This document shows positions 1 through 51,190 of a stretch of 51,190 nt of DNA, piece by piece; the stretch's first letter is position 1; each line of letters opens with the position of its first letter. The position numbers were made by a program, and so were the translations under genes. Source of the stretch: Planctomycetota bacterium. Its GTDB lineage: Bacteria; Planctomycetota; SZUA-567. Where the stretch lies: positions 1 to 51,190 of the forward strand of contig DAIPJX010000001.1 of assembly GCA_036770065.1 (NCBI GenBank). Direction: 5' to 3'. The notes under the pieces were generated by a model. The model did no database searches. It was not told the origin of the DNA and worked only from the letters and a program-made list of their open reading frames with translations.

Positions 1-175
1 CTTCGCAACTCGCCGTGTGTTTATTTATCCGCGTCTCGTTCGAATTTTTGGAATGTGTGTCAAGCGGCGACTCATTATCGGTCGATAAGACCGAGTGTGG
101 ATAGTATCGGGACAGCGCGTTGTTGTGCGCGTGTTCAGTTTGTCGTTTGACCGCCGGGCCGGTCTGGAGAATAGC

Positions 176-2440
176 ATGAGAACAGCCGAAACCATTTTAA
201 AAGAGTATCTTGAACAGGGGTATAGCCTTCCGGCGTTGCGTGCATTGGCGGACAGCCGTTCCGAGCCGTTGCGTTCGGAGATGTCCGTCATCCTTGATCG
301 ATTGGAGTATCTTGTTCCGGCTCAATCGGCTGAAGCGGCGCAGGAGGATGCTGTATTTTTCATGGCGGAAGATGATGAGATTACCGATTGCGAGGCAGTG
401 ATCGATTTCAATGTCATGGCAGAAGAGACGCCGGCGGAAGCGGTGGAGGTTGTCGCGCCGGCCGGAGGATCGGTTGCAGGCATTGTAATTGGCGAGACCG
501 ACGGTTCGGAAATGGTCGAGTTGCTGGACGTTCCGGTTCAGGAGCGGGCGGCGCAATCGTCCGGCGATTATTTGCCCGCGGCGTCCGTGAAAGCGGCAGC
601 GCCGGAAGAACCGGAAGCGGATGTGGTGGCGGAGTTGTCCGGACCGGCCGCTGATCATGAAGAAACGGTTATGGCACAGGCGGCTCCGTTGGCGCCTTCC
701 TTGTCGCCGAACAAGCAGGAATCGCGAAGCGAGCGTCGCCGCCGTGTTCGCGCGGAGAAGAGGAAACTAAAAAAGCTGCGCCACGGGCGCGATTTGGCTT
801 CCCGGACGATGCCTGAAATTATTCTTTCCACTTCGGAGGCTCCCGACACGCTTCAGCCCACGCAGGCGCTGGCCGACAGCGTGGAGGACGAAGAGTACAA
901 CAACAATATCATCGCATTTCATCCGAAGTATCCGGTTGAAAGCGGGGAGGATGAATCCGGGGAAGCGGACGATGGGGGAGCGCCGCGTCTTCGCATGTTG
1001 ACTCTTGACGAGGTGACGGAGGAGCCGGAGTCGCTTGCCTCGCTGATGGAGTCGGATGGCGCGGGCGAGTCGTATCTTTCGGACGAGCGGATTATGTTGA
1101 CGATGGTGCCCGAGACGCCGGAGTTGAATCGCGAGGCTCTTATCGGCGAAGTTCGGAAAGAATTGGAGAAAGAGTTCCACGAGCGGATGTCTGAAATTTC
1201 CGCGCGTCTTGCGGAAACGCAGTCTCTTGCGGATGCAAGCGATTTGCTCGTGCGCGAACAAAAGAATGCGCTGGATGTCAGGGGCGCGGAACTGGACGCA
1301 AAATCGGCTGAACTGGACGCGGTGGCGTCGGAACTCGCGTCGATTCGAAAAACAGTTTCCATGCTGGAGGAGGCTGGCCAGTCGCTTCGGGGGGAACTGG
1401 ACGAAACGCTCGCCGAGGATGCCCGAAAGCAGGCGAAACTCAACGAGTACGCCGAGATTATGGGCGAGCACGAGCGATTGTACAAGGAATTCGAGGATTT
1501 GCGCGTCGCGTACAATGAAGTTGTCGGCGACGTCATGCCCGCATTGCAAAAGGAGCGCGACGATCTTGTGCTGACGGTTGAACGGCAATGCGAGAGCGAG
1601 AGTCGGTTGCGTTCGTCTCTTGGTTCGGCCCGGAAGCGTTTGACTGTCGGGTACAGTTTGGGTGCGGCGGCGGTTGGAATGCTTGTCGTTTTGCCGGTAT
1701 TCAACTGGATGCGTTCCGGTCATGACGAACGCGAGTTTGCGTATGACAGTCAGCGTGTCGGCGAGTTGCGCGAGCAGTTGGAGAAGGCGGAATTGCAGAA
1801 TCTTGAGAATGAGAAGCATATTTTCAATCTTGAGCGCAAGGTTGATTTACAGTTGGCGGAACTCGGCAAGATGTCCGACAAGCGAACGATGGAGAACGCG
1901 ATGTCCCGGAGCGGCGCGTCGGCGGCGTCGACCGGCACGCCGATTCGCGTTTCCGATATGGCGCTTTCGGGACCGATGGATTCCAATGGTCTTCTCCGGT
2001 ACAACGACGTTCGCGATCCGGCGGGCAGTATTGACAGCCAGGTGGCGATGAACCGTTCCCGCCGCGAGTCCGCGCCGTCGCAACCGCAGTCGTCGGGCGG
2101 TCGCATCGCGGTCAGTTCCCGCGCCCGCACTTCGACCGGCGGTTCGGCACAAATTCGTCAGGCACCGGCGGCGGCGGAGCGTCCGGTCGATACCCGTACG
2201 GCGGCGGTTTCGGCGAATACGTCCCGCAAAGACATGACCACAGCCAAGGTCAAGGCTGGCGAGGGCGTTGCCCAGGTTGTGTATCGTGTTCTCGGTACGC
2301 GCAATCCCGAAGTTATCGATTGGGTTATTCGAGAAAACAACATCAAGAACGATCGTCGCGGCAATCCACGCATTTACCCCGATCAGGAGCTTCGTCTTCC
2401 GAAGGACGGCACATCGGTTCAGTCGGCCAGCATTCGATAA
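176..2440 (+). CDS. LysM-like domain membrane protein with acidic N-terminus and long coiled-coil segment
   Basis: ORF 95..2440. The ATG at 176 is preceded by GGAGAA. It has an E/L/A/R-rich coiled-coil-like stretch (ELDAKSAELDAVASELASIRK...), one TM helix (LGAAAVGMLVVLPVF) and a C-terminal LysM-like motif (KVKAGEGVAQVVYRVLG...IYPDQELRLP). Confidence 0.6.
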   Translation: MRTAETILKEYLEQGYSLPALRALADSRSEPLRSEMSVILDRLEYLVPAQSAEAAQEDAVFFMAEDDEITDCEAVIDFNVMAEETPAEAVEVVAPAGGSVAGIVIGETDGSEMVELLDVPVQERAAQSSGDYLPAASVKAAAPEEPEADVVAELSGPAADHEETVMAQAAPLAPSLSPNKQESRSERRRRVRAEKRKLKKLRHGRDLASRTMPEIILSTSEAPDTLQPTQALADSVEDEEYNNNIIAFHPKYPVESGEDESGEADDGGAPRLRMLTLDEVTEEPESLASLMESDGAGESYLSDERIMLTMVPETPELNREALIGEVRKELEKEFHERMSEISARLAETQSLADASDLLVREQKNALDVRGAELDAKSAELDAVASELASIRKTVSMLEEAGQSLRGELDETLAEDARKQAKLNEYAEIMGEHERLYKEFEDLRVAYNEVVGDVMPALQKERDDLVLTVERQCESESRLRSSLGSARKRLTVGYSLGAAAVGMLVVLPVFNWMRSGHDEREFAYDSQRVGELREQLEKAELQNLENEKHIFNLERKVDLQLAELGKMSDKRTMENAMSRSGASAASTGTPIRVSDMALSGPMDSNGLLRYNDVRDPAGSIDSQVAMNRSRRESAPSQPQSSGGRIAVSSRARTSTGGSAQIRQAPAAAERPVDTRTAAVSANTSRKDMTTAKVKAGEGVAQVVYRVLGTRNPEVIDWVIRENNIKNDRRGNPRIYPDQELRLPKDGTSVQSASIR

Positions 2441-2488
2441 ATTTGGGGTTATACGATTGCGCCGATGTGATGAAATCATGACGCATCC

Positions 2489-2526
2489 GTCCTGACTTGT
2501 TCCAAGTCAGGACAGATATTTTTTTT
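2489..2526 (+). terminator. Rho-independent terminator after the LysM protein gene
   Basis: GTCCTGACTT / AAGTCAGGAC 10-bp stem followed by AGATATTTTTTTT. Confidence 0.75.
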
Positions 2527-2544
2527 GCCCTGCTGATATTACTA

Positions 2545-2572
2545 TTGACACAGGATGGATTTCTGTCACAAT
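2545..2572 (+). promoter_or_regulatory. Candidate sigma70 promoter for the small-ORF/NUDIX/hrpA unit
   Basis: TTGACA (2545-2550), 16-nt spacer, CACAAT (2567-2572) with TG two nt upstream (extended -10 like). Confidence 0.4.
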
Positions 2573-2647
2573 TTCTATACAAGTCAGTTTGCGTTTGCTT
2601 TTTCCAACCTGGAAGGGCCAGGTGGATTGCTAAGGTTTGGCATTGTC

Positions 2648-2857
2648 ATGGCTGGCAAGATCAGCATTTTAATAGAGCAGCTTATTGCTTTGCGGACAAA
2701 AGGCGATCGCGGCATGGTCGCGCCGTTGAAGATTAAGCTGATCATGAAAGGCGTGGATCCCGACATGTATAATGCATCCACCCCGGACAATCCCATTGTA
2801 ATTCAACGCGTCATTGCGATTGCCAAGGAAATGGGTTACGACTTAACCCTGCAATAA
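2648..2857 (+). CDS. Hypothetical small protein (69 aa)
   Basis: Internal ATG of ORF 2555..2857 (MAGKISILIEQLIALRTKGDRG...). It ends 3 nt before the NUDIX start. No family recognised. Confidence 0.45.
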   Translation: MAGKISILIEQLIALRTKGDRGMVAPLKIKLIMKGVDPDMYNASTPDNPIVIQRVIAIAKEMGYDLTLQ

Positions 2858-2860
2858 TCA

Positions 2861-3349
2861 ATGCGATACACACCTATACTCGGCACACTCGGGTACATTC
2901 TTTCTCCGGATCGTGAAAATGTTCTTTTGGTGCACCGGATTGCCCGGCGGCATGACGATCAATTGGGCAAGTACAATGGCCTTGGCGGGAAGATGGACAG
3001 GGGCGAGGACATTGCATCGTGCATGATTCGCGAGATTCGTGAAGAATCGGGTCTTGTTGTTACGGAGATGGGATTTCGGGGGACGATTAACTGGACCAAT
3101 TTTGGTCCGAAAGGTGAGGACTGGCTTGGTTTTATTTTTTTGATCACGGGATTTTCGGGTGTTATGAATCAAGAGAGTCCCGAGGGTCCGCTTTCGTGGG
3201 TGCGTTTGGATTCGCTTTCCGATCTTCCGATGTGGGAGGGCGACCGTCACTTTCTTCCATTGGTGTTTGACGGTGATCCGAGGCCGTTTCATGGGGTCAT
3301 GCCGTACGACAGGGACAAACTGCTCAATTGGAGTTACGTCCGCCTGTAA
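2861..3349 (+). CDS. NUDIX hydrolase (MutT-like)
   Basis: Nudix box GGKMDRGEDIASCMIREIREESGL (GX5EX7REUXEEXGU). Confidence 0.85.
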   Translation: MRYTPILGTLGYILSPDRENVLLVHRIARRHDDQLGKYNGLGGKMDRGEDIASCMIREIREESGLVVTEMGFRGTINWTNFGPKGEDWLGFIFLITGFSGVMNQESPEGPLSWVRLDSLSDLPMWEGDRHFLPLVFDGDPRPFHGVMPYDRDKLLNWSYVRL

Positions 3350-3382
3350 TAATGCCCCGCCCGATTATCCCAAGGATAAGTA

Positions 3383-6300
3383 TTGAACACGGAACCAAAT
3401 ACTTCACCCGCCCCAAACGACATCCCCTCGCATGTGCTGGAACACCTGAACGAAACCATGCTCCGCGACCGCCCGCGCCTCGGCAGAGACGCAGTACGCC
3501 TCAAGGCAATCGCCAAAAAATCGGACAAGGATTTGCTCGCAATCGACCGCTTGTGGACGCTCTTTGAAAAATCCGCCCGCATACGGACCGCCCGCGCGCA
3601 ACAAGCGCCCATACTGGAATTTCCGCCCGAACTGACCATCAGCGAACAAATACGCAACATAACCGAAACAATTCAAAACAATCAGGTCGTCATTATCGCC
3701 GGCTCAACCGGCTCGGGAAAAACAACCCAGCTTCCCAAAATTTGCCTTTCGCTCGGACGCGGACAGGAAGGCATGATCGGCATCACCCAGCCCCGACGCA
3801 TCGCCGCCATGTCGGTTGCGGCGCGAGTCGCCCGCGAAGTCAACACCAGCCTCGGCGAAATGGTCGGCTATCAAATCCGCTTCCAGGCCCGCGCCAAACC
3901 GGAAACGCTGGTCAAATTCATGACCGACGGCGTTCTCCTGAACGAACTCAGGGGAGACCCCGAACTGCTCGCCTACGACACGGTGATTCTGGACGAAGCG
4001 CACGAACGGAACCTGGATACGGATCTGCTCCTCGGCTGCATCCGCCGCATACTGCCGTCCAGGCCGAATTTCCGGCTCATCGTTTCGTCCGCGACGCTTG
4101 ACGTGGAACGCTTCGCCGCCTACTTCGACGACGCGCCGGTCATCCTTCTCGAAGGCAGAACCTATCCCGTCGACGTACGCTACCGCCCGCCGGAAGACGA
4201 AGACGAGGACGATCCCGATCTTGACGTTATGATTCTCCACGCGGTGGAAGAACTGGTCCGTGAATTGCCGACCGGAGACATTCTCGTATTTCTTCCCGGC
4301 GAAGGCGACATCCGCGAAGCGGGCGATACGCTCATGCGATCGGGACCGCGCGACTGCCTGATAACGCCGCTCTATTCGCGCCTCACGCCTGAAGAGCAAC
4401 AGAAAGCGTTTCAGGCGACGGAACGGCGGAAAATCATTCTCGCCACCAACGTGGCGGAAACGTCGTTGACGATTCCGTCCGTCCGCGCAGTTATCGATTC
4501 GGGCCTTGCCCGCATGAAACGCGTGTCCGACCGCGCATCGGTCGAACGGTTGCAAATTGAAAAGATCAGCCAGGCATCGGCGGAACAGCGGAAAGGCCGC
4601 GCCGGACGAGTCGCGCCGGGCATTTGCGTGCGGCTGTATTCGGAAAAGGATTTTCTCAAGCGCCCCGCCTTTACCGATCCGGAAATTCGCCGGGCGTCGC
4701 TCGCGTCCGTCATCTTGCGCTTGCGCCATTTGGGCCTCGGCGCGGTGGAGGAGTTTCCGTTCCTTGACGCGCCCCAACCGTCGCGGGTGGCGGAAGGCTA
4801 CCGCGAACTGGCCGAACTGGGCGCGCTCGACGAAAAACGCGCCATCACCGGTCATGGCCGGCGCATGGCGGCGCTGCCGGTCGAACCGCGCTTTGCCCGG
4901 ATACTGCTCGAGGCGAAGCGAAACGGCGTTCTGGAACCGGCGCTGATCATTGTCGGCATGCTGACGGTGCAGGACCCGCGCGAGCGTCCCCAACAGAAAA
5001 AAGGCGAAGCGGAAGCGGCGCATCGCCGTTTCCTGCATCCGAAATCCGATTTTCTCGGCTGGCTGCAATTGTGGAAGTTTTACGACGACGCGTTGGCGGC
5101 GGCGCCGTCGAAATCGCAGGCGCGCAAATTCTGCCGACAGAATTTTTTGAATTACCTGCGCATGCAGGAATGGCGCGATGTGCGACGGCAGGCGGCGGAC
5201 ATCATGGCGGCGATTGAAGACGGGAAAGATGCGCCGCCCACTTCCCCGCCCCTCGCCCACGCCGACAAGGACGGCGGCTACGCGCGGCTGCACAAGGCGA
5301 TTTTGGCGGGGCTGCTTGGCCGCATGGGCAAGCGCACGGAAGAGAACGAGTATCAGGGCGCGCGCGGCGTGAAGTTTTTGCTTTGGCCCGGATCAGGGCT
5401 TGCCCGCGCCGCGCGTGAACGACGCGACGCCAGCCGTCATGCGGGCGACATGCCGAGTGAAATCAAGCGAAAGAGCCAATTGCCGCTGTGGGTGGTCGCG
5501 GCGGAACTGGCGGACACCAGCCGCCTGTTCGGGCGGGGCGTCGCCGAGATTGATCCGTTGTGGGCGGAAGAACTGGCCGGACATCTGGCAAAGCGTTCGT
5601 ATTCGGAACCATTCTACGATGCGCGGTCGGGGTTTGTCCGGGCGCGCGAAAAAGTCGAGGTCTACGGGCTGCCGGTGATAGAAGGACGGCGCGTCCATTA
5701 TGCCTCGGTCAATCCGGTCGCGGCGCGGGAGATTTTCATCCGCCAGGCGCTGGTCGAAGAAAACTTGACGGCAAAGTTTTCATTTTTTGCCGAAAACACC
5801 GCCCTCGCCCACGCTGTCGCCGAAATCGCCCACAAGGCCCGGCAACCGATCATGGCGAGCGCCGACGCGATGTACCGGTTTTACAACGAACGGTTGCCGG
5901 AGGATGTGCATAACGATCGGGCGCTGGGAAAATTTTATTACGCGGAAGAAAAGAAACGCCCCGGTTTTCTTCTGCTGACGCGCGAATACCTGATGGACAA
6001 CCCGCCGGACGGCATTACGCCCGACCGTTTTCCCCGGGAAATAGCGCTGGCGGGCCGCACCTATCCCCTGTCGTACATGTTTCATCCGGGGCATGACGAA
6101 GACGGGGTGACGGTGACGGTTCCGGTTGCCGACATTCCCAATTTGCCGGCGTGGCGGATGGACTGGCTGGTTCCGGGACTTCTTGGCATGAAGGTGGCGG
6201 ATTTGCTTCGTCATTTGCCGAAAAGCATCCGGCGCGACGTAACGCCGATTCCCGAAACGGCGGCGGAGATTACCGAACGAATTGGAGCGCCGGATCGGCC

Positions 6301-7414
6301 GCTTACCGAGGCGATTGCCGAGGCGGCCTTCCGCCTCAACGGCATTCGCATTCCGGCCGACGCATGGAACAGGGACGATTTACCGGCGTTTCTTTCCATG
6401 AACATCAGAGCCGTCGACCAGCACGGACGCACGGTCGGCCATGGCCGGGACGTGGCGGCGCTCGCCGCGTCGCTTCAGTCGGCGGCGAAAAACGCGTTCG
6501 ACGGCATGGACAAGGAGCACTACGAAAAAACCGGTCTGGACGCCTGGACGTTCGGCGATTTGCCCGAACGGGTGGAAATTCGCACCGGCGGCGGCGCGGT
6601 CGCGTTCCCGGCGCTGGTGGATGAAGGAAAAACGGTCGGCATCCGCCTGTTCCACACAGAGGAGGAAGCGAAGGAAGCCATGCCCGGCGGGTATAGGCGG
6701 ATAGTATTCCTGACGCTTGGGTCGGCTTTGGCCAAATTGCGAAAGGATGTGCGTATCCGCATATCCGCAGGTTCGGCCGCATTGTCGCAAACGCTGGGCG
6801 GCGGCGGCGACAGCATTGCGGACGAAGTGGTGACGTCGGCGGCGGACGAAGTGTTCGAGACGGCGGAACCGCCGCGCACGCACCGGCTGTTTCTGGAACG
6901 AATCGCCGGCGGGAAAGAAAACCTATACCCGGTAGCGATGGAAGTGCGCGCCGCGATGGAAGATGCGTTTTCCGAGGCGGCGGGCATCATTCCCCGGCTG
7001 GACCGGCCTCCCACCCCCGCCCATGCCGATTCGTATCGCGACATATTGCGGCAATTGGAATCGCTGTTGTCGCCGGCGGTGCTCCGCTTGGCGACGGCGG
7101 AACAGCTCCGCCAACTTCCCCGCTTTGTCCAGGCCGCCGGAAAACGGCTCGAACGGCTTGCCTACGCCTTGGGCAAGGACAAGCTTCGCCTCGCCGAACT
7201 GCTTCCGTCCCGCCAACGCTATGAAACAGCGGCGACAACGCGCCTGACCGAACGCGAAGCGCGGCTGCTTCTCCAATACAGGTGGCTGATGGAAGAATGG
7301 CGCATCGGGCTGTTCGCGCAGGAGACGGGGCAGAAGATTCTCGGCAGTGCGAAAAAGCTGGATGCGGTCTGGCGAGAATTTACATCCTTGCATGCGTCAA
7401 GAAACAATACATAA
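3383..7414 (+). CDS. hrpA: ATP-dependent RNA helicase HrpA (DEAH-box)
   Basis: 1343 aa. Walker A GSTGSGKTTQLPK, DEAH box (LDEAHERNLDTD), and N-terminal LNETMLRDRPRL resembling E. coli HrpA LDSLMLRDRLRF. TTG start with AAGGA 7 nt upstream. Confidence 0.9.
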   Translation: MNTEPNTSPAPNDIPSHVLEHLNETMLRDRPRLGRDAVRLKAIAKKSDKDLLAIDRLWTLFEKSARIRTARAQQAPILEFPPELTISEQIRNITETIQNNQVVIIAGSTGSGKTTQLPKICLSLGRGQEGMIGITQPRRIAAMSVAARVAREVNTSLGEMVGYQIRFQARAKPETLVKFMTDGVLLNELRGDPELLAYDTVILDEAHERNLDTDLLLGCIRRILPSRPNFRLIVSSATLDVERFAAYFDDAPVILLEGRTYPVDVRYRPPEDEDEDDPDLDVMILHAVEELVRELPTGDILVFLPGEGDIREAGDTLMRSGPRDCLITPLYSRLTPEEQQKAFQATERRKIILATNVAETSLTIPSVRAVIDSGLARMKRVSDRASVERLQIEKISQASAEQRKGRAGRVAPGICVRLYSEKDFLKRPAFTDPEIRRASLASVILRLRHLGLGAVEEFPFLDAPQPSRVAEGYRELAELGALDEKRAITGHGRRMAALPVEPRFARILLEAKRNGVLEPALIIVGMLTVQDPRERPQQKKGEAEAAHRRFLHPKSDFLGWLQLWKFYDDALAAAPSKSQARKFCRQNFLNYLRMQEWRDVRRQAADIMAAIEDGKDAPPTSPPLAHADKDGGYARLHKAILAGLLGRMGKRTEENEYQGARGVKFLLWPGSGLARAARERRDASRHAGDMPSEIKRKSQLPLWVVAAELADTSRLFGRGVAEIDPLWAEELAGHLAKRSYSEPFYDARSGFVRAREKVEVYGLPVIEGRRVHYASVNPVAAREIFIRQALVEENLTAKFSFFAENTALAHAVAEIAHKARQPIMASADAMYRFYNERLPEDVHNDRALGKFYYAEEKKRPGFLLLTREYLMDNPPDGITPDRFPREIALAGRTYPLSYMFHPGHDEDGVTVTVPVADIPNLPAWRMDWLVPGLLGMKVADLLRHLPKSIRRDVTPIPETAAEITERIGAPDRPLTEAIAEAAFRLNGIRIPADAWNRDDLPAFLSMNIRAVDQHGRTVGHGRDVAALAASLQSAAKNAFDGMDKEHYEKTGLDAWTFGDLPERVEIRTGGGAVAFPALVDEGKTVGIRLFHTEEEAKEAMPGGYRRIVFLTLGSALAKLRKDVRIRISAGSAALSQTLGGGGDSIADEVVTSAADEVFETAEPPRTHRLFLERIAGGKENLYPVAMEVRAAMEDAFSEAAGIIPRLDRPPTPAHADSYRDILRQLESLLSPAVLRLATAEQLRQLPRFVQAAGKRLERLAYALGKDKLRLAELLPSRQRYETAATTRLTEREARLLLQYRWLMEEWRIGLFAQETGQKILGSAKKLDAVWREFTSLHASRNNT

Positions 7415-7657
7415 GATCTTTCGAAAAAACCAAATGCAAAAATCTCCGATTTTGGAATGTTTTCGCACCATACCCCCCGCAACCGAACAGTTGAATTTCC
7501 ACGCTGCCGGATTGTCTCAAAAAGAATGGGGGGACATTCCAGCGTTTCGCACTTTTTTTGGAAGAAATTCAACTTTTTTCCGATGCGTTACTTCATGCCA
7601 GCATAGCGGTTAAAATAAAGCGTCCCGCCTCCTTCAACATTGACCGCACCTTTTTGC

Positions 7658-7686
7658 TTGACGCACAATATCCTGTGGGCAATAAT
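7658..7686 (+). promoter_or_regulatory. Candidate sigma70 promoter upstream of nrdR
   Basis: TTGACG (7658-7663), 17-nt spacer, AATAAT (7681-7686). Confidence 0.5.
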
Positions 7687-7694
7687 ACCAAAAG

Positions 7695-7732
7695 CACTAG
7701 TGATGGTAGTTCACTAGATACAATACCATAGT
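7695..7732. promoter_or_regulatory. Cluster of ACTA/TAGT inverted repeats (operator-like) just downstream of the nrdR promoter
   Basis: CACTAGTG palindrome (7695-7702), ACTA-N7-TAGT (7696-7710), TAGT-TC-ACTA, ACTA-N12-TAGT (7713-7732). The spacing does not fit the canonical 16-bp NrdR box. Confidence 0.3.
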
Positions 7733-7881
7733 ATGTCATCAAGCTGTTTTATCATTCGGCATCGGGGGCTTTTGACGAATCGGGCAGGTATTTTTTGAGC
7801 GACGCATTTTTCGGGTCGCGGGTTTTTTACGTACTCACGATATTTTCGGTACGGGTTGAATCACTTGGCAATGGAGTATGA

Positions 7882-8364
7882 ATGCGCTGCCCTTTTTGCA
7901 AAAAAGATAACGATAAGGTCATCGATACCAGACCGTCGGAAGACGGATCGGTTATCCGGAGGCGGCGCGAGTGCCTGGAGTGCGGCAAGCGCTTCACAAC
8001 CCACGAACGGCTGGAAGAAATGCCGGTCCGGGTCGTCAAAAAAACAGGTCGGCGAGAACCGTTCGAACGCGGAAAAATCCTGAACGGCGTCATGCGGGCG
8101 GTGGAAAAACGCTCCATCTCGCTTGAAACTGTGGAACGGTTGGTGGAATCCATTGAACGGGAAGTTCTGGAAGGGTCGGACCGCGAAATCACCACAAATG
8201 AAATAGGCGAACTTGTCATGGCGAAATTGCGGGCGGTGGACGAAGTGGCGTATGTCCGCTTTGCGTCGGTATATCGCGAATTCCAGGCGCTGGAAGAGTT
8301 TATCCATGAAATCCGGACGATTAAACCGAATGGCAACGGCTTGAACGGACCGCAATCACAATGA
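7882..8364 (+). CDS. nrdR: Transcriptional repressor NrdR
   Basis: MRCPFCKKDNDKVIDTRPSEDGSVIRRRRECLECGKRFTTHERLEE zinc ribbon plus ATP-cone. GGAG 7 nt upstream of the ATG. Confidence 0.95.
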   Translation: MRCPFCKKDNDKVIDTRPSEDGSVIRRRRECLECGKRFTTHERLEEMPVRVVKKTGRREPFERGKILNGVMRAVEKRSISLETVERLVESIEREVLEGSDREITTNEIGELVMAKLRAVDEVAYVRFASVYREFQALEEFIHEIRTIKPNGNGLNGPQSQ

Positions 8365-8372
8365 CCATAGAC

Positions 8373-8412
8373 CACGATTCGTATCGTGATACTACAAATA
8401 AATTGGTATAAT
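8373..8412 (+). promoter_or_regulatory. 16-bp palindrome plus extended -10 promoter upstream of nrdD
   Basis: CACGAT-TCGT-ATCGTG (8373-8388) and TGGTATAAT (8404-8412). The palindrome overlaps the -35 position. Confidence 0.4.
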
Positions 8413-8451
8413 CATTATAGACATCACAGTACTCAATGGAGAGAAAAGAAC

Positions 8452-10848
8452 ATGTCAGGCATTAACCGGGTCATAAAGCGCGACAAACTGTCCGTACCGT
8501 TCGACCAGTCGAAAATCAGCGACGCCATCTTCGCCGCGGCCCGGGCGGTGGGAGGCGAAAACCGGCAGCTTGCCGACGATATCGCCGCCCTGGTCGTCAC
8601 GTTGTTGGAAAAACGCTATACAGACGATACGCCCCCCGGTATTGAAGACATTCAAGACATGGTGGAAAAGGCGCTTATCGAAACAGGCCACGCCAAAACA
8701 GCCAAGGCATACATCCTGTATCGCGAACGCAGGGCAAAAGCGCGCGACGCCATGCAGGTCCGGAAAGCAACCTCTTCCAGCGGCGCGGATTCGACCGACA
8801 TTCATCTTCTGGTCGATCCGGGCAGTCAGGCCGAGTATTACGCCTGGGATCGTTCGCGCATCGCCAACGCACTGGTGAAGGAAGCCGGGCTGGACGCGCT
8901 TGAAGCGTCCTCCATCGCCAAAGCGGTGGAAAAACGCGTGTTGGCGTCGGGCCTGACCCGCATCTCCACCAGCCTTATCCGCGAACTCACGGACAATGAA
9001 CTGTTCGAGCGAGGCCACCAGAAAACATTGGAAAAACAGGCGTTGATCGGATTGCCTAAATATGATATCGAGCAGTTGATCATGTCGAAATCGAAAGAGA
9101 ATTCCAATATCTCGGCCAACAACCCGGAAGCGATCAACCTGGCCATTGCCGAGACGGTGTTGAAACAGTACGCGCTTCAGGAAGTGTTCTCGCCCGAAGT
9201 CGCCGACGCCCACCGGGAAGGCGCTGTCCACTTGCACGATTTGGGCTATCCCACCCGCGTGTATTGTTCGTCGCATTCTATCGAGTATTTGAAAAAATAC
9301 GGCCTGCAACTGGAAAACCTGGACACATCCTCCGCCCCGGCGAAGCACGCCCGTACCCTGACCGGCCACCTGAACACGTTCCTCGCCTCCATGCAGGCGT
9401 ATTATGCGGGCGCGCTCGGCGTCGCGTACATCAACATCATGTATGCGCCGCTCGTCGAAGGCATGTCGGACAAGGAAATGCGCCAGGAAGCGCAGCACCT
9501 GATCTTCTCGTCCAGCCAGAACGCGTTTTCGCGCGGCGGCCAAACCCTGTTCCTGGACTTCAATATCCACACCGGCATCCCCGGATATCTGAAGAACATC
9601 CCCGCCATCGGCCCGGGCGGCAAATATCTCGACCGCACCTACGGCGATTTCGCCGACACCGCCACCCGCTTCACCAAGGCGATGCTGGACGTCTGGGCGC
9701 AAGGCGATCAGTACGGCCATATTTTCGCCTTCCCGAAATGCGACTTCCACATCAACCACGAAACGTTCGAAGATCCCAAGCAGTACGCAATCTACGAATA
9801 CGCCTGTGAAATCGCGGCGAAGAACGGCACGCCGTACTTCATCTTCGACCGCGACGAAGTCACCCTCTCCGCCTGCTGCCGCTTGCGGACGGTGATTGAA
9901 GACACCCACATGATTCGCCACCCCGAATCGATGCGCTTCTGCGGATTCCAGAACGTGACCATCAACCTGCCCCAGTGCGCATACCGCGCCGGACGCGGGA
10001 ACTTTTCCAAACTGTTCACGGAAATCGAGAAGAGCCTCGACATTTGCGTCAAGGCGCATCACGAGAAAAAGAAATTCGCCCGCATCCTCATGTCCGGGCC
10101 GTCCATGCCGTTGTGGCAAATCGGCAAAATCGCCGCAGACGGCCGTCCCTATGTGGATTTGGATCAGGCGACGTATATTGTCGGCGTTATCGGCCTGAAC
10201 GAGTGCCTCGCCTATCTCACCGGCAAGGAGTTGCACGAAGACGCGGACGCGCTCAGGCTCGGCATGAAGGTTATCAGCCACCTGTACTTCTGCATCAAGG
10301 AAATGGGCAAGAAACACGGGATGAAGATAACAATCGAGGAATCCCCGGCCGAGTCCGCCGCCCGCCGCCTGGCGAAAATCGATTTGAAAAACTTCCCCGA
10401 AGCGGCCGGCTTTATGCGCGGTTCGCGGACGGACGATGAAATCTACTATACCAATTCCGTCCACCTCCGTCCCGACGCGAAAGACGGCATTGTCGACCGC
10501 ATAATGAAACAGGCGAAATTCCACAGCCTGATCGAATCCGGCGCGATTATCCATGCGTTCGTGGGCGAGTCCCGTCCGTCCGCCGGCGCGATCTCGTCCC
10601 TGGTGCGGAAAACGTTTGAAAAGACCAAGGCGGCGCAACTCACGATCAGCCCCGAGTTCACCATCTGCCGCTCCTGCCACAAGGTCGGCGCCGGCATCAG
10701 CCAGACCTGCCCGCACTGCGGCGCGGTCAATATTCCCGGCATCCGACGCATCGACGAGACCGAACCGACCGGCGCGGCCTGGAGCCGCGACGCGCTGGCC
10801 GAGCTGTCCCGGATAGAAATGGTCGGAGCAGGCTGCTGTGGAGACTGA
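8452..10848 (+). CDS. nrdD: Anaerobic (class III) ribonucleoside-triphosphate reductase homolog with a non-canonical C-terminus
   Basis: N-terminal ATP-cone, ACCRL finger-loop motif, and C-terminal Zn ribbon CRSC...CPHC. The ATG at 8452 is preceded by GGAGAG. The expected RVxGY glycyl-radical motif reads RRIDET. Confidence 0.8.
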   Translation: MSGINRVIKRDKLSVPFDQSKISDAIFAAARAVGGENRQLADDIAALVVTLLEKRYTDDTPPGIEDIQDMVEKALIETGHAKTAKAYILYRERRAKARDAMQVRKATSSSGADSTDIHLLVDPGSQAEYYAWDRSRIANALVKEAGLDALEASSIAKAVEKRVLASGLTRISTSLIRELTDNELFERGHQKTLEKQALIGLPKYDIEQLIMSKSKENSNISANNPEAINLAIAETVLKQYALQEVFSPEVADAHREGAVHLHDLGYPTRVYCSSHSIEYLKKYGLQLENLDTSSAPAKHARTLTGHLNTFLASMQAYYAGALGVAYINIMYAPLVEGMSDKEMRQEAQHLIFSSSQNAFSRGGQTLFLDFNIHTGIPGYLKNIPAIGPGGKYLDRTYGDFADTATRFTKAMLDVWAQGDQYGHIFAFPKCDFHINHETFEDPKQYAIYEYACEIAAKNGTPYFIFDRDEVTLSACCRLRTVIEDTHMIRHPESMRFCGFQNVTINLPQCAYRAGRGNFSKLFTEIEKSLDICVKAHHEKKKFARILMSGPSMPLWQIGKIAADGRPYVDLDQATYIVGVIGLNECLAYLTGKELHEDADALRLGMKVISHLYFCIKEMGKKHGMKITIEESPAESAARRLAKIDLKNFPEAAGFMRGSRTDDEIYYTNSVHLRPDAKDGIVDRIMKQAKFHSLIESGAIIHAFVGESRPSAGAISSLVRKTFEKTKAAQLTISPEFTICRSCHKVGAGISQTCPHCGAVNIPGIRRIDETEPTGAAWSRDALAELSRIEMVGAGCCGD

Positions 10849-11575
10849 ACCGATTCGTTTCGACTTGCGGGGGATTATTGAAAACTCCCTGCTTGAATGG
10901 GAAAATATGGTGTCGGCGGTAGTGATAGCCGGAGGATGCAACCTGCGCTGTCCCTATTGCCATAGTTGGCGGTATGTAACCGGACTCGACGATTTGCGAC
11001 GTTTGGACATCGGCAAATTGTTCGAACTGCTGGAGCGCCAGCGGGGCTGGATAGACGGCGTCGTATTCACCGGCGGCGAAGCGACAATGCAACCGGACCT
11101 CCCGCGCCTGATTGAACGGGTCAGGGAATACGGAGTCAGGACAAAGCTGCACACCAACGGCTCCCGGCCCGATGTTCTCCGGGGATTATTGGAACGCGGG
11201 ATGCTTGACTGCCTGTCTCTCGATTATAAAACCACGCTGAACAGCGGTTATTTCAACGTGGCCGGGATTCGGGAAGACGGCGAACTTTTGGAACGGGTGC
11301 GGGAGTCGTTTCGTCTCGCCGCCACTTCGGAAACCGAGCGTGAGTATCACACAACGCTTGCCCCGCGGTTTGTCGGCATGCAGACGCTTCGGGACATGGC
11401 GCGGGATTTGGAACCGGGCGGGCTATGGATATTGCAGCAGCTTGAAACGGACGACTGCCTTGACGGGAACATGGCGGAAACGGTCCGCTATACGGCGGAC
11501 GAACTGGATGCGTTTTTAGCGGAAGCCAAAACGGGACATGAGCGGGTGCTTTTGAAAAAAGGCAGTTCCGCGTAA
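10838..11575 (+). CDS. nrdG: Anaerobic ribonucleotide reductase activating protein (radical SAM, NrdG-like)
   Basis: CNLRCPYCHS (CX3CX2C) near the N-terminus. The GTG start overlaps the nrdD stop by 11 nt. Confidence 0.8.
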   Translation: METEPIRFDLRGIIENSLLEWENMVSAVVIAGGCNLRCPYCHSWRYVTGLDDLRRLDIGKLFELLERQRGWIDGVVFTGGEATMQPDLPRLIERVREYGVRTKLHTNGSRPDVLRGLLERGMLDCLSLDYKTTLNSGYFNVAGIREDGELLERVRESFRLAATSETEREYHTTLAPRFVGMQTLRDMARDLEPGGLWILQQLETDDCLDGNMAETVRYTADELDAFLAEAKTGHERVLLKKGSSA

Positions 11576-11600
11576 TTATAACGGAGAAAGCGGCAAACCA

Positions 11601-12188
11601 ATGGCGGACGATTTATTTTGCGAAATCCTGAAGGAAGCACAACGGGAAAGGCGGCTTGTGTGCGTTTTCCGCGATCCTTCCGATCTCCGGCGTTTTGCGG
11701 TCGGATTTGTCGAAGCGGTGTCCGAAGGGGATTATACGCTCCAGCAAATCGATCCCGACGGCAACCCGGACGGATTGGACATCGGCGCAATCGACGATAT
11801 TATCGAAATCAGGAAAGAGTCGCGCTACGCCCGGCAAATCACCTTGCTGATGGAGAAAGAGGACGAACAGCCGGCATCCCCCCCGCCGCAGGGATGGACG
11901 GGGAAACCGCATCCGGAAAGCTGTCTGGACGAAGTGTTGCGCCGATCGATGGCGGAGAAGCTGGTCGTCAACATCCTTCTCGCGACCGGCGACGACGAAC
12001 TGCGGTTTTACGGCATTGTCCGCGAATTGACCGAAACGCACGCACGGGTCGACGTGCTGTCGGACGACGGCGAGCCTGACGGCACGTCCGTGGTGAGGCT
12101 CGACGACATAGCGGGGCTTCAGGTGAACACGCGCGACGAACGCAAAGTCGCACGGTTCAACCGCCACCGCATGCATCTGTATTTATGA
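11601..12188 (+). CDS. Hypothetical protein with an internally duplicated ~70-aa domain
   Basis: Two repeats share RF..G(F/I)V.E...(D/S)xDG(N/E)PDG...(I/L)DDI (aa ~17-85 and ~118-190). No family recognised. Confidence 0.6.
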   Translation: MADDLFCEILKEAQRERRLVCVFRDPSDLRRFAVGFVEAVSEGDYTLQQIDPDGNPDGLDIGAIDDIIEIRKESRYARQITLLMEKEDEQPASPPPQGWTGKPHPESCLDEVLRRSMAEKLVVNILLATGDDELRFYGIVRELTETHARVDVLSDDGEPDGTSVVRLDDIAGLQVNTRDERKVARFNRHRMHLYL

Positions 12189-12197
12189 AGGCATGCC

Positions 12198-13202
12198 ATG
12201 CCGCCAACACCGCAACCTGGACGTTTTTACGAAAAATATCCCGACGGCTCGGTGAGTTGCCATTTGTGTCCGCACGAATGCTATTTGAAAAACAGCGGTA
12301 TCGGCATTTGCAGCGCGCGGAAAAACCGGAACGGCGTTCTCTACGCCCAGACCTACGGCGCCATCACGGCGTCCGCCCTGGATCCGATTGAGAAAAAGCC
12401 GTTGTACCATTTTTTCCCCGGGAGCCGGATTTTTTCCATCGGCGGATGGGGATGCAATTTGCAATGCGCGTTTTGCCAAAACAGTTCGATTTCCCAATAC
12501 GAAGCGCCGTCAATCGCCATGACCCCGCAGGAAATCGCGCACGAAGGCATGGTGAACGGATCGATCGGGGTCGCGTATACGTACAACGAACCGCTGATCG
12601 CGATGGAATACGTGATCGATTGCGCCAAAGCGGTGCGCCGGGCGGGCGGAAAGAATGTGCTGGTGACGAACGGGTACATCAACCAGAAGCCGTTTGCCGA
12701 ATTGCTTCCGTACATCGATGCGATGAACATAGACGTGAAAGCGTTCAACAACCATTTTTACAAAACGCTGTGCAAGGGAACGCTCGATCCCGTTCTGGAA
12801 ACGGTCATGGCGGCGGTCGGCCGGGTGCATGTGGAGTTGACCACATTGCTTATCCCGAACGAAAACGACGCGGTTCCCGAAATGGAGGACTTGGTGGGTT
12901 GGGTGACGGAAAATTGCGGACGCGATACGCCGGTGCATTTGAACGCATACCACCCAAGCTACAACTATACGGCGGCCGCGACGACGACGGCGACGTTGAA
13001 AAACGTATGGCGCATTTTCAAAACCCGGCTCAATTATGTGTATATCGGCAATATGGCCGTCCCCGGCGCAGGAGACACCATGTGCGTCAATTGCGGAAGT
13101 CCGATCATAACCCGAAGCGGCTACGCGGTCGACGCGAGCGGCATGACCGCCGACGGTACATGCGCGCATTGCGGATCGACGAACAATATACAGGTCAAGT
13201 AA
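12198..13202 (+). CDS. AmmeMemoRadiSam-system-type radical SAM enzyme (PFL-activase-like)
   Basis: CHLCPHECYL...GICSARKNRNGVLY...DPIEKKPLYHFFPG...GCNLQCAFCQN, plus C-terminal CVNCGS...CAHCGS. Confidence 0.8.
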   Translation: MPPTPQPGRFYEKYPDGSVSCHLCPHECYLKNSGIGICSARKNRNGVLYAQTYGAITASALDPIEKKPLYHFFPGSRIFSIGGWGCNLQCAFCQNSSISQYEAPSIAMTPQEIAHEGMVNGSIGVAYTYNEPLIAMEYVIDCAKAVRRAGGKNVLVTNGYINQKPFAELLPYIDAMNIDVKAFNNHFYKTLCKGTLDPVLETVMAAVGRVHVELTTLLIPNENDAVPEMEDLVGWVTENCGRDTPVHLNAYHPSYNYTAAATTTATLKNVWRIFKTRLNYVYIGNMAVPGAGDTMCVNCGSPIITRSGYAVDASGMTADGTCAHCGSTNNIQVK

Positions 13203-13220
13203 CGATAGGCGGAGCTTTTC

Positions 13221-16200
13221 ATGCGATTGAAATCGGTTGAACTTTTCGGATTCAAATCCTTTCCCGACCGGACGGTCATCGAGTTCGGCGCCGGCATCAC
13301 CGCCATTCTCGGCCCGAACGGCTGCGGGAAATCCAATGTCGTCGACGCGATCAAATGGGTTCTGGGCGAAAAATCGGCCAAAAACCTGCGCGGCGAGGAA
13401 ATGCTCGACGTCATCTTTTCCGGTTGCGAATCCCGCTCCGCCAGCGGCATGGCGGAGGTGAAGCTGGTTTTCGACAACACCGACGGCAAACTTCCCCTGC
13501 CCTACAATGAAGTCGCCGTCGGGCGTCGAATCTACCGTTCCCGCGAGAGCGAATACTTCATCAACAAAAACCGCTGCCGCCTGAAAGACATCCGCGATCT
13601 GTTCCTGGACACCGGCGTCGGCAGTTCCGCGTATTCGGTGATTGAACAGGGCCGGGTCGAAGCGCTTCTGCACGCGAAGCCGGCCGACCGCCGGGCCGTT
13701 TTCGAAGAAGCGGCGGGCATCGCCAAGTTCAAGGCCCGGCGGAAGGAAATCCTCTCCCGCCTCGAACGCACCGATCAGATACTGCTCCGCGTCAATGACC
13801 GGGTCGAGGAAAAGGAACGGCAAATCAGGAAGGTCGCCGCCCAAGCGGCCAATGCACGCCGCCACCGAAGGCTGACGACGGAACGCGACTCCGCCCGCGA
13901 ACACCTGTACCGCCGCCAGTTCGCCGAGCAGCACCGTTTGCTTGCCCAATTCGGAAAGCAGAAGGAAGCGCTCGAATCGGAAATTGACCGGGAGGAACAA
14001 ACCCAGGCCGCGCTCGCCGCCGAAATCCTCGCCCTCACGACGCAGGAAGGCGAACTGTCCCTCAACCGGGACGCTGTCGTCGAAGCGGCCGGCATGACGC
14101 AGGAAGAACTGTCCGCCGTTCTTCTTGAACAAGCCAACACCCAAAGCCGGCACGATACTCTGGTGCAGGAAGTCAGCCGCGGCAACGAGCGAAAGAACGA
14201 ACTGTCCGCCCGACTCGAACGCCTCACGCAACAAGAGCGGGAGGCGCGGGAACGCCTGCAAGAAGAAGAGGCGCGCGCCGCGTCTCTGGAAGAGCGTTTT
14301 ACGACGCAGGACAGGGACCGGCAAGATTTGGCGAAAGCCGCGGCCGATGCCGAGGCGCGCGTCACGGAACTGCGCACGCAAATGATCGACTGCAACCGCC
14401 GCCGCCAGGAATTGTCGTCGGAGGCGGCCCGGCTGGAAACGGCGGAGCAGTCTTCCAGCGCGCGTCTGGCCGAGGTTTCGGCCCGGCTGGAGAAAATCGC
14501 GGCGGACGAGACAACCCTCGCAGCCGCCGTCCAGAGTCTCGAATCGGAATACGCCCGGGCCGCGTCCAGCTTCGGCGCGTCGGCGGATCAGCTGGAAGCG
14601 CTTCGCGGAGAATCACGCAATCTGCAAGGCGAGATGGAACGACTGCAATCGGAAGAGCGTTCCGCCGAATCGGAACGTTCGGCCAAAGCAAGCCGGAAAG
14701 CGACGCTCGAGGATTTGGAGCATTCGTTCGACGGCGCCTACGAAGGGGTCAAGAACATTCTGACCGCCGCCCGCGACGGTTCGTTTGCTTCGCGGGGCGT
14801 TGTCGGAATGGCTATCGATCTGATGACGGTGCCGCAGGACGTGGCGCTGGCGGTTGAAACCATTCTCGGCGCGTCGGCGCAGGACGTCGTGATGGAAACG
14901 GCGCGTGACGCGCAAGCGGCGATTGAGCATTTGAAGCGTTTCCGTCTTGGCCGCGCCACATTTTTGCCGATGGACAGAATTCAGCCGCGCCGCAAGCTGA
15001 CCCAGTCGTTCCGGCACATTCCGGGGGTTATCGGCGAAGCGGTCGATTTGGTGACGTTCGACCGGCGGCATCAGGTGGTGATGGAATATTTGCTCAACGG
15101 CATTCTGGTCGTCGATTCGCTCGAATTGGCGCGCGAACTGTCGGGCCGCGAAGCGCGCGGCGTGCGGATAGTCACGCTGGAAGGCGACGTCATCAATCCG
15201 TCCGGTTCGATGACAGGCGGCCACGGCAAGCAGCGCCGGGCCGGACTCGTCCAGCGCAAGGCGGAACTGGACGCATTGGCGGCGGATTTGGCCGAATGCG
15301 AACAGCGTCTCGCCGAAAAGCAGCGCCGCCGCACCGAAGCGGCGGAACGACTGCGCGAAGTCGCCGCCCGCGCGGACGATCTGGAAAAGGCATTGGCCGA
15401 AGCGGGACGGGCCGAGGCGCAGTTCAAGCAGAATCTCGCCGTCCGGAAAAACGAACTGGAGCGCCTTTCCCGCGACCGCGCCGAGACGGAGTCGGAGCAC
15501 GCGGCTGTCGCGTCCGGCGGCGGCGAACGGCGCGAACGCCTTCTTCGCCTGCAGCGGGAACTGGAAGAGTCCGCGGCCGACATGGCCGGTCTCGAACAGC
15601 GCGTCCTCGACGGCACGGAAGAACAGCGCCGCACCCGCGAGACAATCGATGCGCTTGGCCAGGAGTTCGCGGCCTTGTCGGGCGAACGTTCCGACGCGCT
15701 TGCGCGCGTGCGCGAATTGACGTCCCGCATAGCCGAGATGGCGACGGAAATGATGGGGTGCCGGGACGAACTGGCGAAGCCCGGCATCACCTCCGCCGAA
15801 GCGGACGCCGAGCTGGCGACGCTACGGGAACGGCTTGAATCGCTTCGCGCAAAAGAGGCTGAGCTTCTCCGCGTTCGCGACGAACGCCGGGCGGCGGGAG
15901 TTGAATTGGCGGAACGCCTGACCGAATGCCGGAATCAGGCGGAAGAATTGCGCCGCCGCGAGCGCGAGAGCCAGGGCCAGGCGACGCGGGTCCGGGAAGG
16001 CATGGCCCAGCTTGACCGCCAGTCGGCGGAGTGCGAGTTCCGCATCGCGACAGTGCTGGAAAAAGCGCGGGACGAGTTGCAGATCGAGGATCTTTCCCTT
16101 CCGGAGCACACGGAAGCGGAAGCGCCGTCCTCGATTGAGGATTTGCTGGAGGACGGGCTTGCCGCCCCCTCCGCGCCGGTTGCGGAAGAAGAAAAGTCCG

Positions 16201-16967
16201 AACCGGAACCGGAATGGATGCAATTGCCCGACGGCGAATTGCAGCGCCATATCGAGGATTTGAGCCAAAAAATCAGGAACATCGGTTCGGTGAATCTTGA
16301 AGCGATCGACGAATTGGCCGAACTGGAAGCGGGAGCCGAATTCCTGCGCAGCCATCAGGAAGAGCAGCAGGAAGCGGTGGATGCGATGCGCGCGGCGATT
16401 GACAAGTTGAACGAGGAATCGTCGACCCGGTTCCAGGAGACGTTTGTCGCGGTGCGCGAGTCGTTCCAGCAAATGTTTACGCGTTTGTTCGGCGGCGGCA
16501 AGGCGGACTTGTTCCTGGAGGAAGTGACGGAGCCGGGAGCGGATCCGCTCGACGCGGGCATCGACATTCGCGCCCAGCCTCCGGGAAAGGAACCGAAGAG
16601 CATTTCACTCTTGTCCGGCGGCGAAAAAGCGTTGTGCGCGGTTGCGTTGCTGTTTGCGTTGTTCCGTTCAAAGCCGAGTCCGTTCTGCATTCTTGACGAA
16701 GTGGACGGTCCGCTGGACGAATCGAACATCGACCGCTTCATGCAGCAGGTCAAGGATTACACGGACGAGACGCAGTTCATCATAATCACCCACTCGCAAC
16801 GCACCATGGGCATGACGGACGAGATTTGGGGCGTGACGCAGAAGGTGCCGGGCATCAGTTCGATTCACAGCTTGAAGTTTGACGCCATGGAATCGATGAG
16901 CGGCGAGAAGCCGGGACCGGTTGAGGTCGCGTCGATTGAGCGCGAGTTCGAGGCGACCAGCGCATAG
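13221..16967 (+). CDS. smc: Chromosome segregation protein SMC
   Basis: MRLKSVELFGFKSFPDRTVIEFGAGITAILGPNGCGKSN Walker A, long coiled coils, hinge, and C-terminal LSGGEKALCAVALLFA...ILDEVD. Confidence 0.95.
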   Translation: MRLKSVELFGFKSFPDRTVIEFGAGITAILGPNGCGKSNVVDAIKWVLGEKSAKNLRGEEMLDVIFSGCESRSASGMAEVKLVFDNTDGKLPLPYNEVAVGRRIYRSRESEYFINKNRCRLKDIRDLFLDTGVGSSAYSVIEQGRVEALLHAKPADRRAVFEEAAGIAKFKARRKEILSRLERTDQILLRVNDRVEEKERQIRKVAAQAANARRHRRLTTERDSAREHLYRRQFAEQHRLLAQFGKQKEALESEIDREEQTQAALAAEILALTTQEGELSLNRDAVVEAAGMTQEELSAVLLEQANTQSRHDTLVQEVSRGNERKNELSARLERLTQQEREARERLQEEEARAASLEERFTTQDRDRQDLAKAAADAEARVTELRTQMIDCNRRRQELSSEAARLETAEQSSSARLAEVSARLEKIAADETTLAAAVQSLESEYARAASSFGASADQLEALRGESRNLQGEMERLQSEERSAESERSAKASRKATLEDLEHSFDGAYEGVKNILTAARDGSFASRGVVGMAIDLMTVPQDVALAVETILGASAQDVVMETARDAQAAIEHLKRFRLGRATFLPMDRIQPRRKLTQSFRHIPGVIGEAVDLVTFDRRHQVVMEYLLNGILVVDSLELARELSGREARGVRIVTLEGDVINPSGSMTGGHGKQRRAGLVQRKAELDALAADLAECEQRLAEKQRRRTEAAERLREVAARADDLEKALAEAGRAEAQFKQNLAVRKNELERLSRDRAETESEHAAVASGGGERRERLLRLQRELEESAADMAGLEQRVLDGTEEQRRTRETIDALGQEFAALSGERSDALARVRELTSRIAEMATEMMGCRDELAKPGITSAEADAELATLRERLESLRAKEAELLRVRDERRAAGVELAERLTECRNQAEELRRRERESQGQATRVREGMAQLDRQSAECEFRIATVLEKARDELQIEDLSLPEHTEAEAPSSIEDLLEDGLAAPSAPVAEEEKSEPEPEWMQLPDGELQRHIEDLSQKIRNIGSVNLEAIDELAELEAGAEFLRSHQEEQQEAVDAMRAAIDKLNEESSTRFQETFVAVRESFQQMFTRLFGGGKADLFLEEVTEPGADPLDAGIDIRAQPPGKEPKSISLLSGGEKALCAVALLFALFRSKPSPFCILDEVDGPLDESNIDRFMQQVKDYTDETQFIIITHSQRTMGMTDEIWGVTQKVPGISSIHSLKFDAMESMSGEKPGPVEVASIEREFEATSA

Positions 16968-16995
16968 ACCTCGGCGCACAAGAACCGAACACCCG

Positions 16996-17066
16996 CCGCC
17001 CAACGCCAAAAGCGTTGGGCGGCATGTATACGGCGGCGGAAAATGGCGGTACATCCGCCTCTTTTT
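16996..17066 (+). terminator. Two hairpins downstream of smc, the second with a U-tract
   Basis: CCGCCCAACGC-caaaa-GCGTTGGGCGG (16996-17022), then GGCGG-tacat-CCGCC-TCTTTTTA (17045-17066). Confidence 0.5.
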
Positions 17067-17067
17067 A

Positions 17068-17096
17068 TTGGACTCCCCGTGGGAGTTGATTACAAT
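17068..17096 (+). promoter_or_regulatory. Candidate sigma70 promoter for the dksA-like gene
   Basis: TTGGAC (17068-17073), 17-nt spacer, TACAAT (17091-17096). Confidence 0.45.
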
Positions 17097-17121
17097 GGGC
17101 TTCTCGATAAGGAGAAAAACC

Positions 17122-17481
17122 ATGACTCCGGAAAAATTGCGCGCCAATTTGCTCGCATTGCGCGAACGGTTGTCCAACCAGCAGCAATCAATCCATCGCG
17201 ATTCGCTCGCATCCGAAAGCGCGCGCCTGACCGCCCGCGCGCCCAACCACATGGCCGATCAGGCGTCGGACGAACAGGAACTGGATATGATTGTCTCGCG
17301 CCTGACCGCGTCGAACGAGACGCTTCGGGAAATCAACGAGGCGATTCTCCGTCTCGAAAGCGGGCAGTACAATGTCTGCGAGGAATGCGGCGGAGAGATT
17401 GGCGATAGACGGCTTGAAGTCCAGCCGTGGGCCAACATGTGCGTCAGTTGCAAACGCAAGCTCGAGGAGGAACGACCCTGA
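17122..17481 (+). CDS. DksA/TraR family C4-type zinc finger protein
   Basis: The ATG at 17122 follows AAGGAG. C-terminal [26 protein letters not shown]. Confidence 0.8.
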   Translation: MTPEKLRANLLALRERLSNQQQSIHRDSLASESARLTARAPNHMADQASDEQELDMIVSRLTASNETLREINEAILRLESGQYNVCEECGGEIGDRRLEVQPWANMCVSCKRKLEEERP

Positions 17482-18011
17482 CTCCGACACGCTGGTTTTG
17501 GGTGGCTGTCGCGTTGACGGTCGCAATTGATCTTTTTTCAAAGACAATCGCCTTCGAAGCGCTGGGCGGCGGCCCGCCCGCCGATCTCAACTACACCGAA
17601 GAGCATATCATCTGGGTATTGCCGGGAGCGTTTCGATTCATTCCCCACTACAATATGGGCGGCGCGTTCGGCATGGCGTCGGGCAACATTTGGTTGTTTC
17701 TGGCGGCGACGGCGGTTCTTGTGCCCGCGCTCGTCATGACGGCGTATTATTCCCGCGATCCGGAGACGCCGTTATGGTCGCTTGGGTTGGTGGTCGGCGG
17801 GGCGCTTGGCAATCTGTACGATAGACTGTTCCATGTCGGCGTCAGGGATTTTCTTGAAATAGTCAACCCCCGCACCGGCGGCGGACTCTGGCCCGTTTTC
17901 AATATTGCCGATATTGCCATTGTGGTGGGCGTTCTTATTTATCTTGTCTGGACGATTATTGATTCGGCCCGAAAACGCCGTATCGCCAACGCGCAAAAAG
18001 AAGGAGAATGA
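17427..18011 (+). CDS. lspA: Lipoprotein signal peptidase (signal peptidase II)
   Basis: [19 protein letters not shown] resembles the E. coli LspA N-terminus, with multiple TM segments and ...[10 protein letters not shown]. The start is uncertain. ATG 17427 overlaps the dksA-like gene by 55 nt. CTG 17478 (CTGA overlap with the stop, GAGGAGG 7 nt upstream) and GTG 17502 are alternatives. Confidence 0.8.
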
Positions 18012-19243
18012 ACATTATGGGTGAAGAGATTATTTCCATTCAGAACGGAATCCTGAACGTTCCCGATCACCCGGTCATTCCCTATATCGAAGGCGACGGA
18101 ACCGGCCCGGATATCTGGCGCGCGTCGGTTAGGGTGCTCGACGCAGCCGTCGGGAAGGCATATAACGGAACAAAAAGCATTGTCTGGAAAGAAGTGCTGG
18201 CAGGCGAAAAGGCGTTCAACCAAACCGGCAACTGGCTTCCCGACGCAACGACCGACGCGTTCCGTAAATACCTTGTCGGCATCAAGGGCCCATTGACGAC
18301 GCCGGTCGGCGGCGGCATACGGTCGCTCAATGTCGCGCTCCGGCAAATTCTCGATCTCTATGTGTGCCTGCGCCCGGTAACCTACTTCGACGGCGTTCCG
18401 TCTCCCGTCAAACAGCCAGAGCAAATCGACATGGTCATTTTCCGTGAAAATACGGAAGACATTTACGCCGGCATCGAGTTCTTGCACGGCACGCCCGAGT
18501 GCGAAAAGTTCCTCGCCTTGTTTACCGAAGCCTTCCCCGAGATGGCGAAAAAGATTCGTTTTCCGAAAACATCCGGCATCGGCATCAAGCCGGTCTCGCA
18601 GGAAGGGACGGCCCGCCTGGTCCGCGCCGCCATTCGATACGCGATCGACAACAACCGCACATCGGTGACGCTGGTCCACAAGGGCAATATCATGAAATTC
18701 ACCGAAGGCGCATTCCGCGATTGGGGCTATGAAGTCGCGAAAAACGAATTCGGCGGCAAGGAAATCGACGGCGGCCCGTGGCAGGAAATTGAGGCGGGCG
18801 GACGGAAGATTCTCATCAAGGACGTTATTGCCGACGCGTTCATGCAGCAGGTTCTTACCCGCCCGGGCGAGTACGACGTCGTCGCGACGCTCAATTTGAA
18901 CGGCGATTACATTTCGGACGAGTTGGCGGCGGAGGTTGGCGGCATCGGCATTGCGCCGGGCGGCAATATCAACTACGTCACCGGCCACGGCATTTTCGAG
19001 GCGACGCACGGCACCGCGCCCAAATACGCGGACAAGGACATGGTCAATCCGTCTTCCGTCATTTTGTCCGGCGAGATGATGCTTCGCTACATGGGCTGGA
19101 AGGAAGCGGCGGACTTGATCATTTCGTCCATGAACAAAACAATTGCCCAAAAGCGCGTGACCTATGACTTCCACCGCTTGATGGACGGCGCGACCAAGCT
19201 GTCCTGCTCCGCCTTCGGCGACGCGTTGGTGGAAAATATGTAG
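18008..19243 (+). CDS. icd: NADP-dependent isocitrate dehydrogenase
   Basis: [15 protein letters not shown], ...[18 protein letters not shown]..., ...[27 protein letters not shown] overlap with the lspA stop. Confidence 0.95.
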
Positions 19244-19254
19244 AGGAACGCCCA

Positions 19255-20397
19255 ATGGCTCGCCGGACTACCAGCTCCCAGAAAGAATCGCAACCGCCTT
19301 CACGCCCCGATAGCCCTCCGAGGGAATCGGGGCGCGACTTCGTCACGTTGTACTCCCGGCTTGTCCATACGCTGGAAAATGCGTGCAACAAACGGGGAAC
19401 GGGAGGACGCGAAGCGCTGGCCGAACATTTGTCCGCACTCAGACAAAACGGAAACGAACCGGAGAAGGAACTGCCTGCGCAAGCCTTTTCCCGATTGTTC
19501 CGCCGCCTTGGCTATACGGAAGCATCGACCGATGCGTGCCGGTATGCCCGGAACCTCTCGAAAAAGGTGGGAGAGGCGGTCAGCCGTCCGGGCGAACAGG
19601 TGCTGCAAATGCTTGCCATGTTCTGCGCGGGCGACGAAGCGTTGCGCCTCAAGCCGGTATGCGGCGCGACGCCGGTGTGCTTTGACTGTTTGCTGACTCG
19701 CGAGTGCGACTTTTTCAACAATCCGCGCGTTCCGGCGATGTCGCTCATGCCGCCGACGGCGCGGCTGCTGTCGGGAAACGGGCAGGCGGTGTCGGATGCG
19801 GAACTTTTGTCGGTGATTTTATACGGCGACAAGGCAACGGGCCGCGAAGCGGTGGTCGAGACAATGCTCGCGCGATACGGCAGGCTGCGGGCGGCATTCC
19901 GGGCGGAACCGGAGGAATATTCCAGCATACGCGGTATGACGAAACCCCAGGCGATTCGTCTGGCCGCCATCAACGCATTGCATCGCCGCCTGCTTGCCGA
20001 ACGGCGCGGTGAAATGCTTCGCATCACTTCGGCCAAGGATATTCATGATCGCTACGCCGTCGAATTGCGCGATTACCAGACCGAGGCGGCGGTAATGCTT
20101 ATGCTGGATCAGCAAAACAGCATTATCCGCGACGTCTGGTTTTGCGACACGTCTCCCACGGCGAATTTCGTTACGATTGCCGATTTGCTCCGTCCCGCCA
20201 TTCGCGAATTTGCGGTCAGGATAGCCCTCGTGCACAACCACCCGTCCGACAACCCAAGCCCGTCCATGGATGATATGGATTTTACCCGCCGCCTCCGCGC
20301 CGCCTGCGATATCGTCGGCATCGGTCTCCTGGATCACGTCATTGTCACAGAGTCCGGATATTATTCCTTCATGGAGTCGGGCAATCTTGGCATGTAA
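19255..20397 (+). CDS. radC: RadC-like JAB/JAMM domain protein with ~165-aa N-terminal extension
   Basis: C-terminal HNHPSDNPSPSMDDMDFTRRL...GIGLLDHVIV. The N-terminal extension contains CGATPVCFDCLLTREC. Confidence 0.8.
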   Translation: MARRTTSSQKESQPPSRPDSPPRESGRDFVTLYSRLVHTLENACNKRGTGGREALAEHLSALRQNGNEPEKELPAQAFSRLFRRLGYTEASTDACRYARNLSKKVGEAVSRPGEQVLQMLAMFCAGDEALRLKPVCGATPVCFDCLLTRECDFFNNPRVPAMSLMPPTARLLSGNGQAVSDAELLSVILYGDKATGREAVVETMLARYGRLRAAFRAEPEEYSSIRGMTKPQAIRLAAINALHRRLLAERRGEMLRITSAKDIHDRYAVELRDYQTEAAVMLMLDQQNSIIRDVWFCDTSPTANFVTIADLLRPAIREFAVRIALVHNHPSDNPSPSMDDMDFTRRLRAACDIVGIGLLDHVIVTESGYYSFMESGNLGM

Positions 20398-20535
20398 CCC
20401 TCCTTTCCGGACAAAATCGGGAAAAATGATTTTTCCATTAAAGTCCGGGTAGATTGTGTCCGCTAATAATATACAAGAAGGACAACGAGTCTATTTCAGG
20501 GACGGACGTTTTTTTTGCAAACGGATGGATATATT

Positions 20536-21663
20536 ATGATTAAAAACGATTTGGGCAGTCAGTTGGGTCAATACTTCAATCAGAAAAACAACAAGGCCGA
20601 TGCGGGCGAAGGCTCGCGCGCCAATGCAGCTTTCCAGCGGCTGAAAGCGCAGCAAGGCCCGAAATCGGGTAAGGCCGCCGCCGCCCCGACAGAACCCAAA
20701 GACGCCAACGCCACCCGCCCGGCCGATGACAATGTGTCCATGTACGATAAACGGAAAAAAGAGTTGGACGCCATTATGGATCGTCTCAACCGGGAAGAGG
20801 CGGAGCGTTTCCCAAACCGCCACCCGGCCAAAAACAATCAAACAGCTGAAACAGCTTCCACCGGTTCGGCACAGATGCCGAGTCTGGAGAATATCGGCGC
20901 GCTTGGCTTCCTGAACGACATGCCGCTCTTCAATGAATTCAAGACCGGGCTGTCCGATGCGTTCAAGATGCTGGATGGCGCGACCGCCGGATCCATCAAT
21001 GCCCAGTACGAATTGAACTACACCGCCATGCAGTATATGGCCAACGACGCCGGCGCGTACGAATACACGGAAACAAACCTTTCGATCAAGCTTGACCTGA
21101 ACTACATCAAAGCCGCGTCCGGCGGCCAGACCGGCAAGGAAATTGCGTCCGCGATTGAGAACAGCAAGGATTTCGGCGAATTGGTCGAGAACCTGAAGAA
21201 CGTCGGCCAACAGGATATGGCGGCGGCCAAGCAGAAGTTCGATCCCAAAGATTTCATGGCGAGTTTGCAGGATTATTTTTCGCCCGAATCAACGGCGAAC
21301 CGCATAGTCGATTTTGCGGCGGCGCTGTACGACGGCAAGGGTGATCGCGGCGAATTTGGCGAGACAATGCGCAAGGCCATTCAAAAAGGGTTTGATCAGG
21401 CCATGGGCATTTTGGGCAAGGTGCCGCAGTCGGTCCAGGACGGCATTGACAAAACGCACAGCCTGACAATGAAAGGGCTTGACGATTTCATTGCCAACGG
21501 CAGAAACCCGGCGAAGACGGAACAAGGCGTCTACTCCGGTCTGGAACAATACACCTTCAGCTTTGAAATGAACTACAGCCAAAAAACGGTCAGCTACAAC
21601 GCGCATGGCGCCCAACAGGGCAACCCGGCGGCCATGTCGCCAGCGCTGGACACAAAAGCGTAG
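20536..21663 (+). CDS. Hypothetical protein. The C-terminal part resembles DUF5610 from memory (FSPESTANRIVDFA...IQKGFDQAMGILG).
   Basis: ORF 20515..21663 (TTG), with the first ATG at 20536. Polar, low-complexity N-terminal half and no TM segment. The gene is locally lower in GC. Confidence 0.55.
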   Translation: MIKNDLGSQLGQYFNQKNNKADAGEGSRANAAFQRLKAQQGPKSGKAAAAPTEPKDANATRPADDNVSMYDKRKKELDAIMDRLNREEAERFPNRHPAKNNQTAETASTGSAQMPSLENIGALGFLNDMPLFNEFKTGLSDAFKMLDGATAGSINAQYELNYTAMQYMANDAGAYEYTETNLSIKLDLNYIKAASGGQTGKEIASAIENSKDFGELVENLKNVGQQDMAAAKQKFDPKDFMASLQDYFSPESTANRIVDFAAALYDGKGDRGEFGETMRKAIQKGFDQAMGILGKVPQSVQDGIDKTHSLTMKGLDDFIANGRNPAKTEQGVYSGLEQYTFSFEMNYSQKTVSYNAHGAQQGNPAAMSPALDTKA

Positions 21664-21668
21664 AAACG

Positions 21669-21690
21669 ACAATTAATAATTATTAATTGT
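21669..21690. repeat. Perfect 22-bp A/T-rich palindrome between convergent genes
   Basis: ACAATTAATAATTATTAATTGT equals its own reverse complement. Confidence 0.9.
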
Positions 21691-21748
21691 TAATTTCAAA
21701 TAAGAGTAAAGGGTACGCTACGCCTACATAAAAACGCCACTGTAGTAT

Positions 21749-23551
21749 TTACTCGTCTTCTCTCGCTTCCAGAACGGCGAGAAACGCTTTTTGCGGCACA
21801 GTGACATTGCCAATGGCGCGCATACGCTTTTTGCCCTCTTTCTGCTTTTCGAGCAATTTGCGCTTGCGCGTCACGTCGCCGCCGTAGCATTTCGCCAGAA
21901 CATTTTTTCTGAACGGCGTAATGTTTTCGCGCGCGACAATCCGCGCGCCAACCGCCGCCTGCAACGCCACCTGGAACATGTGCTTCGGGATTTCCTTCCT
22001 GAGGCGGGCAAGGATTTTCCGCCCCCGGATATCGGCCTTGTCCCGCAGGCAAATAATCGACAGCGCATCGACCGGCTGGCCGTGAATGAGAATGTCCACC
22101 TTGACCAAATCCGCCGCGCGATATTCAAGAAACTCGTAGTCCATCGTTCCGTATCCGCGCGTGGCGCTTTTCAGCTTGTCATAGAAATCGAACACGATTT
22201 CCGAGAACGGAATTTCATAGTGCAACAGCGCCCGCCTGCCGCCGATGTACTCAAGCCCCTTGTGATCGCCGCGACGTTCCTCCGCAAGCATCATGACGGC
22301 TCCGATGTACTCTTTCGGAACCATGACCTCGAGGCGGACAATCGGTTCGCGGATTTCTTCGATGAACGACGGATCCGGCACATCCGCCGGCGAATGGACT
22401 TCGTTCACCGTTCCGTCCGTGCGGAGGACCTCGTACGTCACGTTCGGCGCCGTTTTGACCAGATCCAGATCGCTTTCCCGCTCGAGGCGTTCCTGGACAA
22501 TCTCCATATGCAAAAGCCCGAGAAATCCGCAACGGAAGCCGTGCCCGAGCGCGGTGGACGATTCGGGAATATAATTGAACGACGCGTCGTTCAGCGCCAG
22601 GCGTTCGAGCGCTTTTCGGAGATTTTCGAAATTCTCGGTCGAAGACGGATACAGGCCGCAATAAACCATGCTTTTCGGTTCGACATAGCCGGGAAGCGGT
22701 TCGACCTTGCTGCCAGCAAAGGTCAGCGTGTCGCCGATTTTGACTGAGCGAATATCCTTCAGGTTGCCAACGATATAACCCACCTGCCCGGCGGAAAGAC
22801 TCTTGACCGGTTTCATGTTGGGGGCGAAAATGCCGAGATCGGTGACTTCGTACACTTTCCCCGACGACATCATTTCCACCTTGTCGCCTTTTTTGAGCGT
22901 CCCGTCGACAATGCGCAAATAGGTGATGACGCCGCGATAATCGTCGTACACCGAATCGAAGATCATGCCGCGCAACGGTTTTTCCGGATCGCCCTTCGGC
23001 GGATCGATTACGGAGACAATGGACTCGAGAATCTCTTCAATTCCTTCGCCCGTCTTGGCGCTGGCATAACGAACTTCGGACGGGGATACGCCCAAAAACG
23101 AAACGATTTCCTCGCACACCGCGTCAGGAATGGCCGACGGAAGATCGATCTTGTTGACGACGGGAATGATGGTCAGGTCGTTGTTCAGCGCCAAATAAGT
23201 GTTCGCCACCGTCTGCGCCTCGATTCCCTGCGACGCGTCGACCACCAGCAAAACCCCTTCGCACGCCGCAAGCGACCGGGAGACTTCATAGGAAAAGTCC
23301 ACATGGCCGGGGGTGTCGATAAAATTGATCTGGTAGGTTTTGCCGTTTTTGCTGGTGAAGGAGGCTGTGACCGGATGCGCCTTGATCGTAATGCCGCGTT
23401 CCCGCTCCAGGTCCATGTCGTCAAGAAACTGGGCACGGAATTCGCGTTCCGTCACCAAGCCGGTTTGCAGCAAAATACGATCGGCAAGCGTCGATTTCCC
23501 GTGATCAATGTGGGCAATAATGGAAAAATTGCGTATCAGTTTCGTGTCCAT
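21749..23551 (-). CDS. lepA: Translation elongation factor 4 (LepA)
   Basis: [25 protein letters not shown]..., [13 protein letters not shown]. The start is taken at internal Met 55 of ORF 21749..23713. Confidence 0.95.
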
Positions 23552-23672
23552 GGATATTCCGTCTGTCTTTCCAAAGAAACCTCGCAAGGCCCGGAGGAAT
23601 TCCGGGCCTTGAAGAATATCCCAGTATACAGGAAAAGGGAGGCAAGTATATAGAATTTTTCCGCCCGAAATG

Positions 23673-23700
23673 TTGCGTTCGCGCGGGAACGCCCTATAAT
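23673..23700 (+). promoter_or_regulatory. Candidate sigma70 promoter for the Ldh_2 gene
   Basis: TTGCGT (23673-23678), 16-nt spacer, TATAAT (23695-23700). Confidence 0.45.
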
Positions 23701-23752
23701 CCGAATAATTCAACCGCGTTTGTTTTCCTCTCTTTGAAAAGGATGTTTCCCA

Positions 23753-24817
23753 ATGCCCAATGTGAAAATCGACTCCGAAGCGCTGAAAGCGTTTCTAACC
23801 TCCGTATTCGCAAAAACCGGCATGCCGCAAGCCGACGCCGAGTTCGCCGCATGGTCCACCGTCCAAAGCGATTTATGGGGCATCGACTCCCACGGAACCC
23901 TGCGCACGCCCGACTATGAAAAACGCCTGCGCGACAAAGTCGTGAACCCGGCTCCCAAAATCGTCAACAAACTGAATCCCGCCCTGCCCATCGGCCATAT
24001 CGACGGTGACGCCGGACTTGGCTACATCGTCGGCCGCGACGGTATGCTGCTCGCCATCGAAAAAGCAAAAACATTCGGCGTCTCCCTCATCATCGCCAGC
24101 AATTCCAACCACTACGGCGCCGCCGGAATCTACGCCCGCATGGCCGCGGCGGAAGGCCTTCTCGGCCTGACCGTCACCAACGTCAAGCCGAACATTGGAA
24201 TGCCCGGCGTCACCGCCCCCGTGAGCGGCAACAACCCCATAGCCCTCGCCGCGCCCATTCCGGACAGCGATCCCTTCTGCATCGACGTCGCCATGTCCAT
24301 GGTCGCGTTGGGCAAGCTGATTTATGCGAAGAAAAAAGGCGTCTCCATACCGACCGGCTGGGCGACCGACCGCGCCGGAAACGACACGACCGACCCGGAC
24401 GAAGGAATCAAAGGCATACTGCTCCCGACCGGAATGCACAAGGGCTTTGGCATTTCCCTTTTTATCGATATCCTCACCGGCCTCCTCGGCGGCGGTCCGT
24501 TCCTGAGCCAGATGATCAGCATGTACAGCCACCCGGACAAACCGAGCAACCTGGCGCACGCCTTCATCGCCATCAACATCGACATGTTCATGGAACGAAG
24601 CGAATACAACAAGCGCATTCTTGAGTGGCGCGACATACTGCACAACACCCCGGTCCGGGCCGGTTTGCCGCCGCTGATTATCCCCGGAGAACCGGAAATC
24701 GAGTCGGAGAAAGAACGCCGCGCCAACGGCATTACGCTTCCCGCGCAGCTCTGGGCCGACTTGCAGGCAATCGCCAAAGTCCATGGATTGCCCGTGCCGG
24801 CAGTGGCCGAGGCATAA
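23753..24817 (+). CDS. Ldh_2 family (malate/L-lactate dehydrogenase type 2) oxidoreductase
   Basis: ...[20 protein letters not shown]..., [12 protein letters not shown], ...[18 protein letters not shown]. Confidence 0.8.
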
Positions 24818-24854
24818 ATTTGGAATTTCTTCCAAATATTTGTTTTTCTTTTGC

Positions 24855-24882
24855 TTGACAAATACGCGGAGGTTCATATACT
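24855..24882 (+). promoter_or_regulatory. Near-consensus sigma70 promoter for the tRNA-Asp genes
   Basis: TTGACA (24855-24860), 16-nt spacer, TATACT (24877-24882), ~25 nt upstream of the tRNA 5' end. Confidence 0.6.
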
Positions 24883-24907
24883 CGGTTCCTCCAAAGGTAA
24901 GAACGTT

Positions 24908-24984
24908 GATCACGTAGCGCAATTGGTTAGAGCACCAGACTGTCGATCTGGAGGTTGCGGGTTCGAGTCCCGTCGTGATCGCCA
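24908..24984 (+). tRNA. tRNA-Asp (anticodon GTC), copy 1
   Basis: Cloverleaf folded by hand. Acceptor GATCACG/CGTGATC, anticodon loop CTGTCGA, T-arm GCGGG-TTCGAGT-CCCGT, encoded CCA. Confidence 0.9.
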
Positions 24985-24994
24985 AAAACAAAGC

Positions 24995-25026
24995 GCCCTG
25001 TCTTCACATGAAAACAGGGCTTTTTT
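24995..25026 (+). terminator. Rho-independent terminator after tRNA-Asp copy 1
   Basis: GCCCTGT...ACAGGGC stem followed by TTTTTT. Confidence 0.7.
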
Positions 25027-25064
25027 ATCTCCAAGTCACGGCTTGGGCCAGTACACAGAATTCT

Positions 25065-25141
25065 GATCGCGTAGCGCAATTGGTTAGAGCACCAGACTGT
25101 CGATCTGGAGGTTGCGGGTTCGAGTCCCGTCGCGATCGCCA
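25065..25141 (+). tRNA. tRNA-Asp (anticodon GTC), copy 2
   Basis: Identical to copy 1 except for a compensatory acceptor-stem pair (GATCGCG/CGCGATC). Confidence 0.9.
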
Positions 25142-25145
25142 TTAC

Positions 25146-25185
25146 AAAAAACGCTCCGTTTTCTTGCGAAAACAGAGCGTTTTTC
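25146..25185. terminator. Bidirectional terminator between tRNA-Asp copy 2 and tctA
   Basis: A6 run, 13-position stem with one mismatch (ACGCTCCGTTTTC / GAAAACAGAGCGT), then T5 run. Confidence 0.65.
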
Positions 25186-25244
25186 TTTTCGCGTTACATG
25201 TCTGCCTCATTTTCCGTTTCATTCGCCCCGTTGTTCATTATTCA

Positions 25245-26723
25245 TTACCAATCAATTTGTTGTCTCTTCTTGTGCCTGTTCCAGAGCGGCAGGCCAATGG
25301 AAACAACGATGAGCGCGGCGAAGAGCCACGTGATGGGCGTTGCGAGAAATGTGCTGTAACTGCCGCGTGACATGAGGAGTGCGCGGCGGAAATGGCTCTC
25401 CGCCATGGGTCCGAGGATAAGGCCCAGAACGGCGGGGGAAGAGGATATTTCCACCTTATTCAGAAAGTAGCCGATAATCCCGAAGATGAGCATGGTCCAG
25501 ACATCGAAAAAATTATTGGCCATTGCATACGATCCGATTACGCAAAACAAGAAAATTGCCGGAATTAACACCGATTTCGGAATGGACAGGACTTTCGTGA
25601 AGATGCGGATGCAGGACAGGCCCATAACGCACATGACGATATTGGCGACGAACAGGCCGAGAAAGACGCTGTTGACCAATGTCGCGTGATTGCGGAACAA
25701 CAGCGGCCCCGGCTGCAATCCCTGGATGGTCAAGGCGCCTATCATGATTGCGGCAACCGCGTCTCCGGGGACGCCCAGAGTCAGCATCGGGATCATCGCA
25801 CCGCCGGTGACACCGTTGTTGGACGATTCGGGCGCCATGATTCCCTCCGGAATGCCGGTGCCGAATTTTTCCGGATGTTTGGAAAGGTTGCGCGCCTGTC
25901 CATAGGCAACAAAGGCGCCGATATCTGCTCCCGCTCCGGGAATAATTCCGATGAGCGTTCCGATAAGGCCGTAGAACGGTCCGTTTTTCAAAATCAGTTT
26001 CATGTCCGATTTCGTCGGAAGAACGCTATTGATTTTTTTGCTGACCATTCCCTTGACGTAAATCGTTTCAATGCTTTCAAACGCCTGCGACATGGCGAAG
26101 AGGCCGATCATGACCGGGATGTAGTTGATGCCGGAGAGAAGGTTGATGTTGTCATAGGTGAATCGTTTGTAACTGGTGATTCCGTCTATGCCGACTGTGG
26201 CGAGCAATATGCCCAACGCTCCGCAGAGGACGCCCTTGGCCAGACTGTTTCCGCTGATGCTGGCGATGACGCACAAGCCAAAGACGGCCAGCATGAAGAA
26301 TTCGGGCGAACTGAATTTCAGGGCGATTTTGGCGAGTTGCGGCGAGAGCAGCGTCAGGACAATGCAACTGACGATGCCGCCGACGAACGAGGACACGGTG
26401 GAGATGCCCAGCGCCCGTCCGGCTTCGCCGCGCTTGGCGAACTCGTATCCGTCGAGTACGGTTGCCGCCGCCGCCGGCGTTCCCGGCGTCCGGATGAGGA
26501 TGGCCGCGACCGAGCCGCCGTAAATCGCCCCCACATAGACGCCCAAGAGCATGAGGATTCCCGGCGCCGCTTCCATGCCGAAGGTGAGCGGGAGGACGAG
26601 CGCCACCCCCATGGTCGCAGTCAAGCCAGGCAGGCAGCCGATCGCCATTCCAGCCGCGACGCCGATGATAATGTAGAGGAGGGTGAGCGGTTCAAAGACT
26701 GTTTGGAGAACTTCCGCCGTCAT
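25245..26723 (-). CDS. tctA: Tripartite tricarboxylate transporter permease TctA
   Basis: 492-aa polytopic membrane protein. The N-terminus ...IGCLPGLTATMGVALVLPLTF is typical of TctA. Confidence 0.9.
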   Translation of the reverse strand: MTAEVLQTVFEPLTLLYIIIGVAAGMAIGCLPGLTATMGVALVLPLTFGMEAAPGILMLLGVYVGAIYGGSVAAILIRTPGTPAAAATVLDGYEFAKRGEAGRALGISTVSSFVGGIVSCIVLTLLSPQLAKIALKFSSPEFFMLAVFGLCVIASISGNSLAKGVLCGALGILLATVGIDGITSYKRFTYDNINLLSGINYIPVMIGLFAMSQAFESIETIYVKGMVSKKINSVLPTKSDMKLILKNGPFYGLIGTLIGIIPGAGADIGAFVAYGQARNLSKHPEKFGTGIPEGIMAPESSNNGVTGGAMIPMLTLGVPGDAVAAIMIGALTIQGLQPGPLLFRNHATLVNSVFLGLFVANIVMCVMGLSCIRIFTKVLSIPKSVLIPAIFLFCVIGSYAMANNFFDVWTMLIFGIIGYFLNKVEISSSPAVLGLILGPMAESHFRRALLMSRGSYSTFLATPITWLFAALIVVSIGLPLWNRHKKRQQIDW

Positions 26724-26747
26724 GGGGATTCCCTTTCTTGTTATGGC

Positions 26748-27200
26748 TTACATCAGGAAGCCGAAACGGAACGGAACGAGGAGAACTTCGCTGAAGACGA
26801 AATAGATGATGCACGGAATCCCCAATGACCACAATGCGCATTTGATGAAGGAATAGCGCCCGAACCATTGTACCAGCGCAAACATGAGGATCGCGCTGGT
26901 GGCCACAAACCCGACCTCTGGCAGGATCAACAGGTACGCTATCATGACGATCATGGTCAGGTAGACGCGCTTGTTGCCAACGCTGGCGAGATTGAGTGGT
27001 TTGTCCTCTTCCGGCCGCATTCGGAGGGTGGTCATGATGAGCGAAATCGAAGCCATGAGCATGATGATGGCGATGATGATGGGGAATATGCCGGGCCCGG
27101 GAACGCCGCCTTTGCTTGGCGGGAATCCGGAGCATTCCCATATCACGCAGCCAGCGAGCGCGGCGAAGAGGGCAGCCGCGATATAATTGCCTTTTTTCAT
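26748..27200 (-). CDS. tctB: Tripartite tricarboxylate transporter small subunit TctB
   Basis: 150 aa with 4 predicted TM segments, positioned between tctC and tctA. Confidence 0.75.
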   Translation of the reverse strand: MKKGNYIAAALFAALAGCVIWECSGFPPSKGGVPGPGIFPIIIAIIMLMASISLIMTTLRMRPEEDKPLNLASVGNKRVYLTMIVMIAYLLILPEVGFVATSAILMFALVQWFGRYSFIKCALWSLGIPCIIYFVFSEVLLVPFRFGFLM

Positions 27201-27274
27201 AAAACTTTCCTTGCAACCAAAGCATCCCGAGACGTTCGCTCGCCCCGGGATGCATGGGAATATTTTTATTATTT

Positions 27275-28231
27275 CTATTGATCCAGTCCGAGTTCGCTGA
27301 TCAGTTCCTTGAACATGAGATTGTCATTGGCCAGTCGTTCGGCGTATTGTTTGCTGTCGAGTATTTCTATGTCGTTTTTGCTGTCGGCCATGAACTTGAC
27401 GAATTTGGGCGAGTTTGCGCCGTCGATAAAGGTTTTTTCCAGCCAGGCGGTGATTTCGGCGGGAGTGTTCTTGGGTACGCCGAATCCGCGCCAGGTGCCG
27501 ATTGCGACGTCGTATCCGAGTTCTTTTCCTGTCGGGATATCGGGGGCGGAGGCGAGGCGGTGGGGTGCGAGAACGGCCAGCGCGCGGAGTTCGCCCGCTT
27601 CGATTTGGGACACGACTTCGGCGTAGCTGACCGCGACCGCGTCGATGTGTCCGCCCAAGAGCGAGGTCATGGCGGGAGCGGCGCCGTCGAAGGGGATGTG
27701 TATGAATTCGACGCCGGCCGCTTTGCCGAGGCCGGCCGCTGCCAGGTGCCAAATTGCGCCGATGCCGGAATTGCCGATTTGGAGCGGCCGTTCCTTGGCG
27801 TCCGCGATCAGGTCGTTCAACGACTGGTAAGGGGAGTCGGCGTGGACGGTGATGGCTGAGTAGGCGGAGTTGACCATCATGATCGGGCTGAAATTTTCAT
27901 AGCTGATGTCTCCGCCCGTACCGGTATGGGGGAGGGTGACGAGTTCGACGGTTGTCATGGTGATGATGTTTCCGTCGGGTTTGGCGTGTTGTCCGTAGGA
28001 CATGCCGACCGAGCCGCCGCCGCCGAGTCGGTTTTCGACCGCGATGCCTCGCGGGAATGAGTCTTTGATCGAATCGACGAGCGCGCGCCCGACCAGATCG
28101 GTTCCGCCGCCCGCGCCGTAGGGAACGATGACGGAGACGGGTGAATTGGGGTAGTCGATAGCCTCGGCTTGCGACACGGCGAGCGCGAAACCGAGCATAA
28201 GGGCAAATGCGATGAGACCGATTTTTTTCAT
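27275..28231 (-). CDS. tctC: Tripartite tricarboxylate transporter substrate-binding protein (TctC/Bug family)
   Basis: Signal peptide MKKIGLIAFALMLGFALAVSQAEA, then YPNSPVSVIVPYGAGGGTDLVGRAL. The start is at an internal Met preceded by GGAGAG. Confidence 0.85.
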   Translation of the reverse strand: MKKIGLIAFALMLGFALAVSQAEAIDYPNSPVSVIVPYGAGGGTDLVGRALVDSIKDSFPRGIAVENRLGGGGSVGMSYGQHAKPDGNIITMTTVELVTLPHTGTGGDISYENFSPIMMVNSAYSAITVHADSPYQSLNDLIADAKERPLQIGNSGIGAIWHLAAAGLGKAAGVEFIHIPFDGAAPAMTSLLGGHIDAVAVSYAEVVSQIEAGELRALAVLAPHRLASAPDIPTGKELGYDVAIGTWRGFGVPKNTPAEITAWLEKTFIDGANSPKFVKFMADSKNDIEILDSKQYAERLANDNLMFKELISELGLDQ

Positions 28232-28327
28232 GATGCCTCTCCTTGCAAAAGAAAAACCAGAAAATAGCGCAATTACCTTGGGTACGATATGCGTACAACA
28301 ATTTCCCCGATGCGTTAATGATGTGCG

Positions 28328-28356
28328 AATATATGTGAAGCTTTTATTTTGCGCAA
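28328..28356 (-). promoter_or_regulatory. Candidate sigma70 promoter for tctCBA
   Basis: On the minus strand: TTGCGC, 17-nt spacer, TATATT. Confidence 0.45.
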
Positions 28357-28373
28357 GGTATTTATTCCGTCTT

Positions 28374-28417
28374 AAAAAAAACGCCAACGACCGCTGTTTC
28401 GACAGCGAACGTTGGCG
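28374..28417 (-). terminator. Rho-independent terminator after DAHP synthase
   Basis: On the minus strand: CGCCAACG...CGTTGGCG with inner stem CGCTGT/ACAGCG, followed by T8. Confidence 0.7.
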
Positions 28418-28443
28418 GGATATGAGCGGTTGCGCCGTTTTCG

Positions 28444-29823
28444 TCAGAATCTTCCGGACGTTTTGTGCGGTGGGGGCGGCGGGGCTGTTTTGACCATGTG
28501 TTCGGAAAAGGCGAAAGCGAGTTCAAGCGACTGGGACGCGTTCAATCGCGGATCGCATTGGGTGTCGTAGTTGCAGGACAGATCTTCCACCCGGTCGGAG
28601 CCGCCCAGGCACTCGGTCACGTTTTTCCCGGTCATTTCCAAATGGATTCCGCCTGGATGCACGGATTCTTCACGACATACGTCGACGAAAATTTTGGCTT
28701 CGTTCAGGATGTCCGTGAACATGCGTGTTTTGACGCCGTTTTCGTCATTTTTCGGATTGCCGTGCATTGGGTCGACCATCCACAGGATTTCGCGTCCGGT
28801 GTGTTTCAGTCCCCGAATCAAATTGGTATAGACATCGGTCGCTTTTTCCACGCCGGCGCGGAGGATGAGGGTGATTTTGCCTTTTTCGTTGGACGGGTTC
28901 AGGCGTTCGATCAGGCGTTCGATATCGCCCGCGTTCGCGCCCGGTCCGCATTTAATGCCGACGGGATTGATAACGCCGCGCAGAAATTCCACCTGCGGGC
29001 TGTCGATACCCCGGGTTCGTTCACCAAGCCACAAAAAATGCGCGGAAGTCGCGACCGGATCGCCCGTCAGGCTGTCGTTTCTCGCGAGCGCTTCCTCGTA
29101 CGGCAGAAACAGCGCTTCGTGCGAAGCGTAGTAGTCCACTTTTTGGGCGGACGGCATCATTTCCGGCGCTTCGGGTTGTGCGTATGCGCGCATGACGCCG
29201 AGGGTTTTGTTGATGTTGTGGACGAGCGATTCGTATTTTACCCGCACCGCCGACGTGCCGACGAAGTCGAGGAGCCAGCGTCCCGCGCGGAACAGGTCGG
29301 CGTAGCCGCCGCTGGCAAAGGCGCGGAGGAGGTTCAATGTGGCGGCGGACTGGAAGTAGGCGCGAATCATTCGCTCGGGGTCGGGCTTTCTTGCGTCGGC
29401 TGTCGCTTCGAACCCATTGATCATGTCGCCGCGATAGGTTAAGATGGGCTGGCCGTCGACTGTTTCCGTCGTCGAACTGCGCGGTTTCGAAAATTGTCCC
29501 GCGACCCGCCCGATTTTCACCACCGGTTTTTCGCCGACAAAGGTGATGATAAGCGCCATTTGCAGCAGGACGCGGAAGGTGTCGCGGATGTTTTGTGTAT
29601 TGAAATCGGCGAATGTTTCTGCACAATCGCCGCCTTGGAGGACAAACCCCTGGCCTTGCGCCGATTCGGCGAGCGAGCTTTTGAGTTGCCGCACTTCGCC
29701 CGCGAACACCAGCGGCGGATAGGTCTTCAAGTGTTCCTCGGCATCGCGCAGCGCTGCCATGTCGGGGTATTCGGGAATGTGCAACAACGGTTTTGAACGC
29801 CAACTGCCTCGTGACCAGGACAT
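28444..29823 (-). CDS. Class II 3-deoxy-7-phosphoheptulonate (DAHP) synthase
   Basis: WSRGSWRSKPLLHIPEYPD...PPLVFAGEVRQL...GFVLQGGDCAETF, the class II (plant/Mtb-type) signature. AGGAGA lies 5 nt upstream of the ATG. Confidence 0.9.
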   Translation of the reverse strand: MSWSRGSWRSKPLLHIPEYPDMAALRDAEEHLKTYPPLVFAGEVRQLKSSLAESAQGQGFVLQGGDCAETFADFNTQNIRDTFRVLLQMALIITFVGEKPVVKIGRVAGQFSKPRSSTTETVDGQPILTYRGDMINGFEATADARKPDPERMIRAYFQSAATLNLLRAFASGGYADLFRAGRWLLDFVGTSAVRVKYESLVHNINKTLGVMRAYAQPEAPEMMPSAQKVDYYASHEALFLPYEEALARNDSLTGDPVATSAHFLWLGERTRGIDSPQVEFLRGVINPVGIKCGPGANAGDIERLIERLNPSNEKGKITLILRAGVEKATDVYTNLIRGLKHTGREILWMVDPMHGNPKNDENGVKTRMFTDILNEAKIFVDVCREESVHPGGIHLEMTGKNVTECLGGSDRVEDLSCNYDTQCDPRLNASQSLELAFAFSEHMVKTAPPPPPHKTSGRF

Positions 29824-29834
29824 TGTATTCTCCT

Positions 29835-31142
29835 ATGAAATTACTCCATATTAAACCACTCGCAAAGCGGCTTGACTGTACTCTGAGCGTCCCCGGCTCC
29901 AAAAGCCTTTCCAACCGAGCCCTTCTTCTCGCCGCAGTGGCGGAGGGGGAATCGATTCTTGACCATATTCCCGATTCGGACGATATCCAGGCCGCGCTTT
30001 CCGCGCTTCGCGGTTTGGGCGTTCCGGTTTTGAATCCGTCCGCCGGGCGGTATGTCGTGCATGGGCACGGCCTTGCGTTTCCCGTGCGGTCCGGCGAATT
30101 GGATATTCGTTCGTCCGGCACTGTCGGTCGCTTCCTGACCGGGCTTCTCGCCGCCGCGCCGGCCGGAAGCTGGCGAGTTGCGGCGACCGATCAGCTTGCC
30201 CGTCGTCCCATTGGTCCTCTTCTGGACGCATTGGGCGCGTGGGGCGCCGACATCCGGCGGGAGAACGCCGAGCGCTCGTTTCCGCTGTTGGTGAACGGGA
30301 CCGGGTTGTCCGGCGGGGCCGTGGCCATTTCCGCAGCAAAGTCGAGCCAATTCGCCAGCGGCATTCTGCTGGCGGCGCCGCTTTCGTCCCGTCCGTCGGT
30401 CGTTGCCATTACGGACATCGATCCGGAAGAATGCTATATCGATCTCACGCTTGACCTGATGCATTCGTTCGGCGTCCGGACCGAAACGGAAAAAGCGCCC
30501 GGAACGCAAACCGTGTTCATCAATCCGCAGCCGTACCGCGCGTGTTCCCTGGTGATGGAGGCCGATTTCAACAGCGCCAATTATTTCCTCGCCCTTCCGC
30601 TTCTTGTCGGAGGCTGCGTGACGGTCGCGAATCTTTCCGCGCATTCGGGACAGCCGGGGGCGAAATTCATTTCGGTTCTGGAGCGCCTCGGCGGCATGAT
30701 CGAGAACGCGGGCGGCGGCGTTTCCGTTTCCGGAACGGGCGAGACGCTTCGCGGCGGTTTCACTCTCGATATGCGCGCCATGTCGGAGATGGCCCTGACG
30801 CTTGGCGTTCTCGCCGTGTTTGCCGACGGTCCCGTCACCATGACGAACATTGCGCATATTCGCGGCCACGAGACAGATCGCATTGATGCGCTCGTCAAAC
30901 AACTTGCCCGGCTCGGCGTTCACTGCGACGAGGGTTCGGATTGGGTAACTATTCATCCGTTGCCGCGTTCCAGCATAGCGTCCTGCGTTGTCGATTCGTG
31001 CGGCGATCACCGTATTGCCATGTCGCTTGCAATCCTCGGCCTTGCCGCGAACGGCCTGTCCATCACGAATCCCGACGCGGTCGGGAAAACTTTCCCCGGC
31101 TTTTTCGATTGCCTGTCCGTCGCCGGTGCGGTTGTTTCATGA
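29835..31142 (+). CDS. aroA: 3-phosphoshikimate 1-carboxyvinyltransferase (EPSP synthase)
   Basis: MKLLHIKPLAKRLDCTLSVPGSKSLSNRALLLAAVAEG..., ...DHRIAMSLAILGL. Confidence 0.9.
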   Translation: MKLLHIKPLAKRLDCTLSVPGSKSLSNRALLLAAVAEGESILDHIPDSDDIQAALSALRGLGVPVLNPSAGRYVVHGHGLAFPVRSGELDIRSSGTVGRFLTGLLAAAPAGSWRVAATDQLARRPIGPLLDALGAWGADIRRENAERSFPLLVNGTGLSGGAVAISAAKSSQFASGILLAAPLSSRPSVVAITDIDPEECYIDLTLDLMHSFGVRTETEKAPGTQTVFINPQPYRACSLVMEADFNSANYFLALPLLVGGCVTVANLSAHSGQPGAKFISVLERLGGMIENAGGGVSVSGTGETLRGGFTLDMRAMSEMALTLGVLAVFADGPVTMTNIAHIRGHETDRIDALVKQLARLGVHCDEGSDWVTIHPLPRSSIASCVVDSCGDHRIAMSLAILGLAANGLSITNPDAVGKTFPGFFDCLSVAGAVVS

Positions 31143-31928
31143 GGCGCAGGCGTTGGCGGTTTCCGTCCCGGTTTCTTCCAATTGATTTTCCAATTTCGTC
31201 AATTCATCGATAAGGCGCTTTCGTATGACGTTGGCGTGGGGATTGCCTTTTTCGATAGTCAGGAACAGATCCCACGAGTCCGACAGGACGATAGACGCGA
31301 ATTCCTGCAACTTTTCATACGCTCTGGTTGCCATTGGCGAGGGTTCCAGCCCGATTTCCCTGAGCGCCCGACTCATGAAATGCGTCATTGCCTGCACTTT
31401 CGCCATTTCCCGGTCGTGCGCGTCGGGGGTGGTTTTGAGGACGAGAAGCCGCAGTTCGTCGGTCAGAAAATCGCAAACTTTGTAGTAGCGTTCTTGCCCG
31501 ATGCGAACGGGACAGAGCGCAATGCGCAGGCTGGCAATGCCGTTTTTCCCGGACTGCGGCCCGAAAAGCGGGTGCGTTCCGAGCAGGTCGGCGTGTTCGG
31601 GAATATGTTGGGAGAGAATCGAGAGCGGAGTAACCTTGACCGAGGTCACATCGGCGACCAGCGCTCCCGGTTTAATGAAGGGGGCCGCTTCGACAACCGC
31701 CTGTTCGAGCGATGCGAGGGGAACGGCGAAGATGACGATATCGCATTGCGCCGTTTCGGCCAGGGTTCCGCGAACGATGGCGGAGGCGCCGTCCTGTTCC
31801 ATCACTTCATTTGTCGGGTAGTTGTTGTCATGTCCGAGCACATCGTAATACCGGGCCATGTATTTGGCGAGAAACCGTCCGAACGCTCCCAGCCCGATGC
31901 ACCCGAGTGACTTGCGTGCGGTTGACAT
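31137..31928 (-). CDS. tyrA: Prephenate/arogenate dehydrogenase
   Basis: GLGAFGRFLA nucleotide-binding motif, DVTSVK, GTHPLFGP. AAAGGAA lies upstream of the ATG. Confidence 0.85.
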   Translation of the reverse strand: MSTARKSLGCIGLGAFGRFLAKYMARYYDVLGHDNNYPTNEVMEQDGASAIVRGTLAETAQCDIVIFAVPLASLEQAVVEAAPFIKPGALVADVTSVKVTPLSILSQHIPEHADLLGTHPLFGPQSGKNGIASLRIALCPVRIGQERYYKVCDFLTDELRLLVLKTTPDAHDREMAKVQAMTHFMSRALREIGLEPSPMATRAYEKLQEFASIVLSDSWDLFLTIEKGNPHANVIRKRLIDELTKLENQLEETGTETANACAS

Positions 31929-31963
31929 GATCGTTCCTTTCAGTGTGTTTTCGTTTTTCGAAA

Positions 31964-31988
31964 CAAAAAAAACCGGCCTTTGGGCCGG
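31964..31988 (-). terminator. Intrinsic terminator between the leader ORF and tyrA (attenuator terminator)
   Basis: On the minus strand: CCGGCC-CAAA-GGCCGG followed by T9. It ends 36 nt before the tyrA ATG. Confidence 0.7.
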
Positions 31989-32018
31989 TCGGAAAGTGAA
32001 TCAGCTTATGTATTGTTT

Positions 32019-32096
32019 CTACATATCGCCGTCGCTTTTCCTCCCGGAAAAGAAGCTGAAATACCGACGGTAAAAGTAATACGATGAACGCTGCAT
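32019..32096 (-). CDS. Candidate Tyr/Phe-rich leader peptide (25 aa) of a tyrA attenuator
   Basis: MQRSSYYFYRRYFSFFSGRKSDGDM. Codons 6-16 contain 4 Tyr and 4 Phe. It sits between a candidate promoter and the terminator upstream of tyrA. Confidence 0.55.
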   Translation of the reverse strand: MQRSSYYFYRRYFSFFSGRKSDGDM

Positions 32097-32135
32097 TTTT
32101 TCTCGTCCTTTGCCAGCTTGGCGGCGAATATGAGA

Positions 32136-32163
32136 AGTGTATGGTGAATCCCGGCAAATGCAA
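32136..32163 (-). promoter_or_regulatory. Candidate sigma70 promoter for the leader-tyrA transcript
   Basis: On the minus strand: TTGCAT (32163-32158), 16-nt spacer, TACACT (32141-32136). A T-rich tract lies immediately upstream. Confidence 0.4.
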
Positions 32164-32165
32164 AC

Positions 32166-32203
32166 AAAAAAATGCGGCATGCCGCTTGGCTTCGGCATGC
32201 CGC
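32166..32203 (-). terminator. Strong orphan intrinsic terminator with no annotated gene upstream
   Basis: On the minus strand: GCGGCATGCCG-aagccaag-CGGCATGCCGC (perfect 11-bp stem), then A and T7. Confidence 0.75.
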
Positions 32204-32450
32204 CGCGCGTTGGGGTGGGGGAAAAGGAGATGGAGTTTGCCCACACGCGTACAACTAACAATTTAAACCACAATACGTTACATTGCCAAGCCCCCCCGCT
32301 TTTTCTTCTCTGTCTCTGTTTTTTACCTGTCGCGACGTTTGCCAATACCTCCGGGCGTGTTATGCGCGATGTGCGTTTCCGGGTGTAAACGGTGGGTGGT
32401 TGGACAGATAGCAAAAATTGATTTCGATGGATAACTAAAAGTATTAAAGT

Positions 32451-32478
32451 TTGCATCGATATATCCGTACAGTATAGT
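32451..32478 (+). promoter_or_regulatory. Candidate sigma70 promoter for the small charged-protein gene
   Basis: TTGCAT (32451-32456), 16-nt spacer, TATAGT (32473-32478). Confidence 0.5.
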
Positions 32479-32520
32479 ATAAGGGAGTGCGGCGCTGTAG
32501 TGCATGGATGGAGACCAGCG

Positions 32521-32850
32521 ATGAGTATTGGTGCAATTCAAGACAATTTGGTGAAAACGAGTCTTGTGCAGCAGACTCAATCGAAGGGCGACGATGTCCT
32601 GCGCGGTCAGGAGATCGGCCAGGTCGCATCGCAGAAGGAACATGACCGCCAGCAGGATCAGGTTGTATTGCAGCTTAGGCAAAAAGAGGAGCACGGCATT
32701 CGCCGTGACGAAGAGCGCGACAAGGAAGGCGAAAAAAAGCGTCGCCAGGACGAACAGGACGAAGGCGACAAGAAAAAACCCAAGGACGACGAGCCCGAGG
32801 AAGAGAGCGGCGCACGTGCCCGTATGCGAACGATTAATATCATCGTTTAG
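32521..32850 (+). CDS. Hypothetical small, highly charged (K/E/D/Q-rich) protein, 109 aa
   Basis: The ATG at 32521 follows GGAGA with 6-nt spacing. MSIGAIQDNLVKTSLVQQTQ..., then a long DEERDKEGEKKRRQDEQDEGDKKKPKDDEPEEE tract. Confidence 0.5.
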   Translation: MSIGAIQDNLVKTSLVQQTQSKGDDVLRGQEIGQVASQKEHDRQQDQVVLQLRQKEEHGIRRDEERDKEGEKKRRQDEQDEGDKKKPKDDEPEEESGARARMRTINIIV

Positions 32851-33280
32851 CTTCTATAAGCGAACGCAACCCCCCGTTTTCTATAAAGAGCGCAAGTTCC
32901 TCCATATTCTCCACAACCGCATCGGAGAGGTAGCGAATCACCCAGTTCAAGCGCAGTCCCGACACCGCCACAACAACGGCGCCGGCATGATGGGCGTTCC
33001 ACAGTTCGATAGCGGTTCCCATACTGGCTTCCGGCACGAATGCAATGAGCACGTCCGTTTTTCCCGCCCTGTCCATCAAGTCGAAAAAAGCCCCTGCCGC
33101 TTTTGCGTCATCGTATCCGATGCTGTCGGGGTATTCTTCCACCGGATCGAATATGGAAGAGCCGGGAAACGCGGCGGCCAGCATTTTTCCAATCCGTCGC
33201 CGATACTCTTGCGGGTGCGCGCTGTCGGGAAGCGACCCCTGTATGATGCCTGCGATAAAAAATTGTAAAGCCTTGGACAT
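32840..33280 (-). CDS. Nucleoside 2-deoxyribosyltransferase-like fold protein (tentative)
   Basis: FFIAGIIQGS...DVLIAFVPEASMGTAIELWNAHHAGAVVVAV resembles the NDT-like Rossmann pattern with a conserved Glu. Recognised from memory only. Confidence 0.5.
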   Translation of the reverse strand: MSKALQFFIAGIIQGSLPDSAHPQEYRRRIGKMLAAAFPGSSIFDPVEEYPDSIGYDDAKAAGAFFDLMDRAGKTDVLIAFVPEASMGTAIELWNAHHAGAVVVAVSGLRLNWVIRYLSDAVVENMEELALFIENGGLRSLIEAKR

Positions 33281-33393
33281 GCACCCTCCCTTCCATATAT
33301 AATGTACTCTTATTATAGTGCCTCTTGTCGGGACGGCAAGCGTTCCGCTGGCGCATTATCACGATGAGGGACGTTTTTTAGAGGAGAATCGCA

Positions 33394-34953
33394 ATGCCAG
33401 TCAAACCGGTAGTGCTTATTATTCGGGATGGATGGGGATACAACCCCAATCCGAAAGGCAATTCGGTGTGCGCCGCCCGCACGCCGGTCATAGACGGATT
33501 GAAGGCGCGGTACCCCTGGACGCTTCTGGACGCATCCGGCGAAGCGGTCGGTTTGCCGGACGGGTATCAAGGTTCGTCCGAGGTCGGACACCTCAATATG
33601 GGTGCGGGGCGCATTGTGATTCAGGAGCTGAAACGCATTGACGACGGACTCAGGGACGGCACCCTGTTCGACACCGTCGAATGGAAGCGCCTGATGAAGA
33701 ACTGGAAGGACAACAACAGTTCCTTCCATACCTTTGGCTTGTTGCAGGACGAGGGTGTGCATGCGCACCAGGAGCATTTGTTCAAGATTCTGCGCCGCGC
33801 CCGCCAGGAGTTTCCGGCGGGAAAAATAGTCGTTCATCCGTTTCTTGACGGGCGCGACACTCCGCCGAGATCGTGCGCGGAATATATCGCCAAGCTGGAA
33901 AAGGTTCTGGCCGAGATTGGCAATGCAAGCATAGGCACCGCCATGGGCCGGTATTACGCGATGGACCGTTCGAAAAATTACGATTTAACCGACATCGCCT
34001 ATGCGGCAATCGTCTCGGCCAAGGGCAAGAAGGGCAAGGATATTTTATCCGTCGTCAGTCAATCCTACGCCAACGACAAGACGCCCGACGGCACCGAGAT
34101 GGTTGACGAGTACATTCCGCCGCACATATTGGACGGGTACGCCGGGGTCGAGGACGGCGATTCGATTCTTCACACCAATTACCGTCAGGATCGGGCGATT
34201 CAATTGACCCAGGCGTTTGTCGAGCCGGATTATCCGGGGAAGCTGTCCGCGAAGCCGAAGGTGGCGTATGCCGGTTTGACCCGGTATTACGATTCGTTCA
34301 CCGCGTTTATGCTGGGCGCGATGGGTGCGGACGGCGGGATGGATCATTTATTGGGCGAGGTGGTCGCGGATGCCGGGTACAGGCAGCTTCGTTTGGCCGA
34401 GACGCAGAAGTTCCGCCATGTGACGTCGTTTTTCAACGGCAAGTCGACGACGCCGTACAAGAACGAGGATCAGGTTGAGGTGAAGGGCCGGTTCGATCCG
34501 GCGACGTTTGCGACGCATCCCGAGATGGAGGCGGAGTTCGTTACAGCGGAGATTTTGAGCCGCATTCACGACAATCCGTACAGGATGATCGTCATCAATT
34601 ACGCGAACGGCGACATGGTCGGGCATACAGGCGATCCGAAGGCGGCGCGGAAGGCGGTGGAAATGGTGGATCGTTCCATTGGCCAGATTGTTCCCAAGCT
34701 GCTTGAGCTTGACGCGGACATTCTGATCACGGCCGATCACGGCAATGCCGAGCAGATGGTTGATTACGAGACGGGCATGACCAAGACCAGCCATACGTTG
34801 TTTCCGGTGGAGTTGATTTATGTCGCCCGTTCGTCGTGGGACAAGAAGCTGGCGGAGCGCGGGATATTGTCGGATATCGCTCCGACCATGCTCAAGCTTC
34901 TGGAATTGAAGATTCCAAAGGAAATGACGTCCCGCGTATTGATTCAGGACTAG
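33394..34953 (+). CDS. gpmI: 2,3-bisphosphoglycerate-independent phosphoglycerate mutase
   Basis: VLIIRDGWGYNP..., GSSEVGHLNMGAGR, ...NYANGDMVGHTG..., ITADHGNAE. Confidence 0.95.
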   Translation: MPVKPVVLIIRDGWGYNPNPKGNSVCAARTPVIDGLKARYPWTLLDASGEAVGLPDGYQGSSEVGHLNMGAGRIVIQELKRIDDGLRDGTLFDTVEWKRLMKNWKDNNSSFHTFGLLQDEGVHAHQEHLFKILRRARQEFPAGKIVVHPFLDGRDTPPRSCAEYIAKLEKVLAEIGNASIGTAMGRYYAMDRSKNYDLTDIAYAAIVSAKGKKGKDILSVVSQSYANDKTPDGTEMVDEYIPPHILDGYAGVEDGDSILHTNYRQDRAIQLTQAFVEPDYPGKLSAKPKVAYAGLTRYYDSFTAFMLGAMGADGGMDHLLGEVVADAGYRQLRLAETQKFRHVTSFFNGKSTTPYKNEDQVEVKGRFDPATFATHPEMEAEFVTAEILSRIHDNPYRMIVINYANGDMVGHTGDPKAARKAVEMVDRSIGQIVPKLLELDADILITADHGNAEQMVDYETGMTKTSHTLFPVELIYVARSSWDKKLAERGILSDIAPTMLKLLELKIPKEMTSRVLIQD

Positions 34954-35134
34954 CCCCTGTTTGAAGTGTCCCGTGATTGCCGTGTCGTCATCAGAGAGCC
35001 GCCTTGAGAGAGAAAAACTTTCCCGAGAAAGGTTTTCTCCTTCGAAACGTTTCGCCGACGCCGGCATGACGATTCCAGGACGTTTCAGGCGGGGCCCGGG
35101 GAATGGTTTATCGTCTGTCTTTTCGGAGGAGAGC

Positions 35135-35779
35135 ATGGATTTTTTCGAAGTCGTTCGCAATCGGCGTTCATGCAGGCGTTTTAGCGACAGGCCGGTTTCG
35201 GGGAAGGATATCGAGACATGCCTGGAGGCGGCGCGCCGCGCGCCAAGCGCCACGAATTCCCAGCCATGGCGCTTTCTGGTTGCGCGTGCGCCCGAGCTTC
35301 GCGCAGCGCTTGTCGAGGCGGGGTATGGACAGCCGGTATTGAAGGAGGCTCCGGTCATTACGGTGCTGTTGGGGGATCGGGGAGTATTCAAGAAGCGGTT
35401 GCGCCGCGCCAAGGAGTTGGCTGATATTGGCGCGTTGTCGGAGGAGACGCTGTCGGCGCTTGAGTCGCGGTATGGCGACGGCAAGGCCGACGGGGACAGG
35501 GAGTCGAACGACGTTGCCATTCGGGTCAATTGCATGTTGGCGGGCGAGCATTATGTGTTGGCGGCGACGGCGTTGGAGTTGGGATGCTGCTGGATTGGTT
35601 TTTTTGATTCGGAGAAAATCGGTCAGGCGTTGAATCTTGATCCGAAGTTCAATTTTCCGATTGCATTGTTGCCGACGGGGTATCCGGCGGAGTCGATGCC
35701 TCCGCGTCCGCGGTATAGCATTTCGGATATTGCGTGGAAGGACGAGGTCAATCGTCCGTGGACGCCTGGTACGGTGTGA
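35135..35779 (+). CDS. Nitroreductase family protein
   Basis: MDFFEVVRNRRSCRRFSDRPV...APSATNSQPWRFLV. GGAGGAG lies upstream of the ATG at 35135. Confidence 0.85.
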   Translation: MDFFEVVRNRRSCRRFSDRPVSGKDIETCLEAARRAPSATNSQPWRFLVARAPELRAALVEAGYGQPVLKEAPVITVLLGDRGVFKKRLRRAKELADIGALSEETLSALESRYGDGKADGDRESNDVAIRVNCMLAGEHYVLAATALELGCCWIGFFDSEKIGQALNLDPKFNFPIALLPTGYPAESMPPRPRYSISDIAWKDEVNRPWTPGTV

Positions 35780-35812
35780 GTTTTTCCGTTCCTATTGTTG
35801 AAAGGGAATGTC

Positions 35813-36079
35813 ATGTCGGCGAATTCGGGTGAATGTTTTGATGAGAGCGATGAGTTTTACACGCTTGTTCCCGAGCAGGGATTGTGTTTGATTGGCGACA
35901 CCATTATCAATTTGCGCAAGGTTGCGGTGGTTCGCAAGCAGGGCGGCCAGACGGTGGTATATTATTCTGGCGGCCAGTCGGTTTCGTTGCCGGGACCGGT
36001 GTTTGACCGCATTCGGGACGCTGTGTTTTCGGTTGACGACTTCGACGATGAAGAGGAAGAGGAAATCGACGAGGACTGA
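35813..36079 (+). CDS. Hypothetical small protein with poly-acidic C-terminus (88 aa)
   Basis: MSANSGECFDESDEF...VDDFDDEEEEEIDED. No family recognised. Confidence 0.45.
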   Translation: MSANSGECFDESDEFYTLVPEQGLCLIGDTIINLRKVAVVRKQGGQTVVYYSGGQSVSLPGPVFDRIRDAVFSVDDFDDEEEEEIDED

Positions 36080-36090
36080 TTTGGTTGCGT

Positions 36091-36161
36091 TGATGCCGCA
36101 GGCGTGTACACATATCGTGGCCGGATAAAGAAAGACGGTGCGTCCGACACGGACTCGCAAG
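36091..36161. repeat. Intergenic repeat element, copy A (~71 nt)
   Basis: TGATGCCGCAGGCGTGTACAC...AGACGGTGCGTCCGACACGGACTCGCAAG. The two conserved blocks are 17/21 and 25/29 identical to 40044..40109. Confidence 0.6.
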
Positions 36162-36200
36162 TTTTTTTTGGGGGGGCGCGAACAGCGCCCCCGTATTTTT
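36162..36200 (+). terminator. Intrinsic terminator after the small acidic-protein gene
   Basis: T8, GGGGGCGC-gaaca-GCGCCCCC, then GTATTTTTA. The U-tract overlaps the stop codon of the convergent acyl-CoA synthetase gene. Confidence 0.65.
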
Positions 36201-37899
36201 ACTCGTCAAAAGCCGCGCGGCGTTGCCGCATAGAGGCCAGTTCCGCGTCTTTTCCCCGTATTTCGGTTCGCCGGATTTTGCCGCTCGTCGTCTTGGGCAG
36301 TTCGGAAACAAATTCGACAACGCGCGGATATTTATACGGCGCGGTGACCTTTTTGACGTGCTCCTGCAATTCTCTGGCAAGCGCGTTCGACGGCGCGGCG
36401 TTTTTGGTGAGAACGACGGTCGCCTTCACCACTTGGCCCCGCACAGGGTCGGGGACAGCGGTAATGGCGCATTCCAGCACAGCGGAGTGGGTCAAAAGCG
36501 CGCTTTCGACCTCGAACGGTCCAATGCGGTAGCCGGAACACTTGATCACATCGTCGTTCCGGCCGACAAACCAGTAATACCCGTCCTCATCGCGCCATGC
36601 CGTGTCGCCGGTCGAATAAACGCCGTTCGTCCAGCATTTGTCCATCGCGTCCTTGTCGCGGTAATATTCACGGAACAATCCGGTCGGATGGCGTTTGTCT
36701 GTGTTCTTGACGACGATGGCGCCGACAATGCCGTCTTCGCACGATGCGCCGTTTTCGTCGACGATATCGAGATCGTAAAGGGGCGAGGGCTTGCCCATTG
36801 AACCGGGTTTAATCGGGAACCATTCGAAATTCGCAAGGAGCACACTCGATTCCGATTGCCCGAACCCTTCGCAAATGGGAAGTCCGGTCGCTTTCATGAA
36901 ACGGTCGAACACTTCGGGGTTGAGCGGTTCGCCCGCGGTTTCCGCGTGATGAATCGACGAAAAGTCATATTTGGTCAAATCTTCCTGAATAAGAAAGCGG
37001 TACACTGTGGGCGGCGCGCAAAAGGTGGTGAGGCGGAGTCGTTCCATGGTTCGAAGCAGGTGAACGGGGGTGAATTTCTCCGTGTCGTAGGCAACGAGAA
37101 CGGCGCCGCAGATCCACTGGCCGTAGATTTTTCCCCAGCCGAATTTTGCCCATCCCGAATCGGCCATGGTCAGATGCAGGCCGCCGTCCTCGACGTGCTG
37201 CCAATATTTCGCCGTGGTGATATGGCCGAGCGGATACTCGAAATCATGGAGAATCATTTTGGGCATTCCGGTCGTGCCGGAAGAGAAATAAATAAGCATG
37301 CCGTCGTGGTTGGTCGTCGCTTCCGCGCCGGTCGGCCGTTGCCAGTCGGGGGAAGCGTCGTCCAGATCCCGCCGGAGCGAACGCCAGCCGTCGGGAATCG
37401 CGTCCGCGAGAATGCTGATATGGCGCACGGTCGGGCAGTCGGGCCGGGCTTTTTCGACTTGGGTGACGAGTTCCTTGTCGTGGGCGATGCAGATCATGGA
37501 GACCGACGCGGCGTTGCAGCGGTAGGCGATGTCTTTGGCGGTCAACTGGTAGGTTGCGGGAATGACGATTGCGCCCAGTTTGTGCAGGCCGATCATGCAG
37601 AACCACACTTCGGGCCGTTGTTTGAGCATCAGGAGGACGGTTTCGCCTTTTTTGACGCCAAGCGATTTGAACATGGAGGCGGCCTTGTCGCTGTTGCGTT
37701 TGACGTCGCCGAAGGTGAAGCGTTTTTCGTTGTCCTCGTCGTCCGTCCAGACGAGCGCGGGTTTTTCGGGATTTTCTTTGGCCCATTCGTCGATGACGTC
37801 GTAGCCGAAATTGAAATTCTCCGGAATGGCGAGCGCGTAATTTTCCTTGAAATCCTCGTAGCCGGAAAATTCGGTTCGTTGCAAAAACCGTTCAAACAT
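36199..37899 (-). CDS. AMP-forming acyl-CoA synthetase (medium-chain/ACSM-like)
   Basis: YFSSGTTGMPK AMP-binding motif, ...YSTGDTAWRDEDGYYWFVGRNDDVIK..., ...PKTTSGKIRR. Confidence 0.9.
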   Translation of the reverse strand: MFERFLQRTEFSGYEDFKENYALAIPENFNFGYDVIDEWAKENPEKPALVWTDDEDNEKRFTFGDVKRNSDKAASMFKSLGVKKGETVLLMLKQRPEVWFCMIGLHKLGAIVIPATYQLTAKDIAYRCNAASVSMICIAHDKELVTQVEKARPDCPTVRHISILADAIPDGWRSLRRDLDDASPDWQRPTGAEATTNHDGMLIYFSSGTTGMPKMILHDFEYPLGHITTAKYWQHVEDGGLHLTMADSGWAKFGWGKIYGQWICGAVLVAYDTEKFTPVHLLRTMERLRLTTFCAPPTVYRFLIQEDLTKYDFSSIHHAETAGEPLNPEVFDRFMKATGLPICEGFGQSESSVLLANFEWFPIKPGSMGKPSPLYDLDIVDENGASCEDGIVGAIVVKNTDKRHPTGLFREYYRDKDAMDKCWTNGVYSTGDTAWRDEDGYYWFVGRNDDVIKCSGYRIGPFEVESALLTHSAVLECAITAVPDPVRGQVVKATVVLTKNAAPSNALARELQEHVKKVTAPYKYPRVVEFVSELPKTTSGKIRRTEIRGKDAELASMRQRRAAFDE

Positions 37900-37925
37900 A
37901 ATTCTATCCTTCGTGCGCGATGGCG

Positions 37926-38471
37926 CTATTCATTGATGACGGTAAGAAATTTCGCGGTCGGGGTGACGGCCCGCTGCCCGTGCGGAACGGCGGGGTTGAA
38001 ATAAATGCTGTCGCCGGCGTTCAGGATGAATTCCTTTTTGCCAATAACGACGGTGATGCCGCCTTCCAGGACGTAGTTGAATTCTTGCCCGTTGTGGGTG
38101 ACGAGTTCCGCCGTTTCGGCCCGGCTCAGGGTGACGATCATCGGGTTCATGTCGCGATGTTTGAAGTTGAAGGCAAGGGCGGAGAAAGAGTATCCCGCGT
38201 AGCGTTCGATTTTGATACCTTGTCCGTCTCGTACGAGGGAGTATTCGTCCATGCGCGGTCCGTCGCCGGTGAGGAGGACGGTGGGGTCGACGCCGAACTC
38301 CGAGGCGAGGGCGTAGAGAACGCCGATGGGGATATCATCGGACGCATTTTCGTAGGCGTTGTATCGGGCAACGGGAACGCCCACCCTGGCTGCCGCCTGG
38401 TCGGGTGTTATTTCGAGAATTTCCCGCAGTTCCCGGATTCGTTCTCCGATCAATTTTATTTGTTCGTTCAT
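37926..38471 (-). CDS. XRE-family HTH transcriptional regulator with C-terminal cupin domain
   Basis: IGERIRELREILEITPDQAAARVGVPVARYNAYENA (HTH), then ...HNGQEFNYVLEGGITVVIG...GDSIYFNPAVPH (cupin). Confidence 0.85.
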   Translation of the reverse strand: MNEQIKLIGERIRELREILEITPDQAAARVGVPVARYNAYENASDDIPIGVLYALASEFGVDPTVLLTGDGPRMDEYSLVRDGQGIKIERYAGYSFSALAFNFKHRDMNPMIVTLSRAETAELVTHNGQEFNYVLEGGITVVIGKKEFILNAGDSIYFNPAVPHGQRAVTPTAKFLTVINE

Positions 38472-38653
38472 GGGGTCCCTTTTTTGCGTGCCTGCATGAG
38501 GTGAATTGTTATACAAAATTTCGAAGTCGCTGTCCAGTCGGCACGGCGTTTGCCGTGTTGCGCGAAGATATTGTTGACCTTTTCGCGAATCCTTTTTAAA
38601 TAGGGTTCATTGTGCGCTATGCAAAACTCACCCCGTTCGATAAAGGAAAAGCC

Positions 38654-39532
38654 ATGAAATTCGTTACCTACCTGGACCGCAATAACGAGGAATTGCCCGG
38701 AGTCGTTTCCGCAACCGGCGATACGGTGCATTCGTTGAAGAGTCTGGGGCATGATTGCGCGGACCTGGTTGATTTCATTGCCGGGTATGACGGGACGAAA
38801 GCGGCCGACATTCAGGCGAAGATCGCCCGCGCGGGCGGCGAGCCGTTGTCCGCGGTTCGGTTGCAGGCTCCGATTCCGCATCCGCGCCACGACATTCTTT
38901 GCGTCGGTCAGAATTATGTCGCGCACGCGATTGAGTCGGCGAAGTATGCGGGTCGGGAATGGGTTCGGCCCGACTATCCGATTATTTTCACCAAGCGCGT
39001 TGATCGCGCGGTTGGTCCGGACGGGGAGATTCCGTCGCATTCGGACATCACCGCGCAGCTTGATTACGAGGTCGAGTTGGCGTTGATTATTGGCCGTCGT
39101 TGTTCGAAGGCGAGACCTGAGGATGCGTTTTCGCATATTTTCGGGTATTCGGTCGCGAACGATATTTCCGCCCGTGACATTCAGCATCGGCACAATCAAT
39201 GGATTTTGGGCAAGGGCATGGATGGTGCGGCGCCGTTTGGTCCGTGGATTGTGACGGCGGACGAGTTTGCGGCGCCGCCGCATTTGGCGATCAGGTGTCG
39301 GGTCAATGGCGAGTTGCGCCAGGACTCGAATACGAACGATTTCATTTTCGACATACCCCGGTTGTTGTCGGAGATTTCCGCCGGGATGACGCTTGAGCCG
39401 GGGGATATATTGATTACGGGAACGCCGGCCGGTGTCGGGATGGGTTTCCAGCCGCCGAAGTTTTTGCGTTCGGGCGATGTGGTCGAGTGCGAGATTGAAA
39501 AGATTGGCGTGTTGCGGAACACGATTCGGTGA
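38654..39532 (+). CDS. Fumarylacetoacetate hydrolase (FAH) family protein
   Basis: ...ILCVGQNYVAHA..., DYEVELALIIG, ...GDILITGTPAGVG. Confidence 0.85.
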   Translation: MKFVTYLDRNNEELPGVVSATGDTVHSLKSLGHDCADLVDFIAGYDGTKAADIQAKIARAGGEPLSAVRLQAPIPHPRHDILCVGQNYVAHAIESAKYAGREWVRPDYPIIFTKRVDRAVGPDGEIPSHSDITAQLDYEVELALIIGRRCSKARPEDAFSHIFGYSVANDISARDIQHRHNQWILGKGMDGAAPFGPWIVTADEFAAPPHLAIRCRVNGELRQDSNTNDFIFDIPRLLSEISAGMTLEPGDILITGTPAGVGMGFQPPKFLRSGDVVECEIEKIGVLRNTIR

Positions 39533-39551
39533 TGCAAGGGAAGGAACGGGT

Positions 39552-40046
39552 ATGCAGGCTTCCATTATTTATCATTCGGTTTCGGGAACGACTTGCCGTT
39601 GTGCCGATTTTATCCTTGCCGGGATGGCGAAGGTTCCGGGTGTCCGCGGCAGGTGCATGTCTCTTGACGAGGTTGACGGCGAGTATGTGCGCGAGTCTTC
39701 GTTATTGATTCTTGGCAGTCCGGTGTATTTCGCGAGTACGTCGGCGGTTGTGAAGGGATGGCTTGAGCAGGCGCCGCAGTATGGGTTGGTTGGCAAGATT
39801 GGCGGCGCTTTTGCGACGGCGAATTACATTCATGGCGGCGGCGAGATTGCGATTCAGTCGATATTGGAACATTTTTTGGTGATGGGCATGTTGGCGTATT
39901 CGGGTGGCGGAGGTTTGGGCAAGCCGGTGATTCATTTTGGTCCGGTTGCGATCAAGGAATCCGTTGATTCGTTTCGCGAGTTATTTGAAATATACGGTCA
40001 GCGAATGGCGTCCAGGGCGCTGGAGTTGTTTCCGGCCGGTCAATGA
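39552..40046 (+). CDS. Flavodoxin-like fold protein
   Basis: MQASIIYHSVSGTTCRCADFI...LLILGSPVYFASTSAVVKGWLE. Confidence 0.7.
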   Translation: MQASIIYHSVSGTTCRCADFILAGMAKVPGVRGRCMSLDEVDGEYVRESSLLILGSPVYFASTSAVVKGWLEQAPQYGLVGKIGGAFATANYIHGGGEIAIQSILEHFLVMGMLAYSGGGGLGKPVIHFGPVAIKESVDSFRELFEIYGQRMASRALELFPAGQ

Positions 40047-40109
40047 CGCCGTAGGCGTATACGCGCCCGTATTCGACACAAGACGGCGTGTCCGACCCGG
40101 ACTCGCAGG
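40044..40109. repeat. Intergenic repeat element, copy B (~66 nt)
   Basis: TGACGCCGTAGGCGTATACGC...AGACGGCGTGTCCGACCCGGACTCGCAGG. It starts at the flavodoxin stop codon. Confidence 0.6.
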
Positions 40110-40198
40110 GAGGGGAGCGCGCGCGGCCAGGAAGAACGATCGCGGGAAGACGGGATGACGCCCTGGTTTCAGCGCCCGATGGAACCGGCAATTACAAC

Positions 40199-40711
40199 TT
40201 ATTGATTGTCGGTTTCAATGAGTTCCTCGACGTATGGCCGCAACGTTCTCGCCGTTTCCTCCAGCGCCTGGGGGATAATGCGGATGTCGGCGAAAACAGG
40301 CATGAAGTTGACGTCGCCGCTCCAGCGCGGAACAATGTGTATGTGCAAATGATCAACCACGCCCGCGCCCGCATCGCGGCCCTGATTGATGCCGACATTG
40401 AAACCGCCCGGATTGACCGCCTTCGCCAGCGCCCGTTTGGCAAGAACGGTTAGACGCCATAACTCCGCGCCCTCCCCGGCGGTCGCCTCCTCCATCGCGC
40501 CGAAATGACGCGCCGGCGCAATCAACAAATGCGCGTTCGAATACGGATAGCGATTGAGCATGATAAAACAGCCCCTGCCCCGCCCAAGCACAAGATGCTC
40601 ATCCTCGCGACCGCGTTCGGTCCAGGCATTGCAAAAAAAGCACCCTTCCCGCTTTTCCGTATCAACATCCCCAATATAACTCATGCGCCACGGCGCCCAC
40701 AATCGTTGCAT
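40199..40711 (-). CDS. HIT family protein (Ap4A phosphorylase / ATP adenylyltransferase-like subgroup)
   Basis: LWAPWRMSYI N-terminus and histidine triad HLHIHIVPRW. Confidence 0.85.
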   Translation of the reverse strand: MQRLWAPWRMSYIGDVDTEKREGCFFCNAWTERGREDEHLVLGRGRGCFIMLNRYPYSNAHLLIAPARHFGAMEEATAGEGAELWRLTVLAKRALAKAVNPGGFNVGINQGRDAGAGVVDHLHIHIVPRWSGDVNFMPVFADIRIIPQALEETARTLRPYVEELIETDNQ

Positions 40712-40781
40712 ACCATCTCCTTTTTGACGATACTATACCGGATGCGTCCGGAAGGCGCAAGAACGACGAAAGGAAACGTGC

Positions 40782-41546
40782 GTGACCGAACCGCTGTCCA
40801 CAGACGAACAAACACGATACCACAGGCAACTTCTGCTTCCGCAAATCGGCACGGCGGGACAGGAAAAACTCCGGCGGGCGAAAGCGCTCATCGTCGGCGC
40901 GGGAGGACTCGGCTCGCCCGCGGCGCTCTATCTCGCCGCCGCCGGCGTCGGAACAATCGGACTGGTCGACTCGGACACCGTCGACCTGAGCAACCTCCAG
41001 CGGCAAATCCTCCATACCACCGCCGCAATCAACCGGCGGAAAACCGCATCAGCCCTCGAACGGCTCTCGGAACTGAACCCTGAAATCACCGTCCGGCCAA
41101 TCGACGTTCGCTTCGGCGAAAACAACGCAGAGGACATTCTCTCCGAATACGATATCGCCCTCGGATGCGTCGACAACTTCATCGCCCGCTATGCGCTCAA
41201 CGCCGCCTGCAAGAAACAGGGAAAAGCCAATATATACGGCTCCGCCGCCCGCTTCGAAGGACAAGCCGGCGTGTTCTGCCTGCCGGGCGCTCCGTGCTAT
41301 CAATGCTTTTTCCGCGACCCGCCGCCGGCCGACTGGAAACCGGGGAAAGACGACATGGCCGTCTTCGGCGCCATGCCCGGAATCATCGGCTGCATTCAGG
41401 CGACGGAAGCGGTGAAGCATATACTCTCCATCGGAATCGGCTTGAGCGGACGCCTGCTGCTCATGGACGGACTCTCCATGAAATTTCGCGAAATCGCCAT
41501 CCGCCCGGACGCGGAATGCCCCGTCTGCAACAGAAAGAATACATGA
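40782..41546 (+). CDS. ThiF/MoeB/HesA family adenylyltransferase (E1-like)
   Basis: RYHRQLLLPQIG...LIVGAGGLGSPAALYLAAAGVGTIGLVDSDTVDLSNLQRQ, plus CYQC...CPVC zinc motifs. GTG start. Confidence 0.85.
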   Translation: MTEPLSTDEQTRYHRQLLLPQIGTAGQEKLRRAKALIVGAGGLGSPAALYLAAAGVGTIGLVDSDTVDLSNLQRQILHTTAAINRRKTASALERLSELNPEITVRPIDVRFGENNAEDILSEYDIALGCVDNFIARYALNAACKKQGKANIYGSAARFEGQAGVFCLPGAPCYQCFFRDPPPADWKPGKDDMAVFGAMPGIIGCIQATEAVKHILSIGIGLSGRLLLMDGLSMKFREIAIRPDAECPVCNRKNT

Positions 41547-42364
41547 ACGAAAACGACGAACAACAACTGGAAGCGCTACGCGCGATACTGCGCACACACA
41601 AAAAACTTGCCATCGCTTTTTCCGGCGGCGTCGACAGCACGTTTCTTCTGCACGTCGCGGTGGAAACGCTGGGCGCGGGCAATGTGCTCGCCATAACGGC
41701 GGAAGCGGAAAATTTCCCCGAATGGGAAGCAAAGGAAGCGGCTGAATTCATCCGTTCCATCAAGGCGAAGCGCATACTGTTGTCGTTCGACCCGCTTTCC
41801 GTTCCAGAGTTCGCCGCAAACATTCCCGAACGCTGCTATTTTTGCAAGCGGGCGATTTTCGAAGCCGCGATCGAAACGGCGAAACGAGAGGGATACCCCG
41901 TTCTCGCCGACGGTACCAACGCCGACGACACCGGAGACTATCGGCCAGGCCTGCGCGCTGTTCGCGAACTCGCCGTAGCGTCGCCGCTGTTTGAGGCAGG
42001 CCTGGACAAAGCGGCCATACGACGCTTGGCGCATTCCATGGGACTGGCGATATGGGACAAGCCGTCCTTCGCCTGTCTTGCTTCGCGTTTCATCCATGGA
42101 GAACCGATTACCAGTGAAAAACTGCGTCGGGTCGAACAGGCGGAAGCGTGGTTTCTGGAGCGGGGCATTCGCAATATTCGTGTTCGTTCTCACGGCGATG
42201 TGGCGCGGATTGAAGTCGATCCGGGCGAAAGAAAAGCGTTTTACAACGATGCATTCATGGATGAAGCGGACAGAACTTTGCGCGGTATGGGATTTAGCCA
42301 TGTAGCTCTGGACATGGCGGGCTACCGTACCGGGAGCATGAACAACATTTGTACCACCAAGTGA
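41543..42364 (+). CDS. larE: LarE-type PP-loop ATP-dependent sulfur transferase
   Basis: AFSGGVDSTFLL PP-loop, RCYFCK, DYRPGLRA, SFACLASRF...RVRSHGDVARIEV. The ATG overlaps the thiF/moeB stop (ATGA). Confidence 0.85.
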   Translation: MNENDEQQLEALRAILRTHKKLAIAFSGGVDSTFLLHVAVETLGAGNVLAITAEAENFPEWEAKEAAEFIRSIKAKRILLSFDPLSVPEFAANIPERCYFCKRAIFEAAIETAKREGYPVLADGTNADDTGDYRPGLRAVRELAVASPLFEAGLDKAAIRRLAHSMGLAIWDKPSFACLASRFIHGEPITSEKLRRVEQAEAWFLERGIRNIRVRSHGDVARIEVDPGERKAFYNDAFMDEADRTLRGMGFSHVALDMAGYRTGSMNNICTTK

Positions 42365-42370
42365 AGAAAA

Positions 42371-44683
42371 CTATGGAACCTTCAGGCTCGATGCGGCGAC
42401 AACACGGTTGCGACCGTCATGCTTCGCCTTGTACAACGCATTATCGGCACGATCAATAAGCCGTTCCAAATCCTCGCGCTTGTCATACTCGGCAATACCG
42501 ATCGAACAGGTAAGCGACAACGATATCCCGCCCAAATCAAACTCCGACTCCTCAATTCGCGCACGCAAACGCTCCGCCCCGGTCATCGCGCTGCGCTCAT
42601 CGCTATACGGCATGATAACGACAAACTCCTCCCCACCGTAACGGGCGGGAATATCGACATCGACACGCATCGTTTTTTTCAACAAATCAGCCAACGCGCA
42701 CAGCGCCTTGTCTCCAATCGTATGACCGTACATGTCATTGACGCGCTTGAAATGATCGACATCCACAATCGCAATGGAAAGACGGTGGCTATGGCGACAC
42801 GAATGAATCATCGCCGTACTCAACTGACCAATCAAATGACGGCGATTGAACAACCCGGTCAACGGATCGACAATGGTCAAATCATTCAACTGCCTGAGCA
42901 AACGAACATTATACAGGCTCGACGACAACAAATCGAAAAACAACGTGCTGATTTCCGCATCCCTGGATTCGAACTTGTCCTCGCCGCCCCGACCGCCGAT
43001 GATAAGGCCGCCCAACATGTTCGCCTCGCCGTCCGACGATGCCGAAACACACAACGGCATCACCAGCGCCGTCGTTCCCAAATACGGCGACCACTCCTCC
43101 GGTATGCGAACCGCAAGTTGCGCGTCATTGTCGGCGACGAAAATCCCCCGGGCCTCGTGCTCCTCGACAACGAACGGCTCCTGCTGGGAAAAAAACAACG
43201 TAACAAGAAAATGATCCGCATCACGATCGCGATGGAGAACGGACGGACAAGGAACAGACGCCTCCTCCGTGCCCCGGAACAAACGCAGTTCGCGCGAAGG
43301 CGCGTCATACAAATACAACGCCGCAAACGAACAATTGAAATATCCCGGAATTTCCGTCGTCGCGAGAAGCGCGATTTCATCGATATCCGAAACGCTCAAC
43401 CTGTGCGCCAAATGAGCGGCGCGGGAAAAGTACGCGACGTTTTCCTGAATTTCATGCAACTCCCACACGTGGAATTTATTGTCGCTTCGAGCCTGTTTAT
43501 AAAGTTGTTGCAAACGAACCGCATGGGCCACCACATCGGCGCTGGGAAGCGCGGCAAGCGCCGCGTCCTCATATATCTTGACGTCGGGGAGGACATCGGC
43601 GTTGTCCCGGGGACATGCTTCAATGGCGCCGTCGCACTTCCCGCCCAAATACGGGAAAAAATCGTCGCCAGACCTGTCCGCCCGATTCTTGCGGACAAAA
43701 CTTCGGAATCCGTTCGGATGGCCGGAATGCCACCGCCAAGCGGTCGTCATAATGTTCTCAAGCGACGAACGCTCCGCCGTCCACCCAAGCTCCCGGTTGG
43801 CGCGTTCGCACGACGCCACCAACATCGCCGGGTCGCCCGCCCTGCGCGGCAACACAACCGCCGGAATCGAATGCCCCGTCACCGACCGCGCCGCCTCAAC
43901 CACCTGCCTGACCGAATACCCCGAACCCGTCCCAAGATTGAACGCGCCGGAAGGCTGGCCCCGCGACAAATATTCCAGCGCCTTCACATGGGCGGACGCA
44001 ATGTCCTCGACATGAACGTAATCGCGGACGCACGTCCCGTCCGGCGTATCGTAGTCGTCGCCGAAAATAGAAATCTTTTCCGACCGCCCCTGCGCCACCC
44101 GTAAAACAAGCGGAATCAAATGACTCTCCGGCTCGTGATCCTCGCCGATCGATCCCGTATAATGCGCACCGCACGCATTGAAATAACGAAGCGCGGCATA
44201 GGAAATCTTCCCGCGCGCAGCCAACCACGACAACGCCTCCTCCACCATAAGCTTGGTATGCCCATAAACATTTACGGGACAGGTCGGCGCATCCTCCGGA
44301 ATGGGAATAACGTCAGGCTGGCCATACACGGCGGCGGTGGAACTGAATACATAATACCCTATGCCGCACTCCGTCACGGTCTTGAGGAGCGACAAAACGG
44401 CCATGGTGTTGTTGGTGTAATACTTCACGGGATCGTTCATGCTCTCGCCCACCTCAATATAGGCGGCGAAATTCATGACAGCTTCAATGGAAAACTGCCG
44501 GCATACGCGCTCAACAAGCTCGTTATCGAGAATATTGCCGTGAATCAACTCCACATCCCGCACCGCTTCGGCGTGCCCGTTTTCGAGCGAATCGAGAACG
44601 ACAGGAACATGCCCCGCTTCCTGAAGCGCTCGCACGGTATGAGAACCAATATACCCCGCGCCCCCCGGGACGAGTATATTCAT
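42371..44683 (-). CDS. Fusion protein: UDP-glucose 4-epimerase (GalE) - GAF - GGDEF diguanylate cyclase
   Basis: aa 1-335 are GalE-like (GGAGYIGSH, SSTAAVYG, YGHTK). aa ~395-590 are GAF-like. aa ~600-765 are GGDEF (DPLTGLFNRR..., RYGGEEF, ...ADNALYKAKHDGRNR). It is a single uninterrupted 770-aa ORF. Confidence 0.85.
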   Translation of the reverse strand: MNILVPGGAGYIGSHTVRALQEAGHVPVVLDSLENGHAEAVRDVELIHGNILDNELVERVCRQFSIEAVMNFAAYIEVGESMNDPVKYYTNNTMAVLSLLKTVTECGIGYYVFSSTAAVYGQPDVIPIPEDAPTCPVNVYGHTKLMVEEALSWLAARGKISYAALRYFNACGAHYTGSIGEDHEPESHLIPLVLRVAQGRSEKISIFGDDYDTPDGTCVRDYVHVEDIASAHVKALEYLSRGQPSGAFNLGTGSGYSVRQVVEAARSVTGHSIPAVVLPRRAGDPAMLVASCERANRELGWTAERSSLENIMTTAWRWHSGHPNGFRSFVRKNRADRSGDDFFPYLGGKCDGAIEACPRDNADVLPDVKIYEDAALAALPSADVVAHAVRLQQLYKQARSDNKFHVWELHEIQENVAYFSRAAHLAHRLSVSDIDEIALLATTEIPGYFNCSFAALYLYDAPSRELRLFRGTEEASVPCPSVLHRDRDADHFLVTLFFSQQEPFVVEEHEARGIFVADNDAQLAVRIPEEWSPYLGTTALVMPLCVSASSDGEANMLGGLIIGGRGGEDKFESRDAEISTLFFDLLSSSLYNVRLLRQLNDLTIVDPLTGLFNRRHLIGQLSTAMIHSCRHSHRLSIAIVDVDHFKRVNDMYGHTIGDKALCALADLLKKTMRVDVDIPARYGGEEFVVIMPYSDERSAMTGAERLRARIEESEFDLGGISLSLTCSIGIAEYDKREDLERLIDRADNALYKAKHDGRNRVVAASSLKVP

Positions 44684-44695
44684 GTCATCTCCCCG

Positions 44696-46042
44696 TCATT
44701 CGAAATGTTCGTCCCTCACCAGACTGTCGTAATCCTGGCGTTCACGAATCACCATCGCCGTATCGCCGTCCACCATGATTTCAGCCGGCATGAGGCGGGA
44801 ATTATAGTTGCCCGCCATGGTCGAACCATACGCCCCGGCGGAAAACAACGCCAACACCTGCCCCCGCTGCAACAAAGGAAGGCGACGGCCCTTGGCAAAG
44901 CAATCGGATGACTCGCAAATCGGACCGACGACATCGGTCATGACAAAACCATGTTCATCGACCTCCCGCGAATACGAAACGCTCGCCAGCTCCGATTCCT
45001 CGCGGGAGAAATACGAGGAAGCGTCGGGGGAATTAAACAAATGCGACGGCGGCAAACCGTCATACCGCGTCGGCCACACAAAATGATAGGCGTCATACAT
45101 GGCCGGACGAATCAGATCGTTCATCCCCGCATCCACAATAGTGAAGTGGCGAGCGCCGTTGTCTTTTGCGTACAACACGCGCGTCAAAAGAATCGCGGCA
45201 TTGCCGACGATGGAACGCCCCGGCTCGATAATCAGCCTCGAACCGCAACTCTTCACATGCGGGACAATCGCGGCCGCATACTCCTCGAACGTCGGAACCG
45301 TCTGGTTCCGGTACAGCAACCCAAACCCGCCGCCCACATTCAAATACTCAAACTGCGCGCGAACCGAACGGTGCTCCCTGATGAAACGCGCAACCTTCCC
45401 AAGCGCCTCCGCATACGGCGCAGTGGAATAAATGGGCGAACCAAGATGCAAATCAAGCCCAAGAAGACGAATGTTCGGCTGCTCGGCGATGTTGCGGACT
45501 ATGCGCGAAGCCGTGGCGAAATCGATGCCGAACTTGTTTTCCTTTTTCCCCGTCGTCGTCTTGGCATGGGTGTGCGCGTCCGTGTCGGGATTGAGGCGAA
45601 GCGCGACCGGCGCGACCATCCCCATGCCGGCGGCAATGGACTGAATAACGTCCAGCTCCGCCTCCGACTCGACATTGAACATGAGAATATCGTTGGACAA
45701 CGCCTGACGAATTTCGTTGTCGGTCTTGCCGACGCCCGCGAACACAATCTTCCTCGGGTCGGCCTTGACCTTCATGGCGCGAAACAATTCGCCCCCGGAA
45801 ACAATGTCGAAACCGGCGCCGGCGTCGCGCAACACCTTCAATACGCCAAGCGAACTGCACGACTTGACCGAAAAGGCAATCGTGGCCGGAATATCCGAAA
45901 ACGCCTTTTGCACCCGCTTGAACGTGTTGAAAATCGTCTTTTTGGAATAAACGTACAGTGGCGTGCCGTACCGTTCCGCCAACGTATCGACGGGAATATC
46001 CTCGCAAAACAACTGTCCCGACTTGTACGTGAAATGCTCCAT
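44696..46042 (-). CDS. lysA: Diaminopimelate decarboxylase
   Basis: GTPLYVYS..., AFSVKSCS (PLP Lys), ...GGGFG..., ...PICESSD..., SAGAYG. Confidence 0.9.
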   Translation of the reverse strand: MEHFTYKSGQLFCEDIPVDTLAERYGTPLYVYSKKTIFNTFKRVQKAFSDIPATIAFSVKSCSSLGVLKVLRDAGAGFDIVSGGELFRAMKVKADPRKIVFAGVGKTDNEIRQALSNDILMFNVESEAELDVIQSIAAGMGMVAPVALRLNPDTDAHTHAKTTTGKKENKFGIDFATASRIVRNIAEQPNIRLLGLDLHLGSPIYSTAPYAEALGKVARFIREHRSVRAQFEYLNVGGGFGLLYRNQTVPTFEEYAAAIVPHVKSCGSRLIIEPGRSIVGNAAILLTRVLYAKDNGARHFTIVDAGMNDLIRPAMYDAYHFVWPTRYDGLPPSHLFNSPDASSYFSREESELASVSYSREVDEHGFVMTDVVGPICESSDCFAKGRRLPLLQRGQVLALFSAGAYGSTMAGNYNSRLMPAEIMVDGDTAMVIRERQDYDSLVRDEHFE

Positions 46043-46070
46043 TACTCACCCTTCGCTCTTCGCGGCGCGT

Positions 46071-46469
46071 CTATTCCGTTTTGCCGTACACCCGCTCCGG
46101 ATCGAACACCTTCACCCCATCCTCAACCAGCCCGTTCCCGGTCAGTTTGAAATGAAAACAGGAACGCATCCCCGTATGACAGGCCGAACCGCCGTTTTGT
46201 TTGATTTTGACGAGAACGCAGTCCTTGTCGCAATCGAAACGCATTTCCTTCACTTCCTGCGTGTTGCCGCTCGACTCGCCCTTGACCCAAAATTTCTGGC
46301 GGCTGCGGCTCCAATAGGACGCCAACCCCTTTTCAATCGTCTGCTTCAAGCTGTCCTTGTTCATATACGCAACCATCAGAACCTCGCCTGTCTCCGCATC
46401 CTGCGCCACGCACGGAATAAGACCATTCTGATCATATTTCAATGTGTCCAGAAACGAAAAATCCACCAT
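46071..46469 (-). CDS. hisI: Phosphoribosyl-AMP cyclohydrolase (monofunctional HisI)
   Basis: GLIPCVAQDAETGEVLMVAYMN...YWSRSRQKFWVKGESSGN...DCDKD...CHTG. The start is at an internal Met preceded by GGAGGCGA. Confidence 0.9.
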   Translation of the reverse strand: MVDFSFLDTLKYDQNGLIPCVAQDAETGEVLMVAYMNKDSLKQTIEKGLASYWSRSRQKFWVKGESSGNTQEVKEMRFDCDKDCVLVKIKQNGGSACHTGMRSCFHFKLTGNGLVEDGVKVFDPERVYGKTE

Positions 46470-46625
46470 GTCGCCTCCAATTCCAACCAAACCAGTCGAC
46501 AGCACCCACGCTCCCGCCCGAAACGCGTCACGACGGCAATGCAAATTCATACGTTAAATGAAAAGCCCCCTGTTCGCAAGCACAAAACAGCAACCATATT
46601 CCGGTCTTTGCGGAAAAACGGACTT

Positions 46626-47240
46626 TCAACCGAAACTATTCTCCCGCATATACGCGATACACTTTGTCATTCCACGAGCGCGGTGACTCACCATATTTTT
46701 CTCTTCCGCCCCGGCTTCCGCGAACGTAACGCCGAGATCGTCGGACAAAAACAACGGATCATACCCGAAACCGCCCTCCCCCTTCTCCTCCCGGAGAATG
46801 CGGCCCGTCGTCTCGCCCATAAACGTCACCGTCGCCTTGCCGGGAACCGACAACGCAATAACCGAAACAAACCGGGCCGTCCGCGCCTCATCGGGAACAT
46901 CCCGAAGATTCCGGAGCAACAACCGGTTGTTCGCCGCGTCGCCGGCCTTTTCACCCGCATACCGGGCGGAACGAACACCCGGCTCGCCGGAAAGCGCGTC
47001 CACAATCAACCCCGAGTCGTCCGCCAACGAAGCCATGCCTGTCGCGAGAAGCGCGGCCTCGGCCTTGATAATCGCGTTCTCCGCAAACGTCATCCCCGTT
47101 TCCTCCGGCTCCGGCGCGGAACTGACGTCGCCAACGCTCACAACGCGCAAACCAAGCGGCCGGACAAGAACATCCAGTTCGGCCAGCTTTTTCCGGTTAT
47201 GACTCGCCAAAACCAAAATACCCGAAGATGGATTTTCCAT
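46626..47240 (-). CDS. rdgB: dITP/XTP pyrophosphatase (RdgB/Ham1 family)
   Basis: LVLASHNRKKLAEL..., ...EETGMTFAENA..., ...DDSGL..., GFGYDPLF. Confidence 0.9.
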   Translation of the reverse strand: MENPSSGILVLASHNRKKLAELDVLVRPLGLRVVSVGDVSSAPEPEETGMTFAENAIIKAEAALLATGMASLADDSGLIVDALSGEPGVRSARYAGEKAGDAANNRLLLRNLRDVPDEARTARFVSVIALSVPGKATVTFMGETTGRILREEKGEGGFGYDPLFLSDDLGVTFAEAGAEEKNMVSHRARGMTKCIAYMRENSFG

Positions 47241-47245
47241 TCAGC

Positions 47246-49036
47246 CTACTCCATGGCGATTGATTCGGTAATGCCCAAAGCGCCCGCGAGACGCGACAGG
47301 CTCTGCCACGAAACGTCACCCGAGAAATGCCAGCCAAACCGCTCTCTCCCGCCAATTATCGTCCACGCGCCCATAAAACCATAGCCAAGCATTTCCCGGG
47401 CAAGCTGGGCGGAAAGCGGTTCGTTCTGATCCGGCGAACGCGGACGCCAATCCGCCATCTCTATCAAAGCCATTTGCACAAAACGGACTGGATCCATTAT
47501 CCCCATGAACGAAGCGCCGCCCGAGGGCAACCTGACAAACGCCTGCCGCAAAAACGGACCGCCGTCACCGGTAGAAAACGCCGCCTCCCGCGCCACTTCG
47601 GCCCGATAGCGAAGAAGCTCGTCCTGCCCGGACAAGTCGTCCCTGCTGCCGCCGACAGCCAGCGCGATACGCCCGCCGTTTTTATGCATCGCGAGAGAGG
47701 CATGATAATACGGCGTCCTCCGCTCGCCCGAATCGGCGGGGAAAATGCGCACCTCCGCCGTTCCCCCGACATCGGGAGAGGTCTCGACCTCCACCGTCCA
47801 GCCTATCCGGGACAACGACTGCGACGCCACCGTCCCCGGCTTCAACAACTCCCGCGCCATCGTCCACGCGGCATCGAGATACTCCGGCGAAAGCCACTCT
47901 CCGACCAAAAGACGCGTTACACCCAACTGCGGCCTGCCGGGCGGCGGCGGCACCCAGGCAACCGACATCTGCGCCGGCTGACTTTGCTTCAACAATGAAA
48001 GCAGCTCAGACCCGACACGACGCGCCTCCGTCGTCATGACTCCGCCCGCGCCGTCGACAAACAGCCTGGCGACGTTTTCGCCAAACACATCCACCGCCTC
48101 CGAATCCACCGGAACGGCAAAGGCAAGCGCGGACCTGTCCGGCAACGAACGAAACGTGGAAAGCTGAGACACCGTTCCCAACCCTCCGCCGCCGTCCACC
48201 CTCACCCGCCATTCAATGCCCTTCTCTTCCAGCCATACGTTCAGGGTGACGCGCTCGAAACGGCGGGGCCATAACGCAAACTGCTCCGTCACTTCGCCCA
48301 TCAACCGAACGCGGGCCGGACTCGGTTGCCAGTATTGGACCAAATCTCCCATCAACGTTTCCAAAACGTCACGCCACCAATATCGTCCCGGTTCGCTGTC
48401 CTGCCAGGCGGTGATTGCACCGGGGTCGATGGAGAGCATCGCATCAGGCCGGGTGTATTCGCCGTTATGGCCGGCAAGCAGGCCGTGAGCCGCGCTGTTC
48501 TCCGCATAAATGCGGCGGCATGCGGCAACCGCCGCGCTGTCCTTGCCAAACACCGCTATATTGCCCGGCAACCATTCCAGATGCCAAACGCTGAAGTTGC
48601 CGTCCTCGTCCATCTCGCGAAGAACCGTGACGCCGTCCATGCCCTCGTATTCGGTCAACCCCTGGTTCGCCAATTGCGTCATGTATTCATCGCGGCTATC
48701 GACGGGAAAAACCCAGAGCGTCCGCACCGAGCCAGGCCTGACAGGGGCAAGAATCACAACCTCCATCCAAGCCTCGAATATCAGCCCGTAAAAAGTCGGG
48801 TTGCGGATAATCGGGCCAACCAGCGTCTTGAGCGGAGGCGGAAAACGGCCGTCGTTGCGAATACCCTTCAAAAAAACGGCCAGCGGGCCGTCCTCGGCGT
48901 CGATAAGCTCGACATTGCCGAAACGGGCAATCGCCAGCGGCTGCCATTCATTGCCCGCGTCCAGCGCCCGCGCCGGACCGATACCGCACACAACGAAAAA
49001 AACGGCGAGAATAAAAAAAAGAAGGCAACGCTTCAC
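47246..49036 (-). CDS. Hypothetical secreted protein (596 aa)
   Basis: Signal peptide MKRCLLFFILAVFFVVCGIGPARA. The GTG start overlaps the upstream stop (GTGA). No family recognised. Confidence 0.6.
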   Translation of the reverse strand: MKRCLLFFILAVFFVVCGIGPARALDAGNEWQPLAIARFGNVELIDAEDGPLAVFLKGIRNDGRFPPPLKTLVGPIIRNPTFYGLIFEAWMEVVILAPVRPGSVRTLWVFPVDSRDEYMTQLANQGLTEYEGMDGVTVLREMDEDGNFSVWHLEWLPGNIAVFGKDSAAVAACRRIYAENSAAHGLLAGHNGEYTRPDAMLSIDPGAITAWQDSEPGRYWWRDVLETLMGDLVQYWQPSPARVRLMGEVTEQFALWPRRFERVTLNVWLEEKGIEWRVRVDGGGGLGTVSQLSTFRSLPDRSALAFAVPVDSEAVDVFGENVARLFVDGAGGVMTTEARRVGSELLSLLKQSQPAQMSVAWVPPPPGRPQLGVTRLLVGEWLSPEYLDAAWTMARELLKPGTVASQSLSRIGWTVEVETSPDVGGTAEVRIFPADSGERRTPYYHASLAMHKNGGRIALAVGGSRDDLSGQDELLRYRAEVAREAAFSTGDGGPFLRQAFVRLPSGGASFMGIMDPVRFVQMALIEMADWRPRSPDQNEPLSAQLAREMLGYGFMGAWTIIGGRERFGWHFSGDVSWQSLSRLAGALGITESIAME

Positions 49037-51042
49037 GGTTCCAGCCCTCCGTCCCCGTCAAGCGCGGCGCGAAGCCGGCGGGCGTCGTCGAGAAAAGGAA
49101 AGCTGAAAACAACGTTCCCGTCCTCCGCCACGGAAAACAAAACGCGCAAACCCTGCGTCTCGCCGGCAATCGTCCGCAGCGCGTGGCCAAGCAGGGGATT
49201 CGCCTCCATCGTCGCGTCAATCAGGGCCGAATCGCCCGCAATGTGGATTTCGCCTTCCACCATGCCATCCGGGTACACTTCGACAAGGCCGGTCGCCTGA
49301 CCGGTCACATCGCCGTACACGCGAAACTCGACAAACATTGCGCCGTCCCCGCCCTTTTCCATAACCACGGACAACTGCTCAACCGGAATCGACGCCTTTT
49401 CCGAGAGAGCACGGAGCGACGCCGCGTCACCACCGCCCCATTCGGGCAACGCCCCGACAACGGCATTGGGAATGCCGGCAAGCCCCCGCCACCAAGCTCC
49501 GCTCGCCGCCGTATCCAGAACAGGCTGGGCAAACACCAGCCCAACGCCCCATTCATCCACGCCGCCAGCGCTGTCAAGCACGCCGCGCCAACTCATATTG
49601 GCGCTTCCGCCTGACATTCTCAGAGGGAACCCGCCAGGAATCCATTGCGACAATTTTTGCACCAACTGGGACGCATCCAGGCGTTCGGCCGCGACAATAA
49701 CGGGAGAACCCGGCTGATCGGGCGACATGGCAATACGTACGCGCCCGCCCATCAGGCCCGCCTCGCCCGTCAGATTGAGGCCCGCAACCGTCCTGATCAG
49801 CCGCAAATGCATGTCCGTTCCGGACCAGCCGAACCCCAGCCAGCGCCCCGCGCGCCACTCAACCGAGGAAAACGTTCTGGATACCCAGTCGGGCCAGCGC
49901 GAGTAACTGGTAAATATGGCGGGCATATCGTCAAGCGACGCGACATCGCCCTGCATCGTCATGGACTGCGGCCTGCCCTCCCCGTCCAGCTTCATATTGA
50001 TGGCGAACGCGCCGAAACCGGGAGGACCAAGCCGAATCGTCGCGGACAAACCGGCTTTCATCGGACCGACCGGCCAATCAACCCGAACGAGCGACTGCCT
50101 CGGCAAACCGAACACGGCCAGCGGAACATCGTGGAGTTCGCCCTCGACAATTACTTTTCCCTCCGCCTCGGAACTCTCCGCCAGACGAACAAATCCGCTC
50201 ACCGCGCCGCCCACCGTGTCCAGCGGAATGCCGGGAAAAAGAAACGACACCATACGGGCGGGAATATTCTCGAAAGCGCCGCCGCAATATCCGGGAACAA
50301 AACGGGGGGATTCCCCGGGAGCCGCGCCCGGATGCGCCACTATCGTCGCCGGACCCAAAACGCCCTCCGCCTTTTCATCGGCTCCAGCCATCCCGAACGT
50401 GAACGGCAACCGCTCGACATTCAGGGACACCCTGTCGCTGTCGCGCGTTCCACTCAACGTACCGCTCAAGGCAACGGCGGCTTCGTACCGGCGGCGGCGG
50501 ACCAAAAGCGTTCCGTCGGCAATCCTGGCTTCCCATTCCTTGATGCGGGGCACGGGAAACGGAAACGACGAATCACCGGCGGCAAGCGGGTTCATCAGTC
50601 CTTCGCTCGACCACTCGCCGGATTCGTTTTCCTCGAAAATCAACCGCATTCTTTCCGCGACCACAGTCAATTTTCCCGGCCACAAATGGAAAACGGACCA
50701 CGGGGGAGCATAGGCGGAAAGGCCGCTCACGCGAGCGAATTTACTGGAAAAAAGCGGATTCGGATGTTCAACCTCGATAATGGGAAGGGATATTCGCGAG
50801 CGACGGAGGAGGTTGATCCGGACCGCGATGTCGGCAAGCAGGCCGACGTCGGCGTTCAGCTTCTCGTCCAGCCAGCTTTGCATGGCATGCCGCTTGTTCT
50901 GCGACATGTACGATCGCTGCGCCAGCCACGTCGCCAGCCAAAGAACGCCCACAATGAATACAACCGCAACGCCACACCGCACGAGAAAGCGTGACGAAAA
51001 ACGAAAGCGCCGCTCTCTCCGTGTTTTTTCTTTCATCGGCAT
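49033..51042 (-). CDS. Hypothetical N-terminally membrane-anchored large protein (AsmA-like architecture, tentative)
   Basis: Basic N-terminus followed by one TM helix (CGVAVVFIVGVLWLATWLA), then ~620 aa that are predicted extracytoplasmic. The AsmA similarity rests on architecture only. Confidence 0.5.
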   Translation of the reverse strand: MPMKEKTRRERRFRFSSRFLVRCGVAVVFIVGVLWLATWLAQRSYMSQNKRHAMQSWLDEKLNADVGLLADIAVRINLLRRSRISLPIIEVEHPNPLFSSKFARVSGLSAYAPPWSVFHLWPGKLTVVAERMRLIFEENESGEWSSEGLMNPLAAGDSSFPFPVPRIKEWEARIADGTLLVRRRRYEAAVALSGTLSGTRDSDRVSLNVERLPFTFGMAGADEKAEGVLGPATIVAHPGAAPGESPRFVPGYCGGAFENIPARMVSFLFPGIPLDTVGGAVSGFVRLAESSEAEGKVIVEGELHDVPLAVFGLPRQSLVRVDWPVGPMKAGLSATIRLGPPGFGAFAINMKLDGEGRPQSMTMQGDVASLDDMPAIFTSYSRWPDWVSRTFSSVEWRAGRWLGFGWSGTDMHLRLIRTVAGLNLTGEAGLMGGRVRIAMSPDQPGSPVIVAAERLDASQLVQKLSQWIPGGFPLRMSGGSANMSWRGVLDSAGGVDEWGVGLVFAQPVLDTAASGAWWRGLAGIPNAVVGALPEWGGGDAASLRALSEKASIPVEQLSVVMEKGGDGAMFVEFRVYGDVTGQATGLVEVYPDGMVEGEIHIAGDSALIDATMEANPLLGHALRTIAGETQGLRVLFSVAEDGNVVFSFPFLDDARRLRAALDGDGGLEP

Positions 51043-51160
51043 TCCAAAAAAGAGCCTCGGATCAACTCACACCGTAACGACCAAATATTCCACTATTTCC
51101 CCCCCCCTGTCAATGGCGGATTTCCCGTCTCTTCTCCATACAGGCAGAGCGAATGGATAT

Positions 51161-51190
51161 AAAAAAAAGCCCAACGCGCATGCGGCGTTG
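51161..51190 (-). terminator. Probable intrinsic terminator of a gene beyond the right window edge (truncated)
   Basis: On the minus strand: CAACGC...GCGTTG hairpin followed by GGC and T8. The stem may extend past the window end. Confidence 0.4.

Follow-up and report, generated by a model that had tools for sequence, protein, structure and literature searches.

How is tyrA controlled in a gut planctomycete in which the gene follows a short, Tyr- and Phe-rich ORF and an intrinsic terminator? We addressed this question in the window, i.e., the whole stretch of 51,190 nucleotides that was analysed; all features described below lie on its minus strand. From sequence comparison and modelling, the element is likely a real ribosome-mediated (leader-peptide) transcription attenuator controlling tyrA, and tyrA would very probably be on only when aromatic amino acids run short.

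Leader ORF, candidate promoter, terminator and tyrA

The leader ORF (32096->32019) comprises 25 codons plus TAG, with the ATG at 32096-32094 and the stop codon at 32021-32019, and is predicted to encode the peptide MQRSSYYFYRRYFSFFSGRKSDGDM. Codons 6-16 (32049..32081; Y Y F Y R R Y F S F F) form the putative regulatory block, in which four codons are Tyr (TAT/TAC) and four are Phe (TTT/TTC), giving 8/11 aromatic. A preliminary description had named this ORF with its codon run, and both were recovered at these positions. The purine tract which it had placed upstream of the ATG was also found (AAGGACGAG); inside it, a Shine-Dalgarno-like AAGGA (32106..32110) lies 10-14 nt before the start codon. 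The tyrA start is preceded by AAGGA as well, at a spacing similar to that of the leader.

Eight aromatic codons in eleven is the maximum across all six frames of the 51-kb window. Among shuffles of the window (n = 50), 8 in 11 was reached by 0/50 and 7 by 4/50. As four shuffles still reach 7, the run is rare, not overwhelming alone; the feature stands above chance because the whole module is conserved in 22 other loci. A 145-aa ORF in the same frame as the leader (32019..32456) is not conserved, and the frame of the relatives closes at most 45 codons upstream.

A candidate sigma-70-type promoter is located at 32136..32163, where TTGCAT (32163-32158) and TACACT (32141-32136) are separated by 16 nt; this sequence, too, is present as first described. 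As its score is under the threshold of a simple consensus scan, we infer the promoter from conservation: in most relatives, a TTGC-N-T ... TATA-N-T pair precedes the leader at a comparable distance. The candidate comes directly after the strong terminator (32203-32174) of an upstream element.

The intrinsic terminator of the leader (regions 3:4, 31965..31990) reads GACCGGCC-CAAA-GGCCGGUU. Its core, CCGGCC-CAAA-GGCCGG (31988-31973), is the hairpin that had been proposed beforehand; the computed stem extends to 8 bp (31990-31971), with a folding energy of -14.1 to -14.7 kcal/mol. The U9 that was said to follow is really U8 (31972-31965), then G and UUU. The reported spacing of 36 nt from the U-run to the tyrA ATG (31928) was reproduced.

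The putatively regulated gene, tyrA (31137..31928), encodes a predicted prephenate/arogenate dehydrogenase of 263 aa (Pfam PDH_N, 3.5e-16). NCBIfam prephenate dehydrogenase models also match the product, but below their own cut-offs; the TyrA homologues carry PF02153 and PF26213. In 22/23 loci, the distance from the terminator end to the tyrA ATG is 21-73 nt. A promoter of tyrA's own is, therefore, hardly possible in this gap, and expression must come by read-through. The gene order tyrA> <aroA DAHPS> is conserved, and tyrA is probably monocistronic as aroA converges on it. Where gaps between tyrA and aroA are present, they hold long GC-rich hairpins. We considered a co-regulation of the class II DAHP synthase via tyrA read-through across antisense aroA, which is unlikely given these hairpins. 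Such a co-regulation would have accounted for the mixed aromatic codons.

Alternative RNA helices and ribosome positions

Regions 1 and 2 both lie inside the leader ORF. Region 1 (32046..32070) is the 5' arm of the 1:2 hairpin and consists of CCGUCG (32070-32065) and CUUUUCC (32052-32046). Region 2 (32029..32047; CCGGGAGGAAAAGCGACGG) is the most conserved segment among the 23 leaders of the family. Its core, CCGGGAGGAAA, is a partner of either region 1 or region 3: GGAAAAG-CGACGG (32041-32029) pairs with the former, and CCGGGAGGAAAAG (32047-32035) with the latter. Region 3 (31985..31996) reads CUUUCCGACCGG, and its 3' CCGG belongs to the terminator 5' arm. Thus, CCGG is common to the 2:3 helix and the terminator arm, and GGAAAAG to the 2:3 and 1:2 helices, so that 2:3 is mutually exclusive with both the terminator and 1:2.

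The 1:2 and 2:3 pairings had been drawn by hand in the preliminary description, and the computation yielded both, with 2:3 taking the CCGG of the terminator arm. The 1:2 hairpin (CUUUUCC/GGAAAAG and CCGUCG/CGACGG) is within the minimum-free-energy fold and has -14.8 kcal/mol in isolation; the 2:3 duplex of the window has -15.4 to -15.8 kcal/mol. A comparison of the two folded states, which had been suggested as a check, found 2:3 to be competitive. It is the minimum-energy fold before the terminator 3' arm exists, and in the full-length RNA, the values are -31.3 kcal/mol with 2:3 enforced and -37.8 kcal/mol for 1:2 + 3:4. Across the family, the 20 leaders with a correct anchor have 2:3 duplexes of -15 to -25 kcal/mol, and the values of -9.5 to -10.3 for L033, L034, and L036 are due to a mis-set anchor in that computation. 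The overall fold energy of the window leader is unremarkable for its composition (z = -1.64; 10/200 shuffles fold equally well).

For the effect of a ribosome, we used a footprint model in which the RNA of all 23 leaders was cut before the terminator 3' arm and the 2:3 pairs were counted. Two other measures were dropped. When the full-length leader is folded at equilibrium with a ribosome mask, the terminator wins almost everywhere, at any ribosome position; this says nothing on kinetics, and the truncated RNA was used in its place. Hence, the switch presupposes that a kinetic choice is made co-transcriptionally. Counting whether the terminator 5' arm is paired upstream was replaced by the region 2:region 3 counts, as CCGGCC always finds some partner.

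With the A site at -15..-4, 8-11.5 expected 2:3 bp remain in the model, and with the A site at 0 to +6, about 0-1.7; this holds whether the 3' edge of the footprint is set at +9, +12, or +15. When the ribosome is at the stop codon, 4-5 of the 2:3 pairs return, and with no ribosome, 2:3 often equals 1:2 in quality (mean 7 bp). Hence, the repressed state would rely on timing. In the window leader, modelled stalls at codons 6-13 leave a 12-bp antiterminator, and those at codons 15-16 leave 8 and 5 bp. The Phe codons 15 and 16 are, therefore, predicted to be poor sensor positions, as they are too near region 2.

Conservation among Planctomycetota relatives

The module is found upstream of tyrA in 22 other loci of uncultured Planctomycetota, with TyrA 56-79% identical; the window and these loci make up the family set of 23 leaders. 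The contigs derive from hindguts of beetle larvae or termites. An alignment of related tyrA upstream regions had been recommended at the outset, and the mini-ORF, the aromatic run, and the terminator are indeed kept in these relatives. The conserved parts of the 23 leaders are the start codon, the open frame, the aromatic block, the hairpin phase, the stop distance, region 3, and the terminator; the N-terminal codons, the spacer, and the 5' UTR are not conserved. The ORFs of the relatives have 24-27 codons, and the start is ATG in 20 and GTG in 3 of the 23 leaders. A GGA-containing purine motif occurs at -17..-6 in 22/23 leaders, which is a weak criterion. The hairpin CYUUCC-GGNN-GGAAA stands in a fixed codon phase in 22/23, and the stop codon is 26 nt past the hairpin CCGG in 17/23. 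At the end of the otherwise unalignable, variable spacer, CUUUUCC-NN-CCGG is kept, overlapping the terminator 5' arm.

The aromatic block holds 2-5 Tyr, 1-5 Phe, and 0-1 Trp codons per leader, and the totals over the 23 leaders are 82 Tyr, 75 Phe, and 20 Trp. At the six stem-free positions, 71 of 138 codons are Tyr, 38 Phe, and 7 Trp. Relative to the Ser codon, positions -11..-8, -6..-4, and -2 are aromatic in 16-23 of the 23 leaders; position -9 is aromatic in all 23 via five different codons, and position -5 is Tyr in 20. To judge from these codons, the pattern looks like selection on the amino-acid class, and the predicted sensor of the family as a whole is Tyr > Phe, in most cases with one Trp codon added. 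A Tyr cluster is thus present (4 Tyr in the window), though amino acids other than the cognate one are also represented in it. Structure rather than sensing may account for the conservation of the Trp codon and of the last Phe, Leu, and Ser codons, as these sit in stems. A gene specific to Tyr would have no need of Phe and Trp codons, a point that counts against the attenuator.

Pairs were counted in a hand-anchored, N-padded alignment, which replaced a plain MAFFT alignment because MAFFT misaligns the two terminator types. In these counts, which lean towards the anchored structures, the terminator has 88% of cells paired, with 4 doubly changed pairs and covariation above all 500 shuffles; 2:3 in a fixed register has 75.6% paired versus at most 59% in slid controls, with modest covariation (reached by 1/500 shuffles); and 1:2 has 80.3% versus at most 63%, with covariation reached by 4/500 shuffles. 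Where lineages have their terminator arm shifted (CCCGGC) or their region 2 altered (GGAUG), pairing is kept: L008 pairs CCGGGAGG:CCUCCCGG, and L013 and L009 pair GGAUG:CAUC. When the 12-nt flank of region 3 was replaced, native 2:3 pairing exceeded the mean, with individually weak fractions of 0.0015-0.26 for random and 0.004-0.40 for shuffled flanks; L033, L034, and L036 were mis-anchored in this test. The support for 2:3 is mostly sequence conservation, with covariation being modest.

With a covariance model of the family, each locus yields a single copy, which in every case lies upstream of tyrA. The model also finds the leader of a locus outside the building set (L046; 63.9 bits, TyrA 84% identical), and it gave no further match in the window (51 kb) or the 256 kb that were searched. 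Upstream of tyrA, the leader is missing from Cytophagales loci and from planctomycete loci whose TyrA is 45-50% identical, and in L030 only a degenerate form is present. The leader is also absent in L011, L012, and L032, where aroB-tyrA is an operon. As tyrA lies directly behind aroB in these sister lineages without the leader, the leader occupies the position of the gene's control region.

Proposed mechanism, alternatives and meaning

The elements found are those of the attenuator class, namely a leader ORF with an RBS-like motif, a cognate codon cluster, an intrinsic terminator, an exclusive antiterminator, and, in the model, a suitable codon placement. The conservation in 22 loci and the competitive 2:3 fold support the trpL/pheL-type logic that was first suggested for this position before tyrA. 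In the proposed mechanism, transcription would begin at a promoter lying some 35 nt upstream of the leader ATG, with the 25-codon ORF as the first gene of the transcript. Codons 6-13 (Tyr, Tyr, Phe, Tyr, Arg, Arg, Tyr, Phe) would be the sensor. At low levels of charged tRNA-Tyr (probably also of tRNA-Phe, and of tRNA-Trp in relatives), the ribosome would stall over region 1 and leave region 2 (CCGGGAGGAAAAG) free. This would pair with region 3 (CUUUCCGACCGG) once the latter is transcribed, sequestering the terminator 5' arm and allowing read-through into tyrA. With charged tRNAs, the ribosome would proceed through region 2 to the stop codon, covering region 2, and 1:2 may re-form later. Region 3 would then pair with region 4, and the GC-rich hairpin with U8 would end the transcript at about 160 nt.

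Four other explanations have to be weighed against this attenuator. It could report general translation capacity or ribosome traffic, e.g., in global starvation, with a U-rich, weakly structured segment giving rise to the aromatic codons as a by-product. For tyrA, a mix of three amino acids is indeed odd, the block is U-rich, and part of it (CGC UGG, UUC CUU UCC) is needed for the 1:2 stems. At the stem-free positions, however, 17-23 of the 23 leaders have an aromatic codon via an interchange of UUU, UUC, UAU, UAC, and UGG, while other U-rich codons (Leu, Ile, Ser, Cys) are rare. Tyr dominates there (71 versus 38 Phe), which fits the downstream gene, and the block is placed exactly where a stalled ribosome maximises 2:3 in the model. 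We, therefore, regard a general traffic sensor as quite unlikely. A TnaC/SecM-type arrest peptide, which would sense a free aromatic amino acid or another ligand in the tunnel and park the ribosome over region 2 or the stop codon to favour termination, could draw on a peptide that is fairly conserved along its whole length (F-Y-F-Y-R-W-Y-Y-G-F-L-S-G-R-K-R-D), on aromatic and basic residues typical of such peptides, and on the loss of 2:3 with a ribosome at 0..+6 in the model. But the C-terminal conservation is that of the RNA hairpin. It relaxes in the loop (GGG/GGA/GGU; AGG/CGG/GGG) and at +4 (R, S, G, L, A), so the constraint appears to be on the RNA rather than the peptide. Moreover, arrest peptides have fixed residues, whereas most positions here accept F, Y, or W freely. 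In the 23 leaders, the sensor residues are not invariant, and the terminator is intrinsic, with no Rho-type site. This makes an arrest peptide very improbable.

The alternative helices exist with or without translation of the ORF, and the ORF could be incidental to a switch that works independently of translation, e.g., a riboswitch or a leader that binds protein or tRNA. Yet the start codon, the frame of 24-27 codons, the hairpin phase (22/23), and the stop distance are kept while the N-terminus diverges completely, and the aromatic block has no conserved pairing partner. No Rfam riboswitch or T-box matches even at E <= 10, and the 5' UTR is not conserved; such a switch is still less probable than an arrest peptide. 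Aromatic-rich small proteins do exist, and the terminator is strong, as expected if the ORF were an independent small-protein gene with tyrA transcribed separately. Against this, the 21-73 nt to the tyrA ATG (22/23 loci) leave no promoter room, half of the peptide is dictated by a hairpin whose 3' arm complements the terminator flank, and in the sequence searched, the element is found only beside tyrA, so that we consider a separate gene the least likely of the four explanations.

The attenuator may also not stand alone but form one half of a module of two RNAs. Next to it lies a conserved element of about 85 nt (32260-32166) with the loop CUCCAUCUCCUUYUCCCCC, which contains the CUUUUCC heptamer as in region 1. 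As a small RNA, this element could pair with the purine-rich region 2 (GGGAGGAAAAG) and favour termination; and/or the released leader RNA (about 160 nt) or the aromatic peptide could act in trans, as rnTrpL and peTrpL do in Sinorhizobium. In both cases, the Tyr/Phe/Trp sensor would feed a wider aromatic regulon, in a phylum for which the coupling of transcription and translation has been questioned. In a window scan for pairing of the CU-rich upstream element with the leader, region 2 ranks only 413th of 34,110 targets (-17.7 kcal/mol). We hold this extension of the attenuator to be quite improbable.

Rfam gave no match at the gathering score in the window. In 31900-32900, Phe_leader, Trp_leader, His_leader, Leu_leader, and Thr_leader gave none at E <= 10, and the best match was an unrelated sRNA model (21.9 bits versus a gathering score of 49.5). 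A T-box match at E <= 10 was also absent there, and the leader has only about 130 nt with a conserved ORF. A literature search found no tyrA leader peptide and no planctomycete attenuator. E. coli pheL and Corynebacterium aroR are the nearest analogues.

In E. coli pheL-pheA (Rfam Phe_leader) and in pheM of pheST, an aromatic leader ORF is combined with 1:2/2:3/3:4 helices and an intrinsic terminator, and stalling at hungry codons favours the antiterminator (PMC11802643, PMC3082878). The planctomycete element likewise has a short aromatic-rich leader ORF, alternative helices, and an intrinsic terminator directly before an aromatic-pathway gene. It differs in its target, which is tyrA and not pheA or pheST, and in its codons, which are a Tyr > Phe (+ Trp) mix in place of a Phe run. 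Furthermore, regions 1 and 2 are inside the ORF, with the stop 26 nt past the hairpin loop, and the element belongs to Planctomycetota, not Gammaproteobacteria, and matches no Rfam leader family. The aroR leader upstream of aroF (DAHP synthase) in Corynebacterium glutamicum contains Phe-Tyr-Phe and acts by ribosome-mediated attenuation, according to the account of Neshat et al. (2014) given in PMC11802643; in the same account, only Phe limitation had an effect. Hence, codon content does not predict the effective signal. Mixed aromatic codons before an aromatic biosynthesis gene are common to both elements, a likeness drawn from the description of aroR. The target of aroR is the first common step, for which a multi-amino-acid signal is sensible, whereas the present target is a Tyr-specific branch enzyme; aroR has 3 aromatic codons and the present leaders 5-10, and the phylum is different.

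The four-region logic and the kinetic choice between antiterminator and terminator are shared with E. coli trpL-trpEDCBA. The energies are also comparable: in the planctomycete leader, as is established for trp, 1:2 and 2:3 have about the same stability, and overall the terminated state is the more stable one. In trpL, the stop codon is between regions 1 and 2, so that region 2 is masked by a ribosome at the stop; in the planctomycete leader, it is part of the ORF and would, in the model, be masked by a translating ribosome in transit, and the sensor amino acids differ. E. coli aroF-tyrA is under TyrR, a DNA-binding repressor that senses free amino acids. The attenuator resembles the TyrR regulon in tying tyrA expression to aromatic amino-acid supply, but it would be a cis-acting RNA/ribosome device that senses tRNA charging.

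For annotation, the gain is a small ORF together with a conditional terminator, both of which are missed by gene callers; the attenuator would also be a compact, portable part, testable in a heterologous host. As far as the literature search and Rfam show, a leader-peptide attenuator would here be described for the first time for tyrA, and likewise for any Planctomycetota gene, and it would add a new leader family of at least 23 members to the catalogue of cis-regulatory leaders. In the literature searched, it would be the second natural sensor with mixed aromatic codons after Corynebacterium aroR, and it lets one ask which hungry codon drives the switch. For Gemmata, another member of the phylum, it has been proposed that transcription and translation are spatially separated (see PMC5394234). 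Ribosome-mediated attenuation requires a ribosome close behind RNA polymerase, and the conserved attenuator would, therefore, be genetic evidence for transcription-translation coupling in a planctomycete lineage.

Anatomy of the leader and its alternative folds

The tyrA ORF (263 aa) is on the minus strand with its ATG at 31928. Upstream on the same strand are a candidate promoter, TTGCAT-16 nt-TACACT (32163–32158 and 32141–32136), the purine tract AAGGACGAG between this promoter and the leader ATG, and the leader ORF encoding MQRSSYYFYRRYFSFFSGRKSDGDM (ATG 32096, TAG 32021–32019). The leader stop is followed by a 22-nt spacer and by region 3 and the terminator, CUUUCCGACCGGCC-CAAA-GGCCGG-U8 (31996–31965), and tyrA starts 36 nt past the U8 run. 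All coordinates of the preliminary description are correct on inspection of the window sequence, except for the U-run, which has eight U's and not nine. A second strong terminator (32203–32174) sits immediately upstream of the promoter candidate, which argues for a transcription start of the leader's own.

Directly upstream of the leader promoter lies a further element, conserved and about 85 nt long (window 32166–32260, minus strand), preceded by a promoter-like TTGGCA-18-TAAATT (32289–32260, minus). Its first hairpin is ACGCGUGUGGG / CCCAC..CGCG with the CU-rich loop CAAACUCCAUCUCCUUYUCCCC. The second hairpin (11 bp, GCGGCAUGCCG-AAGCCAAG-CGGCAUGCCGC, then U7) shows compensatory changes from G-C to A-U in its stem. 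The element is near-identical in 11 loci, the distant loci L005 and L006 among them, has no Rfam match and may be a small RNA or a conserved 3' end. The CU-rich loop shares CUUUUCC with leader region 1; in a target scan of the window, leader region 2 ranked only 413th of 34,110 possible targets.

Region 2 of the leader, CCGGGAGGAAAAG-CGACGG (32047–32029), can pair in two ways. Pairing to region 1, CCGUCG...CUUUUCC (32070–32046), gives the 1:2 hairpin (−14.8 kcal/mol). Pairing to region 3, CUUUCCGACCGG (31996–31985), gives the 2:3 duplex (−15.4 to −15.8 kcal/mol), which occupies four to six bases at the start of the terminator 5' arm. Both pairings had been drawn by hand and hold at these energies. 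The terminator itself has −14.1 to −14.7 kcal/mol. For the full-length RNA, 1:2 plus terminator (3:4) reaches −37.8 kcal/mol versus −31.3 kcal/mol for the best fold with 2:3 enforced, and as long as the terminator 3' arm has not been transcribed, the fold of lowest energy is 2:3 (−27.7 kcal/mol). On these predicted energies, the choice between the two must be kinetic, as in classical attenuators. Equilibrium folding gave a dominant terminator at any ribosome position.

No other stretch in any of the six frames of the 51-kb window is as rich in aromatic codons as the run of the leader (8 of 11 codons); among 50 shuffles the highest count was 7, obtained in 4 of them. The fold energy of the leader is unexceptional (z = −1.64). 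From the window alone, the case against chance is only moderate; what carries it is the comparison with relatives. Elsewhere in the window, 7 aromatic codons in 11 occur just once, from 27246 onward on the plus strand, where ORFs overlap on both strands (27254–27859 plus; TctC-family gene 27275–28387 minus); this stretch probably lies antisense to a real gene.

Conservation among tyrA loci

The tyrA loci came from species-representative genomes, whose scan gave 24 loci (13 planctomycete), from a metagenome scan (18 loci) and from look-ups of the closest proteins. By its TyrA homologues, the window belongs to uncultured Planctomycetota, and 'PaHGM' hindgut-metagenome contigs carry an identical TyrA. 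The module precedes tyrA in 22 loci with TyrA identities to the window of 56–79%; in a 23rd relative, L046 (84% identical), the copy is cut by the contig end.

Among the 23 leaders (window plus 22 loci), the start codon is ATG in 20 and GTG in 3, and the open frame has 24–27 codons. The aromatic codon block is conserved, and so is the hairpin CYUUCC-GGNN-GGAAA(A/C)G, which is always translated as F-[LP]-S-G-R-K. The codon phase of its CCGG is identical in 22/23 leaders, and the stop codon lies 26 nt past it in 17/23 (19–29 nt in the rest). Also conserved is CUUUUCC-NN-CCGG, leading into a GC-rich terminator with U6–U9, beyond which tyrA starts after 21–73 nt (163 nt in one locus). The N-terminal leader codons, the 5' UTR and the 28–38-nt post-stop spacer are not conserved in the alignment of relatives. 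Judged from the sequences, a leader-peptide attenuator would be expected to show this split, whereas neither a small protein gene nor a riboswitch would.

A covariance model of the leader family, trained without L046, found one copy per locus, invariably before tyrA, recovered the partial L046 copy (63.9 bits) and gave no further copy in either the window or 256 kb of loci. L011, L012 and L032, which have the same gene cluster and branch off earliest, lack the module; in them, tyrA stands directly behind aroB in one operon. The module is likewise absent from planctomycete loci with TyrA 45–50% identical and from Cytophagales loci. One locus, L030 (about 60–400; TyrA 67% identical), has just a short degenerate aromatic ORF, MTYFMTRPYCRQ, upstream of tyrA, a different terminator (CCGGUCUG-UU-CAGGCCGG-U8) and a weak model match (17 bits, E = 0.33); this is possibly a decayed or remodelled attenuator. 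Between leader promoter and ATG, L001 (about 2770–2800), L002 and L044 have an additional GC hairpin and U-run, GGCCCGACCCGGGCCGG-AUUUUUU, and L025, L005 and L006 a comparable one, which the window does not have. This hairpin may act as a further terminator-like element or as a stabilising one.

Pair counts from A3, a hand-anchored, N-padded alignment of the leaders that was fitted to the tested structures, lean in their favour: 88% of cells were paired for the terminator (slid controls 53% or less), 80.3% for 1:2 (63% or less) and 75.6% for 2:3 in one fixed register (59% or less). In the same alignment, four terminator pairs changed on both sides, with covariation above all 500 shuffles; the covariation of 2:3 was matched by 1/500 and that of 1:2 by 4/500. 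Where the terminator arm has become CCCGGC or region 2 GGAUG, complementarity is kept in a new register (CCGGGAGG:CCUCCCGG in L008, GGAUG:CAUC in L013 and L009). Flank-randomisation tests of 2:3 were individually weak, and this helix is backed by conservation more than by covariation.

Modelled ribosome position and candidate sensor codons

The ribosome was modelled as an unpaired block that extends 15 nt to the 5' side and 12 nt to the 3' side of the first A-site base, and each leader was folded truncated ahead of the terminator 3' arm. For the window, 12 2:3 pairs are expected with the A site at codons 7–13, 8 at Phe15, 5 at Phe16 and 0 from Ser17 to the stop. Codon positions in the family were numbered from the Ser codon holding the hairpin's first CC. 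The mean of the 23 leaders is 8–11.5 pairs for A sites from −15 to −4, declines over −3 to −1, stays at about 0–1.7 from 0 to +6 and is back up to 4–5 at the stop codon; moving the 3' edge to +9 or +15 left the profile nearly unchanged. The aromatic block is thus predicted to end where stalling ceases to be productive. In ribosome-free leaders, 2:3 formed on average as well as 1:2 (7 expected pairs), so the folds do not clearly predict the behaviour of classical attenuators, in which absence of translation means termination.

The 23 leaders contain 82 Tyr, 75 Phe and 20 Trp codons (window leader: 4, 4 and 0). Positions −11 to −8, −6 to −4 and −2 are aromatic in 16–23 of the 23, with −9 aromatic in all through five different codons and −5 Tyr in 20. 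CGC-UGG (Arg-Trp) and UUC-CUU-UCC (Phe-Leu-Ser) are in the lower and upper 1:2 stems; hence, their conservation may be structural. The six positions without predicted pairing (−11 to −8, −5, −4) hold 71 Tyr, 38 Phe and 7 Trp. As Tyr exceeds Phe there, the device is interpreted as sensing mainly Tyr, with a considerable contribution from Phe, codon content being no proof of the amino acid sensed. In the Corynebacterium aroR leader (Phe-Tyr-Phe), the effect came from Phe limitation only (PMC11802643).

Target gene and probable mechanism

In the 263-aa ORF, the nucleotide-binding domain of prephenate dehydrogenase is recognised (PF02153, 3.5e-16), and homologues of the window TyrA also have the arogenate-dehydrogenase C-terminal domain PF26213; the predicted product is a prephenate or arogenate dehydrogenase. 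The aroA gene (EPSP synthase; 29793–31142, plus; TIGR01356, 365 bits) converges on tyrA with an overlap of 6 nt (31137–31142). A class II DAHP synthase gene (29823–28444, minus) starts back-to-back with aroA, the two starts lying within about 30 nt (29793/29823), and the promoter of each must therefore be inside the other gene. Because of this arrangement, the leader most probably targets tyrA alone.

The gene sandwich tyrA> <aroA DAHPS> (28444–31928) is unusual and is conserved in all planctomycete loci that are long enough, leader-less ones included. Where a tyrA-aroA gap is present, it carries long GC-rich inverted repeats (12–30 bp) with no U-runs. Tripartite tricarboxylate transporter genes (TctA 25245–26723, TctC 27275–28387, minus) lie directly downstream of the DAHP synthase gene. 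At gathering score, Rfam recognises nothing in the whole window except two tRNA genes on the plus strand (24908–24981 and 25065–25138, 84 nt apart).

Taken on its sequence, the leader very likely acts by trpL/pheL-type ribosome-mediated attenuation of tyrA. A short upstream ORF could instead sense translational traffic with no amino-acid specificity, which is unlikely; a ligand-sensing arrest peptide is quite improbable, a translation-independent RNA switch more so, and an unrelated small-protein gene the least probable of the four. What speaks against each of them is the codon-level pattern of conservation, the looser conservation of the peptide precisely where the RNA loop lies, the constancy of reading frame and stop distance, and too little space for tyrA to have its own promoter.

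In the Rfam search, the sequence belonged to no leader family and no T-box family, and the literature searched described neither a leader peptide for tyrA nor an attenuator from planctomycetes. The one relevant remark in a survey is that Planctomycetes often have short upstream ORFs (PMC4833913).

For the attenuation reading, the systems nearest in function are E. coli pheL-pheA, which shares the aromatic codons and a branch-specific enzyme target, and C. glutamicum aroR-aroF, which shares mixed aromatic codons. The leader differs from both in phylum (Planctomycetota), in codon mix (Tyr > Phe + Trp) and in its target, tyrA, which in E. coli is controlled via the TyrR repressor. Unlike in these systems, regions 1 and 2 are both inside the ORF, and therefore the ribosome would mask region 2 in transit, not from the stop codon.

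The leader family is clean, conserved and not annotated before, and it would be a natural multi-amino-acid sensor that is directly testable with reporters. It would also imply tight translation-transcription coupling in a phylum in which separation of the two processes has been proposed for Gemmata (PMC5394234).

Follow-up and report, generated by a model that had tools for sequence, protein, structure and literature searches.

The region analysed here (the window, i.e., the whole stretch of 51,190 nucleotides at the start of contig DAIPJX010000001.1, from a member of the Planctomycetota) contains a single uninterrupted reading frame of 770 codons, whose product joins a UDP-glucose 4-epimerase (GalE) to a predicted GAF-fold sensor domain and a GGDEF diguanylate cyclase domain (Table 1). 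It is preceded by lysA and hisI, and the other neighbours in the window (Ham1, ThiF, a PP-loop ATPase, and HIT) are, like these two, housekeeping genes; no glycosyltransferase, pel, or other polysaccharide gene was found within the 51 kb.

Table 1. Features of the fused gene and of the two genes upstream of it; positions are those of the window.
Feature	Residues	Position	Strand	Basis or remark
Whole fused ORF	1-770	42371..44683	(-)	770 aa, ATG start; stop (TAG/TGA-type) at 42371-42373; ORF listing
GalE module (UDP-glucose 4-epimerase)	1-326	43706..44683	(-)	TIGR01179, 2c20, GalE of locus L005
NAD-binding GGAGYIGSH	7-15	44639-44665	(-)	
SSTAAVYG	114-121		(-)	FSSTAAVYG, 113-121
Catalytic YGHTK	140-144	44252-44266	(-)	
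Fusion point, codon CGA (Arg327)	327	43703..43705	(-)	Codon table; TGA here in stand-alone galE relatives
Predicted flexible tether	327-372	43568..43705	(-)	AlphaFold2 pLDDT, homologue alignment, in-frame start scan
Long N-terminal helix, presumed dimerisation helix	381-431 (helix)	43391..43567	(-)	AlphaFold2, H55-105 of construct, pLDDT ~90
GAF-fold sensor domain	432-572	42968..43390	(-)	AlphaFold2 models and Foldseek; no Pfam GAF match
Connecting (signalling) helix, signature DLLSSSLYN	573-604	42872..42967	(-)	AlphaFold2, H247-278 of construct; invariant alignment columns
GGDEF diguanylate cyclase domain	605-770	42374..42871	(-)	PF00990, TIGR00254, PleD alignment
Degenerate I-site RVDVD	673-677	42653-42667	(-)	R673-V-D-V-D677
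GGEEF	683-687	42623-42637	(-)	Within RYGGEEF, 681-687
lysA (diaminopimelate decarboxylase)		44696..46042	(-)	12 nt upstream of the fusion; Pfam
hisI (PRA-CH)		46071..46550	(-)	Upstream of lysA; Pfam

The N-terminal part of the protein has the features of a complete GalE. The Pfam Epimerase domain extends over residues 3-251 (E 8e-54), and the NCBIfam equivalog model TIGR01179 (galE), with a curated cutoff of 262.3 bits, is matched at 419.8 bits, residues 2-324 covering model positions 1-330 of 332. The alignment with the solved GalE 2c20 runs from end to end (353 bits), reaches residue 328 of 330 of the latter, and places the NAD-binding and catalytic motifs opposite the same motifs of that enzyme; moreover, the module is 71% identical to the stand-alone GalE of a related locus (L005) over 326 of 326 residues. 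According to these two alignments, the substrate-binding C-terminal domain is complete, and the first-pass annotation of this DNA, which had recognised an intact GalE with its hallmark motifs and a full C-terminal domain, is borne out. The same annotation had assigned about 335 residues to this module: full-length it is, but it ends at residue 326, which represents the natural C-terminus of stand-alone GalE proteins (2c20 and L005). The fused GalE shares 65-71% identity with unfused copies, compared with 63-73.5% among the unfused copies themselves, and the neighbour-joining tree contains no long branch.

The GGDEF domain at the other end of the protein is recognised by both PF00990 (residues 604-760; E 6e-44; 150 bits versus a cutoff of 23.8) and TIGR00254 (162 bits versus 37.4). 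The residues for metal binding, GTP binding, and catalysis match those of PleD (1w25/2wb4) in the HMMER alignment (DVDHFKRVND...GH..GD and KAK..GRN), and all the catalytic residues are as in PleD; the RYGGEEF sequence had already been read as active-site-type, and, judging from these residues, the domain is apparently catalytically competent. Many cyclases, though not all, carry an inhibitory allosteric I-site, RxxD, five residues before the GG[D/E]EF. In the HMMER alignment, R673-V-D-V-D677 faces R-A-(gap)-I-D of PleD, with a gap of one residue; therefore, the canonical RxxD is absent, as had been noticed from the start, and an RxxxD, conserved across the stand-alone homologues aligned, occupies its place. 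With such a degenerate I-site, the cyclase would be expected to show weak feedback inhibition by its product, or none.

No Pfam match, including the GAF families PF01590, PF13185, and PF13492, was retrieved at E<=0.1 for the region between these two domains, and the family profile of this region, probed against PDB sequences, gave a best E value of 0.45 (cyanobacteriochrome GAF domains), which is not significant. Because of this outcome of the sequence-only comparison, the GAF assignment was taken from the predicted structure: AlphaFold2 models of the cyclase module were obtained with pLDDT values of 88.6 and, for residues 373-610, 83.8, and with the middle region alone the top 50 of 50 Foldseek matches in the PDB are GAF domains (probability 1.0, E ~1e-5). 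The modelled fold is that of a GAF domain: an antiparallel sheet of six strands with helices in between, preceded by one helix and closed by another at the C-terminal end. The GAF-like domain proposed at first is, in this way, recovered by AlphaFold2 and Foldseek without sequence-profile support. Residues that are invariant in the family within this region include C451, A454, A455, W531, P543, G558, G559, and G563, and the long N-terminal helix is conserved in all the stand-alone homologues according to the alignments. From the long helices flanking the GAF domain in the models, we infer that the cyclase would be active as a dimer. No transmembrane segment was found in the protein (maximum Kyte-Doolittle mean over 19 residues, 1.19). 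The best full-module structural match is Dcsbis (4zmu), a diguanylate cyclase of Pseudomonas aeruginosa, over about 360 columns, and the phytochrome-linked cyclase IsPadC (5llw/5llx) is a top match as well; the matches to these two span about 360-410 columns, including the sensor, the helix, and the GGDEF domain. Both are helix-linked dimers; they share 22-25% identity with the module of the window and have no epimerase domain, and their ligand may differ.

Between the GalE and GAF domains, AlphaFold2 predicts a disordered tether followed by an amphipathic helix. A linker of about 60 residues had been placed here at first; a linker does exist, but it consists of a disordered tether of about 45 residues (327 to ~372), with pLDDT below 50 for residues 327-366, and then of a helix of about 50 residues (381-431). 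The homologue alignment divides the tether into a former spacer (residue 327 to ~336/345), i.e., some 10-19 codons that in the window are in frame and stop-free, and the acidic N-terminal tail of the cyclase family itself. The stand-alone homologues start opposite residues ~337-345 of the fusion, and the Met1 of two of them (P0123 and P0124) faces an AGG codon (R337, 43673-43675). Scanning for in-frame starts, we found no ATG, GTG, or TTG opposite the Met1 of the homologues; the earliest candidate is a TTG (L346, 43646-43648), from which translation would yield a product of 425 residues, within the length range of the cyclase family.

The continuity of the reading frame was checked on three contigs, from the ENA, Logan, and JGI assemblies, which encode an identical protein of 770 residues; the DNA of the ORF is the same in the ENA and Logan contigs and has one synonymous base difference in the JGI contig. 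These assemblies come from different pipelines, and all the contigs carrying the fusion may stem from one sample. They agree on the junction and contain neither a stop codon nor a frameshift, so that the single GalE-GAF-GGDEF frame described in the first-pass annotation holds in each of them.

The C-terminal ~400 residues are 41-50% identical, over about 90% of the module, to stand-alone cyclases of 392-467 residues. Since the full-length search was dominated by GalE words, the C-terminal half and a profile of the middle domain were searched separately; the matches to the C-terminal half had 42-48% identity, and the profile retrieved six further members, all of them stand-alone. The family (helix, GAF, and GGDEF; lysA-linked) comprises 13 stand-alone members (P0121-P0127 and P0240-P0245), one of which is annotated as "GGDEF domain-containing protein [Planctomycetota bacterium]". 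The window protein shares with them the helix, the GAF fold, the DLLSSSL connecting helix, the GGEEF, the RxxxD, and the position 3' of lysA, whereas it is the sole member with an N-terminal GalE (13 out of 13 others stand alone). The fused cyclase is 44-50% identical to its unfused relatives, which share 40-55% among themselves. By these identity values, neither half is more diverged than its unfused relatives; with the TIGR01179 score, the alignment to 2c20, and the PleD-like catalytic residues, this marks both modules as intact.

The gene order hisI, lysA, (galE), cyclase is common to the window and its relatives. In 9 out of 11 distinct related loci, the gene after lysA is either the cyclase or galE, while the contigs of two loci (L014 and L016) end inside galE; the hisI-lysA order is found also in L004, L005, and L013. 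In four lineages the gene directly before the cyclase of this family is galE. In L005, L014, and L016 the two are separate genes, galE ending with a TGA that is followed by a spacer of 94-154 nt and then by the cyclase in another frame; the 3' ends of galE read HPEGY-TGA in L005, HPNGY-TGA in L016, and, one codon later, HPEGYS-TGA in L014. The nucleotide alignment of the tether of the window with the L005 spacer revealed no convincing homology, and the correspondence between these stop codons and codon 327 is for this reason based on the protein alignment of the GalE C-terminus. When the spacers between galE and the cyclase in L005, L014, and L016 and the window were scanned for promoters and terminators, none was placed within a spacer, and the numbers of matches were those expected by chance.

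An exhaustive phmmer search of 1.84 billion protein representatives, among which the query is not listed and where fusions clustered under a shorter representative could hide, retrieved no second fusion, i.e., no match to both halves. The only full-length match in two word-indexed searches was the query itself, and probing genome and metagenome contigs with a three-sequence alignment and with single peptides gave pattern matches, with no confirmed relatives and no further fused copy. The fusion is real and one-off, in one genome; the combination of a GalE with an apparently active cyclase is very rare, in agreement with the unusual character attributed to it from the outset. In the homologue alignment, the N-terminus of P0122 was oddly aligned with the GalE C-terminus; P0122 was considered as a second fusion and rejected, because the gene call prolongs its N-terminus into the spacer, in a frame different from that of the upstream galE.

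The initial statement that the architecture had not been described has to be withdrawn, the order epimerase-GAF-GGDEF having been published in 2020 for the extended PelD of Gram-positive bacteria, in which a GalE-like SDR domain is followed by a transmembrane region, then by a GAF domain, and finally by a degenerate GGDEF domain (Whitfield 2020, PLoS Pathog, PMC7112168). According to the same work, the N-terminal epimerase domain of Brevibacillus PelD is predicted to be functional, and the PelD GGDEF domain is a c-di-GMP receptor that acts via its RxxD and is encoded in pel operons (pelDEADAFG-type) (PMC7112168). The window protein carries the same domains on one chain and in the same order as the Brevibacillus-type PelD (PMC7112168), and the two have in common the theme of sugar-nucleotide chemistry joined to c-di-GMP. 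This, in turn, might imply that it is a receptor of the PelD type, binding c-di-GMP and activating the synthesis of the Pel polysaccharide. However, PelD has a transmembrane region between epimerase and GAF domains, whereas the window protein is soluble and reaches no more than the hydropathy value of 1.19 given above; PelD combines a degenerate GGDEF with a retained RxxD, whereas here the GGEEF is intact and the RxxD is absent; and PelD belongs to a pel operon, whereas pel and other polysaccharide genes are missing from the window, where the gene stands among housekeeping ones. In addition, no match to the PelD Pfam model was found at E<=0.1, and its nearest relatives are soluble cyclases that stand alone. 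The identity with PelD was rejected on the three defining features (membrane region, GGEEF without RxxD, and pel genes nearby), a role of this type is almost certainly to be discarded, and the fusion of the window is of independent origin.

Other known systems resemble the fusion in the way the partners are joined. In the epimerase-mutarotase Gal10 of yeast (1z45) and in the prokaryotic GalE-GalT, GalE-GalK, and GalE-glycosyltransferase proteins, a full-length GalE comes first and the partner is attached, as here, at its natural C-terminus; in those proteins GalE and its partner serve one pathway as enzymes, whereas the partner in the window is a second-messenger synthase. By analogy with Gal10 and with the many GalE-X fusions among the matches, GalE tolerates C-terminal partners. 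A parallel for the event itself is found in Pseudomonas fluorescens, where fadA fused spontaneously to the adjacent downstream cyclase gene fwsR (Farr & Rainey, bioRxiv 10.1101/091744). There, as in the window, an upstream gene for a metabolic enzyme was translationally fused to a neighbouring cyclase gene by a simple mutation, but there the mutations were deletions, which left of FadA no more than its membrane-spanning part and gave the cyclase a new location, whereas in the window the whole soluble enzyme is kept and the event was likely the loss of a stop codon.

On balance, we incline to the view that two neighbouring genes were fused by read-through in this lineage alone and that, most likely, the resulting modules work independently of each other, joined by a flexible tether. 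The partners would have been a housekeeping-type galE and a soluble helix-GAF-GGDEF cyclase gene of the kind normally found downstream of lysA, adjacent and co-directional. The fusion probably arose through the loss of one stop codon, as the GalE C-terminal alignment suggests: a change from TGA to CGA at codon 327 would have let the in-frame, stop-free spacer run into the N-terminal tail of the cyclase. The product would be a bifunctional cytoplasmic protein, whose N-terminal module may still interconvert UDP-glucose and UDP-galactose and whose C-terminal module may still make c-di-GMP as a helix-mediated dimer controlled by its own GAF domain. Allostery between the modules is unlikely because the ~45-residue tether is predicted to be disordered; the effect of the fusion would rather be a stoichiometric co-expression and co-localisation of the two activities, and the independent translation of a full-length cyclase would be lost, there being no in-frame start codon before TTG346. 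Some observations go against this preferred reading: the recurrent galE-cyclase adjacency ("Rosetta stone") hints at a link beyond co-expression, the disorder of the tether was modelled on a shallow alignment and weighs little against contacts between the modules, and the fusion is seen in one genome only, with three assemblies that may share one sample.

The adjacency in four lineages makes a functional association of galE with this cyclase family plausible, and it speaks for the alternative contained in the first-pass annotation, namely that GalE serves, or serves in addition, as a ligand-binding input whose UDP-hexose or NAD(H) state modulates c-di-GMP synthesis, so that signalling for biofilm and exopolysaccharide would follow the supply of precursors. 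A cyclase without a canonical I-site might also depend more on other inputs, and PelD with an N-terminal epimerase-like domain combines the same domain types in polysaccharide control (PMC7112168). However, the tether is of low confidence, acidic, and partly derived from a spacer, and differs from a structured transducer such as the GAF-GGDEF helix; the cyclase already possesses a GAF sensor; and no second copy of the fusion was retrieved by the searches above. The coupling of UDP-hexose or NAD status to the cyclase is not an economical proposal for a protein with a neighbour-gene origin, a disordered tether, a GAF domain and helix of its own, and an intact GalE, and we regard it as distinctly unlikely; as to the recruitment of GalE as a sensor, there is no sign of it in a module that keeps all its catalytic hallmarks and a typical sequence conservation. 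The broader proposal of a selected fusion in which UDP-galactose supply and c-di-GMP synthesis are physically coupled, either with GalE tuning the cyclase (via nucleotide-sugar or NAD(H) occupancy or via the GalE dimer) or with local delivery to a polysaccharide synthase, appears to us improbable to the same degree.

GalE enzymes are homodimers, and a dimeric GalE might pair or relocate the cyclases and raise the basal synthesis of c-di-GMP without sensing any ligand. Structures of artificial GCN4-zipper-WspR fusions (3i5c) are among the PDB matches, and in P. fluorescens the fadA-fwsR fusions between enzyme and cyclase appeared on nine occasions and proved adaptive (bioRxiv 10.1101/091744). 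Nevertheless, this activation by a scaffold is unlikely: the stand-alone family already has an N-terminal helix of ~50 residues and a connecting helix that are expected to dimerise, a long floppy tether would add little constraint, and GalE is soluble, with no transmembrane segment that could move the cyclase to the membrane. Very improbable, in our opinion, is a read-through that is artefactual or non-functional, i.e., a base-call or consensus error at one position or a very recent mutation with an unstable long product, the cyclase being translated from TTG346. Given a spacer that was in frame beforehand, one T-to-C change at the stop would suffice for it, and for ~10-19 codons to be in frame and stop-free is not improbable (roughly 1 in 8 by our estimate); the 425-residue product would have a length normal for the family; and the contigs may all come from one sample. 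On the other hand, with deep short-read data a substitution error is removed when the consensus is built, the same junction was obtained from three assemblers, and the JGI contig derives from a consensus of its own, as its synonymous SNP elsewhere shows. Furthermore, AGG337 in place of Met1 suggests that the separate start was also lost, which implies more than one change.

Under the favoured reading of a read-through fusion with two working modules, the protein would represent an example, datable in principle, of a new multidomain signalling protein arising by one point mutation in a stop codon, mirroring the laboratory fadA-fwsR fusions. Provided that the fused protein is produced and that its two halves are active, it amounts to an experiment of nature, in which an enzyme of nucleotide-sugar metabolism is joined to a synthase of c-di-GMP; its host is an apparently anaerobic, uncultured bacterium whose nearest named relative among the matches is a MAG of the Planctomycetota. 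Taken with the repeated pairing of galE and cyclase genes, the protein suggests that c-di-GMP signalling and the supply of UDP-galactose are functionally linked. As a singleton, it has the value of a lead rather than of a discovery and is of modest interest for now; if selected and coupled, it would serve as a naturally occurring "Rosetta stone" for a c-di-GMP source that is gated by a metabolite or acts locally.

Two minor observations concern the GalE matches. One protein, P0002, outscored the other GalE matches only through an internal duplicated segment; it had been considered as a relative of the linker and was rejected, its higher score being due to that segment. In the GalE module, the residue that we take to correspond to the gatekeeper Tyr299 of the Escherichia coli enzyme appears to be a Leu (GDPAMLVAS, 283-291).

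The proposal, advanced in the first-pass annotation, of a single ORF joining GalE, GAF and GGDEF domains was borne out: the ORF listing contains one unbroken frame, whose exact product was found on three contigs, belonging to an ENA assembly (117,755 bp), the Logan assembly of SRR4051758, and the JGI metagenome 3300000059. At the nucleotide level, the ENA and Logan contigs carry the same ORF without a difference, and the JGI contig deviates at one synonymous base. Since all three carry the same protein, the open junction was reproduced by three different assemblers, in a comparison made at the assembly level and on assemblies that may derive from one biological sample. An artefact is, in view of these concordant assemblies, unlikely. 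The ORF on the strand opposite the fusion is probably no more than a shadow ORF, as is typical in GC-rich coding sequence.

Coordinates of the features considered in this section (positions in the window, except for the last line)
Feature	Position	Strand	Product	Remarks
GalE-GAF-GGDEF fusion	42371-44683	-	770 aa	start ATG
ORF antisense to the fusion	42419-44104	+	561 aa	
Large ORF	47246-49036	-	596 aa	4-nt overlap with the following ORF
Large ORF	49033-51042	-	669 aa	
tRNA-Asp(GTC)	24908-24984	+		tandem, about 80 nt from the following gene
tRNA-Asp(GTC)	25065-25141	+		
NrdD	8386-10848	+		anaerobic ribonucleotide reductase with ATP-cone domain
ORF in the lysA-cyclase gap of locus L004 (Planctomycetota MAG)	5621-5884	+	87 aa	no Pfam match

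The N-terminal module harbors an NAD-dependent epimerase domain (Pfam, aa 3-251, E 8e-54) and scores 419.8 bits over aa 2-324, against a cutoff of 262.3, with TIGR01179, NCBIfam's curated GalE equivalog. Its alignment with 2c20, a UDP-glucose 4-epimerase of solved structure, runs end to end and reaches residue 328 of 330, and the GalE motifs quoted earlier were located at aa 7-15, 114-121, and 140-144, in agreement with the claim of an intact GalE. C-terminal partners are tolerated by GalE: yeast Gal10 (1z45) is among the PDB matches of this part, and many GalE-GalT, GalE-GalK, and GalE-glycosyltransferase fusions are among the matches of the full-length query. A 480-aa JGI metagenome protein (P0087), encoded on a 3-kb contig, joins GalE to a C-terminal GAF domain without GGDEF; this GAF is recognised by Pfam (PF13185/PF01590) and is unrelated in sequence to that of the window protein. 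Moreover, the alignment of another GalE (P0002, NCBI, 424 aa) revealed an apparent internal duplication of a segment of about 45 residues across the YxxxK region, and one of the same kind was deduced from two matched stretches in P0266 (455 aa); it could have arisen by tandem duplication or from faulty assembly.

The C-terminal GGDEF domain (Pfam, aa 604-760, E 6e-44) carries the motif RYGGEEF at aa 681-687 and, aligned with PleD, keeps all the metal-, GTP- and transition-state residues, so that its description as an active-site-type GGDEF holds. The reported lack of an RxxD I-site was also confirmed, R673-V-D-V-D677 facing R-A-(gap)-I-D of PleD, that is, RxxxD. In the middle region, Pfam detected no GAF domain at E<=0.1, and the family profile run against all PDB sequences gave a best E of about 0.45, to the first helix/strand of cyanobacteriochrome GAF domains. 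As sequence methods recognised no GAF, the structure of aa 327-770 was modelled with AlphaFold2 on an alignment of 35 homologues (mean pLDDT 88.6). In this model, aa 327-366 have a pLDDT below 50, aa 381-431 form a single long helix, aa 434-566 an alpha/beta domain, and aa 573-604 a long helix running into GGDEF. Its top Foldseek match in the PDB is 4zmu (Dcsbis, a P. aeruginosa diguanylate cyclase, about 360 columns), and the phytochrome-linked cyclase IsPadC comes next. The best 50 matches of a separate model of aa 373-610 (pLDDT 83.8) are GAF domains only (E about 1e-5, probability 1.0), including phytochromes, cyanobacteriochromes, Lcd1, and DevS; the label "GAF-like" is thus correct at the level of the predicted fold. 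No transmembrane segment was found (maximum Kyte-Doolittle 19-mer mean 1.19).

Identity is 65-71% between the window GalE and unfused copies (63-73.5% among the latter) and 44-50% between the cyclase module and its relatives (40-55% among themselves). With identities in the unfused range and all catalytic motifs intact, neither half is decaying.

As for the rarity of the fusion, which was upheld, the window protein alone covered both halves of the full-length query, the other listed matches covering about 31-44%, corresponding to the GalE part. Querying with aa 326-770 retrieved as best matches stand-alone proteins of 392-467 aa (42-48% identity over about 90% of the query, GGDEF alone in Pfam), and a middle-domain profile added six members of 424-451 aa, all stand-alone. 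When 1.84 billion cluster representatives were scanned exhaustively with phmmer (top score 377 bits), every listed match covered aa 1-~339 or aa ~367-767, never both; a second GalE-cyclase protein should have out-scored the GalE-only matches. The query itself is not among the listed representatives, so that proteins like it might be concealed by the clustering. Scans for sequence patterns in genome and metagenome collections yielded no further fused copies. Judged from these searches, the fusion is a singleton from one genome.

The genomic context of the relatives points to its origin. The cyclase lies immediately behind lysA, which is itself often preceded by hisI, in seven distinct loci (L004, L007, L008, L009, L012, L013, and L015), and a separate galE immediately precedes it in three loci, each of a different sample (L005/L006, L014, and L016), these galE copies sharing 63-73% identity with the window GalE and each other. 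The L005 order, hisI, lysA, galE, cyclase, is exactly that of the window, the one difference being that galE and the cyclase are distinct genes in L005. The recurrent adjacency of galE and the cyclase, to which the lack of terminator-like signals in their spacers adds weak evidence, suggests a possible functional association, e.g., between polysaccharide precursor supply and c-di-GMP control.

The stand-alone GalE proteins of these three loci end in HPEGY, HPEGYS, or HPNGY, always followed by TGA, with spacers of 113, 94, and 154 nt and the cyclase in a different frame. In the window, HPNGF326 is followed by CGA (Arg327) where L005 and L016 have stop codons, and the frame continues as RSFVRKNRAD-R337-SGDDFFPYLGG. 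Stand-alone cyclases start at about fusion residue 337-345; AGG337 stands opposite the initiator Met in two of them (P0123 and P0124), the acidic-aromatic motif DDFFPYLGG after R337 corresponds to their N-terminal tail (DESSNLFEG/DEDSNIFAG), and the first codon past GalE that could serve as an in-frame start is TTG346. In a rough neighbour-joining tree lacking support values, the window protein falls beside the galE-adjacent P0121/P0122 lineage. The simplest history would be a substitution of the galE stop (TGA to CGA) and a short spacer in frame, with the start codon of the cyclase probably lost as well (ATG to AGG). On this reading, a GAF-GGDEF cyclase acquired the galE gene lying upstream of it through read-through.

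Both modules are complete, and each matches a family of active enzymes; they are joined by about 45 residues, partly former spacer and predicted to be disordered. In the model, the cyclase module brings a GAF fold of its own, flanked by long helices. We infer a bifunctional cytoplasmic enzyme, in which GalE would act as usual and the cyclase would dimerise via its helices, gated by a GAF ligand, with product inhibition probably weakened by RxxxD; the fusion would mainly fix 1:1 expression and proximity and make cyclase synthesis depend on galE translation. It is possible that the ligand state of GalE controls the cyclase, but the floppy, spacer-derived join and the singleton status disfavour this coupling, and the corresponding proposal of the first-pass annotation is not supported. 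For activation by scaffolding, the fadA-fwsR fusions that arose spontaneously in P. fluorescens (bioRxiv 10.1101/091744) offer a precedent; here, however, the cyclase module already possesses dimerising helices and GalE is soluble.

The architecture had been considered undescribed, yet these domain types have already been described together in a single polypeptide: extended Gram-positive PelD combines a GalE-like SDR domain at the N-terminus, for which function is predicted in Brevibacillus, with a transmembrane region, a GAF, and a degenerate GGDEF (Whitfield et al. 2020, PMC7112168). A PelD-type receptor is excluded in the present case, since, unlike PelD, the window protein lacks a transmembrane region, has an intact GGEEF and no RxxD (the reverse in PelD), has soluble stand-alone cyclases as closest relatives, and gives no PelD Pfam match, with no pel or polysaccharide genes within the window. 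A literature search for GalE-diguanylate cyclase fusions found nothing relevant. The case, resting on one genome, illustrates gene fusion neatly and offers an inexpensive, testable lead on a possible galE-c-di-GMP link.

Helix-GAF-GGDEF cyclases lie almost always immediately downstream of lysA, with hisI often before, a conserved neighbourhood of lysine/histidine biosynthesis and c-di-GMP synthase. The lysA-cyclase gap of L004 (about 680 nt), the place of galE in other lineages, contains a small ORF, and a GalE tblastn on it retrieved nothing.

Elsewhere in the window, the two large ORFs, without any Pfam, NCBIfam or PDB-sequence match, directly follow murC, murB, ddl, and a 297-aa ORF, at the usual ftsA/ftsZ place in a division/cell-wall cluster; they may be lineage-specific division proteins. 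The two tRNA-Asp(GTC) genes are the only RNA genes detected, and NrdD indicates an anaerobic or facultative lifestyle of the source organism.
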